DNA of 64,000 bases from a virus. Location of the stretch: the IMG/VR virus record IMGVR_UViG_3300032083_003901, positions 1 to 64,000 of that record; one strand, 5' to 3'. A model generated the notes under the pieces. That model did no database searches, had not been told where the DNA came from, and saw only the letters and a list, made by a program, of their open reading frames with translations. This document shows positions 1-64,000 of the stretch, piece after piece (position 1 is the stretch's first letter; each line of letters opens with the position of its first letter). The translations under genes and the position numbers were made by a program.

Positions 1-375
1 GGTGATGTGACTGCAACTGCCGGCGTGACTGTCTTCGGTCAGAAGACGCTGCTCGCAGCGCAGAGTGCTTTGGATCGAGTCAATGTCCGACGTTTGCTCA
101 TCGATGTCCGACGCAGAGTCAGAGACGTTGCTAGAACGTTCTTGTTCGAGCCAAACCAGGCTTCCACAATTGCTGCCTTCCAGGCACGCGTGCAGCCCAT
201 CCTGGCTTCAGTCCAAGCGCAGGGCGGTCTCGACCGCTTCAAGGTAATCATTGATACAACTACCACCACGCAGGCAGACATTGAGAACAACACCATTCGC
301 GGTCGCATCTTCTTGCAGCCTACGAGATCGGTCGAATTCGTGTCACTTGACTTTGTCGTGAGTAACAACATCTAA
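1..375 (+). CDS. Contractile tail sheath protein, C-terminal part (5' truncated by window)
   Basis: Frame open from base 1. Sheath C-terminal motifs VFGQKTL, LDRVNVRRLL, FLFEPN, IRGRIFLQPTRSVEF. Followed by tail tube gene. Confidence 0.95.
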   Translation, partial: GDVTATAGVTVFGQKTLLAAQSALDRVNVRRLLIDVRRRVRDVARTFLFEPNQASTIAAFQARVQPILASVQAQGGLDRFKVIIDTTTTTQADIENNTIRGRIFLQPTRSVEFVSLDFVVSNNI

Positions 376-388
376 AGGAAAGAACTGC

Positions 389-395
389 ATATTTA
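389..395 (+). promoter_or_regulatory. Putative late promoter element ATATTTA upstream of tail tube
   Basis: Same heptamer recurs before structural/virion genes at 2156, 15830, 43472, 47652, 49504 and 59069. Confidence 0.6.
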
Positions 396-418
396 TATGC
401 AACAGCTAGGAGAATAAA

Positions 419-907
419 ATGGCAGAAACACTCGCAGTTACAGACATGCTACCCAATAAGTTTGAGCCCAAACGCCAGTTTCGGTGGGTTCTTGCTATTG
501 AGGGCATCGATGCATTCATCGTAAAAACAGCTTCTCGTCCTAACATTTCCATTGAAGAGGTCGAGATCCCTTACATCAACCACAAGCGTTACATTGCTGG
601 CAAGGCCTCTTTCGAGACGATGTCAGTGACGTTGCACGACCCAATCGCTCCTTCCGGCGCCCAGCAGGTTATGGAGTGGGTGCGCACGCACTTTGAGTCA
701 GTGTCTGGTCGCGCTGGCTACGCTGACTTCTACAAGCGTGACATCCAGCTCAAGATGCTCGATCCAATCGGCACGGTTGTCGAGCTCTGGGACATCAAGG
801 GCGCTTTCCTGACGGCAGCTGACTTCGGTTCGCTGGACTACGGCGCGTCTGATCCGAGTGAGATCTCAATCACGATCCGCTTCGATAACTGCGTACTTCA
901 GTACTGA
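419..907 (+). CDS. Tail tube protein (T4 gp19-like)
   Basis: 162 aa after sheath. FEPKRQFRW, TLHDPIAPSGAQQVMEW, YKRDIQLKMLDP, W-x-IKGAF motifs. AGGAG RBS. Confidence 0.93.
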   Translation: MAETLAVTDMLPNKFEPKRQFRWVLAIEGIDAFIVKTASRPNISIEEVEIPYINHKRYIAGKASFETMSVTLHDPIAPSGAQQVMEWVRTHFESVSGRAGYADFYKRDIQLKMLDPIGTVVELWDIKGAFLTAADFGSLDYGASDPSEISITIRFDNCVLQY

Positions 908-945
908 TAAAATAGCGCGCGAACACAAAAAGTAGCTGTGATTGG

Positions 946-986
946 AAGGGGACCGGTTCTTTGTAGCCGGCCCCTTTTTATTTTTT
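946..986 (+). terminator. Rho-independent terminator after tail tube gene
   Basis: Stem AAGGGGaCCGG ... CCGGCCCCTT followed by a T-rich run. Confidence 0.75.
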
Positions 987-1050
987 ACAACCTGATCGAT
1001 AATTCAAACAATGGAGTTTGAATACCTATGTGTATCGATCAGGAGAAAAT

Positions 1051-1905
1051 ATGACAGATCAAAGAGACGGCAATTCGGTTTTTACTGCGCAACAGGCGCA
1101 GCAGCAAGGCTTTTCTACCCGTAACGTCATGAAAGATGACTTTAACATGGAGGTGCCAGTTGAGTCTGTGCCGCTTCCATCCGAGGGCAAAGTCTATCCA
1201 GCTGATACCTCGTCACACAATCGTACGCACATTGACATCAAGGCAATGACTGCCAAGGAAGAGGACATTCTTACCTCTCGAGCGCTGATCAAGAAGGGCA
1301 CGGTTATTTCGGAGCTCATTAAGTCTTGCGTTGTTGACAAGTCCATCAACGTCAATAAACTAATTTCAGGTGACAGAAATGCGCTGATGACTGCCATTCG
1401 AATTACTGGCTACGGTGCCGATTACGAGGCAGAGGTTGACTGTCCCGAGTGCGATGAAAGAAGCAAGCAAGAGTTTAATCTATCAGAGCTGCCAATCCGA
1501 CGCTTGGAAATTGAGCCGGTCGCCGAAGGCGAGAATGCTTTCGAGTTTGAACTGCCTGTCTCTAAGAAGAAGGTCGTTTTCCGATTTCTGACCGGTCAAG
1601 ACGAGCAAGATATGTCGATTGCTTCCGAGCGACGTCGCAAGAAGAAGATCGGCGGCGACTATGACAATGTGGTGACTAGTCGTCTTCACCAGAGCGTCAT
1701 GTCGGTCGACGGCATCACGGACAAGAATAAAATCGCCCAGTTCATCCGCAACATGCCGGCTCGTGACAGTCGCATGCTTAGAAAGTACATGGACGACAAC
1801 GAGCCCGGTGTCGACATGAAACTGTGGATGAACTGCCCACACTGCTTCGAAGAGTCGGAGGTGAACCTGCCAATCGGCGCCAGCTTTTTTTGGCCTGACG
1901 CCTAG
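1051..1905 (+). CDS. Tail/baseplate assembly chaperone (T4 gp26-like baseplate hub assembly family)
   Basis: VPLPSEGKVY, MTAKEEDILT, GDRNALMTAIRITGYG, CPEC and CPHC motifs, FFWP end. AGGAG RBS before ATG 1051. Lies between tube and tape measure. Confidence 0.8.
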   Translation: MTDQRDGNSVFTAQQAQQQGFSTRNVMKDDFNMEVPVESVPLPSEGKVYPADTSSHNRTHIDIKAMTAKEEDILTSRALIKKGTVISELIKSCVVDKSINVNKLISGDRNALMTAIRITGYGADYEAEVDCPECDERSKQEFNLSELPIRRLEIEPVAEGENAFEFELPVSKKKVVFRFLTGQDEQDMSIASERRRKKKIGGDYDNVVTSRLHQSVMSVDGITDKNKIAQFIRNMPARDSRMLRKYMDDNEPGVDMKLWMNCPHCFEESEVNLPIGASFFWPDA

Positions 1906-2143
1906 CGACAAGGAAATATTCCTAGAGCCCACATTTCTGCTAATGTACTACATGGGTTTTACCTATCGAGAAGCCATGAGCCTGCCAATATGGCAGCGCA
2001 AGTGGTTTGTCGACAGATTTGTCCAAGAAATGGAAAGATCTAGAGGCCAGTCCAGGGCGGCCCACAGCAACGATGCCCAGACTCGCACCCTTTCAGGCAT
2101 GCACAGAGGCGACGTGCCTGCAAAAATGAGAAGATTCACCTAA
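1886..2143 (+). CDS. Second tail assembly chaperone segment (gp51/'T'-like), probably reached by frameshift from upstream gene; first ATG at 1943
   Basis: +1 frame open from 1865 to 2143, reading FFGLTPSDKEIFLEPTFLLMYYMGFTYREAMSLPIWQRKWF. T7 run at 1885-1891. No clear RBS before ATG 1943. Confidence 0.65.
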   Translation, partial: FFGLTPSDKEIFLEPTFLLMYYMGFTYREAMSLPIWQRKWFVDRFVQEMERSRGQSRAAHSNDAQTRTLSGMHRGDVPAKMRRFT

Positions 2144-2152
2144 TTTGGTTTT

Positions 2153-2163
2153 GTGATATTTAG
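2153..2163 (+). promoter_or_regulatory. Putative late promoter GTGATATTTAG upstream of tape measure
   Basis: Identical 11-mer also at 43469, 49501 and 59066, each just upstream of a gene start. Confidence 0.7.
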
Positions 2164-2168
2164 ATCAC

Positions 2169-5100
2169 ATGGCGGACCTATCCCAACAGCTGCAATTACA
2201 ACAGTCTATTAACGATGCCATCAAGGCACGCAACGACCTGTTAGCGCAACAAAACAAGCTTTTGTCGACACAGTCTGACTTGGCCAGCAAGATCACGCAG
2301 ACCGTGGGCAGCGAAAAGACTACTAGGCAAGTTCGGAGCATGTCCAACGCCATCAGGGAAAGCAACTCAGAAATTTCCAACGGCGTTGACAGGGCCAAAG
2401 AGTTAGAAGATGCTCTGAACGAAGCAGCTGAAGCAGCCGAGGATGCTAGCGGCGGTTTCTCGATGCTGGGCGGCGCCTTTGGGGCACTCAGCAGCGTCTT
2501 CAGTGGCGGACTGAGTGTACTTAAGTCTGTCGGCTCTGCTGTCCTCAGCATAGGGGCTTCGCTAGCTAAAGCTGCCTTTGCAGTTCTGTCATTCCCATTC
2601 AAGATCTTCGGTGCTCTTGTTGACATGGCTCAACAGGGAGCCGGCGGTCGACCTATAGCCGAAGCTTATGAAGAGGTCAGAGAAGTCTTTGGCGACTTAG
2701 CGACTGGCACCGGTAAAGCTGTATCTCAAACGTTCGAAAAGCTGAGAAACGGCACCCGAGAACTAGGTCAGACCGGCCTGTCAGTCAGACGAGTGTTCGG
2801 ATATGGCCGCGATGGCCTGGCTGCTCTGCTAAAAGACATCAACGAGCAGTTCGCAGCGGCCGGCGATAACATTTCACGATTGCGCAAGCAATTCCAAGAG
2901 ATGGGCGGCAACTTGGTGGGCTTTCAGCGCGGCCTAGGCATGACCAAAGAGGAGTTCGCTGAGCTAGCTAGCCTGTCTGAGATCAGAGGCAAAAGCATTG
3001 CCGACTCTTTCAAGGAGTTTGGCAGCACAGCCATCCAGACAGCCAAGCGCTTCGGCCTAGACGTTAAAGACATGGCCAAGGGCATGAAAGAGCTCAACCT
3101 GGACGTTGAGAACTTTGGCCACTTGGGCCCTAAGGCATTCGCACCGATCACTGCGTATGCCAGAAAACTAGGCCTAGAGATCAAGGACATGGCTGGTGTG
3201 ATGGCCAAGTTCAGCGGCTTTGCTGATACGACTGAAGCAGCCTCGAAATTGAACCAGGCATTCGGTCTCAACATCGACTCTATGAAATTGATGTCCGCTC
3301 AGAACCCAGCGGAAAAAATTGACATCTTGCGCAAGTCCTTCTTTGCCACCGGCAAGGATCTAAGCAAGTTCAACTACCAACAGCGCCAGTACTTGTCTTC
3401 TTTGACAGGGTTGCAGGGCCAAAGTTTGGAAGCCGCTTTTGCGCTGGACAAACAGGGCATCAGCTACGATAATATTGCCAAAGAATCTGAGAAAGCCAAC
3501 AAAAAACAGCTGACCCAAAAACAGGTCATGCGTGAACTTTCCAAGGGCATCAAGCGGTTGATCCAGACGATGTCAGGCAGCAAAGTGACTGGATTCTTCG
3601 ATTCGTTCATGAAAGGCTTCGAGACTGGCATCATGAGGTCCAAGCAGTTCAGAGGCGTGCTCAGAAACATTCGTCGCGGCTTGCACATCATGCGAAGATT
3701 TGGCATTCAGATTGGCCGGCTCTTTGTTAAAATAGCTCCTGGCGTTTCAGACATGTTGGAAGGCCTGTCAGAGTTCCTGCAGCCGTCTAAATTTAGAGCC
3801 CTGACAAGATCCCTTAAGCCTTTATTCGAAACCCTGTTTAGAACCGGCGACATCACGAAATTTGTAGAAGATGCTGCTGGCGCTCTGCAGGGCCAATTTG
3901 GCCAAGGTGGCAAAGGCTTAGCTAAAATGCTAAAGGGCATGCAAGAGTTTGGAGGCTTTGCTGTAAAAGTCATTGCTAATGCGCTTTCTGGCATTTTCGA
4001 CAAGCTTTTGACCCCAATGATGGCAAAGGTGAACGAGTTTTTCAAGGAAGTTCACGATAAAACCAAAGCTGGTGACGGTCCCTTCGAGGCTTTTTACACC
4101 ACCATTTCCGACGTCTTGGGTCGCATAGAAAAGGAAATTAGAAAATCAGCGCTGGGCAGTGCACTAATAGACATGGTGAAACCACTAACGGGCTTGTTCG
4201 ACAAAGGCGGAGCCATTGCTAATTTCGGTGCTCAGATCGAAAAAACTTTCGGGGAAGGGTCTAAGGCGCTCGAGGTCATCACCAAGATGGGAGAAAAAAT
4301 CGGTGAAGCCTTGATGAACGGGGTTAAAAACTTCCTTACATCGCCCGCCGGAATTGTAACTGTGGCCGCTCTCGTTGGGCCCTCTTTATTCAAAGCATTT
4401 CAAAGTTTTAAATTAGCCTCGGCTATGAAACAAAATACCAAGGCCCTTCAAAACATGTGCGGACAAATGAGCAATTGCACAAATACTGCTGATAGCCTAA
4501 GCGATGCCCTGGATGACGTGGCAGACGGGGGTGACGGAAAAGGAAAAAGTAAAAGAGGGAGAAAAGTGACCAGAAGGGAGGTCTACAGGGCCCAGAGAAC
4601 CAGAGGTCGCACTCGATTCCAGTCTTTCAAGTCTGCTTTCGTAACCGGCGAACAGTCCCATTTACAGAGGGGACTGAGAAGTGTGAAAGGTGTCCCTGGA
4701 AAACTAAAGGGCGGCCTTGGAAAACTAAGAGGCCTAGGCGCCAAAGGGCTGATGAAAGGCGGCGGCAAGGCACTTATGCGCGTCGGCGGCGGATTGGGCA
4801 AAGCATTGCCTGGTTTAGGCGTAGCTCTGGCTGCTGTTGAGGGCTTCCAAGAAATGGACCGGATTGCTAACGATCCAGACTGGCAGCGCATCGGCGGCGC
4901 ATCGGGCGAGAATGCAGCCGGCAACTTTGCCATGGGCATGCTGAAAGGCATGACGTTCGGGCTCGTTGACTTGCCTGGTAAGGTCGAAGCCGAGATGAAA
5001 AGAATTAAGGCGATGACGGATGCGGCTGAACAGCGGCAAGTAAACGCCATGGTAAATGAGGCTGAAGGCAAACGGTTAATCGTTGAGAGGGAGTTTAAAG

Positions 5101-6608
5101 AACTAGCGAAAAGAAACGCCAAGGGAAAATTGGGACATAAGGATCTGCTAACAGCTGGGCGCCGTTACGCTGAAATGCAGATGTATGCAAGGATGGGTGT
5201 CGATCCTGCGTTTGCTAAGGAAATGCTCAACAATGGCCAGGCCAAGAGAAAGTTCTTGGATTCGCAACAGGAAATCTTTGACATGCAGCAACAAAAAATT
5301 CTTAAAGAAACACACCAAGCCATGGAGAGCCAAGAGATACAGAGTCAGCAAAAAGACATTGCTCTACTAAATGCCAAAATAGCCGGGCTGAGAGACATTA
5401 TCCAACTCAGGGACACTCTCCAAGCCTTGCAAAAAAAGATGGGGACAACTACAATCGAAACTGTTGCGGCCAAAATTGACTCTGTCTTCAAGAGCACCTA
5501 TAAGACCATTGAAATCATAGGCGAAACTCTGCGGAAATATGATTTTGGAAAAGCATCAGGCATGGATCCCACAATGCTTAAATACGTAGTTGGTAGAATC
5601 GAGAAGGTTGCTGAGCACATATCTCCGTTAGGGGATGCAATGTCTAGTCTGGCAAAAGGCTTCAGAGATGTAATTTCTGCAGTGAGAACCCTTAAGAAGA
5701 CATTTAGAAATCTCAATCAAAAAACACTGAAAAAAGACATGGAGTATGTCGCCCAAAAGTTGGTAGACGTTCCTGGCATGATTATTGCTGGCCTATCACC
5801 ACTTTTGGGAGGCACCGTTAAAAAGAGCGATGTTCCTGCGGGAGACGCACAGGCCGTGCTTAGCATGCTGCCTAGTTGGTCCCGGGAATGGTTGGAAGCT
5901 GGAGACCTAGAGAACAAAAAGAAAACAATTGTTTCAAAACTAAGAGCAATACAGAACTTCGTCGAACCGGTTGCTAGCAGCATCGGAGGCATTAGCTCGG
6001 GCATTAAGACGCTGAAGAAAAATGTAGGCAAATTTCCAACAATTTCTGCAGCAGATTTTGCCAAGTTTCTTGGTTCAAAAGAAAAAGACGGCACTCTAAA
6101 AATTGCAATGAATGAGTTGAACAAGTTTGCACTTATGCTAACTGACGACACTTTTGGCACCATCAGCGATACTGCTACCGGCGCGAAGCTAGTTACAGTT
6201 GAAAACAATCTAGAAAGCTTGGGTGGCGTCGTGTCTGCGCTCAGCAAAGTTGGCAAGCAGGCGATGAGATCCAAGTTGTCGATAAAAGCAAACTACCTGA
6301 GGGACACAGCCATTGCTACCAAAACAGCTTTTGAAAGTTTCAATGACGCCTACACACAAGCAACCATGGTCTCCGAAGAAGAGACTACAATGGTAAGACC
6401 AATCTTCGATGGCTTGGCAAAGATAAAAGGCGGCAACGTTGTTGTCACGCACAAACACGAAAACTTAGAAATGAAAGTCGATGTCCACATCAACGCCAGA
6501 GATTTGGGTCGTACACTGCTAAAAACCGATGTGAGCACTATTGCTGGCAAGAAGCGCCACATATCAGGCCATGACGGCGCACCGTCTTTCGGGACCAGCG
6601 GATCATAA
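2169..6608 (+). CDS. Tail tape measure protein
   Basis: 1479 aa, Ala/Gly/Lys-rich, predicted helical, with hydrophobic G/A-rich segments. Canonical position after tube and chaperones. Confidence 0.88.
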   Translation: MADLSQQLQLQQSINDAIKARNDLLAQQNKLLSTQSDLASKITQTVGSEKTTRQVRSMSNAIRESNSEISNGVDRAKELEDALNEAAEAAEDASGGFSMLGGAFGALSSVFSGGLSVLKSVGSAVLSIGASLAKAAFAVLSFPFKIFGALVDMAQQGAGGRPIAEAYEEVREVFGDLATGTGKAVSQTFEKLRNGTRELGQTGLSVRRVFGYGRDGLAALLKDINEQFAAAGDNISRLRKQFQEMGGNLVGFQRGLGMTKEEFAELASLSEIRGKSIADSFKEFGSTAIQTAKRFGLDVKDMAKGMKELNLDVENFGHLGPKAFAPITAYARKLGLEIKDMAGVMAKFSGFADTTEAASKLNQAFGLNIDSMKLMSAQNPAEKIDILRKSFFATGKDLSKFNYQQRQYLSSLTGLQGQSLEAAFALDKQGISYDNIAKESEKANKKQLTQKQVMRELSKGIKRLIQTMSGSKVTGFFDSFMKGFETGIMRSKQFRGVLRNIRRGLHIMRRFGIQIGRLFVKIAPGVSDMLEGLSEFLQPSKFRALTRSLKPLFETLFRTGDITKFVEDAAGALQGQFGQGGKGLAKMLKGMQEFGGFAVKVIANALSGIFDKLLTPMMAKVNEFFKEVHDKTKAGDGPFEAFYTTISDVLGRIEKEIRKSALGSALIDMVKPLTGLFDKGGAIANFGAQIEKTFGEGSKALEVITKMGEKIGEALMNGVKNFLTSPAGIVTVAALVGPSLFKAFQSFKLASAMKQNTKALQNMCGQMSNCTNTADSLSDALDDVADGGDGKGKSKRGRKVTRREVYRAQRTRGRTRFQSFKSAFVTGEQSHLQRGLRSVKGVPGKLKGGLGKLRGLGAKGLMKGGGKALMRVGGGLGKALPGLGVALAAVEGFQEMDRIANDPDWQRIGGASGENAAGNFAMGMLKGMTFGLVDLPGKVEAEMKRIKAMTDAAEQRQVNAMVNEAEGKRLIVEREFKELAKRNAKGKLGHKDLLTAGRRYAEMQMYARMGVDPAFAKEMLNNGQAKRKFLDSQQEIFDMQQQKILKETHQAMESQEIQSQQKDIALLNAKIAGLRDIIQLRDTLQALQKKMGTTTIETVAAKIDSVFKSTYKTIEIIGETLRKYDFGKASGMDPTMLKYVVGRIEKVAEHISPLGDAMSSLAKGFRDVISAVRTLKKTFRNLNQKTLKKDMEYVAQKLVDVPGMIIAGLSPLLGGTVKKSDVPAGDAQAVLSMLPSWSREWLEAGDLENKKKTIVSKLRAIQNFVEPVASSIGGISSGIKTLKKNVGKFPTISAADFAKFLGSKEKDGTLKIAMNELNKFALMLTDDTFGTISDTATGAKLVTVENNLESLGGVVSALSKVGKQAMRSKLSIKANYLRDTAIATKTAFESFNDAYTQATMVSEEETTMVRPIFDGLAKIKGGNVVVTHKHENLEMKVDVHINARDLGRTLLKTDVSTIAGKKRHISGHDGAPSFGTSGS

Positions 6609-6613
6609 TAATC

Positions 6614-6835
6614 ATGAATAACGAAGACACAAAAAAGAGACTGCAGGCCATGTCTGCTGACAATCCAATGGCTGGCATGCTGCTGGCACTCATCGACCGC
6701 TGTGCGCCGAATATGCAAGAGCAGTTGCTCGAGCAGGCTGCACAGAGTCTAAGCGTGGCCGATGCCATGACCGATAAAATCAAGAACGACCCGGAATTTC
6801 TAAAAGAAGTGATGAGGAGACGCCAAGGTGGCTGA
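6614..6835 (+). CDS. Hypothetical protein (tail module)
   Basis: 73 aa ORF tightly packed between tape measure and next gene. Confidence 0.6.
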   Translation: MNNEDTKKRLQAMSADNPMAGMLLALIDRCAPNMQEQLLEQAAQSLSVADAMTDKIKNDPEFLKEVMRRRQGG

Positions 6836-9800
6836 AAGAGACGCAAAAACTCCAAAAGAAAAAGCCACGCTAGGCCTGTCTGGTCCCGCAATCTGGAACA
6901 AGGGCAAGCCAGCTGAGAAAGATGCGCCGGTCTCTAGCGACAGCATTGGTGTATCTGCCGATGTCAGCCCAGAGACTGTGCAGGCTGCACAAGAATACCT
7001 GATGACCGATGTCATCGGCGATGAAAACACAAATAAGCCTGAACCAGCAAATAAAGATGCAAGTTACATAGGGGCCGAAACAACTACCATTGCCGGCGCT
7101 AGCGCTTACAAGCCTCAAAATACTTCTAATGACATTGACGGCACCAGCGGTGAATACCAGACTGAAGGCGTTATTAGTTCTTTGGAAGGCTTTAGATTTG
7201 GCCAATCAACTTTGATAAGCGAGACCGGTCCTAAAACAAACAGTGATCCTTCGGCCCCAGTATTGAAGGTGCCCAAGCCTGGTGAGCCAGTTAGCGATGC
7301 ATATGCAAAATCCGCTGCTGCCGGCACTGACCCTAAAGGAGTCATCAGTTCGGTCATCGACATGCTGGAGGCCAACAACCTCTATCACCCGACGGAGAAC
7401 TCGCCTTTCTTCAAAGGTGGCAGCACCAACGAGGGCGATGCTACTCAAGGTCTGTTCACCATTCAGAGAAAACTGGGCAAGTTCGTTGCCAAAATAACAG
7501 AAGACGGCACGGTTGCAGCTGACGGCACGGCCACTGCCAGGGTCACTGCCAACGACATGAAGCTCATCAGTCAGGCTCTTCTAGTCAGGGCAACGGGCGA
7601 TTACGCCGGCTCTTTCGGCCTTTTGAGTGATGACAACGGCGACAAGGTGCTGCAGAATCCGCTCGAACAATTGGGGCTCCGAGGTGTCCGTGTCAGCAAG
7701 CTCGACATTAGATCCATGGAGCGAGGTGATGTGCCGAAAGACTTGCAGGACAAGATTCTTGCTGCGACTGGTGGAAAAGGCTTCATGCAGCTCGAATCTG
7801 GCGATGGGTCAGAGCTACCTTTCCGAGGCAACGCCGGCACACCTTACAACTCCATCTCACACGGCCAACTCAACAACTATCTGGAGCCTTTCGGTAACGG
7901 TGTGCTGTTAGACTCGGTCGGCATGCTCTACTTGGCTGTGCTGGCAATCGCTTCCATTTTGGTGACAGGCTTGGTGATCGAAGCCATTGCAGCAGCAACT
8001 GGTGAGCCAGAGTTGGACGACGTTGATGCTGACAATCCTCAAAACTTGGAGTTCGGCCGATACAGAAAAGGCACGGGCGGTGCCAAGTCTGCCATTATCG
8101 ACTTCTTGATCGAAGACTTCTTGCGCATTCCGCGAACCTCTTACGGCTTCGGCGACTCGCTAGGTTCTGGCATTGTTGCCATGATCGGCTTTCCGCCTGG
8201 CATGGGCAGAAGCGACACAGAAGCCACGTTGGCCAGTGGCCAAGGATTGGTTGAATTTGCCCTTAACTTGTTCACCTCACCGGCTTACTACGCCAACTAC
8301 ATGCGCACCATCATCATGTCAGGCCAGCAGGTGATTGGCTCCTTCGGTCAGCTGACTCAGGGTACGGCGTCTCAAGGCTTGGAAAAATTCTTCTCGTCGC
8401 TCAACAAGCTGGTCAATTCGAAAGTCTACCAGTTCTTGATGATTTCTGCCACCGTGGGCGATGCGATCCTAAAGTCGCAATTCGGCTCCGTGCCAGACGA
8501 AAAGGCTTTGTTCAATACTCGGCTCAACGAGTCGCCTGTGAGTGCTAAGGCTAAAATAGAATACGAAGGCAAAGAAGACGACAAAGGAAAAGATACAAGG
8601 AAATTAAAATACGCTAGCGTCAACAAGCTTCGTGCGATTGCCAAAGTCAGAAAAAACATTTCGAGATGGATCGACGGCGACCATAAAAACCCGCTATCGC
8701 TAAGCACATTCCCGGCATCGCAGGTGGCTGACACAAGACTTACCAATCTGGCTTCTCGACGTCAGCTTGTTGCCTCCAAAGAAAACGTGCGTCGCATGGA
8801 AGATGTCCTAGAAGCCGAGTACATGCCATTCTACTTTCACGATCTGCGCACGCACGAGATTGTATCCATGCCGGCATTTGTCACCAGTTTCGATGACTCT
8901 TACAACGCCAACTACAATGCAGTCTCTTCTTACGGCAGGCAAGACCCGGTTCGAATTTACAACGGCACTGAGCGAGCGATTAACATATCTTTCAAACTGG
9001 TTGCATTCGGTAAGTCTGATTTCGATGCCATGTGGTACACGATCAACAAGTTTGTCACCATGATGTATCCGCAATACTCCAAAGGCCTGACTCGCACCGT
9101 GAAGCAGGATGGCAAAGATGTGCAGTTCATCCAACCGTTCTCGCAAGTGCCGGCGGCATCGCCCTTGATTCGAATCAGGCTAGGCGATCTGTACAAATCC
9201 AACTATTCAAACACAGCACTGCGCAACTTGTTTGGATATTCAGCTGATTCAGAAAATTTCAAGGCAGATCAGTCGACTTCAAAAGACATCGAATCCGGAC
9301 CAAAGTTACTTGCAACTTCAATAAAGAAAGAGGTTGAAAAGCTTGATGCGATAGGAAATGACAGAGAAAAAAGAATAGAAGCTTTCAAGCAGCAGCTTTT
9401 GCATGCAAAATTTACAGAGGGAAAAGAATACGAAGTTTCTAGTCCCCCAGGCGCAAAAGTAAAAGTAAGTGGAGCTCACATTATCAGAATTGCGTCCGTC
9501 AACGGAACAGCCGAAGATAAAAAAGGAAAAGATGGTAAGCTTGATCACTTTAGGGCGATCGTAGAGTTTAGAGATCTACAAACAGGAAAAATCAAACCGG
9601 TTGACGTCTTTGTTGGCAATAAAAAAGAAACCGTGCAAAATGGTGTGCCGCCTATTTTAAAATTGAATTTGGAAGCCTTCGTATTGCCAGATGTCACATC
9701 AAAGGGCTATGGTTACAAAGGTGGCGTTAACGCAAAGGTCGAAAAAGATAACAAGTCTATAGAGGAAGCTAAGAAAAAAGCTGAAGATGGAAAGACAATA

Positions 9801-10217
9801 GCTGACAACTTCTTTTCTTCTGATAAAAACGCCATCGTGCGCTCTTTCGAATCGACCCAAGGTAAGGGCTTGGCCGGTTTCATCACCTCGCTGAGTTTCG
9901 ACTATTCAGAAAGCACTTGGTCCATAGACGAAGGCTCGCGAGCTCCCAAGTCTGTGGCAATTACCATGGCATTTGCACCGATCCACGACTTGCCTGTTGG
10001 CCTCGACAGCGACGGTCGAATGAGGGCCATGTCTCACCCAGTCGGCAACTTGGCCAAGAACAGCGCGTCGCAGACCACATTCGGCGACGTTTACGAAACG
10101 AACAATGAAGTAAATGATAACAACTACACTGGCAAAGAAGTCGGCATCGTGCCTAAGCTGGCCAAGGCTCGCACCGGTGCTAATAAGACAACCGGCGTAG
10201 GTGGCACTGACTTCTAG
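6828..10217 (+). CDS. Large baseplate / tube-initiator-like structural protein
   Basis: C-terminal half has a tube-initiator-like pattern (AFVTSFDDSYNANYN..SYGRQDPVRIYNGTERAINISFKLVA..PLIRIRLGD..GFITSLSFDY..W..PK). GTG start with GAGGAG RBS. Confidence 0.7.
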   Translation: MAERDAKTPKEKATLGLSGPAIWNKGKPAEKDAPVSSDSIGVSADVSPETVQAAQEYLMTDVIGDENTNKPEPANKDASYIGAETTTIAGASAYKPQNTSNDIDGTSGEYQTEGVISSLEGFRFGQSTLISETGPKTNSDPSAPVLKVPKPGEPVSDAYAKSAAAGTDPKGVISSVIDMLEANNLYHPTENSPFFKGGSTNEGDATQGLFTIQRKLGKFVAKITEDGTVAADGTATARVTANDMKLISQALLVRATGDYAGSFGLLSDDNGDKVLQNPLEQLGLRGVRVSKLDIRSMERGDVPKDLQDKILAATGGKGFMQLESGDGSELPFRGNAGTPYNSISHGQLNNYLEPFGNGVLLDSVGMLYLAVLAIASILVTGLVIEAIAAATGEPELDDVDADNPQNLEFGRYRKGTGGAKSAIIDFLIEDFLRIPRTSYGFGDSLGSGIVAMIGFPPGMGRSDTEATLASGQGLVEFALNLFTSPAYYANYMRTIIMSGQQVIGSFGQLTQGTASQGLEKFFSSLNKLVNSKVYQFLMISATVGDAILKSQFGSVPDEKALFNTRLNESPVSAKAKIEYEGKEDDKGKDTRKLKYASVNKLRAIAKVRKNISRWIDGDHKNPLSLSTFPASQVADTRLTNLASRRQLVASKENVRRMEDVLEAEYMPFYFHDLRTHEIVSMPAFVTSFDDSYNANYNAVSSYGRQDPVRIYNGTERAINISFKLVAFGKSDFDAMWYTINKFVTMMYPQYSKGLTRTVKQDGKDVQFIQPFSQVPAASPLIRIRLGDLYKSNYSNTALRNLFGYSADSENFKADQSTSKDIESGPKLLATSIKKEVEKLDAIGNDREKRIEAFKQQLLHAKFTEGKEYEVSSPPGAKVKVSGAHIIRIASVNGTAEDKKGKDGKLDHFRAIVEFRDLQTGKIKPVDVFVGNKKETVQNGVPPILKLNLEAFVLPDVTSKGYGYKGGVNAKVEKDNKSIEEAKKKAEDGKTIADNFFSSDKNAIVRSFESTQGKGLAGFITSLSFDYSESTWSIDEGSRAPKSVAITMAFAPIHDLPVGLDSDGRMRAMSHPVGNLAKNSASQTTFGDVYETNNEVNDNNYTGKEVGIVPKLAKARTGANKTTGVGGTDF

Positions 10218-10237
10218 ACCAAAGTCGAGAATTACAG

Positions 10238-10531
10238 ATGGCAATTAGCAGATACGACGAAGACAATTTTGTGCAGGGCGGCAAGCTTTTAGGCACCAAT
10301 CAAGCCATCGTGCGCTTGCGAGACGCGATCAACAACGGTGCCGTTTCCACATTTGAAACGATCACCACCAATGCCGAGCGCTTGGATATTATAGCTGGTC
10401 GCCAGTACGGCGACGGCCGACTGTGGTGGGTGATTGCAGCGGCTAGCGGAGTTGGTTGGTGGCCACAGGTGCCGGCCGGCACCAGATTGGTTGTGCCTAG
10501 TGACATCTCCGAGGTAGAGGCAGCGCTGTGA
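10238..10531 (+). CDS. LysM-like baseplate wedge protein (gp53 / tail protein X-like)
   Basis: ERLDIIAGRQYGDGRLWWVIAAA...GTRLVVP motif. Confidence 0.88.
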   Translation: MAISRYDEDNFVQGGKLLGTNQAIVRLRDAINNGAVSTFETITTNAERLDIIAGRQYGDGRLWWVIAAASGVGWWPQVPAGTRLVVPSDISEVEAAL

Positions 10532-13455
10532 AGCCAACTGATGCCAGAAGGGCTTACAACGAACTGGCCAAGTATTTTGGCCTGCGTGCTAGAGATGCAT
10601 TTCTCAATGCTGCAGACGGCAAGAGTGATGGTGGCGCCGGCCCCGGCGACAAAAATCCAAAATCCGAATTCTTGAATGCCATCTTTAGCCAGTCCACGTC
10701 TGGGTTTGCAGACAACGCTAAATTATCTGACTTGGCAAAAAATTTAGTTTCTGATGATTTTTGTGCCATCACCCAAGACGGAACGAAATTTGATAAGATC
10801 GATTATAAAAAAAAGTCAGACCAGGGCTGGGGTGTTGGAACAGGAAATGTCAAAATAAGCGATTTTGCCGCTATAAACGATGAAGGCAACGTAATGGCCC
10901 TGCAGATCTTTCCAATCAATGTCGGCTTGGACATTACAGACACTGAAATTACGTCACTGTTTCTCAACTCTCTAAACACGCTGTCCATCTCTCAGGCTGT
11001 TCCGTACATGGATGTGCAACTCATCACAGCAGTCCCAGAAGGAGACGGCAATTTCAAAAGTGCGCCGAAAATGTCACTGGGAAAATTTCTTGGCGCTGGT
11101 GACGAGTCGAATGATGCCATGCTGGGTCGATTCACACAGAACCCAGCAGTCAAGGGAGCCAACGACGCCACGTTAGGCACTGTGGCCGGCATGGAAATAT
11201 TCACCACGCCGCAGACGCTAGTCGACTCCACCAACGTGTCCTATTCCCGGGAAAAGGGCGGACCCATCGATAAGTTCCGACCGTTTATGGCAATTGAAGG
11301 TATCACGATCACCGATTCTTTTTCTGGCGCTGGCACCATTTCTTACAAGTCGGCCGAGATGAACCTGATCCTTTTCGACAAGGGGCGGCTCAACGAGATC
11401 TCCGAGTTCGTGGCCCCAAGAAGAGACCCAAACGTTAAGTTCCAGATCACTTACGGCTGGTCTCACCCTGATGGCGGCAATCTGTCCAGGCCGGCTGACT
11501 CTGACGCGGAAGCCCGGATAGGCACGCTTGTGGATTCCATGAGAGTTTCAGAGCTCTACACGCTGGTCAACAGCAACTACAACATCAATGCCGATGGTAC
11601 TGTCAATATCGGCTTGACACTTTCCATGGACGCCACCAATCAAATCAGGTCCAAGACGCTGATGGGTACAGCATTTTCCATTTCATCAACCCCGGGTATC
11701 GATGTCAATGACCTCAATCGGCAGCTGGAAGACATAAAGAATGCTTTCGCTGATGTGGTCTTTCCTGGCAACGCCAGAATTGACTTACCAACTTTTGTGC
11801 AGTCTCCTGACATTGGCAGTATCATCAGCATGGATTCAGAAAGTGTTAAAAAACTCAGGCAGTTTGCCAACAGACTTCGACAATCTAAAAAGCTGCCCGC
11901 CAGTGTTCGTAGTGAGGCTGCTACTTTGATGGCCATATTTGGAAAAAGAGGTACAAGAAAAACTCTTGTAAAAGGCCGCGAAGATCAGGCTACAGGCTTT
12001 GTCAATTTTTTGCGAAAAACTGCCGATCCGTATTTGCGATTTGGCAGTTCAAAGTACGGCGTGCAAGAAGCACATTTCAAAGGTGGCAGAATAAAAAAAC
12101 GAGAAGATGAAGCTGGGGAAGCAAAAAAGCAAACGTACGTCTCCTACGGCAAGCTCATGCTAAGCGTTCTGACTCCAGTGTTGTCAGGTCCGGATACTGA
12201 TTTGCAATTCTTTTTCTCGTCGTTCAATGCCAACGCTGCAGCAGTTTTCGATTATAACATAGCACAGTTTCCAATAGAACTTAACGATTTTGAAAAAGAG
12301 CTCAAAGAGTTTTTGAAAAAGAGGGCACAGGTCACCATCGATGACTTTGTTAGATTTGTGTCGGAAAAGTTTCTTACTTTTGACGGGGCCCGGGCGTTTG
12401 GTATGTCTAACGTCGTCAAGCCAAACGAGCGAAAGGAGGTAGGCAGTACACAATCAGTCGCATCAAAAGCCACCCGAAGACTGTTCAGCTCCAAAGACCC
12501 TGCTGATGCTCTAAAGCTGCAAAAAATCCAGAGAGACAACTTGCTGGCAATTTATGGCCAGAAAAGAAAGCGACCGCTCTACGTGAAGCCCCGAGTTAGC
12601 ATGCGAATTGTCACCAGAAAATCTAGTAGTGACCCAAGTAAAAGCGTGACCCGAGTATACTTTCAGGATCTCACAGCCGGACAACAGACAACAACAGCAC
12701 AGGCCTTGATAGATCTCATGCGTAGTGGTGTCACTGATGAGCCCGACTATTCGTCTACAGTGAAAGATAAAAAAAGAACGCCTAGGCACAACGAAGCTTT
12801 CAGCGGCAACTTAAAAAAACTTGTGGATCTCAAATATATTGTCAAGGCTTCAGACCAAAATACAAATGATGATGAGAAAGTGAAAGATGCCATCAAAAAA
12901 TCGCTGGAAGACAAACTCAAAGGCAATGACAAGGACGCAAGAATAAAGGAAATTCTCGATAGTTTGGACCAAAAATATTTTCTAAATACCGATGCCCCTA
13001 GTTTGAGAAAGTTCTTTTTCGAAAATTCACCTTATCTGCTGCACGGCACAGAAGCATCAGGCATCATTGAAGCATCGATGTCTGCCGAAGCCGATGATAA
13101 TCTGACGTCAATCTTTCTGGCACAGAGGTATTCAGGCAAGGGTGACTTGTCAGCTCCACAACAGTCAACGAACCTGCCTTTCATGGTGCATCCAGCGACT
13201 TTATCGATAACCACGTTCGGCTGTCCCACGCTAAATCTGGCACAAAAGTATTTCGTCGACTATGCTACTAATACCACGCTGGACAACTATTACAACGTTG
13301 TTTCGGTTAGCCACAAGATTGACGCAACCGGTTACACGACGAGTGCAGAGCTCAAACCTGCCAACGCTTACGGATCCTACGCTAACATCGAAGATCGCTT
13401 GGCTGACATACTGATCTTGGCTTATAAAAGCGAGAAAAAGAAAGCCAAAAAATAG
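10528..13455 (+). CDS. Baseplate hub protein (gp27/gpD/VgrG-like), putative
   Basis: 975 aa after LysM wedge gene. ITYGWSHP, and C-terminal LSITTFGCP..YNVVSVSHKID..YTTSAEL typical of hub proteins. Confidence 0.65.
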   Translation: MKPTDARRAYNELAKYFGLRARDAFLNAADGKSDGGAGPGDKNPKSEFLNAIFSQSTSGFADNAKLSDLAKNLVSDDFCAITQDGTKFDKIDYKKKSDQGWGVGTGNVKISDFAAINDEGNVMALQIFPINVGLDITDTEITSLFLNSLNTLSISQAVPYMDVQLITAVPEGDGNFKSAPKMSLGKFLGAGDESNDAMLGRFTQNPAVKGANDATLGTVAGMEIFTTPQTLVDSTNVSYSREKGGPIDKFRPFMAIEGITITDSFSGAGTISYKSAEMNLILFDKGRLNEISEFVAPRRDPNVKFQITYGWSHPDGGNLSRPADSDAEARIGTLVDSMRVSELYTLVNSNYNINADGTVNIGLTLSMDATNQIRSKTLMGTAFSISSTPGIDVNDLNRQLEDIKNAFADVVFPGNARIDLPTFVQSPDIGSIISMDSESVKKLRQFANRLRQSKKLPASVRSEAATLMAIFGKRGTRKTLVKGREDQATGFVNFLRKTADPYLRFGSSKYGVQEAHFKGGRIKKREDEAGEAKKQTYVSYGKLMLSVLTPVLSGPDTDLQFFFSSFNANAAAVFDYNIAQFPIELNDFEKELKEFLKKRAQVTIDDFVRFVSEKFLTFDGARAFGMSNVVKPNERKEVGSTQSVASKATRRLFSSKDPADALKLQKIQRDNLLAIYGQKRKRPLYVKPRVSMRIVTRKSSSDPSKSVTRVYFQDLTAGQQTTTAQALIDLMRSGVTDEPDYSSTVKDKKRTPRHNEAFSGNLKKLVDLKYIVKASDQNTNDDEKVKDAIKKSLEDKLKGNDKDARIKEILDSLDQKYFLNTDAPSLRKFFFENSPYLLHGTEASGIIEASMSAEADDNLTSIFLAQRYSGKGDLSAPQQSTNLPFMVHPATLSITTFGCPTLNLAQKYFVDYATNTTLDNYYNVVSVSHKIDATGYTTSAELKPANAYGSYANIEDRLADILILAYKSEKKKAKK

Positions 13456-13457
13456 TT

Positions 13458-13486
13458 TTGAAATATTTTGCCATTTCTAGAATAAT
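13458..13486 (+). promoter_or_regulatory. Sigma70-like promoter TTGAAA-N17-AATAAT at start of replication module
   Basis: AT-rich intergenic gap; ATG 13493 lies 6 nt past the -10 box. Confidence 0.45.
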
Positions 13487-13492
13487 GAATCC

Positions 13493-14602
13493 ATGCGTGT
13501 ATTCGAAAGAGTCAAAGGCAGGGACATAGTACTGGCTGACGTTGATGCTGTGGATTCTGGCGTCACTTTGTCTTGGTCGGCTGCAGCTGAATTTCTGACT
13601 ATCGTTACTGGCTTTGAGCAGCCTACCCTACCGGCCGAAATTGAGTCAATGTGCAGTCTACTACAAGCACCGGCTTCTACTTGGCCGCTTTTGCTGCCCA
13701 AACAGAGAAGGCAAGAAATAGTCAACATGCGTCAGAGCCAGTTGGAAAGCACGTTCGAAGACGGTCGCATGTTAGAGTATTTTAATACTTGGCTGCAGGG
13801 TCGTAGATTTTTGGACCGCCTAGGTCGCATGCGCATTGATCTGCCCAAGTTCCAGGAATTCACTGACAGCAAAGCTGCAATAGAGCGTATCCACCCTAAA
13901 ACCGGTGCAACAAACGTCAGATACAACACTGCTGGCTCGACGACTGGCCGGCTAACAATAACAGATGGTCCCAATTTTCTAGTTCTTCCAAAAGAGACGC
14001 GTAGATGCCTTCTAAAGGACTTTTCTGATTCTGCCATATACTCTATTGACTTTACGTCTTTGGAGCCGCGTGTGACATTCTGGCTGTCTTCTAACGACCT
14101 TTCCGAGGAAGATGTTTATGAAGAAGTCATGAACATGTGCGATATCGAAGATCGCGAGACTGCCAAGCTAGCCACGCTGTCAACACTCTACGGAGCTGGA
14201 GCCCAGAGGTTGGCTACAACAGTCGGTTCTCTGCGTCAAGCCAAACAGATGATGGAACGTGTTTCCCGATATTTCGGAGTACCGGATATTGAAAATAAGC
14301 TAGCTATCCAAGCCGAGAATGGTGGCGTCAAGAATCACTTCGGTCGACCGCTGCATGAAGCCACTAAGAATAAGCGAGTCAGGCTTAACCATTACGTTCA
14401 GTCAACAGCTGCTGAGCTAGCTGTGTTGATGTTTGCCAAGCTTTGTGCAGAACATCCAGCTGTTAAGCCTTTGCTTGTGATTCACGATGCCCTAATTGTC
14501 GAAGTGCCCAAGTCTGCTGAAGACTACTTTTTTGCAGCGTGCGAAAATATGCGATATGAAGGCTTCTGGTTCCCGACAAAGAGAGAACGTTTAGATAATT
14601 AA
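13493..14602 (+). CDS. Minimal family-A DNA polymerase (polymerase domain only)
   Basis: TTGRL..PN, motif A DFTSLEPR, motif B RETAKLATLSTLYG, NHYVQSTAAE, motif C IHDAL. No exonuclease domains recognised. Confidence 0.85.
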   Translation: MRVFERVKGRDIVLADVDAVDSGVTLSWSAAAEFLTIVTGFEQPTLPAEIESMCSLLQAPASTWPLLLPKQRRQEIVNMRQSQLESTFEDGRMLEYFNTWLQGRRFLDRLGRMRIDLPKFQEFTDSKAAIERIHPKTGATNVRYNTAGSTTGRLTITDGPNFLVLPKETRRCLLKDFSDSAIYSIDFTSLEPRVTFWLSSNDLSEEDVYEEVMNMCDIEDRETAKLATLSTLYGAGAQRLATTVGSLRQAKQMMERVSRYFGVPDIENKLAIQAENGGVKNHFGRPLHEATKNKRVRLNHYVQSTAAELAVLMFAKLCAEHPAVKPLLVIHDALIVEVPKSAEDYFFAACENMRYEGFWFPTKRERLDN

Positions 14603-14617
14603 GGGCAGCGGGAGAAC

Positions 14618-15208
14618 ATGATGCGTTACTCAAAACTAGACCAGATGATAAAAGAAGCTGCACTCGAACTCTTCGCAGAGCAGCAAAATCCTGAGAAGCC
14701 GAAGGAAGAAAAGAGTGCTTACGAAAAAGCTACTGAAAAGTACGACGAGAAGAAAGCCAAAGAAAAAGAAGCCAAGGAAAAGAAAAAAACTAGTTCTAAT
14801 AACAATAAAATTGTCGTAGAAAAACCAGGTGGCGGCAGATATCTAGAGTTAGTTAGAGCAAAAGAAACTCGAGTAAACAATGACCCAGAGGGCCTTATGA
14901 ACGACCTGAAAGTTAGGGCAGCATCTGGTTCTACAGATCTAGAAAAGGCAACTAGCATACTGATGCAAGCCATTCAGAAAAACGATATCATGAGAGAAGC
15001 ATTTGGCATGCCATCTGTAAAAACTGTTGGAGACTCAAAAAGAGTGGAGATTCCAATAAAGTCCAGTGAGATCTCACAGAGAAATGGCACCAAATTTCTT
15101 TACCTTACTCTGTTAGGCGCTGAAGCAGCAAACCTTCTGTCGATGAAAGATGGCATTAAATTCGTTGCTAGAAATACTGTAGCAGTTCCTACAATGGCTG
15201 AATTGTAA
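14618..15208 (+). CDS. Hypothetical protein, possibly virion-associated
   Basis: GGAG RBS. N-terminal LDQMIKEAALE leader resembles the late-protein motif. Preceded by ATAATTA. Confidence 0.65.
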   Translation: MMRYSKLDQMIKEAALELFAEQQNPEKPKEEKSAYEKATEKYDEKKAKEKEAKEKKKTSSNNNKIVVEKPGGGRYLELVRAKETRVNNDPEGLMNDLKVRAASGSTDLEKATSILMQAIQKNDIMREAFGMPSVKTVGDSKRVEIPIKSSEISQRNGTKFLYLTLLGAEAANLLSMKDGIKFVARNTVAVPTMAEL

Positions 15209-15237
15209 ATTTTGCTTTTTTTGTCCATAATAATCAC

Positions 15238-15825
15238 ATGGATACTAACCTAGAAAACATCAAAAATTCTTACGACAAATACATTTCACTGCTTAAGAAG
15301 TTTTTTCCTGACGATGAGTCTCAAGCCGGCATTGATCGGCTAGAAGAAGAGTTGGGAGAACGATTGGCATTGTGCCCTCGCGAGCTAACGCCGGACAAGG
15401 GCGGAACCCCTGGCGGCCTCATTGCTTTTGCGCTAAACACGGCAAAGCATGCAAAAGCATTTGATGCCAAAGTGGATCCTAAGAGCTTGGCTCGCGTTGC
15501 CCTAGTTCACGAGCTGGGACGATTGGGAGATCCGGGAGAAGGCATGGACCTCTTCATTCCAGAGGAGTCAGATTGGCATCGAGAAAAATTGGGCCGCTAC
15601 TACAAGTACAACGACAAGTGCCCCAAGATGTCGGTTGCGCACCGAACCCTTTTCTACATTTCTCGTTACAAGCTGGATGTGACCAAAGACGAGTGGGTTG
15701 CTTTGGCTACCTCTGCAGGCTTTCAGTACGATGAAAATCGATTCTATGCTAACGAGACTTTGCCTTTGGCACAAGCACTTCACACAGCAAGAACTTTTGC
15801 TTTATCTGATCTAAAAGACCAGTAA
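15238..15825 (+). CDS. HD-domain-like protein, apparently degenerate
   Basis: VALVHELGRLG aligns with the usual HDLGK motif; later His/Asp metal-ligand positions also altered. Confidence 0.6.
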   Translation: MDTNLENIKNSYDKYISLLKKFFPDDESQAGIDRLEEELGERLALCPRELTPDKGGTPGGLIAFALNTAKHAKAFDAKVDPKSLARVALVHELGRLGDPGEGMDLFIPEESDWHREKLGRYYKYNDKCPKMSVAHRTLFYISRYKLDVTKDEWVALATSAGFQYDENRFYANETLPLAQALHTARTFALSDLKDQ

Positions 15826-15841
15826 GGTCATATTTATAAGC

Positions 15842-16114
15842 ATGAAGAAAAGTCTGTGGCAGTACGTAAACTGGATGCTCAACGAAGGCGCCGACGAACC
15901 CGAAGGCGATCTTTTGACTGAGCCTGATCTTCCGGACGAGGAAGAAGAGGAGCAGGCAGAGCAGAGCGTATCTAGTGCTATAGCAGGAGCCACAACTCCA
16001 CTCGGCACAGATGCAACGTATCCAAACGCGCAAGCCGGTCGACGCAAGTCGCCGGCTGAAGCTGCCGGCGACGCTTTTGGTGGTGCGCGACCACCCAAAA
16101 AAATGCGCAAATAA
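15842..16114 (+). CDS. Small acidic hypothetical protein, probably late
   Basis: ATATTTA 5 nt upstream of ATG. LNE motif followed by acidic tract. Confidence 0.65.
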   Translation: MKKSLWQYVNWMLNEGADEPEGDLLTEPDLPDEEEEEQAEQSVSSAIAGATTPLGTDATYPNAQAGRRKSPAEAAGDAFGGARPPKKMRK

Positions 16115-16225
16115 TTTTGAATATTGAACTTTAATTTTTTAGTATTATACCGCAAGCAAAACAAAGTATGAATTTATAATTTGTGTATTGCTTTATTGCC
16201 AATTTAGACATATGGAGGTTAGAAA

Positions 16226-17011
16226 ATGGCAGTCAATCTAGAAGCACTTCAAAAGAAGCTCAACCAACTTAGCGGCGTAAACACGCGCAAAAACATTATG
16301 TGGCGCCCGCCTGAGGGTGAAGAGACCACAATTCGAATTGTCGCCTTTCCAGACAACGATGGTCAGCCTTTCAAAGAGCGCTACTTTTACTACAATATCG
16401 GCAATAACCCAGGCCTACTTGCCCCTTACCAGTTTGGCAAGCCTGATCCGTTCCAGGAGCTCATTACTAAGCTTCGCAGCGATGATTCAAAAGAGTCTTA
16501 CGAGCTGGCGAAGAAGCTCTATCCTAAGATGCGATCTTATGCAGCAGTTATCGTTCGAGGCGAGGAAGACAAGGGCGTTCGACTCTGGTCTTTCGGCAAG
16601 ACCGTTTATCAGGATCTGCTAAAGATCATGCTTGATGCTGACTATGGCGACATTACTGATCTCAACGAGGGCTTTGACATCAAGGTTAGCTGCACCAAGC
16701 AGCCTGGTCGTATGTGGGCTGAGACGTCAGTTCGTCCTCGACCTAAGTCGACTGCACTATCGACCGATAAGAAGCAGATCAAAGAGTGGACTAGCAACAT
16801 TCCTGACCTGGATGAAATGTACACCTGCAAGTCGTATGATGAGCTTGAGAAAATCATCAATACTTGGCTTGAGGATCCAAATGCCGACGACGGGTCAACT
16901 CGTGGCTTTTCGTCTAACAATACAGAGTCGACTAGCAGCTCTAGTTCCACCAGCAATACGTCAACAATGAAAGACTTGGACGACGCTTTTGCGGATCTAG
17001 AAAATCTCTAA
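16226..17011 (+). CDS. Single-stranded DNA-binding protein (T4 gp32-like)
   Basis: TIRIVAFP, RGEEDKGVRLWSFGKTVYQ, YGDITD..GFDI, acidic tail DLDDAFADL. GGAGG RBS. Adjacent to RecA. Confidence 0.85.
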   Translation: MAVNLEALQKKLNQLSGVNTRKNIMWRPPEGEETTIRIVAFPDNDGQPFKERYFYYNIGNNPGLLAPYQFGKPDPFQELITKLRSDDSKESYELAKKLYPKMRSYAAVIVRGEEDKGVRLWSFGKTVYQDLLKIMLDADYGDITDLNEGFDIKVSCTKQPGRMWAETSVRPRPKSTALSTDKKQIKEWTSNIPDLDEMYTCKSYDELEKIINTWLEDPNADDGSTRGFSSNNTESTSSSSSTSNTSTMKDLDDAFADLENL

Positions 17012-17033
17012 TTCTCTAAAACTATAGAGAACG

Positions 17034-17070
17034 AACTGGGCGGCATGCAAAAAGTGTGCGGCCCAGTTTT
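17034..17070 (+). terminator. Rho-independent terminator after SSB gene
   Basis: AACTGGGC..GCA / TGC..GCCCAGTT stem followed by Ts. Confidence 0.65.
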
Positions 17071-17116
17071 GTTTAATAGCCTTTCTAGTTCTATAATCAC
17101 TCAGGAGGTTTGATAG

Positions 17117-18307
17117 ATGGCAAAAAAGAAAAATAACGCAATGGATAGCTTCACAGAAGATCTGATCAAGTCGATCAACAAGGATCACGGATCGAAGATC
17201 GCCTACAATCTCGAGCACGATGTTTCTCCGACGCACGTCAAGCGCTGGATCAAAACAGGATCAACGCAGCTCGATTATATTATTTCTAACCGAAGAGATG
17301 GCGGTATGCCAGAAGGTCGAATCGTAGAGATCTTTGGTCCTCCATCTATTGGCAAGTCGCATATCGCAATTCAGATTGCAAAGTCTACGCAAGATATGGG
17401 CGGCATTGTTGTTTACATCGATACGGAGAATGCGACTAGCGTAGAAAACCTTTCTTTACTAGGCGTTGACATTAGTAAAAGATTCGTTTATGTCGATACT
17501 CATTGTACCGAAGAGGTTTTGGCTATTGCTGAATCGACAATTCTAAAAGCCAAAGCAATGGACAAAGATGTTCCAGTCACGATTATCTGGGATTCTGTCG
17601 CAGCAACTTCTCCTAAAGCAGAGTTGATTGGCGATTACGACAAAGAAACTATCGGCTTGCAAGCTCGAGCAATTTCAAAAGGCATGCGAAAAATCACAGG
17701 CGTGATTGCAAACCAAAATGTTTTGATGATTTGCTTGAATCAGATTCGAACTAAAATTGGAGTCATGTATGGAGATCCTACTACTACACCCGGCGGTAAG
17801 GCAATCCCTTTTCACTCGTCTGTACGAATCAAACTGGGTGCAGGACAACAAATTACCAACAAAGACAAAGAAGTAATTGGAATCAACGTTTCTGCTAAGA
17901 CTATCAAGAATAAAGTCTCTGCGCCTTTTAGAACCTGTAATTTCGAGATTCACTTTGGCGTGGGTATCAAAGAGCACGAGCAGTTGTTTGACGTTCTTCG
18001 AAAGGCTGGCGAAACTACAGTCAACGGCAAAACCATTGCAATCTCAGGCACCGGAGCTTGGAAGACATTGTTGGTCAGCGATGCTGAAACTGGAGAGGTC
18101 GTTGTAGAGAAGAAGTTCTATAAGGCTGATTTTGATCAAGTCTTGGCAGACCCAGAGTACAAGCAATATCTCGATGATTTGACAGAACAGGCTTTCGTAA
18201 AGAAAATGAAAGATCCTGATGAGATTGACATCGATACTGAATCTTACGAAGAAGTAAGAGCTGTTGCAGATGATATGGAAGAAGCTTTAGCTGATCTAGA
18301 CATTTGA
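17117..18307 (+). CDS. recA: RecA/UvsX recombinase
   Basis: GGMPEGRIVEIFGPPSIGKS (Walker A), YIDTENA, WDSVAA, NQIRTKIG..TTPGGKAIPFHSSVRI. Confidence 0.95.
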   Translation: MAKKKNNAMDSFTEDLIKSINKDHGSKIAYNLEHDVSPTHVKRWIKTGSTQLDYIISNRRDGGMPEGRIVEIFGPPSIGKSHIAIQIAKSTQDMGGIVVYIDTENATSVENLSLLGVDISKRFVYVDTHCTEEVLAIAESTILKAKAMDKDVPVTIIWDSVAATSPKAELIGDYDKETIGLQARAISKGMRKITGVIANQNVLMICLNQIRTKIGVMYGDPTTTPGGKAIPFHSSVRIKLGAGQQITNKDKEVIGINVSAKTIKNKVSAPFRTCNFEIHFGVGIKEHEQLFDVLRKAGETTVNGKTIAISGTGAWKTLLVSDAETGEVVVEKKFYKADFDQVLADPEYKQYLDDLTEQAFVKKMKDPDEIDIDTESYEEVRAVADDMEEALADLDI

Positions 18308-18324
18308 TTTCTTGGAGTTTTTGA

Positions 18325-19293
18325 ATGAAAAAGGAGACTGCTATCGATAAGCCAGTTCTTCTTGTTGATGGCCTGAATGTCTTTATGAGACATTTTTGCG
18401 CAAATCCGTCGATGTCCGAAAATGGAGAACACGTCGGCGGATTTGTAGGCTTCATCAAAGGTCTGGGGTTGCTTTGTGAAAAATTTTCACCGCAGCGCAT
18501 TATTGTAGTCTGGGAATCTGGAGGCAGCAATAGGCGCCGAGCAATCATGGGCTCGTATAAATCTGGCAGACGGCCGGCTGCATTGAATCGTTACTATGAG
18601 AACGATATTCCAGCTACAGCAACCAACCATACGATGCAAGTCAATATGCTAGTCAAAGCTCTTGGTCATCTGCCAGTGACTCAGCTTTATGTCAAAAACT
18701 GTGAAGCTGATGACATTATTGGTTATTTGGTAAGATACGATATTCTAAAATCTCCTATTATGATCGTGTCTTCTGATAAAGATTTGTATCAACTAATAGG
18801 CGAAAGCGTTCTGCAATATTCGCCTGGTCAAAAGAAAGTAATTGATACTTCGGAAGTCCTGCAAAAATTTGGCATTCACCCAACTAACTTTGTGACTGCG
18901 CGCTGTTTCATAGGAGACTCGAGTGACGACGTGTCAGGAATCAAAGGAGCAGGATTCAAGAATATATCTCGTTGGTTTCCTTTTCTGGCTGAATCTGATT
19001 TCCACTCTTGTCAAGACGTAGTGGAACATGCACGGTTTTTGTCTGTAAAAAACAAAGGCAAGACGATTAAAGCAATTGCCGAAGCCGGCACAATGGCTCA
19101 GCAAAACTGGCGCCTGATGCACTTAGACACACAAAACTTGGCAGCAGATCAGGTCAAAAAAATTAGCGATCAACTTGAAAATATTGGAAATTCCAATAAA
19201 ATGGCATTGTTGCGCATGATGGCACAGCATGGCATGCAATCATTTGATATTAGTAGACACTTCGTTGCAATTAATTCCGTGAGGTATAGATGA
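18325..19293 (+). CDS. 5'-3' exonuclease / flap endonuclease (T4 RNase H-like)
   Basis: LLVDGLN, YKSGR, EADDII, SSDKDLYQL, GDSSDDVSGIKG. Confidence 0.92.
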   Translation: MKKETAIDKPVLLVDGLNVFMRHFCANPSMSENGEHVGGFVGFIKGLGLLCEKFSPQRIIVVWESGGSNRRRAIMGSYKSGRRPAALNRYYENDIPATATNHTMQVNMLVKALGHLPVTQLYVKNCEADDIIGYLVRYDILKSPIMIVSSDKDLYQLIGESVLQYSPGQKKVIDTSEVLQKFGIHPTNFVTARCFIGDSSDDVSGIKGAGFKNISRWFPFLAESDFHSCQDVVEHARFLSVKNKGKTIKAIAEAGTMAQQNWRLMHLDTQNLAADQVKKISDQLENIGNSNKMALLRMMAQHGMQSFDISRHFVAINSVRYR

Positions 19294-20723
19294 ATATTCA
19301 AAACCAATTTTTGAGGCAAATAATCGAAAATTCCAGCGAAGTGCACCACTTTTCTAGATATGGAAAGAGCTTCCAGGAAAAAATCTTTCAGGGTCTAATT
19401 TCTGATAAACAGTGGTCTAGTCAAATGGTAGAGGTCATGCGGCCTAACTTTTTTGATGTAGATTATCTGCAGTTTTTGACAGAGAAGTACTTTGCTTACT
19501 ACGAGAAATATCGTTGCTTTCCGACTCTTGGCTTGTTAGTGCAAGTTATCAAAGAGGAGCTTTCTGATGGCAGTGACGATGTACTTCGAGATCAGATCAT
19601 CGAGTTTCTTTTGCGAGTCAAAGCTAATCCCAATCCGGGAGACATCGGCTACGTCAAAGACAAGACTTTAGATTTCTGTAAGCGCCAAGCTTTCAAAGGC
19701 GCACTCGAGAAATCTGTGGATTTGATTCAAGGCGAAAACTTTGAGCAAGTAATCGACCTAATGAAGAATGCTGTCTCTATCGGCATGCAGAATTCTAGTG
19801 GTCACGATTTCTTCGAGGACATTGAGGCTCGATTCGTCAAGATCAATCGCAATGCTGTGCCAACTGGCTTTGACCGACTAGACAAGAAAGACATTTTCAA
19901 AGGCGGCTTGGGCCGTGGTGAGATCGGTGTTGTCACAGCAAATACTGGCGTAGGTAAATCACACTGGCTTGTTGCGGTTGGTGCAAACGCCATGCGTGCC
20001 GGCAAAAACGTTCTTCACTACACATTTGAGCTAACTGAGACTGCAGTCGGCATTCGATATGATTCTAACTTGTGTGGCATTCCAAGTAATGATGTGCAGG
20101 ACAGCAAAGATTTAGTCAAAGACGTTTATCAAAATAAAGATTTAGGCCGACTAATCATTAAAGAATATCCGACTGGCTCTGCTAGCGTTGTTACCCTGAG
20201 AAACCACATTGAAAAATTGTCTCTGAAAGGCTTCAAGCCTAACGTCATTATCATTGACTACGCAGATATTATGAAGTCTACTCGCTCTTATGATAGCTTG
20301 CGACATGAGCTTAAGCTTATTTATGAAGAGTTGAGGAATCTAGCAATGGAGCTGGATATCCCAATTTGGACTGCGTCACAAGCAAATCGTGACAGCGCAC
20401 AGTCGGACATTGTTGGTTTGGAGAATATGTCAGAAGCTTACGGAAAGGCGATGGTTGCAGATGTTGTTATTAGTCTATCCAGAAAAGCAGCTGAAAAATC
20501 AACAGGCATCGGCCGACTGTTTATTGCCAAAAATAGAGCTGGCAAAGACGGCATTGTGTTTCCAATCACAATTGACACATCGATGTCAATGTTTGGCATT
20601 CTTGACGAAACTGCAATGTCTCTAAACGAAGCTACTGAAGCTTCTAACAGCGAGGCAAAAGCTGCGTTGCGTAAAAAGTGGCGCGAAGTAAAAGCCATGG
20701 GAGATGAGGTAGAAGCAGCATGA
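19290..20723 (+). CDS. Replicative DnaB-like helicase (gp41-like)
   Basis: ANTGVGKS Walker [29 protein letters not shown]. Confidence 0.93.
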
Positions 20724-21688
20724 CAGAACCAATTTTGCAGTCGAACCCAGATCGGTTCGTAATTTACCCAATTGTTCACGATGATTTGTGGGCAGAATTT
20801 AAGAAACAAGAAGCCTCCTTTTGGACAGCTGAGGAGATTGATCTCGGCGAAGATCTAAAAGACTGGCAAAAACTAAATGACGATGAGCGCCATTTCATCA
20901 AGCATATCTTGGCTTTCTTTGCAGCATCAGATGGCATTGTTAATGAAAACTTGTGCTATCGTTTTGCTAACGAAGTACAGTATCCAGAAGCTCGAGCAGC
21001 ATACACTTTTCAGGCTGCAATGGAAACAATTCATAGCGAAACTTATTCTTTGCTAATTGACACTTATGTTTCAGATGCCAATGAGAAGACTAAGCTTCTG
21101 CGGGCAATTGACACGATTCCTACTGTTGGTAAAAAAGCCGAATGGGCACTGAAGTGGCTTGATTCAGCAGATTCGTTTGCAAAAAGACTGATTGCTTTTG
21201 CGTGCGTTGAAGGCATCTTTTTTAGTGGTTCTTTTTGTAGTATCTTTTGGCTCAAACATCGCGATAAAGGTTTAAAAGGCCTAACTTTTTCTAACGAGTT
21301 AATTTCTAGAGATGAAGCTGCTCACACTGATTTTGCAATTAAGGTTTACCGAAACCACATTCTCGATAAGCTTTCTACAGAGGAAGTGCAACAAATCGTC
21401 TGTGAAGCAGTAGACATTGAGAAGAATTTTGTCTGTGAAGCTCTGCCTGTGAGTCTAATTGGCATGAACTCTGACACAATGAGTCGCTACATTGAATTCG
21501 TTGCCGACAGACTTTTAACTGATCTTGGTTACGCAAAAGTCTATAATACAAACAACCCATTCCCATGGATGGAAATGCTTGGCCTTGAGGGAAAAACTAA
21601 CTTCTTCGAGCGTCGGGTGAGTGAATATGCAAAAGCCGGCGTTAAGTCGGGAGGGTCACAGGAACTAAGTTGGGACGGAGAGTTTTGA
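20720..21688 (+). CDS. nrdB: Ribonucleotide reductase class I beta subunit
   Basis: [56 protein letters not shown]. Confidence 0.97.
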
Positions 21689-24057
21689 TGAGACAGTTCG
21701 TTGTCAAAAGCGATGGCAGAAAAGAAGAAATTAAGTTTGACAAAATCACGCAGCGGATCAAAAAGCAGTGCCGAGATCTAAATAAAGACTATGTTGTTCC
21801 AACAGAGGTTACGCGCCGCGTGGCTGAGTCTGTTGTTGATGGCATTACAACTGCTCAAATTGATGAACTGATAGCCCAAGAAGCCGCCAGGATGGTAACC
21901 GTGCATCCGGATTATTCGGTTCTTGGTGCAAGAATACTGATGTCTCGTTGGCAAAAATCAATTCCAGTATCGTTTTCTGAAAACGTCGAGAGATTGTACG
22001 ATTACGTCAATCCGGACACAGGTCTGCACTCACCTCTTGTAAGTCCGGAATTAGTTGAAATTGTTTCTAACAAAAAGAAAGCCGAGCTTATCGATAGAGC
22101 TATTGTACATGATCGCGATCATGATTTTGACTATTTTGGATTAGCCACTCTGCGCCGCGGCTATCTCAAATCTGTAGGCCAGCATGTCGCTGAAACGCCG
22201 CAGTTTATGTGGATGAGGGTTGCATTGGGCATTCACGGAAGTGATGTTTCGGCAGCTATTCAGTGTTATGACAGCTTGAGCAAAGGCCTTTACATTCATG
22301 CCACGCCTACACTTTTCAACGCTGGAACTCCACGAAGCCAAATGGCAAGCTGTTTCTTGCAGAGTCTTGCTGGAGATTCTATCGAAGGCATCTTTGAGAC
22401 CTACAAGCAGATTGCCAACATCTCAAAGTGGGCTGGAGGCATTGGGCTGCACATTCACAATCTTCGAGCTGCAGGGACCATGATTGCAGGCACTAATGGC
22501 ACTTCAGACGGCATCATTCCGATGGTTCGAGTTCTCAACGAGATTGCTCGATATGTCAACCAAGGCGGCAAGCGCAAAGGTGCATTTTCAGTTTATCTCG
22601 AGCCATGGCATGCTGACATCGAAGAGTTTCTCGATTTAAAAAAGAATCACGGCAAAGAAGAGCTCCGCGCGCGTGATTTGTTTTATGCTCTTTGGACTCC
22701 TGATCTTTTCATGCAGCGTGTCAAAAATGACGGCATTTGGTCTCTAATGTGCCCTCATAAGTCTCCTGGCCTTTCAGATGTGTACGGCGAAGAGTTCGTC
22801 AAGCTCTACGAGCAATACGAAGCTGAAGGTCGCTACGTACGTCAGGTCAAAGCTCGAGATCTTTGGGTTAAAGTCGTCACAGCTCAAATTGAGACTGGGG
22901 TGCCATACATTCTGTACAAAGATGCTGCAAATGCAAAATCTAATCAGAAGAACTTAGGAACAATCAAGTCTTCTAATCTTTGCACAGAGATCATTGAATA
23001 CAGCGATCCAAATGAGACTGCTGTTTGCAACTTAGCTTCTATCGCTCTGCCTAGATTCGTCAAAGATGGCAAGTATGACTTTGATGCCTTGCAGTCGATA
23101 GCCTCAGAAGTTACGAAAAACCTCAATCATGTTATCGACAAAGGTTTTTATCCAACAGAACAGACTAATGTTTCTAATCTTAAGCATCGACCTATTGGCA
23201 TCGGCGTCCAAGGTTTGGCAGACACGTTTGCTTTGCTGGGATATAATTTCGAAGATGAAAATGCGCGTGAACTAAATCGGCGTATTTTTGCAACCATTTA
23301 CTATGGAGCTCTTGAAGCTTCTTGTGAGTTGGCTCGCCACAATGGGGCCTATGAGAGTTATGAAGGATCCCCATCTTCAGAAGGCATTTTGCAATTTGAC
23401 ATGTGGGGTGTTGAGCCTCACGATTCTCTAGATTGGAAAACTCTCAAAAAGAAAATTAAGCGCTGGGGTCTGAGAAACAGCCTTTTGTTGGCGCCAATGC
23501 CTACTGCTTCGACATCTCAGATTCTAGGCAACAATGAGTGTTTTGAGCCTTTCACGTCGAACCTCTATGTCCGTCGAGTTCTATCAGGAGAATTTGTTAT
23601 TATTAATCGCCACTTGGTGAACGATCTTGTGGATGTAGGGCTTTGGAACGAAGAAATGAAGAATGAGATTGTACGAAATTATGGTTCCGTGCAATCGATT
23701 CCTAGCGTACCGGATGATATCAAGCGTCGTTATCGCACTGTATGGGAAATGTCAATGAAACCGATCATTGACATGGCAGCAGATCGAGGTGCTTACATTT
23801 GCCAGTCTCAGTCAATGAATCTTTTCATTGCTGACCCAACTATTGGTAAAGTAAATGCAATGCATTTTTATGCTTGGGAGTCTGGCTTGAAAACTGGCAT
23901 GTACTACCTGCGATCTAAGCCGGCAGCTATGGCAAAGACAATTACTGTCGAATCTAAGACTCAAAGCGAAAACCAGGTCGTTTCTGAGCCAACGCCGGAA
24001 GAAATTATTGCTTGCTCTCTAGAGAATCCGGAAGCATGCGACATGTGTGGTTCTTGA
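21688..24057 (+). CDS. nrdA: Ribonucleotide reductase class I alpha subunit
   Basis: N-terminal ATP cone, ATPTLFNAG, SSNLCTEI, CNLASI, APMPTASTSQ, KTGMYY, C-terminal CDMC. Confidence 0.97.
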   Translation: MRQFVVKSDGRKEEIKFDKITQRIKKQCRDLNKDYVVPTEVTRRVAESVVDGITTAQIDELIAQEAARMVTVHPDYSVLGARILMSRWQKSIPVSFSENVERLYDYVNPDTGLHSPLVSPELVEIVSNKKKAELIDRAIVHDRDHDFDYFGLATLRRGYLKSVGQHVAETPQFMWMRVALGIHGSDVSAAIQCYDSLSKGLYIHATPTLFNAGTPRSQMASCFLQSLAGDSIEGIFETYKQIANISKWAGGIGLHIHNLRAAGTMIAGTNGTSDGIIPMVRVLNEIARYVNQGGKRKGAFSVYLEPWHADIEEFLDLKKNHGKEELRARDLFYALWTPDLFMQRVKNDGIWSLMCPHKSPGLSDVYGEEFVKLYEQYEAEGRYVRQVKARDLWVKVVTAQIETGVPYILYKDAANAKSNQKNLGTIKSSNLCTEIIEYSDPNETAVCNLASIALPRFVKDGKYDFDALQSIASEVTKNLNHVIDKGFYPTEQTNVSNLKHRPIGIGVQGLADTFALLGYNFEDENARELNRRIFATIYYGALEASCELARHNGAYESYEGSPSSEGILQFDMWGVEPHDSLDWKTLKKKIKRWGLRNSLLLAPMPTASTSQILGNNECFEPFTSNLYVRRVLSGEFVIINRHLVNDLVDVGLWNEEMKNEIVRNYGSVQSIPSVPDDIKRRYRTVWEMSMKPIIDMAADRGAYICQSQSMNLFIADPTIGKVNAMHFYAWESGLKTGMYYLRSKPAAMAKTITVESKTQSENQVVSEPTPEEIIACSLENPEACDMCGS

Positions 24058-24386
24058 TGAAACAAATTAGATTAGTTTGGAACAACAAGATCAGTGAATA
24101 TCAAGACGATATTTTGCTGCTCATTAGCGAAGAGACTGGTCTAGAAATAGCTCAATTGCGAAGAAGCCCAGAGTCCAAGCGTCGTAGTCCAAAAACATGG
24201 GCAGATGCATATGCTGATCGATCTTGGCTATTGCGTGCAGTTCACTATGATGACAATGTAATTTCTCAGCACTTAGGTCCCAACTGGGATTCAGCTACTT
24301 ATAATGGATTTCGAACTGTCAGAGAGTTTGAGTCCTGGTTAAAAAATAGGGAGGATAGAGAAAATGTTCGTCAAAAAAACTATTAG
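24057..24386 (+). CDS. Hypothetical protein
   Basis: ATG overlaps nrdA stop (TGATG). Confidence 0.6.
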   Translation: MKQIRLVWNNKISEYQDDILLLISEETGLEIAQLRRSPESKRRSPKTWADAYADRSWLLRAVHYDDNVISQHLGPNWDSATYNGFRTVREFESWLKNREDRENVRQKNY

Positions 24387-24966
24387 TAATTTATTGAAAG
24401 ATGCTGAAATAAGAAAAGAGCCTGTTATAATTCGAGTCAACAGTTTCGATGAAGACAGTGCAACTAAGTTTATTAAACAGATTGGAGATGCTCACAATAC
24501 CGGTCAGCCTATCATTCCTATTGTGATTGATTCTTATGGGGGTCAAGTCTACTCTCTCATGGCCATGATTTCTGCCATCAAGAATTCTGATCTGCCTATT
24601 GCAACAATCGTTGAAGGTAAGGCTATGTCTTGTGGTGCTGTGTTGACCACATTCGGCGAAGAGGGTTATCGATTCGCGGATCCCAATTCTACCATCATGA
24701 TCCATGATGTTAGCTCTATGGAGTGGGGCAAGGTTGAAGAGCTTAAGGCTAGCGCTAAAGAAGCCGACCGTCTCAATGAAATCATTTATACCATGATGGC
24801 ACAAAACTGTGGCAAGGCTGATGATTATTTCCTGAAGATTGCCGATAAAAAGAAGCATGCTGACTGGTTTATCGATGGAAAAGAGGCAAAGAAGCACAAC
24901 TTAGTAAACCACCTCAGAGTTCCAAAAATGACGCTGAGTGTCGAAGTAAACATAGAGTTCGAATAG
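24364..24966 (+). CDS. ClpP-like serine protease
   Basis: IDSYGGQV, AMSCG (catalytic Ser), IMIHD (His). GGAGG RBS. Confidence 0.88.
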   Translation: MFVKKTISNLLKDAEIRKEPVIIRVNSFDEDSATKFIKQIGDAHNTGQPIIPIVIDSYGGQVYSLMAMISAIKNSDLPIATIVEGKAMSCGAVLTTFGEEGYRFADPNSTIMIHDVSSMEWGKVEELKASAKEADRLNEIIYTMMAQNCGKADDYFLKIADKKKHADWFIDGKEAKKHNLVNHLRVPKMTLSVEVNIEFE

Positions 24967-24972
24967 TGCGGG

Positions 24973-25323
24973 GTGTCAATGCACAGAAGAATCGAAAAGC
25001 CATGGGGTTATGAAGTTATATGGGCTCACACGGAAAGCTATGTAGCAAAAATAATTGCAATAAATGCCGGCCAAAGACTTTCCAAACAGTACCATGAAAA
25101 AAAGACTGAAACCGTGTATGTTTTAGAAGGCAAACTCATAAATTACGATGAAAATGATGTCGAAATGAGATTTGAACAAGGGCAAAGCTTTCACGTTGAG
25201 CCTGGTCAAATACATCGATTTGGAGCTACGAAATTTGACAATGTCAAAATTATGGAAGTTAGCACCAATCATTTAGACGATGTCGTTAGAATTAGTGATG
25301 ACTACGGAAGAGAAGGAGAATAA
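24973..25323 (+). CDS. Cupin protein (type II mannose-6-phosphate isomerase C-terminal-like)
   Basis: KPWGYE, RLSKQYHEKKTE, PGQIHRF, DDVVRISDDYGR. Confidence 0.8.
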   Translation: MSMHRRIEKPWGYEVIWAHTESYVAKIIAINAGQRLSKQYHEKKTETVYVLEGKLINYDENDVEMRFEQGQSFHVEPGQIHRFGATKFDNVKIMEVSTNHLDDVVRISDDYGREGE

Positions 25324-25324
25324 G

Positions 25325-26398
25325 ATGCTAGAAAACAAACGCGTTCTTGTCGTTGGTACTGGAACAATTGGCGAGCCCCTAATTGGACTTTTATGCAGAT
25401 TGAAAGATGATTTTCAAATTGATGAAGTCATGTTTCACAAGCGAACTCCGTTGCTAGAAGATTCAACTAAAGTTGAGAGCCTGATAAAAGCCGGAGCTAA
25501 GTTGGTTACTGATTCAGACCGAGTTGCCGACTTTAATGAAATGGGTTTTGAAGTGTCCTATATTTGGGAAGACGCTCTAGATCGATCCAAAGTAGTGATT
25601 GACTGCACCCCAGCCGGCTTAGCCAACAAGGAACAGTTCTATAAAAACTATTCTGATAAACTTTTCGTTGCACAAGGTAGCGAAAAAGGCTTTGGAACTC
25701 CTTATGCGCTTGGTCTTACTGACAAAAAAGTGCCGGTAGATGGTAAAGGATATCTGCAAGTCGTGAGCTGCAATACGCACGCAATTGCACGTTTGCTGAC
25801 TGCTGTTACAGAAAATGATGCCCGCGACATCATGGACGGAGACTTTACTTGCATTCGCCGCTCAAATGATGTGAGTCAAGATAAAGGATTCACACCTTCG
25901 ACTTCTGTCGGTAAACATGGGGACGCATCTTTTGGAACCCATCACGCAAGAGATGTTAACGATCTTTTTGGATATCCAGGAAAGCTGCCTATCTTTTCTA
26001 GTGCGCTAAAGACCAACACACAGTACATGCATGCTGTTAGATTTAATATCACTTTGCCAGAGCATGTTAGCCGAGAAGAGGTGATTAAGCGATTTGAGAA
26101 AGACGAATTTGTCTGTACGTCTTACAAAACGTCGGCAAATCAAATATTCTCTTTCGGTAGAGATCACGGCTTTTACGGCAGAATTTATTCACAGTCAGTT
26201 GTGAGTTTGCCTTCCGTTGAAGTTTTCCATCCCGCTTCCTATACGACCCGGGTCGTTGGAGTCGCTTTCACTCCTCAAGATGGCAATTCCCTGATGTCTT
26301 CAGTTGCTGCTTGTTTGTATGGCATTCACGGCAAACCAGCAGTTGGAGAGACTTCGTATCTTAAGAAACTAAAAGATATGATGGTCAAAAACGTGTAA
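25325..26398 (+). CDS. Archaeal-type (class II) glyceraldehyde-3-phosphate dehydrogenase-like protein
   Basis: VVGTGTIG Rossmann motif, VIDCTP, QGSEK, VVSCNT catalytic Cys, IRRSND, HHARDV, QYMH. Confidence 0.75.
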   Translation: MLENKRVLVVGTGTIGEPLIGLLCRLKDDFQIDEVMFHKRTPLLEDSTKVESLIKAGAKLVTDSDRVADFNEMGFEVSYIWEDALDRSKVVIDCTPAGLANKEQFYKNYSDKLFVAQGSEKGFGTPYALGLTDKKVPVDGKGYLQVVSCNTHAIARLLTAVTENDARDIMDGDFTCIRRSNDVSQDKGFTPSTSVGKHGDASFGTHHARDVNDLFGYPGKLPIFSSALKTNTQYMHAVRFNITLPEHVSREEVIKRFEKDEFVCTSYKTSANQIFSFGRDHGFYGRIYSQSVVSLPSVEVFHPASYTTRVVGVAFTPQDGNSLMSSVAACLYGIHGKPAVGETSYLKKLKDMMVKNV

Positions 26399-26421
26399 GA
26401 AAATACACCACATGTTATAAT
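26393..26421 (+). promoter_or_regulatory. GTGTAA-N17-TATAAT promoter with extended -10 (TG)
   Basis: Same architecture at 30645, 52369, 56109, 58387 and 63468. Confidence 0.75.
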
Positions 26422-26445
26422 GTCTCTAGATATAGGAGGTATTTC

Positions 26446-26871
26446 ATGTGGTGTCCGCCAAAATCTCCCCACAGTTTATTGCAAGAATCCTTGTGGCCGG
26501 ATGAATGGAAGATCTTGATGTCTTGTTTGATGTTAAATCAAACTACGAGAAAACAGGTTGATAAAGTGGTCTGGCAATTTTTTGATAAATGGCCAGATCC
26601 TCAATCTTTCTTGAAATCAAAACATGAAGATGTTTCTGATCTTCTAAGACCATTAGGGTTCTATAACCGCCGCCCTAAAGCTATGCGCCGTTTTACAGAA
26701 GAATACGTTCAAAAAGAATGGCTCGAGCCTATTGAGCTTCACGGCATTGGCAAATATGCGAATGATGCATGGCGAATTTTCTGCCGCGGAGATTGGAAAG
26801 CAGTAGATCCTCAAGATCACGCTTTGAACAAGTATCACTCTTGGCTTTGGAACAGTAATGGCAAAAACTAA
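26446..26871 (+). CDS. MBD4-like HhH-GPD mismatch DNA glycosylase
   Basis: WCPPKSPHSLLQE, LNQT, LLRPLG, PIELHGIGKYANDAWRIFC, DHALNKYHSWL closely follow the MBD4 glycosylase domain as I recall it. AGGAGG RBS. Confidence 0.88.
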   Translation: MWCPPKSPHSLLQESLWPDEWKILMSCLMLNQTTRKQVDKVVWQFFDKWPDPQSFLKSKHEDVSDLLRPLGFYNRRPKAMRRFTEEYVQKEWLEPIELHGIGKYANDAWRIFCRGDWKAVDPQDHALNKYHSWLWNSNGKN

Positions 26872-28714
26872 GAAAACTATTGAAGAGCGGTATAAAAAGC
26901 TAGATGACATAAGTCATTGTTTAAAACGTCCGGGAATGTACATAGGGTCGACCAAGACTCGAGAAGATGAAATGCATCTTCTGGATGAAGATACCGGTAA
27001 ATTTGTTGTTCAAAACGTCAAGCACAACCCGGGATTTCTCAAGCTCTTTGATGAGATTATTTCCAATGCAGCTGACGAACATCGGCGCCATGGTAAACTC
27101 AATAGAATCGATGTGACTGCTGACATCGATACTGGCAGAATTACCATTCGAGACAACGGCGGCATACCAGTTGTGAAGCATACTGAGCACAACGAATGGG
27201 TGCCAGAGATGATTTTTTCTAATCTCAAGGCCGGCTCGAATTTTGACGATTCAGAAGATCGAATTGTTGCAGGCACAAATGGTGTCGGAGCCACACTTAC
27301 CAACATTTTCTCAGTTGAGTTTTCGATCAATACTTGTGATGGCAAAAAAGAGTTTTTGCAAGTATTTCGCAATAACATGCGAGACCGCGACGAGCCTAAA
27401 GTAAAAAGAAAAAAAGGAGCTCAAGGATTTACTGAGATAAGCTATCTGCCTGACTATAGTCAGTTTGGGCTTACCGGATTGGATGCAGATCATGTTCAGA
27501 TGATGCGAAAGCGTTGCATTGATATAACGGCATGCAATCCTATGCTGAAGATCTATTTCAATGGCAAGAGATTCAGCTATCCTTCATTTTCTGCTTACTG
27601 TCGACTTTACGTCGACGATGTTATTTTTGAAGGCTCTGAAAGGTGGCGCATTGCAGTAGGCACATCTAATGGCAGCTTACAACATGCTTCTTTTGTCAAT
27701 GGCGTGGCAACTTCTGACGGCGGTACACACGTAGATTATGTGGCAAATCAAATTGTCAATGCCGTGCGAACCAGGCTAAAGAAGAAACACAAGATTGATC
27801 TGCGGCCATCAGAAATCAAGAATCACATGTTTGTATTTGTGAGTGCTGACATTGTCAATTCTTCGTTTTCATCTCAGACGAAAGAAAAACTCATAACTGA
27901 CGTCAGAGATTTTGGCTCGAAACATGACTTGAGTGATAAGTTTCTGAAATCCGTCTGTGAATCTGAGATGATTCAAAGAATTCTTGATTGGGCGCAACAG
28001 AAGAAAAAAGCAGATGAACGCAAGGCTTTGCGTCAACTCAACAAAAAACTGGACAAAGAAAAAGTCCTGAAGCTCATCGATGCAAAAGGCAGAAAAAGGG
28101 AAAATTGCAGTCTGGCTCTATTCGAGGGTGACTCTGCTTCTAGTGCTTTTAGAAAGTATCGAGACCCAATGACCCAAGGAGCTTTTCCGCTTCGAGGCAA
28201 ATTTCTAAACGTTGCAGGCCTAAAGCCTACAAAAGTTGTGCAAAACAAAGAAGTCCAATCTCTATTGAATGCAATTGGTCTGAGGTTGGGAGAAGAGCCA
28301 AAAGATTTGAGATATGGCAAAATCCTAATTTACTCTGACGCAGATCCTGATGGAGATTCCATTGCTGGATTGCTGGTCAACTTCTTTGGTCGATATTGGC
28401 CAGAGCTTCTAGAAGAGAAAATGCTGTATCGAGTCATGACTCCGCTAGTCGTTGCATCCAAGAACAAAGATCGGAAAATGTTCTATACGAACGAAGAATT
28501 TGAAAAATGGTCAAATTCAAAATCTTCTAAAGGATGGGATGTCTCTTACAAAAAAGGTCTTGCAGCTCTAGAAGATCCGGAATACAAAGACATAATCAGA
28601 GATCCAAAGATGTTTGCCTTAGTGCCAGGAGACGATTTGGAGCAATCACTAGAAGATTGGTTTGGAAGCAATGCTGACGTTCGTAAGAAAAAGATGCTAG
28701 GAGAGCAAGGATGA
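26858..28714 (+). CDS. Type II DNA topoisomerase, ATPase/TOPRIM subunit (gp39+gp60-like)
   Basis: RPGMYIGS, FDEIISNA, GTNGVGA, EGDSA, PLRGK, DADPDG, KGL. Confidence 0.95.
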   Translation: MAKTKKTIEERYKKLDDISHCLKRPGMYIGSTKTREDEMHLLDEDTGKFVVQNVKHNPGFLKLFDEIISNAADEHRRHGKLNRIDVTADIDTGRITIRDNGGIPVVKHTEHNEWVPEMIFSNLKAGSNFDDSEDRIVAGTNGVGATLTNIFSVEFSINTCDGKKEFLQVFRNNMRDRDEPKVKRKKGAQGFTEISYLPDYSQFGLTGLDADHVQMMRKRCIDITACNPMLKIYFNGKRFSYPSFSAYCRLYVDDVIFEGSERWRIAVGTSNGSLQHASFVNGVATSDGGTHVDYVANQIVNAVRTRLKKKHKIDLRPSEIKNHMFVFVSADIVNSSFSSQTKEKLITDVRDFGSKHDLSDKFLKSVCESEMIQRILDWAQQKKKADERKALRQLNKKLDKEKVLKLIDAKGRKRENCSLALFEGDSASSAFRKYRDPMTQGAFPLRGKFLNVAGLKPTKVVQNKEVQSLLNAIGLRLGEEPKDLRYGKILIYSDADPDGDSIAGLLVNFFGRYWPELLEEKMLYRVMTPLVVASKNKDRKMFYTNEEFEKWSNSKSSKGWDVSYKKGLAALEDPEYKDIIRDPKMFALVPGDDLEQSLEDWFGSNADVRKKKMLGEQG

Positions 28715-30060
28715 GCAATATTTCTGAGCGCACAGTAAGCAATTTTTTCGACAACGAACTTCGAAGCTATGCGCTTTATACTGTTGAAAATCGTGCTATT
28801 CCGTCGTTGATTGATGGATTCAAGCCATCACAAAGAAAAATTGCACATACTGCGAACCAAGTATGGAAGACTGGCAAGGAAAAGCCGATGAAAGTTTTCC
28901 AACTCGGCGGCCTTGCGGCATCAATGACAATGTTTCACCATGGATCTTTAGATGCAACTATCATCGGCATGGCACAAGAATTCAAGAATTCCATGCCTAT
29001 CTTTCAAGGGATTGGTCAGTTTGGTTCCCTGAGGTCTCCTGAGGCTGGTGCTCCTCGTTATGTTGGCGTGAAGTTCAACGAAAATTTTCGGCTGTTGTAC
29101 AAAGATTTTGATCTAGTTGATGAGCAAGAAGAAGAGGGCGAAAAGATCGAGCCTAAGTTCTTTTTGCCAATTATCCCAACTGTTCTACTCAACGGAGGCA
29201 GCGGGATCGCAGTTGGCTTTGCAACAAACATTCTAAACAGACATCCGGCTGATTTGATAGAAGCATGCCTTTCGGTTCTAAAAGGCAAAAAGTGTCCGGA
29301 AGTCAAGCCATGGATCAATGGATTTAGCGGCAGTTTTTCTAGAGTCCCAGATGCTCCTAAGTCTTGGGTCATCAGCGGCAGCTATAAAGTCAAAAATACT
29401 ACAACTGTTGAAATAACAGAAATACCTCCTAGCTATACGTACGAAAAATATGAAGCTCATCTCGAGAGTCTGATTCAAAAAGGAACTCTAGTTTCTTACG
29501 ACGATCACTCGGCAGAAACACCTCACTATGTTCTGAAGTTTAGAAGAGCTGTTCTTTCTCAGTTGACGAAAAAAAATAAGCTGCAAACTTTGTTGAAAAT
29601 GCAAGAACGCGTTGGAGAAAACTACACAACGCTTGACGAAAACGGTGCTCTGAAGATCTTTGAAGCCCCGGAAGAAATGGTGGAATATTTTGTCAACTTT
29701 AGACTAGAATACTACGGTCTTAGAAAAGAGCGAACAATTCAGAGGTTAGAACGCGATTTGACTATTTCTTCCAATAAAAGAAGATTTATTGAAGAGATTC
29801 TTGCTGGACGACTGAAGATCAACAATCGCCCTAAAAAAGATATTGAAGTTGATCTCGAAAAAATGCAGTTTGACAAAGAAGACAGTAGCTACAACTACTT
29901 GCTCAATATGGCAATTCACTCTCTCACGAAAGAACGAGCTGAGGAACTTTTTTCTCTGTATCAAAAGAAAGTTGCAGAATTAGAGAAAGCCAAAAAGACA
30001 ACTCCGAATCAAATGTACGAAACTGATCTCAAAGTGCTCTTGAAGAGGGTTAGAAATTGA
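28711..30060 (+). CDS. Type II DNA topoisomerase, breakage-reunion subunit (gp52-like)
   Basis: RAIPSLIDGFKPSQRK, FHHG, GAPRY (catalytic Tyr), NGGSGIAVGFAT. Confidence 0.95.
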   Translation: MSNISERTVSNFFDNELRSYALYTVENRAIPSLIDGFKPSQRKIAHTANQVWKTGKEKPMKVFQLGGLAASMTMFHHGSLDATIIGMAQEFKNSMPIFQGIGQFGSLRSPEAGAPRYVGVKFNENFRLLYKDFDLVDEQEEEGEKIEPKFFLPIIPTVLLNGGSGIAVGFATNILNRHPADLIEACLSVLKGKKCPEVKPWINGFSGSFSRVPDAPKSWVISGSYKVKNTTTVEITEIPPSYTYEKYEAHLESLIQKGTLVSYDDHSAETPHYVLKFRRAVLSQLTKKNKLQTLLKMQERVGENYTTLDENGALKIFEAPEEMVEYFVNFRLEYYGLRKERTIQRLERDLTISSNKRRFIEEILAGRLKINNRPKKDIEVDLEKMQFDKEDSSYNYLLNMAIHSLTKERAEELFSLYQKKVAELEKAKKTTPNQMYETDLKVLLKRVRN

Positions 30061-30650
30061 AAAAGTATTCTTACAACGATTACCAAGCCATTACTCGAGA
30101 AACGACTGGCTGCGATGATCTGACAGTTTTAGCTCTAGGCCTAATAGGCGAGACTATTGAATTTTTAGATGCCGTAGATAAAATTTACGACGGATCTTCT
30201 GGTCTTTGTTTGCTAGATGCAGCAGAGAATGCTTTGAAAGAATCTGGAGACGTACTTTGGTACGCAGCTAGAATTATGGATGTTCTCGAAATCAAGTTTG
30301 GAGATTGGGAAAGATATTCTGCCGGAACTGCCGATAATTGCTTGGATCCTTGCCACACAAATTTCCATAAGAAGTTCCGCATGGCAAAAAACGCCGCAGA
30401 AGTCAGCGAGCACATAAAAAAAGTTTTTGGCCATGGCCATGATCTAGACAAGAATCGAGTCTGCAATCACGTTTCTGATATTATTCGAGACATTCTTCAC
30501 ATTTTGAAAAACATCTATGGAGATTGCAGTCCAAAAAGAGACAATCCGCTCATGGTTTCAATGTTAGCGAATGTAGAAAAGCTTCGAAAAAGATATCCTA
30601 ACGGGTTTGAAATTGAGCGAAGTAAAAATCGTCAGCCTGATGACGTGTAA
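30057..30650 (+). CDS. MazG-like nucleotide pyrophosphohydrolase (tandem domains)
   Basis: LGLIGETIE..KESGDVLWY, second degenerate repeat, NVEKLRKRYPNGF. Confidence 0.8.
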   Translation: MKKYSYNDYQAITRETTGCDDLTVLALGLIGETIEFLDAVDKIYDGSSGLCLLDAAENALKESGDVLWYAARIMDVLEIKFGDWERYSAGTADNCLDPCHTNFHKKFRMAKNAAEVSEHIKKVFGHGHDLDKNRVCNHVSDIIRDILHILKNIYGDCSPKRDNPLMVSMLANVEKLRKRYPNGFEIERSKNRQPDDV

Positions 30651-30673
30651 GTTTTCATAAATCTTGATATAAT
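30645..30673 (+). promoter_or_regulatory. GTGTAA-N17-TATAAT promoter
   Basis: gtgtaa gttttcataaatcttga tataat. Confidence 0.72.
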
Positions 30674-30704
30674 AAACTTCCGATGACGTAAGGGGTACGT
30701 AAAA

Positions 30705-31091
30705 TTGAATAAAGCAAAAGAGTTTTTGAGATCTTGGCTTTCTAAAAGAGAGCCTTTGTTTTTTGAGCACAGTTCGGTAACAAAATTGTTTTCTAAACTG
30801 TACGGTTTTGAAGTCAATGCGATCAACATATGGTTTCTTGTCTTTGGAAAAGCGGAGATTAGTGATTCTACTCGACGGCACGAAAAGACGCACTACATCC
30901 AACAGTGGGAGATGCTGTTTGTTGGCCAGTGGATTGCTTATGCTTACTATTATTTCAAAGGCTGGATCTTGAAAAAAGATCGCAAGCAAGCCTACCGCGA
31001 CAATCCTTTCGAGCGCGAGGCTCGAGCTTTTGGCGCCGAAGAAGAGAAGTTTGAAACGCGTCGCTTTTGGAACTGGCGCTTTTACCGATAG
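30705..31091 (+). CDS. Small HExxH putative zinc metallopeptidase-like protein
   Basis: RRHEKTHYIQQ and AYRDNPFEREA motifs. Confidence 0.7.
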   Translation: MNKAKEFLRSWLSKREPLFFEHSSVTKLFSKLYGFEVNAINIWFLVFGKAEISDSTRRHEKTHYIQQWEMLFVGQWIAYAYYYFKGWILKKDRKQAYRDNPFEREARAFGAEEEKFETRRFWNWRFYR

Positions 31092-31178
31092 CAACAAAGA
31101 TGGCCATAACGCCACAGAATGAACTTTCTTTTATCTGGCAATACAATACTAATGTTTGACTGAAGCTAGGAGAAAACA

Positions 31179-31979
31179 TTGCCCGAAGGCGCAGAATGCA
31201 GAATCATTAGTGAGGGTTTGGCAAAGAAAGTAGGAACCCGAATTTGCACGAGCATCGTCCCGGTTTCGGGTCGATACACTAAAAATCCTCTTCCTGGCCT
31301 GGAACTTTTCGAGCCAACTCGAGTTGTTGGAGTTGGCGTCAAAGGAAAGTTGATTTTTTGGATTCTTGAAAATGAGACTTTCCTTTTGAATACGCTTGGC
31401 ATGTCAGGCACTTGGACCAAAGATCCGGATCACAGTCACGTTAGAGTTAGATTTGATTTCAGCACTGGAGACCCAGTATTTTTTGTAGATGCTAGAAACT
31501 TTGGCACGATGAAAGTCATCAAAGGCAAAAAAACTTTTATTGATAAGCTGAATAGTCTAGGTCCTGATTTGTTGAATGAAGACGTGTCAAACGAAAGATT
31601 CGTTGAAGCTTTGGACAAAAAACCTCATTGGACTGTTGCTAAAGCAATTATGAACCAGTCTGTTGTTTGCGGCGTTGGAAATTACGTCAAAGCAGAGGCA
31701 CTCTACAGAGCTGAAATTTCACCTCATAGATTGGTTGGATCTCTTTCGACAGAAGAGCTAAAAGCACTTAACGTGTGCTGCCAGATTGTCTTGCGTCAAG
31801 CTTACAACGGACGCGGAGCGTCAATTCGAACTTATAGAGATTCTGATGGCAATGTTGGAGAAGCGACACTCCAATTTATGGTTTACGGCAAAAGCCACGA
31901 TCCAAAAGGAAATGAAGTGGTTCGAGAAAAAACAGACGATGGTAGAACCACACATTGGGTACCTGCTGTTCAAAAATGA
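31179..31979 (+). CDS. mutM: Formamidopyrimidine-DNA glycosylase / Nei family
   Basis: N-terminal PEGAE, KGK, LGMSG, DARNFG, LGPD, GVGNY..EALY, zincless finger GRTTHW. Confidence 0.92.
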   Translation: MPEGAECRIISEGLAKKVGTRICTSIVPVSGRYTKNPLPGLELFEPTRVVGVGVKGKLIFWILENETFLLNTLGMSGTWTKDPDHSHVRVRFDFSTGDPVFFVDARNFGTMKVIKGKKTFIDKLNSLGPDLLNEDVSNERFVEALDKKPHWTVAKAIMNQSVVCGVGNYVKAEALYRAEISPHRLVGSLSTEELKALNVCCQIVLRQAYNGRGASIRTYRDSDGNVGEATLQFMVYGKSHDPKGNEVVREKTDDGRTTHWVPAVQK

Positions 31980-32034
31980 ACAGTCATCTCTTGCGAGATA
32001 AAATATTATTTGAATTTCAAAAAGGAGTATTATA

Positions 32035-32238
32035 ATGCGTTTGTCTGACAATTCTATTTCACAACTAGTTCGAGTTCTTCAACTTGCAATGCTTTCTGGC
32101 ACAGATATTACCGACAACATGAGAATGATGCGCTTTGTAGCCGAAGACGATCAGATCGATCTAGATCCTGATTATCTAGAAAGCTTCAATGCCAACTTGT
32201 TGGCAATGGAGCAAGAGCTAGAAAACACTCAGCAGTAG
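32035..32238 (+). CDS. Hypothetical protein
   Basis: AAGGAG RBS, 67 aa. Confidence 0.7.
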   Translation: MRLSDNSISQLVRVLQLAMLSGTDITDNMRMMRFVAEDDQIDLDPDYLESFNANLLAMEQELENTQQ

Positions 32239-32240
32239 CC

Positions 32241-32471
32241 ATGGCGCTAAGTCCAGAAGTTGCTGAAATAATTCAAGAAGCAGTCAAAGTTGGCGGCAAG
32301 GCTCTAGAAGGAAAATTGCCGCCTAAACCTTATCTCAAAAAAAGAAACCCATATGCTCACTTATACGAGAGAATCAAAGCTCGCATGGGCCGTTCTTACA
32401 AAGACTGCGAAGACTGGGAAGCAATTGAAATACTCAGGCTCATTGAGTACTATGCAAACAATCCCTGCTGA
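32241..32471 (+). CDS. Hypothetical protein
   Basis: 76 aa packed in the operon before dnaE. Confidence 0.65.
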   Translation: MALSPEVAEIIQEAVKVGGKALEGKLPPKPYLKKRNPYAHLYERIKARMGRSYKDCEDWEAIEILRLIEYYANNPC

Positions 32472-32485
32472 TCTAAGAGGAAAAA

Positions 32486-35400
32486 TTGAAAAAGCCAAAT
32501 AAATTTGTCGGTCTTCACTCGCATACCGGAGTCGGCAGTGTCTTCGATGGACTAGGATATCCACAAGAGCACATAGACTTTTGTCTGGAAAACGGACTCA
32601 ATGCTTGGGCTCTAACGGAACATGGCAACGCAAACTCTTTTGCGCATGCGTATCTATACAATCAGAAACTCAAGAGTAAAGGCATTGATTTCAAATTTAT
32701 TCCTGGTGCTGAGCTTTACGTTCATCCTGACTTAGATGTTTGGCAATATGATTACCAGATCTCCAAAGCAGCGAAAAGCGGAGACAAAGATGCAGTGGCA
32801 AAACTGCGCGCAGAGCGAGAGAAAATTGCTACCCATATTGACATTACAACTGACGGAGATGATGAGATCACGGACATCCAGGTTTCTTCTGAGGAAGCTT
32901 CGCTAACCGTTGAGAACGAAGAAGAAACTAAGTCTGGCAAGTTTTTCGATCCTGTCAAGCGTCGTCATCATTTGGTAGTGTTGCCAAAAACTTCCGTTGG
33001 TCTACAAAGGCTTTTTGGCCTTATTAGCCGCGGCTATCTTGAAGGCTTCTATCGCTTTCCTCGAGTTGACTACAAGATGCTTAAAGAAGCTGCTGAGGGA
33101 GGCCATTTGATGGTTTCCAGCGCGTGCTTGGGAGGTCCACTCTCAGCCGAAGTCTTCAAACATCTGCAGCAAGTGGAATTCAATGAGCTAAACTACAAAT
33201 TGCTCGACGATCCGTCTCTGGCAAAAAAGGTCATGTTAGGCATTGGCAACACTTACGAGCAATTGGTTGATGCTGTCGGTGCTGAGAATGTTTTTCTTGA
33301 GCTGCAATTCAACAAACTATCAGCCCAGCACTTGGTCAATCGAGCTCTTATGCAGTTCGCTAAACAAGAAAATTTGGGCGACAAGCTAGTTGTAACATGC
33401 GATTCTCACTATGCACGCCCCGAGCATTGGAAAGAGAGGGAGATCTATAAGAAGCTTGGATGGCTTAACCATGGAGACTTCGACCCCTCTCAGATTCCTC
33501 AGTCTCGTGAGGAACTCAAGTGCGAACTCTATCCAAAGAATGCAGATCAAGTCTGGCAATCTTATCTCGAAACAGCAGATGGCATGAGTTTTTACGATGA
33601 TGCTCTTGTTTCGGCAGCGATCGAAAGAACGCACGACATTGCCCACGATATGATTGGCGACATTGTTCCTGATACGAGCATGAAGTTGCCATCTTACGTG
33701 ATTCCAAAAGGCACGACAGCTGATCGTGCATTGGTTGACATGTGCAAAAAAGCTTTACTTGAGAAAGGCTTGCATACAAACAAAGAGTACGTCGATAGAA
33801 CTATTCACGAGTTGAAAGTCATCAAAGAGAAGAACTTTTCTGAGTACTTCTTGACAATGAAAAAGATTATCGATGTTGCATGGGAAAGCTTTATCGTTGG
33901 TTGTGGCCGTGGTTCTGGCGCTGGTTCTCTAGTGAATTACCTTCTGGGAATTACCAATGTCGACCCAATTGAGTATGGCTTGTTGTTCGAGCGTTTCCTA
34001 GATCCAATGAGAACAGAGAGTCCGGACATTGATACGGATGTTTCAGATCGTGATGGCTTGATTCACAAGTTGCGTGAAGAATTTGGCGGCGATAACGTTA
34101 TTCCAATTTCTAACTACAACACTTTCAAGCTCAAGTCGTTGATCAAAGATGTTTCTCGATTTTATGGCATCCCTTTCCAAGATGTCAATGCTGCATTGTC
34201 CACCTTGGAGAAAGATGTTGCCAATGGCCGAAGATCTTCGGGCGAAGAAGGCGGATTTGACATAACTTTGGACGAGGCACTTCGCTTCTCTAAGAAGACA
34301 GCAACTTTCTTGGAATCACATCCAGAAATTGTTTCGCCGCTCAATGTGCTATTCAAGCAAAATAAGAACTTGGGTCGACATGCCGGCGGTGTTATCATAT
34401 CTGAAAACATTGCTGATAGAATGCCTCTTATTCTGGCCAAAGGTGAACCTCAAACCCCTTGGGTGGAAGGCATGACCGCAAAACACTTGGAGTCTTTTGG
34501 CTGGATCAAGTTCGATCTTTTGGGTCTTGAGACTCTTCGAATGATCCAGAAGACTATTGAGCTGATTCTCAAAAAGGAAGGCAATCCCAATCCTACTTTT
34601 GCTGAAGTAAAGCAGTGGTACTTGGAACACATGGATCCAAAGGTCATGGATCTAAAAGATCAAAAGGTGTACGAGCACGTTTATCATGCTGGTCGTTGGG
34701 CTGGAGTTTTTCAGTGTACGCAAGCTGGAGCTCAAAAGCTTTTCAAGCGAGCAAAGCCAGAATCAATCATGGACTTGGCTACCTTGACTTCAATCTATCG
34801 CCCGGGTCCTTTGAGCGCTAAAGTTGATAACATCTATGTTCGAGCAAAGAAAAATCCGGAATCTGTGGATTATGGTCATCCTCTAATCAGACAAGTTCTA
34901 GAGCCTTCATATGGCTGCATTGTCTTTCAAGAGCAAGCCATGGCACTGTGTCACGTTGTTGCAGGTATTCCTAAAATCGAGCTCAACAAAATCCGTAAGA
35001 TGATGAAACCTGGCGGATCGAGTGGCGATAACGTAGAAAAAGCGAAAGCCCTTCGAGATCGTTTCATTACCGGTGCAATCAATAACGGTGTGAAAAAGTC
35101 TGTAGCGGAAGATCTTTACGAAAAAATCTTGTTCTTTGCTGGATATGGATTCAATGCTTCTCACGCAGTTTGTTATGCAATCAATTCATACTACTGCGCC
35201 TGGTTGCTGACTTACTACAAAACTGAGTGGCTCACTGCATATCTCGAGGCTTCATCTAGCAAGCCAGAAAAGTTGGCAAAAGCTCTATCTGAAGTCAAAG
35301 GATTGGGATACAAGATTTCGCGTGCTGATGTAAACTATTCAGAAAGAGAGTGGACTTGCATCAATGGCGATACATTTGTTCCTTCATTCGCTTCTTGCAA

Positions 35401-36076
35401 GGGTCTCGGTGATGCAGCAATTGACGAGATCATGATTAGTCGACCTTACGGCAAGTTGGAAGATGTCTTTTGGAATGAAGATGGAACTTGGAAGCCATCA
35501 AAGCTCAACAAAACTGGCATATCTGCTTTGATCAAACTTCGAGCATTTGAATCAGTGAACTGGCGATCTAAATTTGAAAACTATCGACAGTTTCACGATG
35601 TAGTTCTAGACAACTGGAATGAGATCAAGAAGTCTCTAAAGAAAGATCCCGATAGAGGCAGAAACCGGTTTAATGAATTGGCTCTAGAGACAGAAGGCAC
35701 TCCGGACTGGAGTCTGTCAGAAGTCATCAGCAATAGCATGAGCTTGTTAGGAACTGTGAATCTAGAGAGCTTGATGCCTGAAGATTTGCAAGAAAACTTG
35801 GCAGCTAGAAACATTCGCTGCATTGATGATTTTGACAGAGAAGAGATTTATTGGGGTTTGCTGGTAAAAGCAGATAAGAAGATGACTAAGAAAAAGAAGC
35901 CTTACTTGTTGTTGCACTTGATGGGCAAAAGTGGTTCTAGAGAGCGAGTTTTCTGCTGGAATAGTCCAGCTGATGCTTCTCTAAAACCTAACTCTTTGGT
36001 AGCCCTTCAGCTATCAAAAACTGACTTTGGTTTTTCTACAAGATGGCGAAAAATTGTTGAACTAAGATCTAAGTGA
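32486..36076 (+). CDS. dnaE: DNA polymerase III alpha subunit (family C)
   Basis: PHP domain LHSHT..SVFDG, TEHG, DSHY; GRGSGAGSL, LLFERFL, SPDIDTD, GRHAGG, KFDLLGL, YGFNASHA. Confidence 0.96.
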   Translation: MKKPNKFVGLHSHTGVGSVFDGLGYPQEHIDFCLENGLNAWALTEHGNANSFAHAYLYNQKLKSKGIDFKFIPGAELYVHPDLDVWQYDYQISKAAKSGDKDAVAKLRAEREKIATHIDITTDGDDEITDIQVSSEEASLTVENEEETKSGKFFDPVKRRHHLVVLPKTSVGLQRLFGLISRGYLEGFYRFPRVDYKMLKEAAEGGHLMVSSACLGGPLSAEVFKHLQQVEFNELNYKLLDDPSLAKKVMLGIGNTYEQLVDAVGAENVFLELQFNKLSAQHLVNRALMQFAKQENLGDKLVVTCDSHYARPEHWKEREIYKKLGWLNHGDFDPSQIPQSREELKCELYPKNADQVWQSYLETADGMSFYDDALVSAAIERTHDIAHDMIGDIVPDTSMKLPSYVIPKGTTADRALVDMCKKALLEKGLHTNKEYVDRTIHELKVIKEKNFSEYFLTMKKIIDVAWESFIVGCGRGSGAGSLVNYLLGITNVDPIEYGLLFERFLDPMRTESPDIDTDVSDRDGLIHKLREEFGGDNVIPISNYNTFKLKSLIKDVSRFYGIPFQDVNAALSTLEKDVANGRRSSGEEGGFDITLDEALRFSKKTATFLESHPEIVSPLNVLFKQNKNLGRHAGGVIISENIADRMPLILAKGEPQTPWVEGMTAKHLESFGWIKFDLLGLETLRMIQKTIELILKKEGNPNPTFAEVKQWYLEHMDPKVMDLKDQKVYEHVYHAGRWAGVFQCTQAGAQKLFKRAKPESIMDLATLTSIYRPGPLSAKVDNIYVRAKKNPESVDYGHPLIRQVLEPSYGCIVFQEQAMALCHVVAGIPKIELNKIRKMMKPGGSSGDNVEKAKALRDRFITGAINNGVKKSVAEDLYEKILFFAGYGFNASHAVCYAINSYYCAWLLTYYKTEWLTAYLEASSSKPEKLAKALSEVKGLGYKISRADVNYSEREWTCINGDTFVPSFASCKGLGDAAIDEIMISRPYGKLEDVFWNEDGTWKPSKLNKTGISALIKLRAFESVNWRSKFENYRQFHDVVLDNWNEIKKSLKKDPDRGRNRFNELALETEGTPDWSLSEVISNSMSLLGTVNLESLMPEDLQENLAARNIRCIDDFDREEIYWGLLVKADKKMTKKKKPYLLLHLMGKSGSRERVFCWNSPADASLKPNSLVALQLSKTDFGFSTRWRKIVELRSK

Positions 36077-36085
36077 GTTTATAAT
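36057..36085 (+). promoter_or_regulatory. Sigma70-like promoter TTGAAC-N17-TATAAT for the nucleotide-modification operon
   Basis: -10 box overlaps ATG 36084, so the in-frame ATG 36093 is the likelier start. Confidence 0.55.
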
Positions 36086-36092
36086 GTACAGC

Positions 36093-36932
36093 ATGGAATT
36101 CAACCAAATGAAATTTGATAGTCTAAACGATTTATTTCTCAACCTCTTGGGTCAAGTCTGGAATAACGGAAGTGAAGTCAACTCAAGAGGCTCTAAGCAG
36201 AAAGAGTTACTATTTCAATCTTTTACTTTGACTAATCCTACTGCTTTAGACATTACTTCTGATGCACGCAAATTTTCGAAAGACTACGCTGTCTCTGAGT
36301 GGATGTGGTATCTTTCTACAAATCGCTCCGCTAAAAACATTGGTAAGTTGGCTAAAATCTGGTCTAGGATTGCCGATGAAAATGGCGAAGTAGAATCCAA
36401 CTATGGTTCTTATTTTTGGCCACAGTGGAAATGGGTTATCAATGAGTTGGTATCTGACAACGATACTCGGCGTGCGACCATGGTTGTCAACCAACCTCAT
36501 CACAAAGAAGCAAATGTAAACGACTACCCTTGCACTCAATATGTGCAGTTTCTTATTCGAGACAAGAAGCTGCACATGGGTGTGAACATGAGATCAAACG
36601 ATATTATCTTTGGTCTTTGCAATGATGTGTTCACTTTCTGCTTGTTCCAGCAGATGATGCTGAATGAGCTTAGGTTGCGTGGACTAGACGTTGAATTGGG
36701 AGAATACTATCATCATGCCGGCAGTTTGCATCTATACGAAATGCATTTTTCTAAAGCGCAACAAATTTTGAAAGAAGATGTAAGCCAAAATTCGGCACAG
36801 ACTTTTGAACTAAGAGGTGATTTTTGTTGGCCAGATTATCAAAACTTAAAGGCAGCTTTTCCGATGAAGGATACGAGCAAGAAGGAGCTGCAGGAACTAG
36901 CGAAACTAGCAGCGGAGGAGCTTTTTGTATGA
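36093..36932 (+). CDS. Thymidylate-synthase-family enzyme, probably dCMP hydroxymethylase/methylase
   Basis: VESNYG, DTRRA, DYPCT (catalytic Cys), MRSNDIIFGLCND, GSLHLY. Asp at the position of ThyA Asn177. Confidence 0.8.
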   Translation: MEFNQMKFDSLNDLFLNLLGQVWNNGSEVNSRGSKQKELLFQSFTLTNPTALDITSDARKFSKDYAVSEWMWYLSTNRSAKNIGKLAKIWSRIADENGEVESNYGSYFWPQWKWVINELVSDNDTRRATMVVNQPHHKEANVNDYPCTQYVQFLIRDKKLHMGVNMRSNDIIFGLCNDVFTFCLFQQMMLNELRLRGLDVELGEYYHHAGSLHLYEMHFSKAQQILKEDVSQNSAQTFELRGDFCWPDYQNLKAAFPMKDTSKKELQELAKLAAEELFV

Positions 36933-37207
36933 ACATTCTAGAGCAAGCAAACGAGATCGTGAACAAGAGATCTGAAGAGAAAGAGCGCATGTATGGACCT
37001 TTCTCTGAAGGCATGCGCCGAGCAGCTTTGATTGCAACAGGCATGACTGGCAAAGAGTTTGAGGCTGAAGACATGTACGCTGCTCTAGTGGCTTTGAAAC
37101 TATCCAGGCACTCTTACAACTACAAGCAAGACAATTTGCTTGATGCTTGTGCTTACCTAGGAGCTCTTGATAATTTCATCGTTGAAAAGGGAGAAGAAAA
37201 CAAATGA
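36929..37207 (+). CDS. DUF6378-like small helical protein (possible nucleotide hydrolase)
   Basis: ILEQANEIV..R....YG..LKLSR......DNLLDACAY pattern. Confidence 0.65.
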   Translation: MNILEQANEIVNKRSEEKERMYGPFSEGMRRAALIATGMTGKEFEAEDMYAALVALKLSRHSYNYKQDNLLDACAYLGALDNFIVEKGEENK

Positions 37208-37647
37208 AAATCTGTAAAGTTAGAGATGTAAAGACCCCAACTAGAGGAACGGAAGGCAGTGCAGGTTTGGATTTCTATGTTCCTAATGATCTAGGACATG
37301 AAGAAATTGTCATTGGACCCGGATCAGCAGCGTTCATTCCTTCGGGCATCAAAGCAGATGTTCCGGCTGGGCATGCTCTGATTGCTTTCAATAAATCTGG
37401 CGTTGCTCTAAAGAAACAATTGTCTGTGGGCGCGTGTGTTGTCGATGAAGACTACCAAGGCGAAATCCATTTGCATGTGTACAATTTTGGAAATGAAGAA
37501 ACTTTGGTGAAGCCAGGCGAAAAACTGCTGCAAATGGTGCTACTGCCCGTAAATTATGCTAGCGTTGAAGTTGTTGAAGAAGATCAGCTTTTTGGCGAGA
37601 CGACAGAACGAGGCGATGGAGGCTTTGGTTCCACAGGAGTTTTTTGA
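37204..37647 (+). CDS. dut: Trimeric dUTPase
   Basis: SAGLD, NKSG, VVDEDYQGEI, Q, RGDGGFGSTG motifs. Confidence 0.93.
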   Translation: MKICKVRDVKTPTRGTEGSAGLDFYVPNDLGHEEIVIGPGSAAFIPSGIKADVPAGHALIAFNKSGVALKKQLSVGACVVDEDYQGEIHLHVYNFGNEETLVKPGEKLLQMVLLPVNYASVEVVEEDQLFGETTERGDGGFGSTGVF

Positions 37648-37649
37648 TT

Positions 37650-38654
37650 ATGAGTGCAATTGTTAGTCCGATTACTAATCATGCAAATAGGCTAGCTAGC
37701 CACAGAACTGGTTGGGCCAGAATGTGGTCAGCATGCTTAGATAGTGAGTTGCTGTATAACCAAGATTGGTCAAACGAGAGCACGGTTTATTTTGAACACG
37801 GAATGGAGTTCAAAGAAAATTCCAAAGGTGTCAATGTATTTCTAAAAGATCCTAAATCTTGGGACAAACTGGCAGAAAAAGCCAGGATGATTGAAAACTT
37901 TACTGGTGAACTTTATTCTCTAGACATTGATTGCCCGGATTATGGAGCTAGGCTGAAGTCTAGGGTTCGTGAGCATTCTACGCAAGCATACAAGAGTTTA
38001 GATTTCGATAAAATTTCAGAAGTATGCAGCAAAGCAAAAACTTTAAAGCAAGAAGATCTACAAAAGATCGGAATTGTTTTTGGAGACTCGCATGCGCTGA
38101 GTGCTTGGAGAACTGATGCCCATCTTTCCAGAAATGATGGTCAAACTCTAAATGGTGCTCTAAATAAAGGTTTCAATACTTGGACTGAAAAATTCAATCC
38201 TAAAGAAAGAAACTTGCAATTTTTAAGAACTTATCTTGGAAATATCGATATTAGACACCATCTTTGTCGGCTAGCCACAACTCCAGAAGAGCAAAAGAAG
38301 CTTACGCTGGACCTCGCTGAAAGATACATTGAAGAGTTGAAGAATTGGCAGCAGGAAAATAAAGTTCCAACAATTGAAGTTGTAGCTAGCTTGCCAATTG
38401 AGAATGTATCTAGAAAATTGCCAAAAACCGGTTACTTCAAAGGGCAGCCTTATTGGGGAACTTGGGAAGAAAGAAACAATGTTCATCTTTGGTTCAATGA
38501 AGCGCTGATGAATGCATGCAGTAAAAACGAATTTTCTTTCATAGAATGGCCTGATAATTTTATCAACGGGACAGGCGAATTAGATTTTCGTTTTATGGAA
38601 AAACCTAGATCAGTCCATATTTCCCCAGAACACTACATGTGGAAGGTAAAATGA
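37650..38654 (+). CDS. SGNH-hydrolase-like protein in DNA-modification cluster
   Basis: FGDSH (block I), LGNIDIRHH (block III-like), RSVH (block V-like). Confidence 0.55.
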   Translation: MSAIVSPITNHANRLASHRTGWARMWSACLDSELLYNQDWSNESTVYFEHGMEFKENSKGVNVFLKDPKSWDKLAEKARMIENFTGELYSLDIDCPDYGARLKSRVREHSTQAYKSLDFDKISEVCSKAKTLKQEDLQKIGIVFGDSHALSAWRTDAHLSRNDGQTLNGALNKGFNTWTEKFNPKERNLQFLRTYLGNIDIRHHLCRLATTPEEQKKLTLDLAERYIEELKNWQQENKVPTIEVVASLPIENVSRKLPKTGYFKGQPYWGTWEERNNVHLWFNEALMNACSKNEFSFIEWPDNFINGTGELDFRFMEKPRSVHISPEHYMWKVK

Positions 38655-39700
38655 GAGACAAAGTCAATTTTACAGAGTATTTCAATGATTTTCTTCTATA
38701 CGCTGCCATGGCAAAAGAAGTTCAAAACAAATGCAACTTAGGTGGAGAACCTTATGTCGGTTCTTGCGGTGACGACCTCATTGAAAATGTAACCATTTAT
38801 GACACTGTTGAAAGGAAGCACGCAGGTTTCCAAAACATGATTCAAGATCTTTGGTTTGCAGATCAGGCTCCAAAATACTACAAATGGAATGAAGACCACA
38901 AAAAAAGAAATAAAAGCTACAGAGGGCTTCATGAAGTTTGGACCAGAAGAGAGTGGTTGTTTGTATTTCTGACGCATAGAATTACTGGATCTGGTGCTTC
39001 TTTTGAGGTGGATCACGGCTATCGCAATACGATTCTGCCTGAATTGGCAAAGCTTGAAAAAGTCGAGGACATGGTAGAATGGATCAGAAACTATGATGGT
39101 GTCATGTATACTAGCATAGGAAACCAGATTCCAGCGTTTCCAAAACCTCGAGATCAATACAAGACTGGTGGCAAAGTATATTTTGGCGAATATGCCCTCC
39201 AGTTAGTTGACGATGTCTGGCACTTTGTCGATTCAATTAATAACACGGGCAGAAAAGCTCTGATTAGAGAAATTGTGGACTTCATGTGTCAGTGGAATCG
39301 AGAGAGAGGCATGAAAGCTTTTCATTTCCAATATACGGCAACCGCTGCAGATCTGGCTGATTACTATATCGACATCGTTGATGAAGGCAGCCACATGTAT
39401 TACGGTAAAAATGCACAAGAAGCCATGGATCTCTTTGCTACGAAGTCTGGTAGGATCAATAAGGCTCAGTTCTATGACGTTGTCATGGAAGAAGCTAAGA
39501 CACATACTGGTGGATTTCCAAAAGATCTAGAAGACGTAATGTGCGATTACATTCGATATGTCGAAAATTACATACCCGACAATCGAGAAAAGACTTACGC
39601 ACATTTAGATAGAAAGAAAATTTGGAACAATTCAATTATTGAAAATCATCCTAAAGGTCGTCAAAAATGGATGGTAGGCACTAACGAGTGGAAGTGGTAA
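38651..39700 (+). CDS. HhH-superfamily DNA-modification protein (aGPT-Pplase / amino acid:DNA transferase-like)
   Basis: FQYTATAADLADY helix and C-terminal DLEDVMCDYIRY resemble the E-x-x-x-C-[ED]-x-x-[KR]-Y motif of aGPT-Pplase families. Context agrees. Confidence 0.55.
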   Translation: MRDKVNFTEYFNDFLLYAAMAKEVQNKCNLGGEPYVGSCGDDLIENVTIYDTVERKHAGFQNMIQDLWFADQAPKYYKWNEDHKKRNKSYRGLHEVWTRREWLFVFLTHRITGSGASFEVDHGYRNTILPELAKLEKVEDMVEWIRNYDGVMYTSIGNQIPAFPKPRDQYKTGGKVYFGEYALQLVDDVWHFVDSINNTGRKALIREIVDFMCQWNRERGMKAFHFQYTATAADLADYYIDIVDEGSHMYYGKNAQEAMDLFATKSGRINKAQFYDVVMEEAKTHTGGFPKDLEDVMCDYIRYVENYIPDNREKTYAHLDRKKIWNNSIIENHPKGRQKWMVGTNEWKW

Positions 39701-40582
39701 ATGGCACACAACAATCACGTATTAGATGGAATCAACAAAGATCTTCAGTTACGAACTCGCGATGAGTGGCTGGCAATGACAGAAAACTGGGAAGATCCCT
39801 ATGGATTGCCAATTGTAACTGAGCATGAAGGCGTAAAAATCGTCAGAGACGACCACATGGTTGGATCTAAATGCAGGTTTGCTGATCTGTTGATGTCCAA
39901 TGTGAAGCAAGATACGATCGTCTATGTTCAACCTAGATTTGGCTTAGCTGGACCTTCAATTTTGGAAGTTGCTAAGCGTTACGATAAGCGAGTCGTGCTC
40001 TTTATGCCTTCATCTAAAAAAATATCACACCACCAAGCTGTTTGCATTGAAAGAGGTGCTGAGCCTAAATTTATGAGAATTGCTGCCATGCCGAATCTCA
40101 ATTCAGTTGCCAAAAGATGGGCAGAAGAAAATGATGCTTGTTTTGTTCCTCTCGGTCTAAGGCATGAGCTGGTAACAGCATGCGCAATAAGGGTTGTTGA
40201 AAACTTGAGAGAAGTTCATGGAGATCCGGGTCATGTTTGGTTTGCAATTTCTACTGGAGTTTTAGGTAGAGCCCTTCAGATCGGATGGAACAATTCAGAG
40301 CACCACGCAGTTGCAGTCTCTAGAAACTTGAAATCTGGCGAACTTGGTGGAGCTTCAGTAGATTCAGACTCTTTGGCTTTTACCAAAAATGAGCGGAAAG
40401 AAAACTTGCCTCCTTTTCCAACTGTTTACAATTACGATGCCAAAGTTTGGAAGTATATTCCGAAGAATCGCCCTAGTGAAAATCATTGGATGTGGAATGT
40501 AGGCAAAGAGCCAATTTTGGAAGATAAGACTATTTTCGATAGAATTGATAGCTACCGTGACTGGGGTGAAGTTAGGTTTTAG
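39701..40582 (+). CDS. PLP-dependent fold-type II enzyme (hypermodification decarboxylase-like)
   Basis: VRDD..GSKCR (PLP Lys), VWFAISTGVLGRALQ, YDAKVW, WNVG. Confidence 0.75.
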   Translation: MAHNNHVLDGINKDLQLRTRDEWLAMTENWEDPYGLPIVTEHEGVKIVRDDHMVGSKCRFADLLMSNVKQDTIVYVQPRFGLAGPSILEVAKRYDKRVVLFMPSSKKISHHQAVCIERGAEPKFMRIAAMPNLNSVAKRWAEENDACFVPLGLRHELVTACAIRVVENLREVHGDPGHVWFAISTGVLGRALQIGWNNSEHHAVAVSRNLKSGELGGASVDSDSLAFTKNERKENLPPFPTVYNYDAKVWKYIPKNRPSENHWMWNVGKEPILEDKTIFDRIDSYRDWGEVRF

Positions 40583-40601
40583 CTCTGAGAAAAAGGTAAA
40601 A

Positions 40602-41627
40602 ATGAAAGCATTGGTAACCGGAGGCTGCGGCTTTATTGGGTCGCATCTTGTAAAAAAACTAATAGAAACTGGAGCAGAGGTAACTGTTGTAGATGATCTC
40701 TCGTCAGGCAACTTGAGTAATTTGTCTGACAAAGGTCTGAATTTTAGACCTGTGATTCCAAGCTTAATGCATCAGCTTTACGCAAAAGCTTCTTTTAGCC
40801 CGGGAGACGTTGTTGTAGCTACATGCGATTTTGTGGATCCGCAATTTTTGAAATATTTTGTTGATGGCAATTACACGCATGTTTTTCATCTGGCGGCAAA
40901 TCCTCGAGTAGAGTATAGCGTTCAATACCCAGCCGTTTCTACCGAGATCAATCTCATGAAGACAGTTGAGCTGCTTTCGGCTTGTCGACAGGCAAATATT
41001 GAAAAGTTCGTATTTGCGTCTTCATCAGCAGTATTTGGAGACGTCTGGTCTGATTCAGAATCTTCGTATGATGAAGACGATGCCAGATGTCCACAGAGCC
41101 CATACGGACTGCAGAAGTATTGTTGTGAACTGTTCATGGAGCAGTTTAGCAATCTTTACGGCCTTGAAACAGTTGCGCTCCGTCTTTTTAACGTCTATGG
41201 ACCAGGCTGTTATGGCGATAGTCCTTATTCTACTGCTGTAGCTGCATGGTGCGATAAGATTTCAAAGAGAGAAGCGTTGAGGCTTGATGGAGACGGTACG
41301 CAAACTAGGGATATGGTTTACGTCGAAGATGTGGCCAATGCCTTTGTAGTTGTTGCAATTGAGAAAGCCAGAATTCAGGAAGGCAAGAAGTTTAATGTCT
41401 TCTGTGTTGGTACTGGGAATTCAATTTCAAATAATCAGATTTTGGAAATGTTAGCAACTGAAGTTGGTGGTTTTGTAATTGTCAACGCCCCTCCGAGGAC
41501 GGGAGATGCTAAGCATACTCGAGCATCCATAGATAGAATAACGCAAAAAACTACTTGGCGACCAAATACCGATTTCAAGAGCGGATTAAGAGAAACACTT
41601 AGATGGTGGGAGATAATTGATGCCTAA
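40602..41627 (+). CDS. NAD-dependent nucleotide-sugar epimerase/dehydratase (extended SDR)
   Basis: LVTGGCGFIGSH, HLAA, FASSSAV, SPYGLQK, LRLFNVYGP, GDGTQTRD. Confidence 0.92.
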   Translation: MKALVTGGCGFIGSHLVKKLIETGAEVTVVDDLSSGNLSNLSDKGLNFRPVIPSLMHQLYAKASFSPGDVVVATCDFVDPQFLKYFVDGNYTHVFHLAANPRVEYSVQYPAVSTEINLMKTVELLSACRQANIEKFVFASSSAVFGDVWSDSESSYDEDDARCPQSPYGLQKYCCELFMEQFSNLYGLETVALRLFNVYGPGCYGDSPYSTAVAAWCDKISKREALRLDGDGTQTRDMVYVEDVANAFVVVAIEKARIQEGKKFNVFCVGTGNSISNNQILEMLATEVGGFVIVNAPPRTGDAKHTRASIDRITQKTTWRPNTDFKSGLRETLRWWEIIDA

Positions 41628-42168
41628 TAATCCTGAATTTGTGATTTATACTGGCCCTATGTTTGGTGGCAAGACTTCTAGAATGTTAGCTGCCTTAGAT
41701 AGAGCAAAATATCAATCTAAGAACATTGCTGCATTCAAACCTAAAATGGATCATCGATATGCAGATGAAAGCATCGTGACCCATACTGGTCATTCATGCG
41801 AAGCAATATGCATTTCTGATGGCAGTGAAATATTTGACTATGCAAAGAAAGCAGATATCATTGCTGTTGATGAAGCTTTCATGATTGATGGAATAGCAAA
41901 TGCCTTAGTTCAGTTGTTTCGAAATGGAAAGACTATTTATGTTTCAACGATTCAACTGTCTGCCCATGGTCTCTTTTTTGATGAAGTGCAATCCATGATA
42001 CCGTGGGCAACAAAAGTTGAAGTTTGTCCTGCAGTGTGTTCGCAGTGTGAAAATGATGCTTTTTACACGGTGGCTAAGGTTTCTGGTCTAAGCCATATTG
42101 AGGTTGGAGGGGCTGAAACATACGAGCCTCGGTGTCACGAGCACACGCCATTTCTTAAGACAGAGTAA
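41620..42168 (+). CDS. tdk: Thymidine kinase
   Basis: GPMFGGKTS, AVDEA, C-x-x-C zinc site, VGGAETYEPRC. Confidence 0.92.
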   Translation: MPNNPEFVIYTGPMFGGKTSRMLAALDRAKYQSKNIAAFKPKMDHRYADESIVTHTGHSCEAICISDGSEIFDYAKKADIIAVDEAFMIDGIANALVQLFRNGKTIYVSTIQLSAHGLFFDEVQSMIPWATKVEVCPAVCSQCENDAFYTVAKVSGLSHIEVGGAETYEPRCHEHTPFLKTE

Positions 42169-42171
42169 AAC

Positions 42172-43026
42172 ATGAAGTTTGATCCGGCAAAAATTGACTG
42201 CGTCATATACCATGCAAACTGCAGCGATGGATTCGGTGCTGCTTGGTCTGCTTGGAAGTTACTAGGCAACAAGGCTGAATATTATGCAGCCACGCATGGC
42301 GATCCGCCGCCTGATGTATCAGGCAAACATGTTGCTATTCTAGATTTTTCGTATTCTAGAGAAGTAGTCTTGGATATGATAGAAAAAGCAGCTAGCTTAG
42401 TGATTATCGATCACCACAAATCTGCAATGGTTGCTTTGCATGATATCCCCAATGCTTATTTTGACATGAATCACAGTGGAGCTATGTTAGCCTGGAATCA
42501 CTTCCATCCAGGCAAAGAACCGCCTAGATTCATCAAATACATTGAGGATCGCGATCTGTGGAAATGGGAGCAGCCTTACTCAAAGGAGTTTTCTGCAGCA
42601 TTCGATATGGTTCCTTTTGATTTCGAAGCTTTTACTGAATTTGAAGACGATTCTGCATTTGATGATGCTTGCAAGCGAGGGTCTTACATTCTGGCTTATT
42701 CGAAGACTGTTGTCAAAAAAGTATCTGATCAAGCCACCATGAGAACTTGGCAAGGCAAGAAAATTTACATTGTCAATTCTTCGCACTGGATGAGCGAAAT
42801 TGGTGCTAGATTATCGCCAGATTGTGATTTTGTGATAATTTGGTACTTCGATCACGATAGAAGAGAAACTAGAGTTTCTTTGCGTTCTTTTCATGACGAG
42901 GTTGATGTTAGTGAGATTGCAAAACAGTTCGGCGGCGGCGGGCACAAAAAAGCAGCTGGCTTTAGCCTAACTGCTGAACACGATATTGACATAATCTTTG
43001 CAAACGAGGATGAAAGTGCACAATAG
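42172..43026 (+). CDS. DHH/DHHA1 phosphoesterase (NrnB-like)
   Basis: YHANCSDG, ILDFS, IDHHKS, HSGA, IEDRDLW, SLRS, GGGGHKKAAG. Confidence 0.9.
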   Translation: MKFDPAKIDCVIYHANCSDGFGAAWSAWKLLGNKAEYYAATHGDPPPDVSGKHVAILDFSYSREVVLDMIEKAASLVIIDHHKSAMVALHDIPNAYFDMNHSGAMLAWNHFHPGKEPPRFIKYIEDRDLWKWEQPYSKEFSAAFDMVPFDFEAFTEFEDDSAFDDACKRGSYILAYSKTVVKKVSDQATMRTWQGKKIYIVNSSHWMSEIGARLSPDCDFVIIWYFDHDRRETRVSLRSFHDEVDVSEIAKQFGGGGHKKAAGFSLTAEHDIDIIFANEDESAQ

Positions 43027-43444
43027 ACCTTCGTGGGATCATATCTGGATGAAATTTGCAAAATCAATCTCTGAAAGAAGCATTGATCCTAGGTTTAAAG
43101 TTGGCGCTGTTGTGGTCTCAAAAGACAACACGCAAGTTTTGGCAATGGGCTACAATGGCGATCAAGCTGGTGGCAGTAACGAGGTTGAATCTCTGGAGCC
43201 GGGGCAGAGCGGTTGCATCCACGCTGAAATTAATGCCTTGATCAAGTTAGATTACAACAATCCCAAGCCTAAAAAGATGTACGTCACCCTGTCTCCTTGC
43301 AAGATGTGTGCAAAAGCCATAGTCAATTCCGGCATTGAAGAGATCATCTATCTCGAGGAGTATAGAGACAAAACAGGCGTTGAAATTTTAGGAAAAGCTG
43401 ATCGTGAAGTGCGACAGCACGCAGAGGTGCCAATTTCTAGCTAA
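43010..43444 (+). CDS. dCMP deaminase
   Basis: RPSWD, VGAVVV, GYNG, HAEINA, SPCKMC. Confidence 0.9.
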   Translation: MKVHNRPSWDHIWMKFAKSISERSIDPRFKVGAVVVSKDNTQVLAMGYNGDQAGGSNEVESLEPGQSGCIHAEINALIKLDYNNPKPKKMYVTLSPCKMCAKAIVNSGIEEIIYLEEYRDKTGVEILGKADREVRQHAEVPISS

Positions 43445-43468
43445 TTTTTTTCTGTTATCTAAATTTTT

Positions 43469-43479
43469 GTGATATTTAG
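43469..43479 (+). promoter_or_regulatory. Putative late promoter GTGATATTTAG
   Basis: Exact copy of the motif before tape measure; starts the hypothetical virion gene block. Confidence 0.7.
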
Positions 43480-43500
43480 TGTAGAGTTTTAGGAGTTATT

Positions 43501-44874
43501 ATGAGCCAGAATTTAGATGAGCAGTTCTATCGAATATTGCAGAAATGCGCAACGCATCCAGAATTTGCTAATGCATCGTTAGAAGAAGGCTCAATCAAAC
43601 ACTTGATTGTAGAAGAGATTGACAAGGCTGATATTGAATCTGTTAAAAAAGTAGCTGATACTGCCAAAAACTCCTTGAAAAAGCTAAGATCTTATATGGA
43701 TCAGCTGCAGTTACAAACTGAACTCCAACCTTTGTACGATTACACAACGGCTTTAGAGGGAGCACTCGATAAAACTTCAAAAGAACTAGCAAATGTCAGT
43801 TTTGATTCGGGCGTTCTGTCTGGGTTCTTTGGCAAAAAGCTAACACTGCCACAAATTACGTCAGCTGCTATTAAGCTAAACACTAAGGCCGTCGATTTTG
43901 GCAGGGGTTTTCTAAACTCCATGGAAAAAATCAGAAAAGACCTAGCGCCAATCCTGAAAGATGCAGATCCGGAGCAAACCCTGGCTGACGCAGTTGGCGC
44001 AGATCCGACAGTCGATTTGAAAAAAGTTTCTAAGGGCCTTGAAGACGAGCTTACAAAAAGCTTTGGCGGAACTCTGTTCAAAAAGGTCAAGGGATTTTTT
44101 TCACAAGCCCTAACGGGAAAAGAAGCAAAGATCATGTCTTCTGATCCTATGCTAAATGCTGATATGAAAGCATTGGCAAAAACTACGGCCGATGCATTGG
44201 TCAATGCCAAGATTGAAAATCTTTTAGGAAATGCTCCACCAAAACCGCCGCCTGAAGAAACAATTACCGATCTTGAAGATGAAATGAAAGATGTTGCATC
44301 TGACGACGATGCCAAAGCCCCGGAAGCAGAAAAATCTGAGAGCGAACCTGAAGCAGCGGCAACTGAAGAGGAAGCAGCAGAATCTCAGAAAGAAGCTGGA
44401 AGTGAATTGGAAAATGCTGTGAAAGATGCTGTATCTGATTCGGAGTCTCCCAAAGATGCAGCTTTTGATGCGCTGACAAACTGGGTCAACAGCCTGTCTC
44501 CAACTAGTCAAAAATCACTTCAAACTAAAAACAGAATCGGCGACCTTAAAGACATGATCGGCATGGCATTAGACGATTCAGCTAAGGCAATCGAGGGTGA
44601 AGTTTCTGCAGCAATTCAAGCTTGGAGAGATGACCACGAAGAGACTTTGATCAGATCAAAAAGATTTGCCAAGAATAATTTTGACTCTTTAGAAAAATTG
44701 ATTCCTCAGCTAGCAAGTGTAATGATGAAAAAAGCGGCAGAATCTAGAAAAGATCTGAGTCGATCACACGTTAGACGTTTCGTGTTCTCATATTTGGATC
44801 GCTACGTGCAAAATCGACTCGATGAGCAAAACATGAGCCGTTGGCAAAGAATGGCAGGACTACTAAATGACTGA
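43501..44874 (+). CDS. Hypothetical protein, probable head-associated late protein
   Basis: AGGAG RBS, acidic linker, C-terminal RWQRMAGLL motif. Confidence 0.75.
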   Translation: MSQNLDEQFYRILQKCATHPEFANASLEEGSIKHLIVEEIDKADIESVKKVADTAKNSLKKLRSYMDQLQLQTELQPLYDYTTALEGALDKTSKELANVSFDSGVLSGFFGKKLTLPQITSAAIKLNTKAVDFGRGFLNSMEKIRKDLAPILKDADPEQTLADAVGADPTVDLKKVSKGLEDELTKSFGGTLFKKVKGFFSQALTGKEAKIMSSDPMLNADMKALAKTTADALVNAKIENLLGNAPPKPPPEETITDLEDEMKDVASDDDAKAPEAEKSESEPEAAATEEEAAESQKEAGSELENAVKDAVSDSESPKDAAFDALTNWVNSLSPTSQKSLQTKNRIGDLKDMIGMALDDSAKAIEGEVSAAIQAWRDDHEETLIRSKRFAKNNFDSLEKLIPQLASVMMKKAAESRKDLSRSHVRRFVFSYLDRYVQNRLDEQNMSRWQRMAGLLND

Positions 44875-45214
44875 AACTGATATCAAAGACAAACGTGGAA
44901 ATATCATCATTTCTCCCGGACTAAAGGTGAGACACAAAGATTCCCAGTACGAGTACACTGTTGACCAGGTGCTGCAGGAGCCTGACGGAAAAGTCACGGT
45001 CATGCTTGCTTCTCCCGAAGAGCCTAGGTTTGATCCGGCTGCCGAGGATGGAGTCTTGTCAGATCGCAAAAAGAAAAGCAGCGTTCTATACGAAGCTGAT
45101 CCTGTTTCTAGCCTAGACGACTTGTTTTACCTGCCAGCCGAAGACGACGAACAGGAAGACGACTTGCTAGCGGTGCCAGCCGATGAATTTGAAAAGGAGT
45201 ACGAGGTCAAATGA
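44867..45214 (+). CDS. Hypothetical protein
   Basis: Overlapping operon packing; acidic 115 aa protein. Confidence 0.7.
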   Translation: MTETDIKDKRGNIIISPGLKVRHKDSQYEYTVDQVLQEPDGKVTVMLASPEEPRFDPAAEDGVLSDRKKKSSVLYEADPVSSLDDLFYLPAEDDEQEDDLLAVPADEFEKEYEVK

Positions 45215-45897
45215 GAGATAACTTAAAAAATGAAGTGCTTGAAGCAATCGACAGCGTGCTTCCTAAGAAGCAGAGAATCAATGAGGCTTACGTTGTCGAG
45301 CCAAAAAAATTCACGCTTAGTACGGAAAAATTGAGTCCCAAAGTCAAAGCGGCTCGAATCAAGCACTTTGAGGACACAGTTGCCACTTTGAACAAGATTA
45401 GCGCTGAACTCGAAGGAGCCAACCCGGAAAATGCAAATAAAGTCGGCAGCTCATTCAGAAATCAAAAGATTGCTGAGGCTTATGCAATCAACGATGCGTT
45501 TTTGCAAGGACAGTTTTTAGACAATATCAGCGATCTCAATAGCCAAATCAACATGGACATGCTTTGCTACATGCGTCTGAATAGAGATTTTGGCACGTTT
45601 GATGATTGGCAAAAAGATTTCATAGGCTGTGCAAAAAGTGCGCGCGATGGCTACGCAGTCACTGCTTACAGCATTTATCTAAAACGATACATTAACTTGG
45701 TTGTCGATACGGCCGATGCTGGCGTACCTTTTTCGGCAGTGCCTGTTATTGTTTTAGACGTCAGTGAAGGCTGTTATTACCGAGATTACGTCGACAATTT
45801 AGAAGGTTACGTTGTCAACATGATGCGCGAGTTCAACTGGAATGTCATTGAAAAACGCTTTAAAAAGTGCGAGAAAATTGCGAGGATCTCAGAATGA
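45211..45897 (+). CDS. Fe/Mn superoxide dismutase-fold protein, degenerate
   Basis: RDFGTFDDWQKDF, PVIVLDVSEGCYYRDY, YV..M...NW..IEKRF follow the SOD C-domain, but DxWEHAY is altered. Confidence 0.75.
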   Translation: MRDNLKNEVLEAIDSVLPKKQRINEAYVVEPKKFTLSTEKLSPKVKAARIKHFEDTVATLNKISAELEGANPENANKVGSSFRNQKIAEAYAINDAFLQGQFLDNISDLNSQINMDMLCYMRLNRDFGTFDDWQKDFIGCAKSARDGYAVTAYSIYLKRYINLVVDTADAGVPFSAVPVIVLDVSEGCYYRDYVDNLEGYVVNMMREFNWNVIEKRFKKCEKIARISE

Positions 45898-46493
45898 AAA
45901 ACCGTGTTAGATACTCTTTGAAAGAAACTTCGTACCGTCATCTCTTTGAGCAAGAAGAGGAAGAAGCAGCTGCTGGTGAAGACGCAGCTGAAGAAGAAAT
46001 TTTTGGCGATGAAGAAGATGCTGAGGAAGCTGAAGGCGAAGGTGAGGCCGAAGACGAAACTGAGGCTGAGCAAGAAGAAGAAAAGATCGAAGTAAGCTCA
46101 GCAGAACAGTACGAGCTTAGCGACTCCATAGATCAAGAGCTTGAAGCTCTTCTAATTGATTTTGAAGAAGAAGCCAGAAAATCAGCCGTTGTAAACGAAC
46201 CAGAAGAACTGGCAGAGAATAGGAGACTTCACGAAGCCGCAGCGGAAGACATTGACCTGAGAAGCTTCGCAGCTGACGTTGCTCGCTTGGTTAAAAACTA
46301 TCAAAACTTGATCGATTGGGAGTCTGTGATCCTAAACAAAACTGAGTCTTTCATCAACAATCACTACGGTGAGGACACTGTCCGTGTTCTATTTGACATA
46401 TTAGATGAAGAGTATGGAATCGCAAGAGAAGCCAAAGAAGAAATCCCAGAAGCGCCGATCGCGGTCGGAGCAAGAGGTGAAGGCGGAGGCTAG
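45894..46493 (+). CDS. Highly acidic hypothetical protein
   Basis: Long E/D/A tract after LFE; ATGA overlap with previous gene. Confidence 0.7.
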   Translation: MKNRVRYSLKETSYRHLFEQEEEEAAAGEDAAEEEIFGDEEDAEEAEGEGEAEDETEAEQEEEKIEVSSAEQYELSDSIDQELEALLIDFEEEARKSAVVNEPEELAENRRLHEAAAEDIDLRSFAADVARLVKNYQNLIDWESVILNKTESFINNHYGEDTVRVLFDILDEEYGIAREAKEEIPEAPIAVGARGEGGG

Positions 46494-46776
46494 AGTCAAA
46501 GCTCTCCTTAACGCCAATCGTAAAAAATCAGTCCACATTTCTCTTTTTGCTAAAACGCACGTTGATTTTAAAAAAGCTGTTGTTGACAAAGGCCTTTCTA
46601 TGCAAGAAGTATTCGAGCACTTTGCTGCCCTTTTTGCAGAAGGCCACCCAGCTATTTCTAAAATCATCGATGATTACTGCGTGGCAAAAAGAGAGAACTT
46701 AGTCAAACAATTAGAAGAAAAGTACACCGAGAATCTTTACGATGCAATCGGTGAAGACAATCCGTTCGGAGATTAA
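46477..46776 (+). CDS. Hypothetical protein (start uncertain, 46405 or 46477)
   Basis: GGAG RBS before GTG 46477. Confidence 0.55.
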   Translation: MKAEARVKALLNANRKKSVHISLFAKTHVDFKKAVVDKGLSMQEVFEHFAALFAEGHPAISKIIDDYCVAKRENLVKQLEEKYTENLYDAIGEDNPFGD

Positions 46777-46777
46777 C

Positions 46778-47173
46778 ATGATAGTTTTTTGGGAAAAATT
46801 AAAGAGTGCTGTGAAAAAATATTGGCAGCTCTTTCTAGGCTTGGGTGCAGGACTCTTGCTGGCTGTGAGCATATGGTGGCGCGCCAGGTCTCAAAAAGAT
46901 GTTTTGAACAATACTATAAAAGCACACAATGATATACTGAAAGCTGAAGAGCAGTTTCAAGACAAAGTTCGAGATGTGGAAGAGACGGCTGCCAAAGACC
47001 ATAACGATAGAGTGGAAGACGTTAAAGAAGACCTGGAAACCAAAGAGGAAGAAATTCAAAAAGAATTTGAAGATCGGGTCGAAGATAACAAGAATGTTGA
47101 CAATGAAGAACTGGCCAGAAGGCTTGCAGCTCGATTCGGTGCTTTTGCTGTAAACACTAAAAAGGAAGATTGA
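46778..47173 (+). CDS. Membrane-anchored coiled-coil protein (possible inner spanin-like)
   Basis: N-terminal TM WQLFLGLGAGLLLAVSIWW followed by charged coiled coil. GGAG RBS. Confidence 0.6.
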   Translation: MIVFWEKLKSAVKKYWQLFLGLGAGLLLAVSIWWRARSQKDVLNNTIKAHNDILKAEEQFQDKVRDVEETAAKDHNDRVEDVKEDLETKEEEIQKEFEDRVEDNKNVDNEELARRLAARFGAFAVNTKKED

Positions 47174-47649
47174 TGAGAAATTTTGTTGTCATTCTTACGC
47201 TGCTTTGTTTTGCAACAACTACAGTGCCTGCCATTTCATGGGCCGAGCCTCCGCGAGCATTTACCTACGATGCTGTGTCCCCACTAGATAAGGGCGATCG
47301 CGCCCCTTTTCAAGGCATCTTATTCAGCAAAGACTTAGCTGCGAAAATTGAAGCTGAGAGAAAGACGCTGATTACCCTCAAGCTGGCAGAAGCTAAAACG
47401 TCAGCTGCAGTGGAAATTGCACGCAGTGAAATGCAACTCAAACTAGATATTGCTAACGGCAAATATGCAGCCCTGCAAGAGAAGCACAAGAAGATTGTCG
47501 AAATCAACAAGGAACAAATCGATTTCTTGCGCAAGAACTACAGGCCAACTCCATGGTATGAGCATCCTGGATTCGTGGTTTCCATGGGTTTGTTGGCCGG
47601 CATCGGCTTGACAATTGGCGCAGCTCACATCGTAAAAACGATTAAGTAA
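47170..47649 (+). CDS. Secreted/membrane protein with signal peptide, coiled coil and C-terminal TM
   Basis: Hydrophobic N-terminus, C-terminal PWYEHPGFVVSMGLLAGIGLTIGAA. Confidence 0.65.
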   Translation: MMRNFVVILTLLCFATTTVPAISWAEPPRAFTYDAVSPLDKGDRAPFQGILFSKDLAAKIEAERKTLITLKLAEAKTSAAVEIARSEMQLKLDIANGKYAALQEKHKKIVEINKEQIDFLRKNYRPTPWYEHPGFVVSMGLLAGIGLTIGAAHIVKTIK

Positions 47650-47663
47650 CAATATTTATTGAC

Positions 47664-48794
47664 ATGAAGAAATCGAAACGATTGGTAGAGTCTAGCGCAG
47701 GTGGCCATATAGACGTAGCTTATGGAATTTACGATAGGCCCGGACCAGACATAACAAACGAAGTTTTGCCAGAATTTGATCCAATTGTTCCGAAAGAACA
47801 AGTGTCGACGCAACTTTCTACAGATCGTCCGCCAGTTGATGATCCAGAATATGTGCCCACTAGTCAGAGATCTTTTGAAATAGCAATGTCCACTTTGGCC
47901 TCTTACGTGCCAGAAGATCAAATTGAGAAACTTTATACATTAGTTCGTGACAAAATTGAATCAATGGTCGACGACGAAATGCTAAAATCTAGATACGCAG
48001 GAGCAGAAGTAATGGAATCAGTTAAAAAAAGAATCAGAAAAATGGTTTTAGAGCAGTTTAGAGATGAAGATCTAAAGCAAATGCAAGCTGACTTTGAAGA
48101 GGAATTTGGTGACGGGGAAGAAGCCATGGCTGAACCGCCTGCTGCTGGAGAAGCTTCATTAGAGCAAATTGCTGCTGCAACTGGATTTGCAGGTCCATCA
48201 GGTGTCAAAAATTTCCTCTACCGTTTGCTTTCCAGAATGGCTAGGTTTGAAAGTGTTCCTGCTGACGAAGTTGATGCATTGATTGATTTTGCAGCTGGCG
48301 AATATGTTGACGTTCTCCAGCAAGCAGACTTAATTGATGAAGAAGATGCAGAATACATGGTGAAAAACAAGGATCACGTTACAGAGCTGCCTTCCTTCAG
48401 GTTTTTTGTCGCTAAAGCAATTGCCGAACCAGCCTTGAAAGAGCTGGAAAGATCTGGCAGAAAGAAAGCGACTGATTTTCTGAATAGATTGAAAATTTCT
48501 GATCGCACAATTAATACGTTGCTAAACCAACTTACCGGCAAAGTGCCTAGAAATGACGATCTAGTAGCTTCTAGAATTGATGATGACGTTGCAAAAGGAA
48601 CTCTTACAGCTGCAGCCGGTGAAGATGCTAAGGAAAAAATTGCTTCAGGGTTTGAGGCAATGAAAAAGCTAGTCATGACTGGCGATGATTTTGTAGAGAC
48701 GGCGCTGCAGAAATATTCAAAGCTTTCAAAAGCAAAATTAGTTGACATTGTCAAAAAAGCTGCTGCTGACCCATATGTTGCTGAGAAGATGTAA
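47664..48794 (+). CDS. Hypothetical protein, probably late
   Basis: ATATTTA 5 nt upstream of ATG; 376 aa. Confidence 0.75.
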   Translation: MKKSKRLVESSAGGHIDVAYGIYDRPGPDITNEVLPEFDPIVPKEQVSTQLSTDRPPVDDPEYVPTSQRSFEIAMSTLASYVPEDQIEKLYTLVRDKIESMVDDEMLKSRYAGAEVMESVKKRIRKMVLEQFRDEDLKQMQADFEEEFGDGEEAMAEPPAAGEASLEQIAAATGFAGPSGVKNFLYRLLSRMARFESVPADEVDALIDFAAGEYVDVLQQADLIDEEDAEYMVKNKDHVTELPSFRFFVAKAIAEPALKELERSGRKKATDFLNRLKISDRTINTLLNQLTGKVPRNDDLVASRIDDDVAKGTLTAAAGEDAKEKIASGFEAMKKLVMTGDDFVETALQKYSKLSKAKLVDIVKKAAADPYVAEKM

Positions 48795-49186
48795 TGAATG
48801 TATCGCATGTAATGGAAAGCTATTTTCGGGAGCAAAAGCAACTGAAAAAAGTCGATCCTATTAGCAGGGCTGGGATTCTCAAAGAAAACCTTCCTGGAAG
48901 CGTGCCTATAGTTGTACCGAGCGAAAAAACTTGGGAACTTCTAGAAGACCCTGAGGCCCTACAAAGACTGTTTAAATTTGACAATGCGGTATCATTAATT
49001 TACTTTCTAGAGGACGTGATTCAATTACAACAAGAAATGTCTCACCACGGCAGAATACTCATAGACAATTTACAAGTTTTGATTCAGATCAATACTAAGG
49101 TAATGGATCGAGTGACTGACTTAGATGTCGAATGGACTCGAAAGGTTGATGAGATCTACAATGAGACAAAATCCGTCAGAGTCTAG
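48794..49186 (+). CDS. Pterin-4a-carbinolamine dehydratase-fold protein, divergent
   Basis: W...LQRLFKF..F......Q.EMSHHG.I....V.I...T....VTDLD......D pattern of the PCD/PhhB fold. Confidence 0.7.
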   Translation: MNVSHVMESYFREQKQLKKVDPISRAGILKENLPGSVPIVVPSEKTWELLEDPEALQRLFKFDNAVSLIYFLEDVIQLQQEMSHHGRILIDNLQVLIQINTKVMDRVTDLDVEWTRKVDEIYNETKSVRV

Positions 49187-49511
49187 TAGTTTTTTTGTAA
49201 GTGATTCAATTAAAGATCTGATAGATAGTAGCTCTTTAGAAGCAAAACCTAGTTCTCATCAACCAGAAATGCAAGATGAGATAATTTTGCAAATTCAAGG
49301 CATTTCTGATTCTCGATATCAACTAGCCGGATGGACTGATTCTTTTTTTATTGTCGAATCTCCCAAAAATCACTTGAACAGATTTGTAAATCCAATTTCA
49401 AAACCAATATTAGCAACTTTTTTCGAAAGACAATACGATATTACACACACGCATGCCCACAAGAAAGATGGCATTTGGTACGTAACATTGTTCTTTCAAT
49501 GTGATATTTAG
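49161..49511 (+). CDS. Hypothetical protein
   Basis: Fills the gap in the operon; AT-rich. Confidence 0.5.
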   Translation: MRQNPSESSSFFVSDSIKDLIDSSSLEAKPSSHQPEMQDEIILQIQGISDSRYQLAGWTDSFFIVESPKNHLNRFVNPISKPILATFFERQYDITHTHAHKKDGIWYVTLFFQCDI

Positions 49512-49515
49512 TGAC

Positions 49516-49722
49516 ATGCAAGATCAAAACCAAAATCAACAAAATCAAGATACAACTGAAAATTACTTTGATAAGTTTGTGCAAGATCTAGCTCATAGAG
49601 AAGATCAGCACAGACAACATCAGCACGATCTTCAACGAGCTCATGACATGTGGGAAAAGCGACAAGAGCTTGACCGTAAATACAAAGAGCATACTCAGCA
49701 ACGAATTAGGTACGACAGATGA
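49516..49722 (+). CDS. Small Gln/His-rich hypothetical protein
   Basis: ATG just downstream of GTGATATTTAG motif at 49501-49511. Confidence 0.6.
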   Translation: MQDQNQNQQNQDTTENYFDKFVQDLAHREDQHRQHQHDLQRAHDMWEKRQELDRKYKEHTQQRIRYDR

Positions 49723-50342
49723 AATTCTTTGATGAACTCGACAATATTATTACCATTGCAATCAATGAAGTGATGGATGATGAGCGCCAGCGTCAGCAGC
49801 GTCAATCTAAAGCAATTGATAAGCTTAATCTACGAGCTGGAGATGGCAATATTGAAGAGGTTGAGGAAGCCGAAGAAGAAGAAAAGGACGACGAAGAGCC
49901 CAAGAAACTGAAAGGAAAACCTAGCAAAGAAAAGCCTGAAGATCAGCCAGAAGAAGCAGATCAGGACGAAGATGCAGAAACTCCCGGAACTGCGACTTCC
50001 AAAAAGCTAAAAGATGTTTCGAAAAAACAAATCAAAGCTCCAAGTTTTAAGTCCATTGCAAATAACATCAACCTACTGCGCGGCGGAAAGTCAATCAAAG
50101 ACCCAGAGGTGAGAAAAAACCTGCAAGACTATGTTGACAAACTATCAGTTGAAGAGCGCCGCCAAGTCCTTGTTTACCTAAATAGCTTGGCTCAAGTTAT
50201 GGCAGGAGTCAAATCTGGAGAAGCAGCTTCCGATCCTGATCAAGCAGAAAGAGAAGTCAAGGCAAAGCCGCAAGCTGAACCTAAAAAAGCAAAAGCAAAA
50301 TCTGCTCCTAAGTCTCGAGTTATTGTTGTTGGTGAAGAATGA
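49719..50342 (+). CDS. Hypothetical protein, probably late
   Basis: ATGA overlap; INE motif followed by charged low-complexity region. Confidence 0.7.
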   Translation: MKFFDELDNIITIAINEVMDDERQRQQRQSKAIDKLNLRAGDGNIEEVEEAEEEEKDDEEPKKLKGKPSKEKPEDQPEEADQDEDAETPGTATSKKLKDVSKKQIKAPSFKSIANNINLLRGGKSIKDPEVRKNLQDYVDKLSVEERRQVLVYLNSLAQVMAGVKSGEAASDPDQAEREVKAKPQAEPKKAKAKSAPKSRVIVVGEE

Positions 50343-50692
50343 TAGATTCTGCGCCGTGTAACATTGATCTGATCATGCTGGTTGAAGCAAGCAAGCGTGG
50401 TCAGCACTTGACAATGACCGGAGATTTCGTGAACTGTAACAGTTACGAATGCGCAGAAGATCTAAGAAATAGAATTCATGATGCAGTGCATACTCGTGAC
50501 CTTTCTAGCACTAGGTCTGATGAACGCACCTATTACAACGGAGTCCTCAGGGTTCTTAGGCGCCGATTGAGAGAAGTAGAAAAAGAGCTAAGAAAAAAAG
50601 AAGAGAATTTGAACGAATCCAAGAGCCAAAGAAAAAGGCTGACTGGCATGTCAAATTCCTCTCGGATGCTCAAGATGGCTGGCAAATTCTAG
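50339..50692 (+). CDS. Hypothetical protein with C-terminal RMLKMAG motif
   Basis: ATGA overlap; LNE...RMLKMAGKF end. Confidence 0.7.
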   Translation: MIDSAPCNIDLIMLVEASKRGQHLTMTGDFVNCNSYECAEDLRNRIHDAVHTRDLSSTRSDERTYYNGVLRVLRRRLREVEKELRKKEENLNESKSQRKRLTGMSNSSRMLKMAGKF

Positions 50693-50701
50693 GAGAACAA
50701 A

Positions 50702-52012
50702 GTGAAAAACAAAAAGATTGAACAGCAAATTCGCTACCTAGAAAGCAAGAGAAAGTTCGAAAAGCTCCTGCGTGAAAACAAGGCTTTACACGAATGGGAT
50801 GACCCTTACGGTCCGGATTCGGGGCTGTTTTCTGCAATTGGCAAAGCCTTCGGTGACATCTTCAAGAGCCTGAAACTAACTGCCATGGACATATCGAACG
50901 AGTTCAGGTGGCTCGGCCAGCAGTTTCTGTACAGAAAGAACCCGGAAAAGTTGGAAAAAGCCAGATCCGACTACAAACGAAAGTACGACAAGCTGCTCAA
51001 AGAGTGGGAGCCAATCGTCAAAGACAGCATGGATGCCATTAAAAACGCAGATCCTTTCATGACAATCGCTTTGGCACCTAACCTCTTTCTGGCGACGAAA
51101 GGCATTCAGGCCGGTGTCGCAGCTGGCAAAAATGCCGCAGAGATTATTGCCGCTGAGGACTGGGAGTCGATCCGAGCAAAGATGAACAAGTTCCAGACAG
51201 GCACACCAGAAAATCCGCAAGCCGGAACAGAGTTAGGTATGGGTGCCCTTTACGATGAAATGCGCAAACAGGGAAATTTGCTCATGAGGTTGACTAATCT
51301 GTTTTCAGGCACATCGGCATCCAAAGCTCCAGCTGCCAAGGGATCCAAAGGAACCAAAAACGAGTCTCGCTTACTGGAACAAGCCGATGACAGAATTACA
51401 GATCCGAATGAATGGCTAGATACTTTCTTCAAGTTGACAGGCATCGATCAAGAATTTGATGCAGCAGCTTCAGAAATGTTGGCAGACAAAATTGTCCTGA
51501 TGCAAGAAATAATACCAACCATTGAAGCATCCAACGCCGTAATCAAGCTAGTCTCGACTGCAAACTTAGAAGAATTTGCAAAGATAACACAGGAAATCGC
51601 TAGAGATTCAGCGCTTTCATCTGATGCTATCGGAGGCATGAAAAGCGTCATGGCAGATATCCAGGAGCAGAGTCGAAAACTGGCCTCATCGGAAGAGTTC
51701 AGAAATCAGCTCGCGAATGTTGAAAACAAAGCAATTGAGCAGATGACAGACGATGAAGTAATGAAGGCTGCGTCAGCCATAGTTTTCAAACAGGCAAAGA
51801 CCAAGTTTGACCAGCAATACATCTCAGATCTGAAAGCTTTTGATGACATTATCCAGGGTTCTAGAAAAGATCTTGAGACCGATAATCAGACCCTTTCTTT
51901 GGTAAAGAAGAGAAAAGATTTGCCAGAATCTTCTGAGTTTTTGAAAGTTTACGATCAATACGACAAGCTGTATAAAGAGTTCAAGAATTTGAAACAACGC
52001 TTGCGCGTATAG
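50702..52012 (+). CDS. Hypothetical helical protein, probably virion-associated
   Basis: AGGAG RBS; LLRE/LHE/LLE motifs. Confidence 0.75.
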   Translation: MKNKKIEQQIRYLESKRKFEKLLRENKALHEWDDPYGPDSGLFSAIGKAFGDIFKSLKLTAMDISNEFRWLGQQFLYRKNPEKLEKARSDYKRKYDKLLKEWEPIVKDSMDAIKNADPFMTIALAPNLFLATKGIQAGVAAGKNAAEIIAAEDWESIRAKMNKFQTGTPENPQAGTELGMGALYDEMRKQGNLLMRLTNLFSGTSASKAPAAKGSKGTKNESRLLEQADDRITDPNEWLDTFFKLTGIDQEFDAAASEMLADKIVLMQEIIPTIEASNAVIKLVSTANLEEFAKITQEIARDSALSSDAIGGMKSVMADIQEQSRKLASSEEFRNQLANVENKAIEQMTDDEVMKAASAIVFKQAKTKFDQQYISDLKAFDDIIQGSRKDLETDNQTLSLVKKRKDLPESSEFLKVYDQYDKLYKEFKNLKQRLRV

Positions 52013-52019
52013 AGGTCGT

Positions 52020-52364
52020 ATGAAAAACAACTGGGTTCCTGAGATTTATTACGAAGAGGCCGATGAAAACGGCCTAACCAGCCACATTCCTTTCATTGCT
52101 GTCCCAGATGAAGAAGAAATGCCAAAATTTCTTTTCGTCTTTGAGTCTCGTGAAACTGGAGAGTTCGAGCCTGGTCCGGACGGTGAAGATCTGCCAGTGA
52201 CACAAATGGATCTTCATCAGTATGCTGACATGTCAGTTCTTAAAGAAGGATTAGATCCTCAAAGTTTCGATCAAGTAAGAGCAGTTTTGGGCTTGCAGCC
52301 ACTATCAGAAGCTGCAGCAGCTGGCAGCCGCATTACCGAAAGAGTTCGGGCCTCACTTTCGTAG
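52020..52364 (+). CDS. Hypothetical protein
   Basis: GAGG RBS, 114 aa. Confidence 0.7.
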   Translation: MKNNWVPEIYYEEADENGLTSHIPFIAVPDEEEMPKFLFVFESRETGEFEPGPDGEDLPVTQMDLHQYADMSVLKEGLDPQSFDQVRAVLGLQPLSEAAAAGSRITERVRASLS

Positions 52365-52368
52365 TTTT

Positions 52369-52397
52369 GTGTAAAGAAATCTAATACGTGTTATAAT
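52369..52397 (+). promoter_or_regulatory. GTGTAA-N17-TATAAT promoter with extended -10
   Basis: gtgtaa agaaatctaatacgtgt tataat. Confidence 0.75.
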
Positions 52398-52425
52398 GAT
52401 CTCATAGTTCTGCTAGGAGGTCTCT

Positions 52426-53091
52426 ATGAGCTACATTTCTCGTAACGCTGTCCATTCTGCTTTGGCAAGTATGAAGCAATTCCATCAGGATTTGCAAACG
52501 CTGCATAGAAATTATGGACTGTGCATGCTTGATAATACCGGGCGACGAAACATTCTTATGTCGTCCGCACAAGAAGAGTTCTTTGCTCAAGAGCTATCAA
52601 AATCTTACACCGGTGTCAGCAACAATGGCAAAACCGGCGAGCCTGACATTCTCATTGGCGAGCTCGATAAAGAGCTCGAGTGCAAAATTACAACGCCTAC
52701 CCCTACAGGCGGAATAAACCTACAAACAGATTATGCCACTTTGGCCAAAAAAGGTGAACTTGATTACCTTTACGTTGTGGCTGACAGGGAATTTGAAAAA
52801 TTCGTTGTGCTTCACTATATTGGTCTTACGAAAGATGACTTTGCAGTACCAAGCGAGTCATCTAGGGGTAAGGCTAAATTGACTAAACATATTGCTGAAT
52901 CAAAGTGTAAAGTCTTGTGGGGTAACGTGCGTAGCAAGAATGAAATTGAGCTAGCCAAACTTCAAAAGAAACTGTCGGAATGCAGTGATCGTGCTGTTAA
53001 AGGCAAACAGAAAATCATGCGTTCAATTGATTACTGGCAGAAACAACCAACTAACTTTGTTTATGATTTCGAGGAATTGAATCGTGTATAA
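52426..53091 (+). CDS. PD-(D/E)xK restriction-endonuclease-fold protein
   Basis: QEEFF helix then GEPDILI......LECK. AGGAGG RBS. Confidence 0.6.
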   Translation: MSYISRNAVHSALASMKQFHQDLQTLHRNYGLCMLDNTGRRNILMSSAQEEFFAQELSKSYTGVSNNGKTGEPDILIGELDKELECKITTPTPTGGINLQTDYATLAKKGELDYLYVVADREFEKFVVLHYIGLTKDDFAVPSESSRGKAKLTKHIAESKCKVLWGNVRSKNEIELAKLQKKLSECSDRAVKGKQKIMRSIDYWQKQPTNFVYDFEELNRV

Positions 53092-53581
53092 GATCGGACA
53101 AGTCCTTTACATCATCTCTAGCAGCACAAAAGCGATTGAGCCTGTTCAGGTTCATTCTAAGCAGACGCTAGAATCATGGGAAGGAACAACAGTTCAGCAC
53201 ATGTGTTCCACTGTGGATGAAAAAATAATATCTCTAGAAGACCATGGCAAAAAAGGCTTAATAGCTGGGTCATTCGAGACGGTCGAAGAAGCCCAAGCAC
53301 ATTTGCTAAAATTGGCTGCCAATATGGTTGCCAGCTTAGCTGTAAAAGCTAGGGAGCAAGCTCGAGCTTTTGAGAAGCCAGTTAGCGAGGATCAAGAGCT
53401 TCCAGTGCCAGAAGAAGAGCCAGAGCAGAATAAAGAGCCGGCAGAGCAAAGTTTTCCAGAGCCTGCTCCTGAGCAACCTCCTGTCTCTCAATCGCGCCCA
53501 AGGACTCCTCGCGGTGTGCAGATGATAACTTTGCCTGATGGAACTCGTGCTCGAGTTCATCTACCAGCGGATATGCAATGA
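53084..53581 (+). CDS. Hypothetical protein
   Basis: YKIGQVLY N-terminus, P/E-rich linker, C-terminal ITLPDGTRARV. Confidence 0.7.
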   Translation: MYKIGQVLYIISSSTKAIEPVQVHSKQTLESWEGTTVQHMCSTVDEKIISLEDHGKKGLIAGSFETVEEAQAHLLKLAANMVASLAVKAREQARAFEKPVSEDQELPVPEEEPEQNKEPAEQSFPEPAPEQPPVSQSRPRTPRGVQMITLPDGTRARVHLPADMQ

Positions 53582-54396
53582 AAAATGTACTAATCATTGA
53601 CACGATGAACTTGATGCACCGAGCCCGATACGGTTTTGGTGATGGTCCGCATAAAGTATTCTTTAATTTCTTTCGAATGCTCAAAGGAGAATTGAAGAAC
53701 CACGATCCGAATCTCGTGTACATCGTTGATGAAGGCCACGCGTCAATTTCGAAAGAATTGTCAGCTGATTATAAGGCCAATCGTCAAAAGACAGATGATC
53801 CAGAATTTTGGCGAGAAAAGTCTGAAATCTTGCACACAATTATCAATCAGTCTGGATTTGTTTATATTCGGCACCCAGAGCGCGAGTGCGATGATGTCAT
53901 TGGTCATTTAGCAACTGTTGCTCATAAAGATGATATCGTGACAATCGTTTCGACAGATAGCGATTTTATTCAGCTGATTTCTGACAGAGTTAGACTTTGG
54001 CATCCAAAGAAAAAGAAGTATCTCGATCCTTGGCATTGCGACTACTTGACGTGGAAAGCTCTAAAGGGCGATCCAACTGACAATGTCTCTGGAGTTTCCG
54101 GTATCGGTGCCAAGCGAGCAGACGCTTTGACGCAGAATCCAGATGAGCTACTAAAATTTTTGAATGAAGGTGAAAAATCTGCTGAACGACGACAACAATT
54201 CAAGACATCTTACGAATTGATCAAACTAAAAAGTGTTCCCTTAGAGGGTTTACAGGTAGCTCAATCCGATTTTATTGAAAATCAGATGTTTGAAGAGTTT
54301 CAAAAACGCAACTGTAAGTCTATAATTGGAAAGGCTTGGCCAAAGTGGATTGAAGCTTTCAATAAGGCTGGAGGAAAAAGTGATTTTAAATACTAA
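53578..54396 (+). CDS. Second 5'-3' exonuclease / FEN-family nuclease
   Basis: LIIDTMN, DYKANR, ECDDVI, STDSDFIQL, GDPTDNVSGVSGIG. Confidence 0.9.
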   Translation: MKNVLIIDTMNLMHRARYGFGDGPHKVFFNFFRMLKGELKNHDPNLVYIVDEGHASISKELSADYKANRQKTDDPEFWREKSEILHTIINQSGFVYIRHPERECDDVIGHLATVAHKDDIVTIVSTDSDFIQLISDRVRLWHPKKKKYLDPWHCDYLTWKALKGDPTDNVSGVSGIGAKRADALTQNPDELLKFLNEGEKSAERRQQFKTSYELIKLKSVPLEGLQVAQSDFIENQMFEEFQKRNCKSIIGKAWPKWIEAFNKAGGKSDFKY

Positions 54397-54580
54397 GCAA
54401 ATGCTACAAGCAGATCAGATTTCGCAACTAAGACAACAGGGCGTCATCAATGAAAGAGAATACGCTTACATTGCTGGTGATCTTCTAGTAGCAGAAAATG
54501 TAACCACGTCTGAAAGGAGAGTTATCGGCAACGCTCGAGAAGTCCTTACAGAAGGTACAAGGCAGGTGCTACGAGGATGA
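54380..54580 (+). CDS. Small hypothetical protein upstream of chaperonin
   Basis: GGAGG RBS; ATGA overlap with groEL. Confidence 0.6.
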   Translation: MILNTKQMLQADQISQLRQQGVINEREYAYIAGDLLVAENVTTSERRVIGNAREVLTEGTRQVLRG

Positions 54581-56196
54581 GCACAACCATGGAGTTCGGG
54601 TCGGAAGCTCGAGCAAAATTGATAGCTGGTGTAGACAAGCTGGCCGCTGCGGTAAAAGTGACTCTTGGCCCAATGGGCAAAACAGTTGCGATTAGTCGTG
54701 ATGGCGAAGTTCCACATTTGACTAAGGACGGTGTCACAGTTGCCAGCGCTGTATTTTTGAGCGATCAATATGAGAATATTGGCGCCTCTTTGGTTCGTGA
54801 GGCAGCTCAGAGATCTGCAGCTGTTGCTGGTGATGGCACTACTACATCAACAGTCTTGGCGCATGAGATTATCAAGAATGGTGAAAAGGTAATCTCTGCC
54901 GGCCATAATGTTGTTGATGTTATTGCCGGCATGCGAGATGCTGCCGAGAAAGTAGTCAATGTTCTAAATAAAACACGCGTTGAAATCGATTCTGATACGC
55001 TAGTTGATGTTGCTACCATTTCAGCCAACGGAGACAGGGAACTCGGAGAAATAATCAGCAATGCAATTAACCGAGTTGGTCCGGATGGTGCAGTCTCAGT
55101 TCAGGATGCCAAAGGATACGATACAACTCTAACAGTTGTAGACGGAACTTATATCGATCGTGGATATGAGTCGCCTTATTTCGTTACTGACACTGCAAAG
55201 CAAGTAGCAGAACTCGAGTCTCCGGAAGTGCTCATCATCAACGACGAACTGTCTGCTGTTGCTCCTTTGGTTCCAGTTTTGGAGCATATTGCAGCTACCG
55301 GCGGAAGCCTTTTGATTGTATGCAATGCTGTAGGCGGCGAAGCTCTCCAAGCCCTTGTTTTGAACAGAGTGAAAGCAGGACTTAAGGTTTGCGTCATTAG
55401 GTCACCTGAGTTTGCAGGAGCACGAGTCACTGCGTTGCAAGACCTAGCTTGCCTTGTTGGTGCGCAAGTTGTTACCAATGCGCGAGAACCTCTGAAGCGC
55501 GAAGAATTAGAAAACATCTTGGGCAAAGTGAAAAAAGCAACTGTCACAAACAAGACAACTTTGCTTTTTGGCACCAAACAAACCGAAGATGCAAAAGAAA
55601 GGCTGCAATCGGCACGCGATGTTTTGGATGATCCAGCGGCATCGGTTGATGATAAGAAAATTGCTGAAAGGCGCATGAAAAGGCTGAGCGACGGCATTGC
55701 TGTCATTCAAGTCGGAGGCGCTACAGAAGGCGAGATGATTGAGCGCCGAGACCGTGTTGATGATGCATTGCACGCCGCCAGAGCGGCCCTGAAGGAAGGT
55801 GTTCAGCCTGGAGGTGGTGTAGCATTAGCCAGAGCAAAGAAAGCCATTAGGCGCAATTTTCTAGGCAAAAAGTATGAAACCTACGGCGTCGGTGCATTAG
55901 CATTCTTAGACGCCCTAGATGCTCCACTCAGGCAAATCGCTGAGAATTGTGGAGTTTCACCAGACCTTGTTGTTCAAAAGATCAATAGAATTTCTACTGA
56001 TCACGGCTATGATGGCAAGAACGACAAGTACGGAAACATGTTTGAATTGGGAATCCTCGATCCGCACGCAGTCGTGGTTTCTGCAGTAGAACATAGTTTG
56101 TCAGTTTCGTGTAATTTGTTGTCCATTGGGTGTATAATAGCAGAGGAAGACGGCAATAGTGCCGGTTCTGATGTTGCCTATTTCGATGATGTCTAA
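54577..56196 (+). CDS. groEL: Phage GroEL-like chaperonin
   Basis: VKVTLGPMG, TKDGVTVA, AGDGTTT, ATISANGD, DRGYESPYF, GGATE..ERRDRVDDAL, GILDP. Confidence 0.95.
   Translation: MSTTMEFGSEARAKLIAGVDKLAAAVKVTLGPMGKTVAISRDGEVPHLTKDGVTVASAVFLSDQYENIGASLVREAAQRSAAVAGDGTTTSTVLAHEIIKNGEKVISAGHNVVDVIAGMRDAAEKVVNVLNKTRVEIDSDTLVDVATISANGDRELGEIISNAINRVGPDGAVSVQDAKGYDTTLTVVDGTYIDRGYESPYFVTDTAKQVAELESPEVLIINDELSAVAPLVPVLEHIAATGGSLLIVCNAVGGEALQALVLNRVKAGLKVCVIRSPEFAGARVTALQDLACLVGAQVVTNAREPLKREELENILGKVKKATVTNKTTLLFGTKQTEDAKERLQSARDVLDDPAASVDDKKIAERRMKRLSDGIAVIQVGGATEGEMIERRDRVDDALHAARAALKEGVQPGGGVALARAKKAIRRNFLGKKYETYGVGALAFLDALDAPLRQIAENCGVSPDLVVQKINRISTDHGYDGKNDKYGNMFELGILDPHAVVVSAVEHSLSVSCNLLSIGCIIAEEDGNSAGSDVAYFDDV
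56109..56138 (+). promoter_or_regulatory. GTGTAA-N18-TATAAT promoter inside groEL 3' end, upstream of the sigma operon
   Basis: Matches the recurring motif. Confidence 0.55.
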
Positions 56197-56209
56197 GGAG
56201 AATATAAAG

Positions 56210-56401
56210 ATGGCATACACTGTACCTAAGTTTGGTTACGAAGAGATTGTGGCAATGACTGATGATGAGCTTTTTGATAACGTAAAGCGACTCAAGCGAA
56301 TCATCACAAAACGCAAAAAAGCAAACCAGCCTACAGAGGAAGCTGAAGTTGAGATTTGCTATTTGCAGGCGGAGGCTCAGAATCGAGGACACAGAGTATA
56401 A
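56210..56401 (+). CDS. Hypothetical protein
   Basis: AAGGAG RBS, 63 aa. Confidence 0.7.
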   Translation: MAYTVPKFGYEEIVAMTDDELFDNVKRLKRIITKRKKANQPTEEAEVEICYLQAEAQNRGHRV

Positions 56402-56441
56402 CTTATTTTTTGTGCAACGCTGAGCTCAATTAGGAGACAAT

Positions 56442-57149
56442 ATGAAAGCAATGAATTCAATTTTTGATGTAGCCGGCAAAACACCGCTACTAACTGCAGA
56501 AGAAGAAGTAGCACTTTCGAAGCGCATTGAGGCAGGAGATTCTGCCGCAAGAGACAAGATGATTCAAGCGAATCTTCGGTTGGCGCTCAGCGTTGTCAAG
56601 AAATACTCCAAGAGAGGCGTAGACTTAGAAGACCTTTTTCAAGAATCAGTGATTGGTCTTGCACATGCAGTCGATCGTTTTGATTGGAAGAAAGGTTTTA
56701 AGTTTTCCACTTATGCTTACTGGTGGATCCAGCAGTCAGTGCGCCAGTACTTGGCATCCAATACCGGTCCAATCAATCTACCATCTAACACTTTTTCTAA
56801 GCTCTACAAGATTTCTGAGTTTGAAAAAGAGTATCAAAAAGAGTTTGGTAAAAAGCCGTCTGATGCAGAAGTTGCCGACATGTTCGGAACCACTTCAGCA
56901 ACTCTTCGTTCTCTGAAGCAGTCGGCGGCTCGAACTCTTTCGCTCGATGCTCCGGCTTATCGGTCGGAAGATTCAGGATCTCGAGCAACGTTGGCCGATG
57001 TCATTCCTAGCAATGCAATGTCCGTCGAAGAGAGCATCGATAATCAGCGTTTGCAGGCTAAGATCAATGAAGTCCTATCTTCTCTCACTGAGAGGGAGAA
57101 GACAATCATCAAGATGCGTTTTGGAATTGAAGACCAGGAGGATAAATAA
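56442..57149 (+). CDS. Sigma70-family RNA polymerase sigma factor lacking region 4.2
   Basis: PLLTAEEEVAL (1.2), MIQANLRLA, DLFQE..IGL..AVDRFD..KGFKFSTYAYWWI (2), region 3, ends at LTEREK.IIKMRFG (4.1). Confidence 0.92.
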   Translation: MKAMNSIFDVAGKTPLLTAEEEVALSKRIEAGDSAARDKMIQANLRLALSVVKKYSKRGVDLEDLFQESVIGLAHAVDRFDWKKGFKFSTYAYWWIQQSVRQYLASNTGPINLPSNTFSKLYKISEFEKEYQKEFGKKPSDAEVADMFGTTSATLRSLKQSAARTLSLDAPAYRSEDSGSRATLADVIPSNAMSVEESIDNQRLQAKINEVLSSLTEREKTIIKMRFGIEDQEDK

Positions 57150-57150
57150 T

Positions 57151-57432
57151 ATGGCAATGCCCAAAGGAAAAAAGTTTGACAATGGCTACTGTTCCATTTC
57201 CGATATTCCTAATGCAAAAAACTATCGTCAGATCTCTGTCGAATGTAAGCACCGTGGAATGAAGATTGGACCTTCGAACGTTCGTAACGTTCTTTTGTCT
57301 GCAATGCACAAGATTGCTAAGCCTATCTGTGAAGAAAGGGGCATGAGTTTAAAAGAAGAAGACGTGATGAGAATTGCAAAGAATCCGCAATTCCAGTTGA
57401 GCGTTGCTTCGCTAATCAAGGAGATTGACTAA
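57151..57432 (+). CDS. Small HTH-like protein resembling sigma region 4.2
   Basis: NYRQIS....GMKIGPSNVRNVLLSAMHKI. Own AGGAGG RBS; starts 1 nt after sigma stop. Confidence 0.55.
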   Translation: MAMPKGKKFDNGYCSISDIPNAKNYRQISVECKHRGMKIGPSNVRNVLLSAMHKIAKPICEERGMSLKEEDVMRIAKNPQFQLSVASLIKEID

Positions 57433-57800
57433 TGGCAACATGGGATTTTATTTCAAAACGCCGACGAATTCGTTTGGCAAATTTTGTTGAGGGTGCAAAT
57501 ACCCTAGAAGAGGCACTGGCTATTTTTCATCGAAAAAAAGTGAGTCCTCCAACTGACGGTACACTTGAGGCTCTTTTTGAGACAGCAGTTGCTGAAGAAC
57601 GGCTGGAGGAGCTCGAAGAGCAGCCAACAGTAGAACTGGTGCAAGATGAAACTGTAGAATCTGAAGATGTACCAGAGCTAACTGCTAAGAAGCAAACTGG
57701 ATTTTCTAATTCCAAAAAGGGAAATAGCAAAAAGAAGAAAAAGTATGCTTCTAAAAAGACGAGCACTACAAATGAATCTGAATCAGAGAACGACGTCTGA
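57432..57800 (+). CDS. Hypothetical protein
   Basis: TAATG overlap, AAGGAG RBS. Confidence 0.65.
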   Translation: MATWDFISKRRRIRLANFVEGANTLEEALAIFHRKKVSPPTDGTLEALFETAVAEERLEELEEQPTVELVQDETVESEDVPELTAKKQTGFSNSKKGNSKKKKKYASKKTSTTNESESENDV

Positions 57801-57984
57801 AACTGGTTCGCTTGTCATTTTGAGGCAGGGCATTTACAACTCTGGAATTGTAGGTGGAAAGCGAATTAGGATTCGAGAAAAAACCCCGGGACTGGTTACC
57901 GATCGCTTTGGCGAGCAAGTGTTGGTCTCAATTAACGAAGGATGCACTGTTTTAGTGCACGTAAATGCCTGTGAAGAAGTTTAG
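57772..57984 (+). CDS. Small hypothetical beta-rich protein
   Basis: Fills operon gap; start uncertain. Confidence 0.4.
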   Translation: MNLNQRTTSETGSLVILRQGIYNSGIVGGKRIRIREKTPGLVTDRFGEQVLVSINEGCTVLVHVNACEEV

Positions 57985-58147
57985 CAAAATTTTAGAAATT
58001 GTGTGCGCTGCAGCAATTGCTTTGAACACTGTTATGATTTTGCATAATATTATCTACGAGAATCACTCAGCAGCAGTGATTAATTTTTTTAGTGGTATTT
58101 TACTAATTTTCGCTTATGAAAATAGGAGAAACAAGAATGACAAATAA
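57965..58147 (+). CDS. Small membrane protein (two hydrophobic segments)
   Basis: Two hydrophobic stretches and a basic C-terminus. Confidence 0.5.
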   Translation: MPVKKFSKILEIVCAAAIALNTVMILHNIIYENHSAAVINFFSGILLIFAYENRRNKNDK

Positions 58148-58382
58148 CGACGTTAAAGAACTTTTTGAGCGATACATGAACATTGAGGGCGAGATCAAGA
58201 TGCTTCAAGAAGATAAGAAGCAAGTGCTTTCTGAGTTCAAGGATCGCGTTGAGCCGAAGGTTTTTAAAGCCGCTCTTTCTGCCGTTCGAACAAAGTCGAA
58301 GCTCAAGGCTCATGAGGCCAATGAGTACGATCAAGTTTTTATGTTGCTGGAGAGCGAAATTTGTATTGACCATATTTCTTAG
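58137..58382 (+). CDS. GapR/DUF2312 or T4 DsbA-like small DNA-binding protein
   Basis: VKELFERYMNIEGEIKMLQEDKKQVLSEFK....KVFKAAL pattern. AGGAG RBS. Confidence 0.6.
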   Translation: MTNNDVKELFERYMNIEGEIKMLQEDKKQVLSEFKDRVEPKVFKAALSAVRTKSKLKAHEANEYDQVFMLLESEICIDHIS

Positions 58383-58386
58383 CGGC

Positions 58387-58416
58387 GTGTAATTTTGTGG
58401 TCAGCTGTGGTATAAT
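58387..58416 (+). promoter_or_regulatory. GTGTAA-N18-TATAAT promoter with extended -10
   Basis: gtgtaa ttttgtggtcagctgtgg tataat. Confidence 0.7.
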
Positions 58417-58433
58417 AACTTTCGGAGGTAAAC

Positions 58434-59063
58434 ATGTACTGTCAACATTGCGATTCTGAAATAACTACAGCTGACCACGGGATCGGTAAAATCAACGAAT
58501 GTCGCGACTGCGCTCAGGATGTAGAGCGCTATGTCGGACACATGATCTGGGATCACAAGACTGCGCCAGTCATAGAGATTCATGCCGGCAAAGATTCCCT
58601 CAATGCTCTCAAGGATGGCCGATATAATCGAGGCCTCAAACTAGTTCGTGAAGTTAAAGAACGTTCCCGCCGACGAGAAGGCGACTGTGATGGCACCAGT
58701 GTTTCACTCAAGCCGTTTCGTCGTAAGACAATGTCTCTCAGCAAGCCCAAGACTGCTAACAGGGCAAGTTACACTAAAGTCGAAATGAGAAGCGGCAAAG
58801 GCAGAACGTTTACATCGTTTCCAGTCAAACTAGTAGAAGCAGCTAGATCCAGCAATTTTGAGCCTAGCACCATGTCTGAAGAAAGACTTATGGTCTTACT
58901 TGGTTGTGCAAAACTGCCTGCTCGAGCCTTGCAGTCCTCTAGGATCAATGTTTGGCGAGATGAAAAAGGTTTTTATGTTCAACATAAAGAAAAACCTACC
59001 GACTCTGGCTTAGATCAAGAAACTTTGAGATCTTTGAGCTATCGAGCAGCAAATTACCGTTGA
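58434..59063 (+). CDS. Hypothetical protein with N-terminal CxxC...CxxC zinc finger
   Basis: CQHC and CRDC; GGAGG RBS. Confidence 0.7.
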   Translation: MYCQHCDSEITTADHGIGKINECRDCAQDVERYVGHMIWDHKTAPVIEIHAGKDSLNALKDGRYNRGLKLVREVKERSRRREGDCDGTSVSLKPFRRKTMSLSKPKTANRASYTKVEMRSGKGRTFTSFPVKLVEAARSSNFEPSTMSEERLMVLLGCAKLPARALQSSRINVWRDEKGFYVQHKEKPTDSGLDQETLRSLSYRAANYR

Positions 59064-59065
59064 AT

Positions 59066-59076
59066 GTGATATTTAG
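59066..59076 (+). promoter_or_regulatory. Putative late promoter GTGATATTTAG
   Basis: Fourth exact copy; precedes the block of leader-bearing genes. Confidence 0.7.
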
Positions 59077-59095
59077 AGTCACAGACGAGGTAATC

Positions 59096-59689
59096 ATGCG
59101 CAAAAACTCACGAAAGCTTCTCAGAGAAGCTAAACAAGATTTAGATCTAGCTGTTGTTAAAGCACTCTGCAGTGCTCCTCTTCGGCCAGTTGAACTTGAC
59201 GAACTCTTAGCTGTATCGGAAAGCGATCTCATGAGAGATCATGATTGTGATCTGTACATGGCAGAAAAAGTCAAGCAACACGCCAAAAGAGAACAGTATC
59301 GCCTTCGAGCTCAGGATCTTTACACTCCTGCTGAAGATACTGAAGAGCTCTATCCCCAAAAGCCTTACACTCGAACTTCACCCATGAACGAAAATGCCGG
59401 CGAGGGCAGAATGCTTGACTACGGCCATGTAGTGAGTGATTCTCGAGAAGGTAAGATGGCAAAAAAGGCGCTGCGTAACATTGCGGTCGACGCTTACCGA
59501 TTGCATCAGCTGCTAAACGACGAAGACGACCTGCCGCAGTGGTGCCACTACAAAATTGCTCAGTCTGATGCAATGATGAATTCTGTGCGTGAATACCTCG
59601 AGTACAAACTCGAGCGTCAGGGTGAAGACACGCCCGGCGAGCTTGAGGTCTTTGTGGGCAATGAGCCCGAGGAGGGTTTCAATGTCTAA
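59096..59689 (+). CDS. Hypothetical late protein
   Basis: GAGG RBS; LLRE and MNE motifs; EGKMAK..L....A..L..LL.DEDDLPQW...KI.......V..YL domain. Confidence 0.7.
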   Translation: MRKNSRKLLREAKQDLDLAVVKALCSAPLRPVELDELLAVSESDLMRDHDCDLYMAEKVKQHAKREQYRLRAQDLYTPAEDTEELYPQKPYTRTSPMNENAGEGRMLDYGHVVSDSREGKMAKKALRNIAVDAYRLHQLLNDEDDLPQWCHYKIAQSDAMMNSVREYLEYKLERQGEDTPGELEVFVGNEPEEGFNV

Positions 59690-60248
59690 TCAAATCAATG
59701 AATGTCCAGCTAGCGAAGCAGCAGAGGCACAGTTCGTAGCAAAAGCCCTAGGAGGCCTACAGCAAGACGGCGGGAAGGAACTTCTAGTCACACGCCTGAG
59801 CCAATACCTCGGCATGCTCAGGGCAATGCACCTTTGGTTCCACGGAGCTCATCACGTAACTCGCGGTGCTGCCTTTGGTGGAGACCACGTTGACGTCTTC
59901 GGACGCATCTACGAAGCCATTCAGGCAGAGATGGACGGAGCTGTTGAAAAAGCAGTTGGCGTCACCGGCGATGAGGGCATTGCTTGTCCTATGCACATTA
60001 CACAGTTAGCTCTGCAAGCGATGAGCAACTATCCATCACCACCTGCTATTTCTTCATTGGCCATGGCTGCTGTCGGCCTCGAGATGGAAAAGCACTACAT
60101 TGAAATGGTGACACAGATGTTTGAAGAGCTCGAAGGTCACGGCGCACTTTCCCTAGGCCTCAATGACTTCTTGGCAGCGTCGGCCAATGCACATGAGACG
60201 CACGTTTACCTTCTACAACAAAGAGTCAAGACCGAGTTGGAGAACTAA
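59682..60248 (+). CDS. Dps/ferritin-like protein
   Basis: FHGAHHVTRG..F..DH..FGRIYE....EMDGAVEK four-helix pattern, C-terminal HETHVYLL. Confidence 0.75.
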   Translation: MSNQINECPASEAAEAQFVAKALGGLQQDGGKELLVTRLSQYLGMLRAMHLWFHGAHHVTRGAAFGGDHVDVFGRIYEAIQAEMDGAVEKAVGVTGDEGIACPMHITQLALQAMSNYPSPPAISSLAMAAVGLEMEKHYIEMVTQMFEELEGHGALSLGLNDFLAASANAHETHVYLLQQRVKTELEN

Positions 60249-61130
60249 ATGAAAATCACGAAGCGTCAGCCAAGAAGAATCATTAGGGAAAATAGATCCC
60301 AAGAGATATTGAAATTAATATATGACAGAATTTCAGATGTTGGTTTTGGCGACGAAGATGAAGAAGATTTCGAATCTGTTAAAATTGAACTAGAAGAAGA
60401 TGGTCTAGCCACGCAAGAAGAACTAGATCAACTCACCTTTGATCAATGGAAAGAGCTTAAAGAATCGAAGACAATGAAAATCACAGAAAGCAAACTGAGA
60501 CAAATTGTTCGAGAAGCTCTTCTTATTGAGCGCAGAGAGATGCTCGATCTTGTCACGAGCCCATACGAGGATTTGACAGACATCAACGTTTTAGCAAACT
60601 ATGCGCTTAATAACGATATGCAGGGTGCTCTCAAAGATCCAGTGCTCCGAAGCTATATCGAAAAAAATCAAGCGCAGACTTTAGTTGATAATTCTTACGA
60701 GTATCTAAAGTATGTGGGCGACACAAATCAGGGATTTCTTCCAGCTCCCGCGGGATGGAACCTGGATAAAGTGTACGACTTTGTTGAGAAGTTTGAAAAC
60801 GAAGCTTTCAAATCATTCAGCCGACAAAAAGGCCAATCACATGATGCTCTCCCAGCAAAGAAAGAAAGAGAGATAATTGGAAAAGCGCTTACAATGTCTT
60901 ACGTGATGCCTGATGACATTAAGCAAATCGAATTCCAGATACGCAGATCGGGTGGAAAACCTACTAACATCAATATCGAAAATCCCACCATGATGTCAAA
61001 CATCACTGCACGAGAAGTGGAAAGACAGGGCCTAACATTGGACGACATTGCTAGGGTTCTACGGGATGGTGGTGCAAAAGAAAGCAAGAAAAGACCAGCG
61101 CGAGATTATACACCTCCAGCTTACGATTAA
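60249..61130 (+). CDS. Hypothetical protein with two MKIT-type leader motifs
   Basis: MKITKRQPRRIIRE at start and MKITESKLRQIVRE at 60474. Confidence 0.75.
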   Translation: MKITKRQPRRIIRENRSQEILKLIYDRISDVGFGDEDEEDFESVKIELEEDGLATQEELDQLTFDQWKELKESKTMKITESKLRQIVREALLIERREMLDLVTSPYEDLTDINVLANYALNNDMQGALKDPVLRSYIEKNQAQTLVDNSYEYLKYVGDTNQGFLPAPAGWNLDKVYDFVEKFENEAFKSFSRQKGQSHDALPAKKEREIIGKALTMSYVMPDDIKQIEFQIRRSGGKPTNINIENPTMMSNITAREVERQGLTLDDIARVLRDGGAKESKKRPARDYTPPAYD

Positions 61131-61141
61131 GGATTTAAGAA

Positions 61142-61867
61142 ATGAAAATCACAAAGCGACAATTAAGAAGAATTATCAAAGAAGAAAAAGCCGTGCTGGA
61201 ACAGTCGTGGCGCCAGAATCCTGCAAAGATCCGTCTCGAACGCCGCAAAAGAGACCGACAGAGAATGATTGACACAATGACCTTCGAACAACTAAAAAGA
61301 AGAGCATTTGATTCGGCCCTAGGCATTCAGGGAAGGCTCAACACAGGTCAGTATGAATACGAAGACATTTGGGAAGCCGAGATCCCTATGCTAGCTGATT
61401 ATATCGATGCTGCAAAAATAAAGGCAGCTGAAGAGGGTGTTACTTATGATGACATACCAGAAGTCCGACACAATGGTGGCCTTATAGATTTCAGTCGCTA
61501 TTCTTTGGGATTGCCTGCTTCAATGAAGGAGAGCAAGATGAGAATCACAAAGCGACAACTCAGAAGAATCATCAAAGAAGAACTGCATCGCTTAAACGAG
61601 TCTGCCGCCAATAGCCGCATGGCACAGAGGCTTCGCGACTTTAAAGAAAGCGGATACACCGAAGAAGAAGCTGCTCGAGAAGTCTACGAAGACTATGACA
61701 CCATTGAGTTCCTGCGTAAAATAGCGGCGGAAACCAAGGGTACGGATCCGGACTTCTCTTCCTACGTTTACGAAGTCGCTTACCAAGCCGACGAAATCCG
61801 TAGCGACGGCAGCACGATGTTCGATGAGCCCGACCGCTACGGTGGCAGCCGATACAGTCGCTACTAG
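61142..61867 (+). CDS. Hypothetical protein with two MKIT-type leader motifs
   Basis: MKITKRQLRRIIKEE at start and MRITKRQLRRIIKEE at 61538. Confidence 0.75.
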   Translation: MKITKRQLRRIIKEEKAVLEQSWRQNPAKIRLERRKRDRQRMIDTMTFEQLKRRAFDSALGIQGRLNTGQYEYEDIWEAEIPMLADYIDAAKIKAAEEGVTYDDIPEVRHNGGLIDFSRYSLGLPASMKESKMRITKRQLRRIIKEELHRLNESAANSRMAQRLRDFKESGYTEEEAAREVYEDYDTIEFLRKIAAETKGTDPDFSSYVYEVAYQADEIRSDGSTMFDEPDRYGGSRYSRY

Positions 61868-61884
61868 GAATGAGTGGAGGTACC

Positions 61885-62373
61885 GTGAAAATCACCAGAA
61901 AGCAGCTCAGAAGAATTATCAAAGAGGCCATTGACGTAGTCAATGCCGAGACTGGCGAGGTCCTAGAACTAGGCGACGCAGCTGGTACCAATCCGCCAGA
62001 AGCTGCGTGGCCTGATCTCAAACGTCGACTGGGATTGCAGCCAGAATCTGAGGGGTCGGATTACGCTGAGCTAAGCGGCGAAGACTTCATGAGGCTGAGC
62101 GATGAGACCGAGGGCAAGAGACGCTCGCGCCATTACAGAGCTGAAGAAAAAAGACTAGACCCAGAAATGTTGCTGAATCGATTGAGCGATTGGGCACGAG
62201 ATGCAGCCGATGACTGGATGGCCGACAACCCCGGACAAGACATCGGTGACGTTGCTTATGACCTAGCCACGGGCGCCGAGTTCGCTTTCAAGCCTGACGA
62301 GTGGCGGACCATGTCATACGAGTTTGACACCGATCGTGACTTTCACGATTTCATCGTGAACTCCATGGTGTAA
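61885..62373 (+). CDS. Hypothetical protein with MKIT-type leader
   Basis: GGAGG RBS before GTG 61885; (M)KITRKQLRRIIKEA. Confidence 0.75.
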   Translation: MKITRKQLRRIIKEAIDVVNAETGEVLELGDAAGTNPPEAAWPDLKRRLGLQPESEGSDYAELSGEDFMRLSDETEGKRRSRHYRAEEKRLDPEMLLNRLSDWARDAADDWMADNPGQDIGDVAYDLATGAEFAFKPDEWRTMSYEFDTDRDFHDFIVNSMV

Positions 62374-62397
62374 TAAAACACAATCCCCAAAGAGTCC

Positions 62398-62508
62398 ATG
62401 CTAAAAGTTTTTGCAATTTATTTGTTAGGCGTTGCTGTCGGCATAATAATCGACAACATATTTTGGTACGGCGTAGCCCAACTCAGAAAGAACGAAGATT
62501 CTACTTGA
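62398..62508 (+). CDS. Possible 36-aa membrane peptide (not in ORF track)
   Basis: MLKVFAIYLLGVAVGIIIDNIFWYGVAQLRKNEDST; single hydrophobic helix, weak RBS. Confidence 0.35.
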   Translation: MLKVFAIYLLGVAVGIIIDNIFWYGVAQLRKNEDST

Positions 62509-62758
62509 ATATTGACTCTTTTGCAGTTCTAAAAAGTCTAGGCAGGAAAGATTTCTTAAGACTAAGAAGTCTTTCGAATTTGGCTCGAGAGCGATGTTCA
62601 ACGTATAAGGTAGTTGGCTTCTTGATCTCGCCATCAATCAGTTGATCGCTGAAGTCGTAGAACTTGGCTTTTGCCGGCGGAGCGGCATTGGCTGCTGATG
62701 CAACACTTAGAGAAGCAAGAATTAGCAGCGCAGCGATCGCAATTTTCAACTTTTTCAT
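62501..62758 (-). CDS. Secreted CglF/GltF-like (myxobacterial gliding motility) protein
   Basis: Signal peptide then YDFSDQLIDGEIKKP...V..R....F..LL..KKSF.P.L pattern. ATG overlaps upstream stop (TAATG). Confidence 0.7.
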   Translation of the reverse strand: MKKLKIAIAALLILASLSVASAANAAPPAKAKFYDFSDQLIDGEIKKPTTLYVEHRSRAKFERLLSLKKSFLPRLFRTAKESIFK

Positions 62759-63450
62759 TATTTCTTTTTCTTGGCTTTTGACTTCTTGACGACTGCCCAA
62801 GGCTTCGAAGGCGTTGCTGCATTGACACGGGCCATTGCCCACTGGTGTTGAGTCATTCCCTTTCGAGAGCCGGAAGAAGCCCAAGCGGCCAGACCTTTTT
62901 TGTATTCAGCTTCCACGGATCCGGGAGTGAATCCTCTTTCTTCCGCTTTCTTTCGAAGGGTTGCCTTTGTCTTTTTGCTCAACTCCTCTTGCAGGATTTC
63001 ACTGATCATTTCACGCAGATCGCTTTCGGTCATTCTTTTGTAAGACTCTTTCTTGGTGTCTTTGCGCGGCTTGTTTTTCCAGCCTTTTTTCTGCCGTTCT
63101 TGCTTTTCCATTCTTTCGCGGCGACGATAGGCTCTTGCAATTCTTTCGGGATCGCCACTGGCTAGGTCGGCTTTTGTTGCGTCTAGTTGCTTGTCTCTCT
63201 TTGAGCCTTGAGGGGCTCCGTACTGTCTGAGATGCGGTTTGTCCGACTCGTCCATGCTATCTGCTTCGTCGACAATTTTTTTAGCCTTTTCCTTGGACAT
63301 TTTCACTGGATATTCTTTGTCGCCAATCTTTACTGACTTCTTGCCGTCCATTGCTGCTTGTGCAATCTTATAACTGAATTCGTTTTCAGCCAACTCTTCT
63401 TCCTGTAGCACTTCGTTCAACAATTGCTTGACTATGTCTTTTATATCCAT
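62758..63450 (-). CDS. Hypothetical late protein with C-terminal DUF5824-like domain
   Basis: LRKKAE..G.....V...YKKGLAAW...GSRKGMTQHQWAMARVN; LLNE and MTESDLREMISE motifs. GAGGAG RBS. Confidence 0.7.
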   Translation of the reverse strand: MDIKDIVKQLLNEVLQEEELAENEFSYKIAQAAMDGKKSVKIGDKEYPVKMSKEKAKKIVDEADSMDESDKPHLRQYGAPQGSKRDKQLDATKADLASGDPERIARAYRRRERMEKQERQKKGWKNKPRKDTKKESYKRMTESDLREMISEILQEELSKKTKATLRKKAEERGFTPGSVEAEYKKGLAAWASSGSRKGMTQHQWAMARVNAATPSKPWAVVKKSKAKKKK

Positions 63451-63467
63451 GACGGATTTCTCCTCTT

Positions 63468-63496
63468 GTGTAATGTTTCATTAAGTATGTTATAAT
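63468..63496 (+). promoter_or_regulatory. GTGTAA-N17-TATAAT promoter for uvsE, overlapping a divergent late-type element (ATACTTA on minus strand, 63482-63488)
   Basis: gtgtaa tgtttcattaagtatgt tataat. Confidence 0.7.
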
Positions 63497-63523
63497 GGTA
63501 CAGAATTCAAGCTTGGAGCCAAA

Positions 63524-64000
63524 ATGTCAAACAATCGATTCGGTTACTGTTGCATCAACCTCACACTGCAAAAATCAGAAAAGATCATGACTAACCGCAC
63601 GATGCGACGTAAGACATTTGATTTGAAGGGCCTAGGTTACACATCACAACTGGCTTTCGATAACACCAGGGACCTCATACGCATCTTAGAATGGAATGCT
63701 GAGCATGGCTTCGAAGTGTTTCGCATGACATCCACTCTCTTTCCTTGGGCCAGCGAGTACGAGATGGACGACTTGCCAGACATTGAAGCAATTCGAGAAA
63801 ACATGCGCAAAGCTGGCGAATTGGCCCGCAGCACTGGACAAAGGTTATCTTTCCATCCCGGGCCTTTCAATTGCCTAGCTTCTCCTAAAGAAAACGTGGT
63901 GCTCAACTGCATCAAAGACCTCAGCATCCATGGCGAACAGATGGACATGTTTGGCATGCCACGAGACCACAATGCTAAGATCAACATTCACATTGGCGCC
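63524..64000 (+). CDS. uvsE: UV damage endonuclease (3' truncated by window; absent from ORF track)
   Basis: Manual translation MSNNRFGYCCINLTL..TNRTMR..ILEWN..FRMTS.LFPW..RLSFHPGPFNCLASP..KINIHIG. GGAG RBS. Confidence 0.93.
   Translation, partial: MSNNRFGYCCINLTLQKSEKIMTNRTMRRKTFDLKGLGYTSQLAFDNTRDLIRILEWNAEHGFEVFRMTSTLFPWASEYEMDDLPDIEAIRENMRKAGELARSTGQRLSFHPGPFNCLASPKENVVLNCIKDLSIHGEQMDMFGMPRDHNAKINIHIGA

Follow-up and report, generated by a model that had tools for sequence, protein, structure and literature searches.

One gene in the window, the 64,000-nucleotide stretch of viral DNA analyzed here, encodes a phage protein that belongs to a known family, the MBD4 glycosylases. MBD4 removes T, U and 5-hydroxymethyluracil (5hmU) opposite G, the deamination products of 5mC, C and 5hmC, and by analogy with it the 141-aa phage protein is most likely a G:U/T/hmU mismatch glycosylase. 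The overall explanation that we favor, and regard as probable rather than secure, is that of a stand-alone, monofunctional MBD4-type enzyme acting on U, T and 5hmU opposite G and linked to cytosine modification. The gene is a core gene of its phage group, enriched with, but independent of, cytosine modification.

Genomic setting

The window is part of a 73.9-kb IMG/VR viral contig that represents a piece of a marine jumbo-phage genome, with a CheckV completeness of about 20%. When 12 kb surrounding the glycosylase gene were compared by megablast with 50,697 phage records, no match came back. The features on which the argument rests are collected in Table 1.

Table 1. Features around the MBD4-type glycosylase gene, in window coordinates
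Feature	Position	Strand	Remarks
Archaeal type-II GAPDH homolog, upstream neighbor	25280..26398	+	372 aa; same synteny with the glycosylase gene in relative G001
Extended -10-like element TGTTATAAT, putative promoter	26413..26421	+	No call by consensus scan
AGGAGG ribosome-binding site	26434..26439	+	6 nt before ATG; read from sequence
MBD4-type HhH-GPD DNA glycosylase gene, stand-alone (P0001)	26446..26871	+	141 aa; ORF listing and translation
T4-type topoisomerase II, two-subunit, downstream neighbors	26858-28714 and 28711-30060	+	First overlaps the glycosylase end
MazG-like NTP pyrophosphatase	30057..30650	+	Possible dCTPase in a pathway for modified cytosine; not in G001
Fpg/Nei-family glycosylase/AP lyase	31179..31979	+	N-terminal Pro-Glu; candidate AP-site processor after the MBD4-type enzyme
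TS-family enzyme, predicted 5-hydroxymethyl-dCMP synthase	36084..36932	+	Asp143/Cys146/Asp169/Asp177, T4 dCMP hydroxymethylase signature
Accessory cytosine-modification cassette	36084..40582	+	TS homolog, small ORF, dUTPase-like, phrog_13881 protein, unknown, PLP-type phrog_7093 protein

The first-pass annotation of this DNA had described a stand-alone 141-aa protein with its own promoter and ribosome-binding site. The protein sequence that it quoted is the exact translation of the plus-strand ORF, and since the frame measures only 168 aa from stop to stop, the protein is indeed stand-alone. The ribosome-binding site is present as well. For the promoter, the window offers only the -10-like element: a sigma-70 consensus scan made no promoter call at 26413-26421, and the region has no more promoter-like sites than chance would give, which leaves a promoter of the gene's own plausible. 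The upstream gene stops at 26398, leaving a gap of 47 nt before the glycosylase gene, whose last 14 nt are shared with the beginning of the topoisomerase II large-subunit gene (start at 26858). Given this overlap, the two genes are likely co-transcribed.

The glycosylase gene sits within a replication and nucleotide-metabolism module. Its upstream side holds a PolA fragment, gp32, a RecA-like protein, FEN, DnaB, both RNR subunits, a ClpP-like protease, a cupin and the archaeal-type GAPDH homolog, and downstream follow, in order, topoisomerase II (two subunits), the MazG-like and Fpg/Nei genes, DnaE, the TS homolog, a dUTPase, three poorly annotated genes, an NDP-sugar epimerase and thymidine kinase.

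An MBD4 catalytic domain in sequence, fold and active site

A phmmer search of the PDB aligned residues 2-139 of the phage protein without gaps (138 residues) to the human and mouse MBD4 glycosylase domain, at about 50% identity and E = 3.5e-48. The same search placed endonuclease III at 5e-5, MIG at 1.7e-3 and MutY at 0.02 or weaker, roughly 40 orders below MBD4, in agreement with the earlier claim that the protein is closer to MBD4 than to MutY or Nth. Pfam recognizes only the generic HhH-GPD domain (PF00730, 1.6e-8), and no PHROGs family covers the protein. With 24 homologs as input, AlphaFold gave a model of pLDDT 94.3, which in Foldseek matched 16 MBD4 crystal entries, G:T and G:5hmU complexes among them, at TM 0.94-0.96 and rmsd 0.9-1.3 A. 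Human and mouse MBD4 (MED1; PDB 4DK9, 4E9E-H, 4EVV, 4EW0, 1NGN) and the phage protein thus have the same all-helical HhH-GPD fold (TM about 0.95); the next fold is that of MIG (TM 0.64), with Nth-, MutY- and MIG-type folds at 0.65 or lower.

The absence of an Fe-S cysteine cluster, also noted at first reading, is borne out. The 141-aa protein has only three cysteines (C3, C27 and C113) and ends 17 residues past the catalytic Asp, and therefore has no C-terminal 4Fe-4S cluster motif. Identity as an endonuclease III, MutY or MIG was rejected on several counts: the missing Cys cluster, a Tyr at the Lys position, E-values of 5e-5 or weaker and TM scores of at most 0.65.

Residue correspondences follow the phmmer alignment, in which window residue j equals human MBD4 residue j + 436, and conservation was scored over 24 diverse stand-alone homologs. 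Five positions are invariant among these: the catalytic D124 (human Asp560, mouse D534); Q13 (Gln449), which in MBD4 binds the flipped base; Y104 (Tyr540), at the Lys position of bifunctional HhH enzymes; L70 (Leu506), whose carbonyl reads the orphan guanine; and N31 (N467). In human MBD4, the Q449A variant is inactive, and mouse Y514F is nearly so; Gln449 and Tyr540 contact O2/N3 of the flipped uracil-type base, and the Tyr in place of a nucleophilic Lys makes MBD4 monofunctional (PMC3479182, PMC3458566). With the equivalents of Asp, Gln449 and Tyr540 retained and no Fe-S cluster, the phage protein is, like MBD4, predicted to be monofunctional and to have G:T/U/hmU specificity. In the complex of MBD4 with 5hmU, the 5-hydroxymethyl group makes no protein contact (PMC3479182, PMC3458566), which suggests a pocket that tolerates C5 substituents, so that U, T and 5hmU would all be expected substrates. 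Cytosine, with its opposite hydrogen-bond pattern, is not productively accepted by MBD4 (PMC3479182, PMC3458566).

Four of the key positions differ from MBD4. The arginine finger expected of an MBD4 domain (Arg468) is missing, its place being taken by Gln at position 32 and by Q, L or C across the clade. In the same DNA-penetrating loop, Gly471 is replaced by R35, an Arg that is nearly invariant among the homologs. The wedge Leu508 is F72, which keeps the hydrophobic character, and Lys562, which stacks on the flipped base, is Ala (A126) throughout the clade. The orphan-guanine loops (carbonyls 468 and 506) and the hydrophobic wedge are retained with unchanged loop lengths, and in one sub-clade of stand-alone homologs the HhH hairpin changes from ND to AR. 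It may be, speculatively, that Arg35 acts in place of the Arg468 finger, and specificity or kinetics may differ from those of MBD4 owing to Q32 and A126.

Unlike MBD4, the phage protein comprises 141 aa in total, without the N-terminal methyl-CpG-binding domain (MBD) or linker, and its gene has a bacterial-type ribosome-binding site and no CpG-methylation context. The full-length metazoan architecture is absent: neither the 141-aa ORF nor the 168-aa frame holds an MBD, and the eukaryotic matches are proteins of 200-2000 aa with the domain C-terminal. Plant MBD4L (Arabidopsis AT3G07930), which removes U and uracils substituted at C5 when they face G (PMC6728418), resembles the phage protein in having an MBD4-type catalytic domain without an MBD, and differs in its long N-terminal region and nuclear location, the phage protein being the bare domain. 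MIG (Mig.MthI, PDB 1KEA), E. coli Vsr and MUG-TDG are functional analogues, acting at T (or U) opposite G that arises from deamination of 5mC or C. MIG is also an HhH-GPD protein, yet it bears an Fe-S cluster and is distant from the phage protein (E = 1.7e-3, TM 0.64), while Vsr is an endonuclease and MUG/TDG are members of the UDG superfamily.

A widespread phage family

The first-pass annotation had presented a eukaryote-like gene in a phage. The MBD4-type assignment stands, and the gene is better described as belonging to a large phage family: at least 585 IMG/VR viral contigs carry an MBD4-like gene in a profile-derived scan, with homologs 40-97% identical. A search of 5.8 billion proteins found 166 near-length homologs, mostly metagenomic proteins of 138-150 aa at 45-97% identity. 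In a representative library of 1.84 billion proteins, 196 clusters fell below E = 1e-30 and 1283 below 1e-10, and the top matches there were eukaryotic proteins, 200-2000 aa long, in which the domain forms the very C-terminus (Chlorokybus, sea urchin, fish and molluscs).

The carriers of stand-alone MBD4-like genes are phages. T4-type gp32 occurs in 35 of 51 MBD4-like IMG/VR records, and giant viruses as carriers were rejected, an NCLDV capsid being found in 0/51 records by a search that had no positive control. A scan of cellular genome contigs with the single protein, whose patterns reach close relatives only, gave no real cellular homolog.

Cultured phages hold only distant relatives. Across the 50,697 cultured-phage records, homologs at 31-33% identity were confined to the Xp12 group, Donnerlittchen and cyanophage S-TIM54, each with MBD4 as its best PDB match (about 5e-14 to 4e-15), and no T4-like cultured phage among these records has an MBD4-like gene. 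The proteins of Xp12 (QNN97216.1) and Donnerlittchen (USN14433.1) are stand-alone and MBD4-type like the window protein, and are annotated as 'hypothetical' and 'endonuclease III'. They are about 32% identical to it and form a separate clade (support 100). Their phages are siphophages of about 60 kb in which the gene lies inside a dCMP methylase/deaminase/DHFR cluster, as against 6-20 kb away in the marine phages; the DNA of Xp12 is fully 5mC-substituted.

A neighboring cassette for probable cytosine modification

The TS homolog lies 9.6 kb from the glycosylase gene, and its best PDB match is T4 gp42 dCMP hydroxymethylase (1B5E, 1.1e-24). Among the diagnostic positions of TS-family enzymes, Cys146 is the nucleophile, Asp177 marks dCMP rather than dUMP as the substrate, Asn at 169 characterizes 5-hydroxy-dCMP synthases and Asp143 occurs as in T4 gp42 (PMC13326640). 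The active site of the window enzyme reads NDYPCT...RSNDIIFGLCND. It is identical to T4 gp42 at D143, C146, T147, D169 and D177, and shows neither the D169N signature of 5-hydroxy-dCMP synthases nor the Asn143 of the Xp12 dCMP methylase. It is unlike T4 gp42 in its low overall identity (about 30%), a C-terminus extended by 50 aa, and the make-up of its downstream cassette, in which no T4-type glucosyltransferase was recognized. The dCMP reading of the TS homolog, which the first-pass annotation had proposed, is supported directly by Asp177 and the T4 gp42 signature, the predicted product being 5-hydroxymethyl-dCMP. The whole cassette is absent from the collinear relative G001 and is thus accessory.

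Association with Asp177-type TS

An Asp177 TS is encoded in each of the three lineages of cultured phages that have an MBD4-type gene (Xp12 group, Donnerlittchen and S-TIM54). In Xp12 and Donnerlittchen the MBD4-type gene is two genes upstream of the Asp177 TS, about 0.8 kb away in the Xp12 group, with dCMP deaminase and DHFR adjoining; in S-TIM54 both genes are present. Among 50 IMG/VR records chosen for an MBD4-like gene, mostly fragments of 10-40% completeness, 17 carry a TS of the D143/C146/D169/D177 type, usually 6-20 kb from the glycosylase gene and spread over at least six TS subfamilies.

The earlier reading had tied the glycosylase to a 5mC/5hmC genome and had pointed to co-occurrence with Asp-type TS as a check. 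This was examined in a symmetrical case-control design, in which records bearing an MBD4-like gene supplied the seed alignments for both TS types and contigs shorter than 45 kb were set aside. An MBD4-like gene is present in 22 of 44 Asp177-TS records against 1 of 42 canonical-ThyA records (Fisher p = 2.4e-7). Among gp32-positive records alone, the counts are 15/32 for Asp-TS and 1/11 for ThyA (p = 0.03), and for gp32-positive, newly found records only they are 10/27 and 1/11 (p = 0.12); this weakening indicates that shared ancestry explains part of the association. The tie to modified cytosine holds as an enrichment and not as an obligate pairing.

G001, the nearest relative with a complete genome, illustrates the latter point. 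Its 284-kb genome is collinear with the window and carries a glycosylase 80% identical to that of the window, flanked here too by the GAPDH-like and topoisomerase genes. It has no TS cassette (36.0-40.6 kb of the window), MazG-like gene, PF00303 gene or C5 methyltransferase, and carries instead ThyX, a ligase and other nucleotide genes. Of nine MBD4-like carriers that are at least 70% complete, four have an Asp-type TS and five have none. Neither G028 nor G046 has a TS-family gene, and G037 and G045, with weak TS-like matches lacking the active-site motif, were scored as having no Asp-type TS. Complete Asp-TS phages without an MBD4-like gene occur too (G055, G069, G085 and G086). The first-pass annotation had counted the glycosylase as independent support for a dCMP-type TS; with G001 keeping the glycosylase without the cassette, and with fewer than half of the near-complete carriers having the TS, it does not serve as such. 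A Vsr/Dcm-like pairing with a C5 DNA methyltransferase was also rejected, PF00145 being found in only 1 of 51 carriers.

The MetaGPA papers, and those rows of their Pfam association table that were covered, contain no entry for HhH-GPD or MBD4. We found no paper on phage MBD4-type enzymes or their association with cytosine modification within a partial coverage of the literature, and an earlier description is possible.

Phylogeny and origin

In sequence and structure comparison with MBD4, MIG, MutY and Nth, the window protein sides with MBD4. Domain trees were built from 147 columns with S-TIM54 removed, its placement in the eukaryote clade having been discarded as a long-branch artefact (branch of 4-6 substitutions per site). 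Three groups emerge: the Xp12-type phage proteins (support 100), the marine stand-alone clade, which includes the window protein and occupies one side of a branch with SH-aLRT 82, and the eukaryote-type domains, animal-like and plant/algal-like together (SH-aLRT 98 in one run). Constraining the eukaryote-type domains to one clade improves the likelihood (p-AU 0.87), and the AU test also leaves standing an alternative in which the viral clade adjoins the plant-like group (p-AU 0.66). Naming a donor, whether phage or eukaryote, was accordingly dropped. Judged from these trees, the phage gene is not a recent capture from animals, and phages hold at least three deep MBD4-type lineages.

The suggestion that the gene bears on the origin of eukaryotic MBD4 thus keeps the three-group tree as its substance, while the AU tests favor no direction of transfer. 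A tentative scenario, which we consider rather unlikely, is that MBD4-type glycosylases originated in phages, where they served to repair genomes with 5-substituted cytosine (5mC for the Xp12 group, 5hmC-type for the marine jumbo phages), and that the eukaryotic MBD4/MBD4L domain was then acquired from the phage pool and fused to an MBD.

Proposed function and alternatives

The conserved base-reading and catalytic residues, the identical loop lengths and the matching fold together favor the MBD4 reaction. The substrate range, in vivo role and BER partners would then be as follows. As in MBD4, the enzyme would flip out a pyrimidine mispaired with G, reading the orphan G through backbone carbonyls of loops 31-35 and 70-72 and holding the uracil-type Watson-Crick edge with Gln13 and Tyr104. 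Asp124 would promote hydrolysis of the N-glycosidic bond, with no lyase activity. It would accept U, T and 5-hydroxymethyl-U when these face G, as deamination of C, 5mC and 5hmC leaves them, and the AP site so produced could be processed by the phage's Fpg/Nei AP lyase together with its flap nuclease and polymerase, or else by host enzymes. The phage of the window probably replaces its cytosine by way of the T4 gp42-like dCMP hydroxymethylase cassette, and the main lesion would be hmU:G, which is beyond the reach of host uracil-DNA glycosylase. Host UNG cannot remove hmU or T, the very products of 5hmC and 5mC deamination, which gives a rationale for the enrichment with a cytosine-modifying TS. 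Where a relative lacks the cassette, the enzyme would have U:G and T:G as its targets. Any further hypermodification of the hydroxymethyl-C could yield a deaminated base too large to fit the glycosylase pocket.

Set against this repair function linked to modified cytosine is a possible, though clearly less probable, account in which the protein is a housekeeping U:G/T:G enzyme that substitutes for UDG/MUG, has no specific tie to modified cytosine, and co-occurs with the TS through shared ancestry in one jumbo-phage supergroup. G001 fits such an enzyme well, having the gene at the same locus with neither a TS-family gene nor a C5 MTase, as do G028 and G046, the near-absence of C5 MTases among carriers (1/51), and neighbors that are general repair genes (Fpg/Nei, RecA-like, FEN). 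The carriers are, moreover, mostly one kind of phage (gp32-positive in 35/51), and among gp32-positive records the association falls to p = 0.03-0.12. Shared ancestry alone, however, sits poorly with a roughly ninefold enrichment that persists within gp32-type phages, with a co-occurrence that covers at least six TS subfamilies, and with its recurrence in S-TIM54 and in the unrelated Xp12-group siphophages, where the gene is placed within the 5mC-synthesis cluster. The canonical-ThyA phages point the same way, with an MBD4-like gene in just 1 of 42 although the control seeds came from MBD4-like-bearing genomes.

We consider it improbable that the enzyme has an altered or non-repair role, in which loss of the Arg finger and of Lys562 would have shifted its target to unmodified or wrongly modified pyrimidines or to host DNA, or would serve to counter host DNA-deaminase attack. 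The R468 to Q and K562 to A changes, clade-wide at positions of DNA contact and base stacking, would suit such a shift, as would the ND to AR change in the sub-clade hairpin and the frequency of host-conflict functions among phage genes near modification cassettes. Yet Q13, Y104 and the orphan-G loops are conserved and the loop lengths identical (gapless, rmsd about 1 A), which argues for the same G:pyrimidine-mismatch logic as in MBD4, and a cytosine target would run against the hydrogen-bond pattern that MBD4 can productively accept. Least credible by far is the idea that a eukaryotic MBD4 fragment was recently captured, or that the sequence is a eukaryotic contaminant, and that the gene lacks a conserved function in phages. 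The identity of about 50% to animal and plant MBD4 domains, and the eukaryotic multi-domain MBD4 proteins at the top of the library matches, might suggest it. Against it stand the bacterial ribosome-binding site, the overlap with a phage topoisomerase gene, synteny in the 284-kb relative, homologs 40-97% identical on at least 585 viral contigs, and the grouping of the stand-alone forms outside the eukaryote clade and not nested in animals; the synteny and the breadth of the phage clade effectively refute it.

Implications

MBD4 is viewed in the literature as a eukaryotic guardian of methylated CpGs, and its bare catalytic domain is here a common gene of large environmental phages. The preferred reading of the gene as a repair enzyme linked to modified cytosine brings with it a testable rationale: 5mC/5hmC genomes lose the host's UNG-based repair and would need a G-mismatch-specific glycosylase of their own. 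The family also offers compact, probably robust candidates for T:G/hmU:G glycosylases in methylation-sequencing chemistry, and natural variants without the Arg finger that would be useful for mechanistic study. Finally, the origin of eukaryotic MBD4 is opened to direct phylogenetic and structural testing; if the phage-first scenario were true, the eukaryotic safeguard against 5mC deamination would descend from phage DNA-modification biology.

Genomic context in the window

Almost all genes of the window lie on the + strand, and the GC skew is positive along its entire length (1-64000). A search with ARAGORN across the 64-kb window returned no tRNA genes.

Features flanking the glycosylase and carrying the TS homolog (window coordinates)
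Feature	Coordinates	Strand	Basis or remark
Archaeal type-II GAPDH homolog, 372 aa	25280-26398	+	PDB 2yyy match, E = 4.9e-18; directly upstream of the glycosylase
Accessory cassette: TS homolog, dUTPase-like gene, plus three genes with little annotation	36084-40582		Comparison with G001

The GAPDH homolog, for which Pfam and PHROG gave zero matches, is kept with synteny in G001, the complete 284-kb relative that is collinear with the window, and such a gene is unusual in the replication module of a phage. The accessory cassette is missing from G001 (compared region L025-L026, ~19.5-20.7 kb of that genome), which instead carries, between topo II and DnaE, genes for a ligase, dUTPase_2-like proteins, NT5C and ThyX, together with an MTS-type methyltransferase and a nucleoside 2-deoxyribosyltransferase.

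Variation among MBD4-like and TS genes

Among the stand-alone MBD4-like homologs of alignment A1, a sub-clade (P0099, P0106, P0246, P0265 and P0270) has ‘AR’ in place of ‘ND’ at positions 106-107 of the HhH hairpin, and retains D124, Q13 and Y104.

G083, the IMG/VR record behind locus L296, is a complete phage genome of 298 kb bearing terminal repeats. Its MBD4-like match (159051-159467) is interrupted by two TGA codons in frame, which could reflect either stop-codon recoding or a pseudogene. One in-frame TAG occurs within the Asp177-type TS homologs of the phage records G026 and G030 (L132, L133), where TAG recoding could be the source.

Canonical Asn177 ThyA genes of ~400 aa, holding a ~130-aa internal insert, are common on large viral contigs in IMG/VR (L116-L122, L145-L224); ThyA with this insert was counted on at least 592 contigs.

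Besides an MBD4-type gene, Cyanophage S-TIM54 (OP053362.1; L024/L305) carries a TS homolog with the motif CPPCH...RSNDMATGVPLD. Because this protein combines a ThyA-like Cys146-His147 with the dCMP-type Asp177, its sequence marks it as a candidate dCMP methylase.
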